Below, one piece after another: positions 1-11,348 of a stretch of 11,348 nucleotides of DNA; the first letter of the stretch is position 1, and the number at the start of each line of letters is the position of its first letter. The notes beneath the pieces are model-generated. The model did no database searches. It had not been told where the DNA came from and worked only from the letters and a program-made list of their open reading frames with translations. The DNA lies in assembly GCA_031385045.1 (NCBI GenBank), contig JANNBC010000029.1:1-11348 (forward strand), given 5' to 3'. The translations under genes and the position numbers were made by a program. The DNA is from a bacterium. Lineage in GTDB: Bacteria > Bdellovibrionota_C > UBA2361 > CALJRW01.

Positions 1-141
1 GCGTCCTCATGGAACACTTGGGGGAATTACACCTCAGATGTTTGTGGATAAATGCTTACAGAAAAAACTTTGCGCTTGAAGATGGAGAAAAACTATGCGA
101 ATCTATCATTAATACTGGCTCTAAAACGCGCGGCTACGCCG
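1..141 (+). mobile_element. Probable right end of an IS3-family insertion sequence; exact end uncertain (~108 or ~141)
   Basis: The transposase-like tail is followed by CTATCATTAATACTGGCTCTAAAACGCGCGGCTACGCCG, which loosely resembles IS3/IS407-type right ends. The left IR and target duplication are outside the window. Confidence 0.45.
2..79 (+). CDS. Partial (5'-truncated by window edge) C-terminus of an IS3/IS481-like DDE transposase
   Basis: Frame +2 from base 2 reads RPHGTLGGITPQMFVDKCLQKKLCA* (TGA 77-79). RPH-x-x-LG-x-x-TP matches the conserved RPHSSLGYLTP-type motif at the end of IS3/IS481 integrase cores. Not in the supplied ORF track. Confidence 0.65.
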   Translation, partial: RPHGTLGGITPQMFVDKCLQKKLCA

Positions 142-363
142 TTTTACTAACTTTAAGGGGGATAATCTGCGAGCTCTGGGAGACTTATTAGAATCAGGGC
201 AAAGATTTAATATTCAAATAATTCAGAAAGGGGCAAGCCGAGCCCATCCCTATGAAGGAAATGTTAAGCTAAGTCGTGATGCAGATGGAGTTTATTTGGA
301 AATTGATTCCAAAAAAACTTCTTACTTAAAAACTGTTTTTGAAATTACAGTTACTAAGTTAGC

Positions 364-367
<4 letters not shown>
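125..367 (+). pseudogene. Start-less 80-codon open frame, probable 3' remnant of a gene interrupted by the IS
   Basis: Frame +2 is open from 125 to TAA 365-367 (...FTNFKGDNLRALGDLLESGQRFNIQIIQKGASRAHPYEGNVKLSRDADGVYLEIDSKKTSYLKTVFEITVTKLA*) with no ATG. Its stop overlaps the proS stop in TTAA (364-367), as is common for convergent genes. Confidence 0.45.
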
Positions 368-1884
<1,517 letters not shown>

Positions 1885-1987
1885 AATAACTAATAAAATA
1901 GGGCGATTAAAAATGAACTTTTAGTATAGCCTAAAGTGACTCTAGGATAAACAGATAATTGATCAATATTATTTACAAAAATATACT

Positions 1988-2007
1988 AAAACCCATTGGC
2001 GGGTTTT
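1988..2007 (-). terminator. Intrinsic terminator-like hairpin downstream of the LRR-kinase gene
   Basis: AAAACCC-ATTGGC-GGGTTTT, a 7-bp inverted repeat 25 nt past the stop at 2033. Confidence 0.5.
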
Positions 2008-2032
2008 CCAAAAGCAATGGCAATTAGCATAT

Positions 2033-3304
2033 TTAGATATGAGTTAATAAACTTTTAACCTCAGCCATTAAAGGACGCTCTATAATTATCGGAGTTAAGC
2101 AATAATCCCTCAGAACTTTAAGTCCCAATGGGATCTCAGCAACAGAGTGATTAATTAAATCTTCCATTAAACAACCAAAGGCACGAATATCTAAGAACTC
2201 ACGTTGGTGACTTGTAGGATCGTATCGTGAAGCCGCACCAAAATCTCCCAAAACGCAGTCTCCTTGATGATTCGCTAAGATATTATGGGCATATAAATCT
2301 CCATGGGTAATGCCTCGCTGGTGAAGATGACTCATGGCGGAAGCAATATTTTTTAAAATTTCTAAAATAAACTCTAAAGAAAAGCTAGTTCCCACTGGAA
2401 AAGTATCTCGCGTACAAGTTTTAAAATTTGGAGGACAACCTAGGCTCTGATATTCACTAGAAATTAATTTGAGGAGCAGACCTTGATTTTCATTGGCTTG
2501 ATGATCTATCTGGCCAATGACTGGAATTATATTTGGATGCTGACCTACAGCGATACAGGCCTCTAGGTCATCAATAATATAGCCATCACTTGTTAGTCTT
2601 CCCTTATATTTCTTGACCGCTATGCCTTCCGCAAAGCCTTTTGCACTTGCTTCCCATACTTCACTAGACGGACTTTCTCCTAGCAATTTAATCAACTGGA
2701 TTTGATCGTAACGAATTTTTGGCAACTCTACTAACTTAATAAATGGCTTCTGAAAGGGATTTCCAGAATCAGCATACCAAGATAATTTTGGCAAATTAAA
2801 TATCCAATTTGCAGGCTCAGCAGGAAGGCTATTAGCAGAAAGTCGTAAAAGTTCTAAGTTCTGACAGGCGATCATTTCCTCTGGTAAAGATTCCAAGTAA
2901 TTTCCTGTTAGGGCAAACTTACGCAAGCTAGCTAAATCCCCAATCGATCTGGGCAACTGTCTTAATTGGTTATCAGTTAAAATTAACCATTTGAGATTTA
3001 TTGGTAAGACATTCTCGTCAAAGACAGAAATCTGACAAGATTTAAATCCAATAATTTCTAGATTGGAACATGCAACAAGAACATCGGGGATCTTAGTAAA
3101 AAGATTTTGAGATAAAAATAAAACTCTTAGTCTCGATAACTCTGCAAATCTAGACGGTAGTTCCTTAAGTGTCCCCTGAGCAGCATCTAAAATCTCGATC
3201 TGATTTGCAAATTCAAACACTTCTTCCGGAAAATAACTGGCATTCCTTAAAGTGAGCGTTTTTGATTGGGTATCATAACTATGAAAAAAAGGAATCTTTT
3301 GCAT
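2033..3304 (-). CDS. Leucine-rich-repeat-containing Ser/Thr(Hanks)-type protein kinase
   Basis: N-terminal LRRs (LRVLFLSQNLF, LKWLILTDNQLRQLP, LRKFALTGNYLESLP, LELLRLSANSLP). C-terminal kinase motifs IAVK, TSDG, HGDLYAHNIL, LGDFGAAS, DIRAFGCL. Confidence 0.9.
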   Translation of the reverse strand: MQKIPFFHSYDTQSKTLTLRNASYFPEEVFEFANQIEILDAAQGTLKELPSRFAELSRLRVLFLSQNLFTKIPDVLVACSNLEIIGFKSCQISVFDENVLPINLKWLILTDNQLRQLPRSIGDLASLRKFALTGNYLESLPEEMIACQNLELLRLSANSLPAEPANWIFNLPKLSWYADSGNPFQKPFIKLVELPKIRYDQIQLIKLLGESPSSEVWEASAKGFAEGIAVKKYKGRLTSDGYIIDDLEACIAVGQHPNIIPVIGQIDHQANENQGLLLKLISSEYQSLGCPPNFKTCTRDTFPVGTSFSLEFILEILKNIASAMSHLHQRGITHGDLYAHNILANHQGDCVLGDFGAASRYDPTSHQREFLDIRAFGCLMEDLINHSVAEIPLGLKVLRDYCLTPIIIERPLMAEVKSLLTHI

Positions 3305-3394
3305 TACTGGCCAGATTAGCTACTTCTAATAAAATTGCCAAGAACTTCGGATATTTGCGAGAATTAAGAAGTGTTCAACTAGATTGTAAAAGCC

Positions 3395-4123
3395 TTGCTT
3401 GAACCGTATCCCAGAGTTATTTTTTATGTTAACTTATTTATTGTGTTAAATTACCAAGTTCTAATTATTGATGATGACCGTTCGTTTACGAATTTAGTAA
3501 AAATCCGCCTAGAGCAAATCCTCAAGAATATTTCTGTTCAAAATTTTGAATCTCTAGCTTCCGCTGAAAAATTTCTAAAAAAAGCTGATCCTAATTTTGA
3601 TCTAGTAGTAATTGATCAACATTTACCTGATGGCCTAGGGAGTGATTTTATTAAAAAAGGATTATTTGGATATACTGCTGTTCTCTCCATGAGCTCAGAT
3701 CAAGCAATTGAGATTCCAGCTAAATCAATTGGTGCCGGGGCAACTTTTTTCTTGCAGAAGGACGATTTAAGCAAACCTCTCTTCGAATATTTAATTCATG
3801 GCCTCATCCAACGTAATCAAATAGCTAAAGAGTTACACGAAACCAATAAGAAATTAGTCAAACTAGATACTATTAAAAAACTAATCTCTACTTTTAAACA
3901 TGAGATCAATAATCCCCTAACAGCAATCTTTGGTGCTTCATTCATTCTGAAACGCAAGTATGAGCATGAAAGAGAGCAAATGGAAGCAATTCAGCTAATC
4001 GATACTAGCTCAAAACGAATTAAAGAAATCATTGAAAGTATCGATCGCAATCCCGATCTGACAGAAGAAGAAAAAGCCAATCAAAAAGTTTATCAAATCC
4101 CAGGAGATAAGCCCTGGAAATAA
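3395..4123 (+). CDS. Receiver (REC) domain fused to a HisKA/DHp helix pair, with no HATPase domain; true start may be GTG at 3443
   Basis: REC motifs VLIIDDD, DLVVID74QHLPDGLG, S100, GATFFLQK122. H-box FKH169EINNPLTAI. The protein ends about 70 aa after the His with no N/G1/F/G2 boxes. Confidence 0.85.
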   Translation: MLEPYPRVIFYVNLFIVLNYQVLIIDDDRSFTNLVKIRLEQILKNISVQNFESLASAEKFLKKADPNFDLVVIDQHLPDGLGSDFIKKGLFGYTAVLSMSSDQAIEIPAKSIGAGATFFLQKDDLSKPLFEYLIHGLIQRNQIAKELHETNKKLVKLDTIKKLISTFKHEINNPLTAIFGASFILKRKYEHEREQMEAIQLIDTSSKRIKEIIESIDRNPDLTEEEKANQKVYQIPGDKPWK

Positions 4124-4135
4124 TAAAAGATTAAA

Positions 4136-5197
4136 ATGACTCAAAAAACTATCCTAGTAATACTAATATCTTGTTTACTGACTCCTATTTTCCTAAATGC
4201 TGAAGAGCAAAAACCTTTTCCAATCTTATTAAATATCCCACTCTCTGGGAACGCATCCTACTACGGAGAAGAAGCGAGGAAAGCAGCAGAACTAGCACTG
4301 GAAGAGTTACCTGAAAAAAACGTATCTTTAATTATTGAAGACGATCAATTAAATCCAACTAAATCAATCGCCAACTATAAAAAATACCCCGAAGCAAAAG
4401 CTCTAATTTCATTTAGTTCTAGTACCGCAAATGTTCTTGCCCCATTAGCAGAACAAGAGCAAAAAATTCAATTAGCGATTGCCTCAGATCCAAAAGTTAT
4501 TAAAGATCGAAAATTTTCTTTTTTACATTGGGTAATTGCTAAAGAAGAAGTCCGCGCATTAAGGGAAGAAATTATTCGTCGTGGCTATCACCGCATTGCA
4601 GTTATTCACACCGAGCACGAAGGATCTAATGCTATTGTCGATGCTGTGAACAACGATTTTAAAGAGAATAATTTAGAGTCAAAACTTATCCTGCAAGAAT
4701 CCTATCTCCCGGATAATTTTGATTTTAAAAATTTTATTATTAAGGCTAAGCAAAAAAATGCTGATTCCGTAATTGTAGTATTATTCCCTGGTGGCTTATC
4801 AAATTTTACTAAGCAGGCACGACAATTAAAACTAGATGTGCCATTTGCTGGAGTGGAAACATTTGAAGATGAGAGTGAAGTCAAAGCTGCTCAAGGGACA
4901 CTGCTAAATCAGTGGTACGTTAACAGTGATGTACCATCAGATAACTTTATTAATAGCTTTAAGAAAAAATATAATAGTTATCCTTCAGCCTACACTGCAA
5001 ATATTTATGACTCCATTAAGCTACTCTCGCAGGCTGTAACTCTATATGGGACAGATACTTCAAAGATTGCTCATTTTCTAGCAACGCTTAAAGACTACCA
5101 AGGAGCTTGCGGTCAGTACTCTACAACTGGGGATAATCGGTTTACACTGAAAGCGACAATTAAAGTCGTTACTAAGGATGGATTTCCCAAGCTCTAA
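4136..5197 (+). CDS. ABC transporter substrate-binding protein, LivK/LivJ (branched-chain amino acid, type 1 periplasmic binding) family
   Basis: Signal peptide MTQKTILVILISCLLTPIFLNA. Family motifs PLSGNASYYG, LIIEDDQLNP, FSSS, YDSIKLL, YQGACG..S. Starts 12 nt after the upstream gene. Confidence 0.88.
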   Translation: MTQKTILVILISCLLTPIFLNAEEQKPFPILLNIPLSGNASYYGEEARKAAELALEELPEKNVSLIIEDDQLNPTKSIANYKKYPEAKALISFSSSTANVLAPLAEQEQKIQLAIASDPKVIKDRKFSFLHWVIAKEEVRALREEIIRRGYHRIAVIHTEHEGSNAIVDAVNNDFKENNLESKLILQESYLPDNFDFKNFIIKAKQKNADSVIVVLFPGGLSNFTKQARQLKLDVPFAGVETFEDESEVKAAQGTLLNQWYVNSDVPSDNFINSFKKKYNSYPSAYTANIYDSIKLLSQAVTLYGTDTSKIAHFLATLKDYQGACGQYSTTGDNRFTLKATIKVVTKDGFPKL

Positions 5198-5268
5198 TTC
5201 TCCCCTTTTGGGACGCCCAGCATCGCCACTAATAACTAGATTATCTAGTGCGTCCCAAAAGGGGAGAA
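5198..5268. repeat. Perfect 19-bp inverted repeat enclosing a smaller palindrome (REP/MITE-like hairpin)
   Basis: TTCTCCCCTTTTGGGACGC (5198-5216) pairs with GCGTCCCAAAAGGGGAGAA (5250-5268). Inner ACTAGA-TTA-TCTAGT at 5235-5249. Confidence 0.9.
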
Positions 5269-5273
5269 GGCGC

Positions 5274-5299
5274 AAAAAAAACGACCCAATGGGTCGTTT
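5274..5299 (-). terminator. Rho-independent terminator of the RRM-bS18 gene (possibly bidirectional)
   Basis: The minus strand reads AAACGACCC-ATT-GGGTCG-TTTTTTTT, a GC-rich stem followed by T8, about 20 nt after the stop at 5321. Confidence 0.85.
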
Positions 5300-5320
5300 C
5301 TATTCTAAGTATTTTTAAGA

Positions 5321-5845
5321 TTACTTAGAGTATGCCATTAAGCCTAAGCTCTGTGCACGCTTTACAGCTTTCTTCATTTTTCTTTGGTTATAAGAAGAAA
5401 GACCTGTGTACTTTCTTGAAAGTAATCGTCCACGCTCGCTAACAAATCTAGCTAAGGCATTTACGTCACGGTACGAAAGCTCCTTAGTTGGATCTTGAAC
5501 ATAAGGATCCATTCTACGGTTACGTTTAAAAATTGGAACTCTTTGAATTGGTGGAAAGTATTCTTGCTTAGCAGTTTCACGAACTTCAGCAGGCTTGCCT
5601 TTATCAAAAGCAACTTTCATTGGTCGGCTATTAATAACTCTTTCATTCAAAGCTTTAACAGCTTTTTCAGCGTCATCAACATTTTCCATTTCAATAAAAG
5701 CGAATCCACGAGAACGTTTTGTTTCACGATCAACTGCGATCACAACGCTTAAACATGGGCCAAACTCTTCAAACATTACCCGTAAATCGTCGTTGGTAAC
5801 TTCAAAATCAATATTGCTTACAAATAATCTTCTTCTTTTTTCCAT
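5321..5845 (-). CDS. rpsR: Fusion protein: N-terminal RRM (RNP) RNA-binding domain plus C-terminal 30S ribosomal protein bS18
   Basis: RNP2 LFVSNI and RNP1 RGFAFIEM, with the RRM ending RPMKVAF. The C-terminus ELSYRDVNALARFVSERGRLLSRKYTGLSSYNQRKMKKAVKRAQSLGLMAY aligns to the bS18 signature (IDYKD..L..FISERGKI.PRR.TG.....QR.L..AIKRAR.LALLPY). Likely start is ATG at 5845 (MEKRRR); the ORF track gives TTG at 5860. Confidence 0.9.
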   Translation of the reverse strand: MEKRRRLFVSNIDFEVTNDDLRVMFEEFGPCLSVVIAVDRETKRSRGFAFIEMENVDDAEKAVKALNERVINSRPMKVAFDKGKPAEVRETAKQEYFPPIQRVPIFKRNRRMDPYVQDPTKELSYRDVNALARFVSERGRLLSRKYTGLSSYNQRKMKKAVKRAQSLGLMAYSK

Positions 5846-5872
5846 TGCATTAATTAACAAAATAGCTCGCGA

Positions 5873-5901
5873 ATATTAGTTAATCTGTAGTTTTATGTCA
5901 A
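5873..5901 (-). promoter_or_regulatory. Sigma70-type promoter of the RRM-bS18 gene
   Basis: Minus strand TTGACA (5901-5896), 17-nt spacer, TAATAT (5878-5873). Implies a TSS near 5866. Confidence 0.7.
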
Positions 5902-6231
5902 GGATAGGGAAATTGAGTCTTAAAATAGGCTAAACTGTCGTTCCTTGGATATTCAAAAGGCTTAGTCTTTGAAATTAATAGTTAAAAAATATAAATTATT
6001 TTTATAACTGCGTTTTAAACTTAACCAATGAGATTTATTGACAAAAAATTTTTTTTTATATAAAAAACAACTTGTTACAAGAGGCTAAGAAAAGATTTTT
6101 CTTGACTTAGCTTGTTTAAGTAGTTTATAGAAATTACTTAGTTTTTACTGTAAGTTAGGTTGACGTCCCACTTGTTGATTTAATTCATCAGTCTTATTCG
6201 GTTTTACACAGTTAGTTTTTTGGAGCCATAA

Positions 6232-6561
6232 ATGAGTACTAGCAACGCATATAAGAGATTTGGATTTGAAGATGATGATTCCTTTTCGGAAGCCAAATCG
6301 GAGGTAAAACCAGAAAGAAACCTGTTAGCAGCCGTTCTTTCCCGAGCAATTTGTGATGCCTTTGGTACTGCGCATTGTGAAAGACACGTAGTTCGTAGCG
6401 CACGACGTTGGATTTTCAGCCAACTAACTCCAAAAATCCCTTTTAGTTTTGCTTGGGTCAGCATTCATTTAGACTTAGAGCCTACAGAACTTCAAAATAG
6501 CCTTCGTACTTACGAAGACAATCCTGACGACATCCAAGATCGCCTTGCTCTTTTAAAATAG
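6232..6561 (+). CDS. Conserved-looking hypothetical protein (PERxLLxAVLxRAIxD...ARRWI...FSFxW...LDL pattern)
   Basis: ATG preceded by a GGAG SD-like sequence. 109 aa, transcribed divergently from RRM-bS18. The motif pattern recalls an uncharacterised small helical protein family (from memory, not searched). Confidence 0.75.
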   Translation: MSTSNAYKRFGFEDDDSFSEAKSEVKPERNLLAAVLSRAICDAFGTAHCERHVVRSARRWIFSQLTPKIPFSFAWVSIHLDLEPTELQNSLRTYEDNPDDIQDRLALLK

Positions 6562-6588
6562 CTCTTTTAAAATAGCCCTTTTAAAATT
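6547..6588 (+). repeat. 14-bp tandem repeat x3 spanning the stop codon of the 6232-6561 gene
   Basis: GCTCTTTTAAAATA (6547-6560), GCTCTTTTAAAATA (6561-6574), GCCCTTTTAAAATT (6575-6588). A degenerate GCTCTTAAAA follows at about 6595. Confidence 0.85.
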
Positions 6589-6628
6589 AAGCGGGCTCTT
6601 AAAACAACAATCATAGATATAAACTTCG

Positions 6629-6814
6629 GTGGAGTATTCTAAAGAATTTATCAGAAACTTTATCCTAGTAGTCTCGCTGGTTTTAATAGCGAGACTGTCT
6701 TATGTTGCTGTAGAAGATAATAATTGGCGAGGCCTCATCTACTCCACCCTACATATCATTATTGTTGGACTGGCAGCTTATTACGCACTCTGCAGAACAA
6801 ATAAGAAGACTTAG
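6629..6814 (+). CDS. Small hypothetical membrane protein (2 predicted TM helices)
   Basis: GTG start, two hydrophobic stretches and a basic C-terminus. Its stop overlaps the convergent gene by 4 nt. Confidence 0.5.
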   Translation: MEYSKEFIRNFILVVSLVLIARLSYVAVEDNNWRGLIYSTLHIIIVGLAAYYALCRTNKKT

Positions 6815-7197
6815 TGCCAAGTAATCTTCTTATCGTCCAATACATGAGTAATATTATCGGAGAACTCCTTATCTATATCTGAATTAGCAGAATGCATTTG
6901 CTGAACAATAATTGAGGAATTTTTACTTAAATCTTTCCAACGAGCCTCTACCGAGTTTTTAAACTTAATTAACTTATACGCCAACAGAGAAAAAACCACT
7001 CCAAAAAAGATGAAAAAGAGCCCGAATAAAACGGCAAAAAACCTAGGGAAAATAATTACTCCTGCCCCAAAAACTGCTAAGAGTGCCCCTACAGAAAGGA
7101 TTAAACTACCAGGATTTAAAAATGAGTTAAGCACGACTATCTGTGGTTGAGCTTTTCCTTGCATTTTCTCAAATTGGCTTTTGAAATATTTGTTCAT
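6811..7197 (-). CDS. Hypothetical membrane protein (2 TM helices); likely start ATG 7197 (ORF track 7236)
   Basis: Hydrophobic hairpin LILSVGALLAVFGAGVIIFPRFFAVLFGLFFIFFGVVFSLLAY followed by a polar tail ending KKITWH. Confidence 0.7.
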   Translation of the reverse strand: MNKYFKSQFEKMQGKAQPQIVVLNSFLNPGSLILSVGALLAVFGAGVIIFPRFFAVLFGLFFIFFGVVFSLLAYKLIKFKNSVEARWKDLSKNSSIIVQQMHSANSDIDKEFSDNITHVLDDKKITWH

Positions 7198-7454
7198 AAT
7201 ACGATCCAGAATAGTAAACTTGCTAATAACTGACAATAAAATTTAGGAAAGAATCTGGTCTTACATAAGACAGACGTAGCCAATTGAAAATATTCAGCAT
7301 TAAGCTACCAAATGCTTTATATCCTAAACGAATAAATATTAACGAGTAATCTACGTATCTAAAGACTGAGCTGAAAGAAATCAAGAACTTTATCATTCGC
7401 TATTCTTCTGCTAATAATCATGACTTCAACTAATTTCAAGTAAAATAATAAAAT

Positions 7455-7910
7455 TTGTCTGCCCCAAGTAACTTTCTTTCCTTAATAGTGCCCGATTGGG
7501 ACTTCTTATTCCTGCAGTCTTTGGCGATCATTGTCACAGCAATGCTCTTAAAGAAGATGACTATTACTTCCTTAGTTGGCCCATTAATTACTGTGATTGC
7601 AATTTCTTGGGTTAATAATCTCTATTGGGATAGTAGATTATTCTTTGACCTACCAACTAATTTCACAGTAGATACTTTAGGTTTAATTTTCTGTAACTCC
7701 ATAATTCTCTGGGTAATTGTAAAGCTCGCTCCAGGCATTGAAATAAGTGGGATCTTTACCGCGATTAAAGCTTCCGTCATTCTGACAATCAGTAGTTATT
7801 TGATTAATAAATTTTGTAGTAATCTTGACTGGGCGCAAATCTTCCAAACTATTATTGCTATCCTTGGAGATCTACGTAATTACTTTCTAACAAATTCGAA
7901 TGCCAAATAG
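7455..7910 (+). CDS. Membrane protein resembling the YvlD / phage holin superfamily IV (4-TM) family
   Basis: Four hydrophobic segments with patterns typical of YvlD-like proteins (TAMLLK.M.ITS..G, ISWVN, NSIILW...KLAPGIEISG.FTAI.AS.IL). Overlaps the rsgA start. True start uncertain (TTG 7455 or GTG 7488). Confidence 0.65.
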   Translation: MSAPSNFLSLIVPDWDFLFLQSLAIIVTAMLLKKMTITSLVGPLITVIAISWVNNLYWDSRLFFDLPTNFTVDTLGLIFCNSIILWVIVKLAPGIEISGIFTAIKASVILTISSYLINKFCSNLDWAQIFQTIIAILGDLRNYFLTNSNAK

Positions 7911-8778
7911 CTCGATCATCGGAACTGTTATTCGCCTTTCTAGGAGACGTGTTCAAGTGCAACTAGCTGATCAACTACTGGAGTTTTCTATTCCTAGAAA
8001 ATTTTCTAATTTAATTGCTGGAGATCTAGTAGTCATTAATAATAATGAAATTATTTCATGTGAAGAAAGAAAAAATTTAATTAAACGATCCGTTGTTCAC
8101 CGGACAAAAGAAGTTGTAGCCAACCTAGATCATTTGTTAATTGTCACAGCTCCACCTCCATTATTTAACAGTTCGGTGATTGATCGATTAATCACACTCT
8201 GTGAAATTGAAAATGTTCCTGTATCGTTAATCATTAATAAGATTGACCTAGATTACCAAGCAATTAGCTCCGAGATTGAATACTATCGCTCATTAGATAT
8301 TTCAGTTCACTTAACTAGTGCAAAATCAGAAGTAGGATTAAACGATCTAAAATCATTTTTAGTGACCGAAAATCTAAAACGAATTGCATTTTCTGGTGTC
8401 TCTGGTGTTGGCAAAAGTAGTCTTTTAAAAAGAATTTTAGAAACTGAGAATATCCGAACTTCTCATGTAAGTGAAAGAACGGGGCAAGGAAGACAAACAA
8501 CCTCGGAAGTTCAAGGGTATCTTGTACCTAATACTGATGTGGTAATTTTTGATGTTCCAGGCATCCAAAACTTTGGACTAAGCCACCTAACAAACAGAGA
8601 GGTTCGTGATAGTTTTACAGATTTTTTAAATTTTCCTTGCCCCTATGCTGGCTGTCAGCATATCGGAGAAAATGAATGTGCTGTTAAAATTGCTGTTGCT
8701 TCTGGAGAGCTTTTGCCGACTCGCTATCAGTCATATTTACAAATCATTACTGAACTAGAAAGAAATAAAACATATTAA
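7900..8778 (+). CDS. rsgA: Ribosome small subunit-dependent GTPase A (circularly permuted GTPase)
   Basis: N-terminal OB-fold with AGD.V and VANLD. Permuted G-motif order NKID (G4), TSAK (G5), GVSGVGKSS (G1), GRQTT (G2), DVPG (G3). Zinc finger CPYAGCQHIGENECAV. Confidence 0.93.
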   Translation: MPNSSIIGTVIRLSRRRVQVQLADQLLEFSIPRKFSNLIAGDLVVINNNEIISCEERKNLIKRSVVHRTKEVVANLDHLLIVTAPPPLFNSSVIDRLITLCEIENVPVSLIINKIDLDYQAISSEIEYYRSLDISVHLTSAKSEVGLNDLKSFLVTENLKRIAFSGVSGVGKSSLLKRILETENIRTSHVSERTGQGRQTTSEVQGYLVPNTDVVIFDVPGIQNFGLSHLTNREVRDSFTDFLNFPCPYAGCQHIGENECAVKIAVASGELLPTRYQSYLQIITELERNKTY

Positions 8779-8787
8779 GCGCGGCAT

Positions 8788-9450
8788 ATGGCATCAACTT
8801 GGCAAGATATATTAGGCGAAGAGAAGCAAAAAGATTATTTTAAAAATATTCTGGAAACAATCAGGCTGCAAAGAAATAGTGGTGAAATTATTTATCCTCA
8901 GAACTCTGAAATTTTTAACGCCCTAAAGATCACAGAACTAGAGCAAGTTAAAGTGGTGATCTTAGGACAAGATCCTTACCATGGGCCTGGCCAAGCACAC
9001 GGACTTTGCTTCTCAGTAAATCAGGGTATTAAGCCACCACCATCCTTGGTAAATATTTTTAAAGAACTAAATTCTGACTTACAACTACCAATTCCCAATC
9101 ACGGTTGTCTAACAAGTTGGGCAAAACAAGGAGTACTATTACTTAATAGCTCGTTAACTGTTAAAGCCGGCTTGCCTCTCTCTCATGCAAATTTAGGCTG
9201 GGAGACTTTCACTGATTATATTATCCAGCAAATTAGTAACCATAAAGAAAATGTAGCATTTGTGCTCTGGGGGTCGTTTGCTCAAAAAAAATCTGCTTTA
9301 ATTAATAGATCAAAGCATTTAATTTTGCAGGCTCCGCACCCCTCTCCTTTATCAAGCCATCGAGGATTTTTCGGCAGCAAACATTTCTCACAAATTAATC
9401 GTTATCTTCAAAAGAATAATTTAGCTCCAATCGATTGGAATCTAGAATAA
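8788..9450 (+). CDS. ung: Uracil-DNA glycosylase, family 1
   Basis: Motifs [62 protein letters not shown]. Confidence 0.97.
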
Positions 9451-9747
9451 ATATTCTATTCTAAAAAAGGTCATAGTCCGAAATCAACAGAAAGTTAAAG
9501 ACTAGGAAATCTAATATCGATACTAAATCCACTCAGGCTTGTATTGCTATTTATAATAATGTTAATTATCAAATACTTACAGGTGAGCATTGATCCCTCT
9601 AGGACTGCATTATTAATAAGCTCAAAATGCCTTCGTAATTCGATCTGTCGCTATTCCTAAATAAACACCAAATTCTTAAATTTTTCAGAAGCATAAAGGT
9701 CCTTAACCTTGATAAGTTACTATAGCCCCTAACTCGCAAAGATTAAT

Positions 9748-10050
9748 ATGAAAAAGACACTTTATGGAACTTTATACTTAATAGTTTTCTCCTATGTATT
9801 AGTCATCGCTAGCGAACTAAGTCATGGTGTGTTCTTTAGCGGTATTCAAAAGAAACTAGGGTTTATGCCCTTTGTAGATATTTTAACAGAAAAAAATCTA
9901 TCAGAAATAATTCAAGTTATTAATGGAACTAGCTTAATTAATAGTACAACTATTAAAATAGTTGCTGTCGGAATTTTAATTTCACTAACTTTTGGATTCT
10001 TAATTTCTAAGTACCTCGTATTCCCAATAAGTAATAAAATAAAGAATTAA
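9748..10050 (+). CDS. Hypothetical membrane protein (2 TM helices)
   Basis: ATG start, MKK N-terminus, hydrophobic segments near both ends, very AT-rich. No recognisable family motif. Confidence 0.5.
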   Translation: MKKTLYGTLYLIVFSYVLVIASELSHGVFFSGIQKKLGFMPFVDILTEKNLSEIIQVINGTSLINSTTIKIVAVGILISLTFGFLISKYLVFPISNKIKN

Positions 10051-10454
10051 TCAATAATAATTAATTTAATAGAAATATTAACAATCATTTCCCTTTGAAA
10101 TCATCCTAATAATTAAATTTCAGTTATTCTTATCAGATGGAACGGGCAATTTCCTTAATTATTTTTAGAAACAGCTTTAATATACTAAAACTCATTAGGT
10201 TTTAACGAACTGCTGCGATTTCAGACTTACTGCAATCAATTACTATAATTTTCTCAAATCTGTTTAGCTTTAGGTGACTTTTCTTCAAATTTTTTAAAAT
10301 AACATCATTATCAACAAAATTGTTAGATTAAGAGCCTTGTTCAATCTAGTTCATTGATATTGTTCATTAATTTTGAATAAATCGCTTTTCTACAAAGTTA
10401 TAACTTCAACTTTTAATTAACTTCAGCCTGGAATTTAATGCCAAATCGGCTTCT

Positions 10455-10493
10455 TTTACAAATCTTTTACAAATCATTTACACGCTCGTGACA
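10455..10493. promoter_or_regulatory. Four hexamer boxes with 11-bp periodicity (PhoB/PhoP/OmpR-like binding array)
   Basis: TTTACA at 10455, 10466 and 10477, and GTGACA at 10488. The first two sit in an exact 11-bp duplication, TCTTTTACAAA x2. Confidence 0.6.
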
Positions 10494-10510
10494 CATTAGC
10501 CATTTGGGTA

Positions 10511-10526
10511 TGGCATAACTCTTGCA
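10511..10526 (+). promoter_or_regulatory. Sigma54 (-24/-12) promoter upstream of the ECF sigma gene
   Basis: TGGCAT-AACTC-TTGCA versus the consensus TGGCAC-N5-TTGCW, with exact GG-N10-GC spacing (10512-13, 10524-25) and the correct orientation. Confidence 0.75.
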
Positions 10527-10639
10527 TGGGTTGAAACTTAGTCAGCAAACATTCAATCCATTAGGTACCAAAGGTTGTAAAGATTACCGGCAGCAATAAC
10601 CAGGTAATTTATTTTTTTAGCGGTTTTTGGAGATATAAG

Positions 10640-11269
10640 ATGACTCAACAAATTTCTGATTTAGATTTAATCAAAAAATTTAAGAATGGTTCGCAAGTTG
10701 CTTTTGAAGAATTAGTAGCTCGCCATGAAAACAAAATGTACAGTATTGCACTTCGGTATACAAAGAATTCAGAAGATGCCGAAGAAGTCATTCAGGATGT
10801 CTGCGTGACATTATTTCATAAAGTACAAGACTTTGAAGGTAAATCAGCATTTTCTAGTTGGTTATACCGAATCGTTGTTAACTCTTCTTTAATGAAGCTT
10901 AGAAAAAATAGACAAGAAAAAGCTACATTAATGGATGACTTAACTCCAATTAGCAAACAAGACTACTTACAACAAAACTGTGAAGATTTTAGTCGAGCAG
11001 ATGTGCGCTCAATTCAACACGAAACAAGAACTGTTTTAGAAGCAGCTATTAATCGCTTAGCAGATGAATATCGATCAGTTTTTATAATGAGAGATGTTGA
11101 TGGCTTAAGCAATGAAGAAGTTAGTAGCATTTTAGATATTTCTGTACCAGCAGTTAAGTCTCGTCTACACCGAGCTCGCTTAATGCTACGGAAGAAGTTA
11201 AATGCTTATTGGAATGATTATAACGGCAAAGAGCAAATGGACACATTCCAAATGGTTGCAAACTCATAA
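10640..11269 (+). CDS. ECF-subfamily sigma70 RNA polymerase sigma factor (RpoE/SigW-like)
   Basis: Region 2 AFEELV.RH, DAEEVIQD, FEGKSAFSSWLYRIVVN. Region 4 L...YRSVFIMRDVDGLSNEEV..IL.ISVPAVKSRLHRAR. GGAG SD at 10629-10632. Confidence 0.95.
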   Translation: MTQQISDLDLIKKFKNGSQVAFEELVARHENKMYSIALRYTKNSEDAEEVIQDVCVTLFHKVQDFEGKSAFSSWLYRIVVNSSLMKLRKNRQEKATLMDDLTPISKQDYLQQNCEDFSRADVRSIQHETRTVLEAAINRLADEYRSVFIMRDVDGLSNEEVSSILDISVPAVKSRLHRARLMLRKKLNAYWNDYNGKEQMDTFQMVANS

Positions 11270-11317
11270 GTATTGAAAATATCAAAAAATAAATTATCTA
11301 TTACCTGACTGAGTTAA

Positions 11318-11348
11318 TGGCGATCAATAGCGATGCTATTGATCGCCA
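11318..11348. repeat. Perfect 14-bp palindrome with a 3-nt loop (terminator or REP-like), cut off by the window end
   Basis: TGGCGATCAATAGC-GAT-GCTATTGATCGCCA, 48 nt after the ECF stop. Confidence 0.85.

What the first reader, a model, noticed from the sequence alone, without database searches (positions are those of the whole stretch)
5321..5845. RRM domain fused to ribosomal protein bS18: possible ribosome-tethered mRNA-binding module
Seen: one uninterrupted ORF with an intact RRM (RNP2 LFVSNI, RNP1 RGFAFIEM), a ~25-aa linker and a complete bS18-like domain. Established: bS18 is normally a small single-domain protein that pairs with bS6 on the 30S platform, near the mRNA exit channel and the anti-Shine-Dalgarno helix. 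Bacterial RRM proteins are usually free single-domain proteins. Inference: if assembled into the 30S subunit, the fusion would place a single-stranded-RNA-binding domain beside the mRNA 5' leader, as a bS1-like recruitment device or a specialised-ribosome paralog. I do not know of a characterised example, but cannot confirm novelty without a search.
Basis: partly seen in the sequence, partly recalled or inferred. Interest (0 to 1): 0.88.

Follow-up and report, generated by a model that had tools for sequence, protein, structure and literature searches.

The report
RRM domain fused to ribosomal bS18
This bacterium's only gene for small-subunit ribosomal protein bS18 carries an RNA-binding RRM domain on a flexible tether at its front end, a design shared by almost its whole uncultivated phylum-level lineage, so its ribosomes probably hold an extra RNA-binding module where the messenger RNA leaves the small subunit.

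Summary
Window 5321-5845 (minus strand) is one uninterrupted 174-aa ORF with RRM_1 (residues 7-76) and Ribosomal_S18 (121-170), both far above Pfam cut-offs. The C-terminal half also passes NCBI's bS18 equivalog model.

It is not an assembly chimera or a one-off stop loss. Both domains lie in one frame in 112 of 124 genomes of the window's phylum-level lineage. It is the only S18 gene in the window's genome and in 39 of 40 relatives; the fortieth, 85% complete, has none. That makes it the constitutive bS18, not a specialised paralog.

RNP1/RNP2 aromatics are conserved, the linker is hypervariable (17-55 aa), and the bS18 tail and core are conserved. None of the 150 best matches listed for 131 sister-phylum genomes spans both domains.

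The genome keeps a six-domain bS1, bS21 and an intact anti-SD but is SD-poor.

Most likely the RRM binds single-stranded RNA at the 30S platform, either mRNA leaders or the 16S 3' tail. This is inferred, not shown. I found no paper describing it, and this scan has noted the same fusion twice before on other DNA.

The parts
5873..5901 (-). Candidate sigma-70-type promoter, TTGACA - 17 nt - TAATAT (10 of 12 matches), about 28 nt upstream of the ATG
   Evidence: The number of promoter-like hits in the region (4) is no higher than in shuffles (mean 3.7), so this is only a candidate.
5846..5872 (-). Short A/U-rich 5' leader with no Shine-Dalgarno motif
   Evidence: Sequence read (upstream 30 nt: no GGAG, GAGG or AGGA).
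5321..5845 (-). RRM-bS18 fusion gene (174 codons plus stop); the sole rpsR of the genome
5606..5833 (-). RRM domain, residues 5-80, with a beta1-alpha1-beta2-beta3-alpha2-beta4 fold
   Evidence: Pfam; AF2 pLDDT above 94; Foldseek top hits are RRMs with TM (target) 0.90-0.95.
5810..5827 (-). RNP2 motif LFVSNI (residues 7-12)
   Evidence: F8 and N11 are conserved in at least 90% of the 34 aligned homologues.
5687..5710 (-). RNP1 motif RGFAFIEM (residues 46-53)
   Evidence: G47 and F48 are invariant and F50 is at least 90% conserved.
5555..5605 (-). Flexible linker, residues 81-97
   Evidence: pLDDT 53-65. Across the family it is 17-55 residues long, 25% mean identity, G/S/R-rich.
5486..5554 (-). 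bS18 basic N-terminal tail, residues 98-120 (PIFKRNRRMDPY...)
   Evidence: Aligns to residues 4 onward of solved bS18 5myj_AR. 51% mean identity in the family.
5336..5485 (-). Ribosomal_S18 core domain, residues 121-170
   Evidence: TIGR00165, 54.5 bits against a 38.75 cut-off. 66% mean identity in the family.
5277..5301 (-). Intrinsic-terminator-like hairpin (11-bp stem) followed by a U run, about 20 nt after the stop
   Evidence: Fold: -14.2 kcal/mol, z = -3.4. The consensus scan did not call it.

Best explanation
The gene encodes the organism's one and only bS18. The protein has three parts: an N-terminal canonical RRM (residues 5-80), a disordered tether of variable length (81-97 here), and a complete bS18 with basic N-tail and core (98-174).

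Shown: the architecture; its conservation in almost the whole phylum-level lineage; single copy; preservation of the RNA-contacting RNP1/RNP2 aromatics; a fixed RRM length against a hypervariable linker.

Inferred from established ribosome structure: the bS18 core assembles with bS6 on the 30S platform as usual. Its N-terminus points into the platform cleft, where the mRNA 5' leader exits and the 16S 3' tail (anti-SD) lies. Every ribosome would therefore carry an RRM on a leash of roughly 60 Å or more at that site.

Most likely function (inference): the RRM binds single-stranded, A/U-rich mRNA leaders emerging from or approaching the exit channel. It would add a ribosome-resident mRNA-capture or holding contact, beside bS1, in a lineage where Shine-Dalgarno pairing contributes little.
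For: - Domains and thresholds.
- Sole S18 gene: 1 match in the window's genome (about 95% complete). Exactly 1 match in each of 39 of 40 relatives; the fortieth is 85% complete and has none.
- Conservation: both domains lie in one frame in 112 of 124 genomes of the held phylum, 83 of 91 in the window's order and 29 of 33 in other orders.
- Selection: G47 and F48 are invariant; F8, N11 and F50 are at least 90% conserved. RRM identity is 52% at a fixed 75-76 aa, the linker is 25% at 17-55 aa, and the S18 core is 66%.
- Structure: the AF2 model has two confident domains and a low-confidence linker, pTM 0.49. Foldseek top hits are RNA-bound RRMs.
- Independent data: a metatranscriptome contig from a relative, about 90% identical, bridges residues 57-118 with no indel, and by my count 11 of its 12 listed differences are at third codon positions.
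- Position of the bS18 N-terminus: the E. coli bS18 N-terminus becomes ordered on contacting mRNA at initiation, and the chloroplast bS18c N-extension projects into the platform cavity (passages of preprint 10.64898/2026.07.03.736309). The 16S 3' tail binds a groove of bS6 and bS18 in F. johnsoniae (passages of PMC7797042).
- SD-poor setting: an SD-like 4-mer at -18..-4 occurs in 11% of 1736 crude starts in this genome, against 6% in the upstream control window and 46% in E. coli by the same method. rpsU, rpsA and the fusion gene have no SD. The anti-SD CCTCC is intact.
Against: - No experiment or structure shows the protein in a 30S subunit or the RRM bound to any RNA. The RRM's position and ligand are inferred.
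- The link to SD-poor initiation is weak. The four other fusion genomes sampled score 0.22-0.28 and the four sister-phylum genomes without the fusion score 0.28-0.44. These ranges touch, n is 52-93 crude starts each, and the genomes are not independent.
- bS1 is intact with six S1 domains, so an extra mRNA catcher is not obviously needed.
- One genome inside the lineage (G049) has a short bS18 with no RRM and no room for one upstream, so the RRM can apparently be lost.
- RRMs can also bind proteins or structured rRNA, as cS22 does at h6 and h10.
Confidence: 0.5

Rival explanations
1. The tethered RRM binds the ribosome's own RNA rather than mRNA. It would hold the single-stranded, pyrimidine-rich 3' tail of 16S rRNA (the anti-SD) and so gate or mask SD pairing. 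That would be functionally analogous to the bS21/bS18/bS6 pocket of Bacteroidia. Alternatively it could dock on a 16S helix as an architectural element, like chloroplast cS22.
For: - bS18 lies directly against the 16S 3' tail in F. johnsoniae (PMC7797042, passages).
- The genome keeps CCTCC yet is SD-poor, the same paradox as in Bacteroidia.
- cS22 shows that ribosome-resident RRMs can bind rRNA helices, and cS22 is among the best solved sequence matches of this RRM (5x8p_v, E 1.6e-20).
Against: - A hypervariable linker of 17-55 residues suits a mobile domain better than a fixed architectural one.
- AF2 gives no docking between the two domains (pTM 0.49).
- There is no Bacteroidia-like strong SD on rpsU or on the fusion gene that would indicate an anti-SD-based autoregulatory circuit.
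- Other fusion genomes still show moderate SD enrichment, 0.22-0.28 against 0.03-0.08 in the control window.
Confidence: 0.22
2. The RRM serves bS18's own biogenesis or regulation rather than translation in general. It would bind the fusion gene's mRNA, rpsF mRNA or pre-16S rRNA. That could coordinate bS6:bS18 stoichiometry or chaperone platform assembly after rpsR left the rpsF operon.
For: - rpsR is no longer between rpsF and rplI, so co-translation with bS6 is lost.
- Autoregulation of many r-proteins through RNA binding is recalled general knowledge, not from a call.
- The gene appears to be a monocistronic unit with its own candidate promoter and terminator.
Against: - The sister phylum also has a stand-alone rpsR away from rpsF and rplI, yet has no RRM, so relocation alone does not call for an RRM.
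- No known leader RNA family was found in the window or at the rpsF locus (E up to 0.1).
- The gene's leader is only about 25 nt and unstructured by eye.
Confidence: 0.13
3. The RRM is a protein-docking module that recruits a factor, such as a helicase, an RNase, a hibernation factor or the conserved 109-aa neighbour, to the 30S platform.
For: - RRMs can mediate protein contacts; PMC5737520 suggests an adaptor role for cS22.
- A 109-aa ORF of unknown function is a conserved upstream neighbour of the fusion gene across the class.
Against: The canonical RNA-stacking aromatics of RNP1 and RNP2 are invariant or nearly so, which points to RNA binding. No evidence links the neighbour to the ribosome: no Pfam or NCBIfam hit, and only 'hypothetical' clusters in the Atlas.
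Confidence: 0.08
4. It is an artefact (assembly chimera or isolated stop-codon loss), or a specialised-ribosome paralog alongside a canonical bS18.
For: None found. A 95%-complete draft could in principle hide a second rpsR.
Against: - The same fusion is in one frame in 112 of 124 independently assembled genomes and in more than 110 protein clusters from several sources.
- Each of the 39 relatives that have an S18 match has exactly one.
- A contig from another study's RNA library bridges the junction.
Confidence: 0.02

Closest known systems
Canonical bacterial bS18 (rpsR; Pfam PF01084, NCBIfam TIGR00165)
   Same: Residues 98-174 are a complete bS18. It passes both curated models, aligns end to end with solved bS18 chains (5myj_AR, 7nhk_s) and is the single copy in the genome.
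   Different: It carries about 97 extra N-terminal residues: a folded RRM plus a tether. Canonical bS18 is about 75-100 aa with only a short basic tail. The gene lies outside rpsF-rpsR-rplI.
Chloroplast bS18c N-terminal extension (heptapeptide repeats), preprint 10.64898/2026.07.03.736309 (passages read)
   Same: It is an N-terminal elaboration of bS18 at the platform cavity, proposed there to make extra contacts with mRNA during initiation. Its length also varies between lineages.
   Different: The chloroplast extension is a short repeat of basic and aromatic residues (about 19-55 aa) with no folded domain. Here a complete RRM fold is attached.
Chloroplast cS22 / PSRP2 (PMC5737520, passages read; 5x8p_v)
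   Same: It is the known case of RRM domains as resident parts of a bacterial-type small subunit. Its RRMs are among the best solved sequence matches to this RRM (E 1.6e-20).
   Different: cS22 is a separate nuclear-encoded protein with two RRMs. It binds 16S h6 and h10 at the foot of the subunit, far from the mRNA exit. It is not fused to a core r-protein.
bS1 (rpsA)
   Same: It is a ribosome-bound binder of single-stranded mRNA leaders at the platform and exit side.
   Different: The fold is unrelated (S1/OB domains) and it is a separate protein. This genome keeps a six-domain bS1, so the RRM is an addition, not a substitute.
Bacteroidia anti-SD sequestration pocket (bS21/bS18/bS6; PMC7797042, passages read)
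   Same: It occurs in an SD-poor lineage with an intact anti-SD, and bS18 sits against the 16S 3' tail.
   Different: There the sequestration uses residues of the ordinary bS18 core, with no added domain. A strong SD on rpsU or rpsR is typical there and absent here.
Free bacterial single-RRM proteins (NCBIfam NF058537 'Rbp_regulator'; cyanobacterial and Bacteroidota Rbp proteins, names recalled)
   Same: The domain type is the same: 85.4 bits to NF058537 and 35-53% identity to free RRMs of many phyla. The same genomes also encode free RRM proteins.
   Different: The score is below that model's cut-off of 100. In the quick tree the 34 fused RRMs sit on one side of a branch from 55 free RRMs (SH-aLRT 87). 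They are also covalently tied to a ribosomal protein.

Membership tests
bS18 (Ribosomal_S18, PF01084 / TIGR00165) | Sequence matches the curated family models above their cut-offs | tested here: met
   PF01084 scores 65 bits against 21. The TIGR00165 equivalog scores 54.5 bits against 38.75.
bS18 (Ribosomal_S18, PF01084 / TIGR00165) | Serves as the genome's bS18, with no other copy to do the job | tested here: met
   There is 1 S18 match in the window's genome. Each of 39 of 40 relatives has exactly 1; the fortieth (85% complete) has none.
bS18 (Ribosomal_S18, PF01084 / TIGR00165) | Full-length correspondence to solved bS18, including the basic N-tail | tested here: met
   Query residues 101-172 align to 5myj_AR residues 4-75 of 81. 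AF2 pLDDT is 88-96 over residues 110-170.
bS18 (Ribosomal_S18, PF01084 / TIGR00165) | Heterodimer with bS6 and incorporation into the 30S platform | not testable with these tools
   bS6 is encoded in the genome. No complex prediction was run, and physical incorporation needs ribosome purification.
RRM (RRM_1, PF00076) | Pfam match above the cut-off | tested here: met
   80.8 bits against 20.7, covering profile positions 1-69 of 70.
RRM (RRM_1, PF00076) | RNP1 and RNP2 motifs with their aromatic residues | tested here: met
   RNP2 is LFVSNI and RNP1 is RGFAFIEM. F48 is invariant and F8 and F50 are at least 90% conserved in 34 sequences.
RRM (RRM_1, PF00076) | beta1-alpha1-beta2-beta3-alpha2-beta4 fold | tested here: met
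   DSSP on the model gives E5-10, H18-26, E31-38, E45-53, H56-66, E77-80. Foldseek matches RRM chains with TM (target) 0.90-0.95 and rmsd about 1 Å.
RRM (RRM_1, PF00076) | Binds single-stranded RNA | not testable with these tools
   Needs binding assays or CLIP.
cS22/PSRP2-type ribosomal RRM protein | Stand-alone protein with two RRMs bound at 16S h6 and h10 | tested here: not met
   This protein has a single RRM, fused to bS18. The architecture differs although the RRM sequences are similar.
bS1-type mRNA-binding r-protein | S1 (OB-fold) domains | tested here: not met
   The fusion has no S1 domain. A separate protein with six S1 domains is encoded on contig C26.
Chloroplast-type bS18 N-terminal repeat extension | Tandem heptapeptide motif of basic and aromatic residues N-terminal to bS18 | tested here: not met
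   The N-terminal addition is a folded RRM plus a non-repetitive linker here. Family linkers are G/S/R-rich low complexity. The motif definition is taken from passages read.

The most novel reading that the evidence does not exclude
Every ribosome of a whole phylum-level bacterial lineage carries a built-in RRM at the mRNA exit and anti-SD site. This RRM would be a primary determinant of mRNA recruitment or start-site selection in place of Shine-Dalgarno pairing. That would be a third bacterial solution to initiation, beside SD/anti-SD pairing and bS1 capture. It would also be a bacterial parallel to RRM-based mRNA handling on eukaryotic small subunits.
Probability: 0.25. Interest if true: 0.85.

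Novelty: new variant of a known kind. Interest (0 to 1): 0.7.

Why it matters
Core ribosomal proteins rarely gain folded domains in bacteria, and bS18's N-terminus sits where mRNA leaders and the anti-SD meet. A conserved, single-copy RRM-bS18 means that a large uncultivated branch labelled Bdellovibrionota builds structurally different ribosomes, while automatic annotation calls the protein plain 'S18'.

If the RRM contacts mRNA, it offers a natural system for studying SD-independent initiation. It would also be a ready-made example of tethering an RNA-binding module to the ribosome.

The lineage supplies its own controls. One genome (G049) has lost the RRM, and the sister phylum has a stand-alone rpsR without one.

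Tried and rejected
- **Exhaustive representative search.** Eukaryotic multi-RRM proteins swamped it. Only P0125, P0128 and the fragment P0117 among the 150 listed were fusion-type, so it gave no measure of breadth.
- **Long S18 frames in the sister phylum.** I suspected hidden fusions. The 8 loci I fetched have G/R/D-rich N- and C-terminal extensions and no RRM.
- **Genes that keep a strong SD.** I looked for a Bacteroidia-like rpsU/rpsR signal. The 120 hits were mostly internal pseudo-starts and uninformative. Direct inspection showed no SD on rpsU, rpsA or the fusion gene and a weak GAGG on rpsF.
- **Rfam.** No match at E up to 0.1 in the window or the rpsF locus.
- **Promoter and terminator scan.** Promoter-like hits were no more frequent than in shuffles and no terminator was called. 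A fold shows the hairpin.
- **Runs X2 and X3.** They cover only 5693-5917, so they say nothing about the junction. X1 may be the source of this DNA and is not independent.
- **Tree.** The careful tree did not finish within the time limit, so only the quick tree is reported.
- **The 109-aa neighbour.** No Pfam or NCBIfam family, and the Atlas gives only 'hypothetical protein' clusters.
- **Not reached.** Bdellovibrionota in the strict sense (Bdellovibrio and Bacteriovorax genomes) could not be reached with the handles I had, so the outer limit of the fusion's range is set only against the phylum of G124.

Full report
**Observation**

Listing ORFs and translating window 5321-5845 on the minus strand gives one uninterrupted 174-residue protein. 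Pfam finds RRM_1 at residues 7-76 (E 6.6e-23, 80.8 bits, cut-off 20.7). It finds Ribosomal_S18 at residues 121-170 (E 6.6e-18, 65 bits, cut-off 21). NCBI's curated equivalog model for bS18, TIGR00165, also passes (54.5 bits against 38.75).

The start is the ATG at 5845, not the upstream TTG at 5860. The 37 homologues whose starts I computed begin (ATG in 36, GTG in one) directly at strand beta-1. A solved 81-residue bS18 (5myj_AR) aligns its residues 4-75 to query residues 101-172. So the complete bS18 with its basic N-tail begins at about residue 98, and the true linker is about residues 81-97.

**Not an artefact and not a paralog**

The window's genome is 2.83 Mb in 61 contigs and about 95% complete. 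It has exactly one Ribosomal_S18 match, and that match is this gene. At the rpsF locus the order is L25 - pth - rpsF - rplI, with no rpsR between rpsF and rplI.

Among 40 relatives, 38 have a single match spanning both domains in one frame. One more (G033) has both halves in one 258-aa frame. One genome (G031, 85% complete) has neither. Each of the 39 has exactly one S18 match.

A search of the whole held phylum covered 124 genomes, all of one class. I fetched 27 loci from other orders to check them. Counts:

| Group | Both domains in one frame | Remainder |
|---|---|---|
| Window's order | 83 of 91 | G087: the two halves adjacent but in different frames; 7 genomes (55-90% complete) with no S18-part match to this query |
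| Other orders of the class | 29 of 33 | G049: bS18 without RRM; G043 and G046 not examined; G071 (86% complete) no match |
| Total | 112 of 124 | 12 |

The large protein database holds more than 110 clusters at 90% identity with PF00076 plus PF01084. Where a source names them, it is 'ribosomal protein S18' in all but two rows.

One contig from an RNA-seq library of another study covers 5492-5677, which is residues 57-118. It is about 90% identical to the window and has no indel. By my count from the ATG at 5845, 11 of its 12 listed differences fall on third codon positions. An RNA library can hold DNA, so this is at most weak evidence of transcription. It is good evidence for a coding frame read straight through the junction.

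**Range and origin**

Record titles of close loci say 'Bdellovibrionota bacterium' and 'Deltaproteobacteria bacterium UBA2409'. In the phylum that holds a Silvanigrellaceae MAG (G124; 131 genomes), S18 is found in 127 of 131. None of the 150 best-scoring matches of the fusion protein listed there spans both domains. RRMs there are free proteins of roughly 90-165 aa and bS18 is a separate gene. A further 113 weaker matches were not listed. Fusions in the window's own class score E 1e-25 or better and would have ranked first.

Eight long S18 frames from that phylum have G/R/D-rich extensions and no RRM. In three of these sister-phylum loci scanned with Pfam, rpsR is already a stand-alone gene flanked by unrelated genes. 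Own bS6 and bL9 queries found nothing beside it in five such loci. A Bacteroidota genome keeps rpsF-rpsR-rplI. So relocation of rpsR seems to predate the fusion and may have made it possible.

A quick maximum-likelihood tree used 89 RRMs: 34 fused, 16 free from the same phylum, 10 from the sister phylum and 29 from other phyla, with none dropped. It puts all fused RRMs on one side of a branch (SH-aLRT 87). This fits a single ancient fusion but does not prove it, because the alignment has only 84 columns and the careful search did not finish. G049 has a short bS18 with no room for an RRM upstream, while its family-mates G050 and G051 have the fusion. This looks like a secondary loss.

**Anatomy and selection**

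The 34-sequence alignment A1 shows invariant G47 and F48. F8, N11 and F50 are at least 90% conserved. The bS18 core has many invariant positions.

| Segment | Mean pairwise identity | Length |
|---|---|---|
| RRM | 52% | fixed, 75-76 |
| Linker | 25% | 17-55, G/S/R-rich |
| bS18 N-tail | 51% | 23-26 |
| S18 core | 66% | fixed, 50 |

AlphaFold2 on A1 gives mean pLDDT 88.1. It shows a canonical beta-alpha-beta-beta-alpha-beta RRM (residues 5-80, pLDDT above 94) and a low-confidence linker (53-65). The S18 domain is confident. The pTM of 0.49 means the relative domain placement is undefined. Foldseek's best PDB matches are RRMs, several solved with RNA, at TM (target) 0.90-0.95. No solved chain matches both halves by sequence.

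The gene looks monocistronic:
- a TTGACA-17-TAATAT promoter-like site at 5901-5873 (only a candidate, since such hits are no more frequent than in shuffles);
- a short SD-less A/U-rich leader;
- a hairpin plus U-run at about 5277-5301 (-14.2 kcal/mol, z = -3.4).

**Cellular setting**

The genome encodes a six-domain bS1, bS21 and bS6. It has a full 16S rRNA whose 3' end reads ...GGATTACCTCCTTT, so the anti-SD is intact.

I used a crude method: the first ATG of long ORFs, and any of GGAG, GAGG or AGGA at -18..-4.

| Genomes | SD-like fraction | Note |
|---|---|---|
| Window's genome | 0.11 | 1736 starts; upstream control window 0.06 |
| E. coli K-12 | 0.46 | same method |
| Four fusion genomes from two orders | 0.22-0.28 | 55-85 starts each |
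| Four sister-phylum genomes without fusion | 0.28-0.44 | 52-93 starts each |

The trend agrees with a link between the fusion and weak SD usage. But it rests on small, non-independent samples and the ranges touch. rpsU, rpsA and the fusion gene have no SD, and rpsF has a weak GAGG.

**How it most likely works**

Established structure places bS18 on the 30S platform with bS6. Its N-terminus points into the cleft where the mRNA leader and the 16S 3' tail lie. Passages I read support this:
- In E. coli the bS18 N-terminus becomes ordered on contacting mRNA at initiation, and the chloroplast bS18c N-extension projects into the platform cavity (preprint 10.64898/2026.07.03.736309).
- In F. johnsoniae the 16S 3' tail binds a groove of bS6 and bS18 (PMC7797042).

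An RRM on a tether of 17-55 residues attached to that N-terminus would sweep this region on every ribosome. The conserved RNP aromatics argue that it binds single-stranded RNA.

I favour capture or holding of A/U-rich mRNA leaders, in addition to bS1. Binding the anti-SD tail or another rRNA element is the main rival. Assembly or autoregulation and protein docking are lesser rivals. None of these is shown.

**Novelty**

Six full-text searches found no description of an RRM-bS18 fusion:
- RNA recognition motif + S18 + Bdellovibrio;
- bS18 + RRM;
- ribosomal protein S18 + RNA recognition motif + fusion + bacteria;
- RRM + Bdellovibrionota;
- rpsR + RRM;
- ribosomal protein + RRM domain + fused + bacterial ribosome + extension.

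Only listings and abstracts were seen for most hits. Passages were read for three papers. The library lacks most subscription journals, and no supplements were read.

This scan has noted the same fusion twice before on other genomes, with the same reading (e1-4899572 and e1-6391944). My counts and domain tests confirm those notes independently.

I file it as a new variant of a known kind: a bona fide bS18 with an unprecedented folded N-terminal domain.

Noticed in passing
window 6232-6561 (+): A 109-aa ORF with no Pfam or NCBIfam hit is a conserved upstream neighbour of the RRM-bS18 gene. In the window's order it is divergent, found in 10 of 11 loci (L006-L016). In other orders of the class it sits on the same strand directly upstream, in at least 14 loci with only about 600-nt flanks. 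It is not seen beside S18 in 8 sister-phylum loci. The ESM Atlas gives only 'hypothetical protein' clusters, some of them phage-derived.
   Followed up: partly
L090 (G049:C117:3231-4634): One genome inside the fusion-bearing class has a short bS18 of about 81 aa. The ORF starts within the conserved pre-S18 motif, and only about 170 nt separate it from the upstream 109-aa gene, so the RRM has apparently been lost. Family-mates G050 and G051 keep the fusion. This is a natural RRM-minus control.
   Followed up: partly
L091-L098 (sister-phylum S18 loci): In the sister phylum, bS18 often sits in frames of 170-200 aa with G/R/D/E-rich low-complexity extensions on both sides of the S18 domain (for example GGRDGGRNGHGG before it and an acidic tail after it). 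This is a different kind of bS18 elaboration.
   Followed up: partly
window 5200-5266: A perfect 17-nt inverted repeat (CTCCCCTTTTGGGACGC ... GCGTCCCAAAAGGGGAG), with arms about 33 nt apart, lies between the convergent periplasmic-binding-protein gene and the RRM-bS18 terminator. It was read directly in the sequence. It may be a second or bidirectional terminator, or a repeat element.
   Followed up: no
window 7900-8778 (+): RsgA, a 30S-subunit maturation GTPase (PF03193, E 6.9e-37), lies about 2 kb from the bS18 fusion gene. Whether this proximity is conserved was not checked.
   Followed up: no
window 2033-3304 (-): A 423-aa protein combines leucine-rich repeats with a Ser/Thr/Tyr protein-kinase domain (LRR_8 and Pkinase), an architecture that resembles eukaryotic ones.
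   Followed up: no
window 3395-4123 (+): A 242-aa protein has a receiver domain followed by a HisKA phospho-acceptor domain, but no ATPase (HATPase_c) domain was detected.
   Followed up: no
G000 genome-wide; window genes: The genome is 36.8% G+C and strongly SD-poor although its anti-SD is intact. A is enriched at about -11..-3 upstream of crude starts (38-43% against 32-36% further upstream). This recalls the upstream-adenine signal described for Bacteroidia in the abstract of PMC13000457 (search listing).
   Followed up: partly
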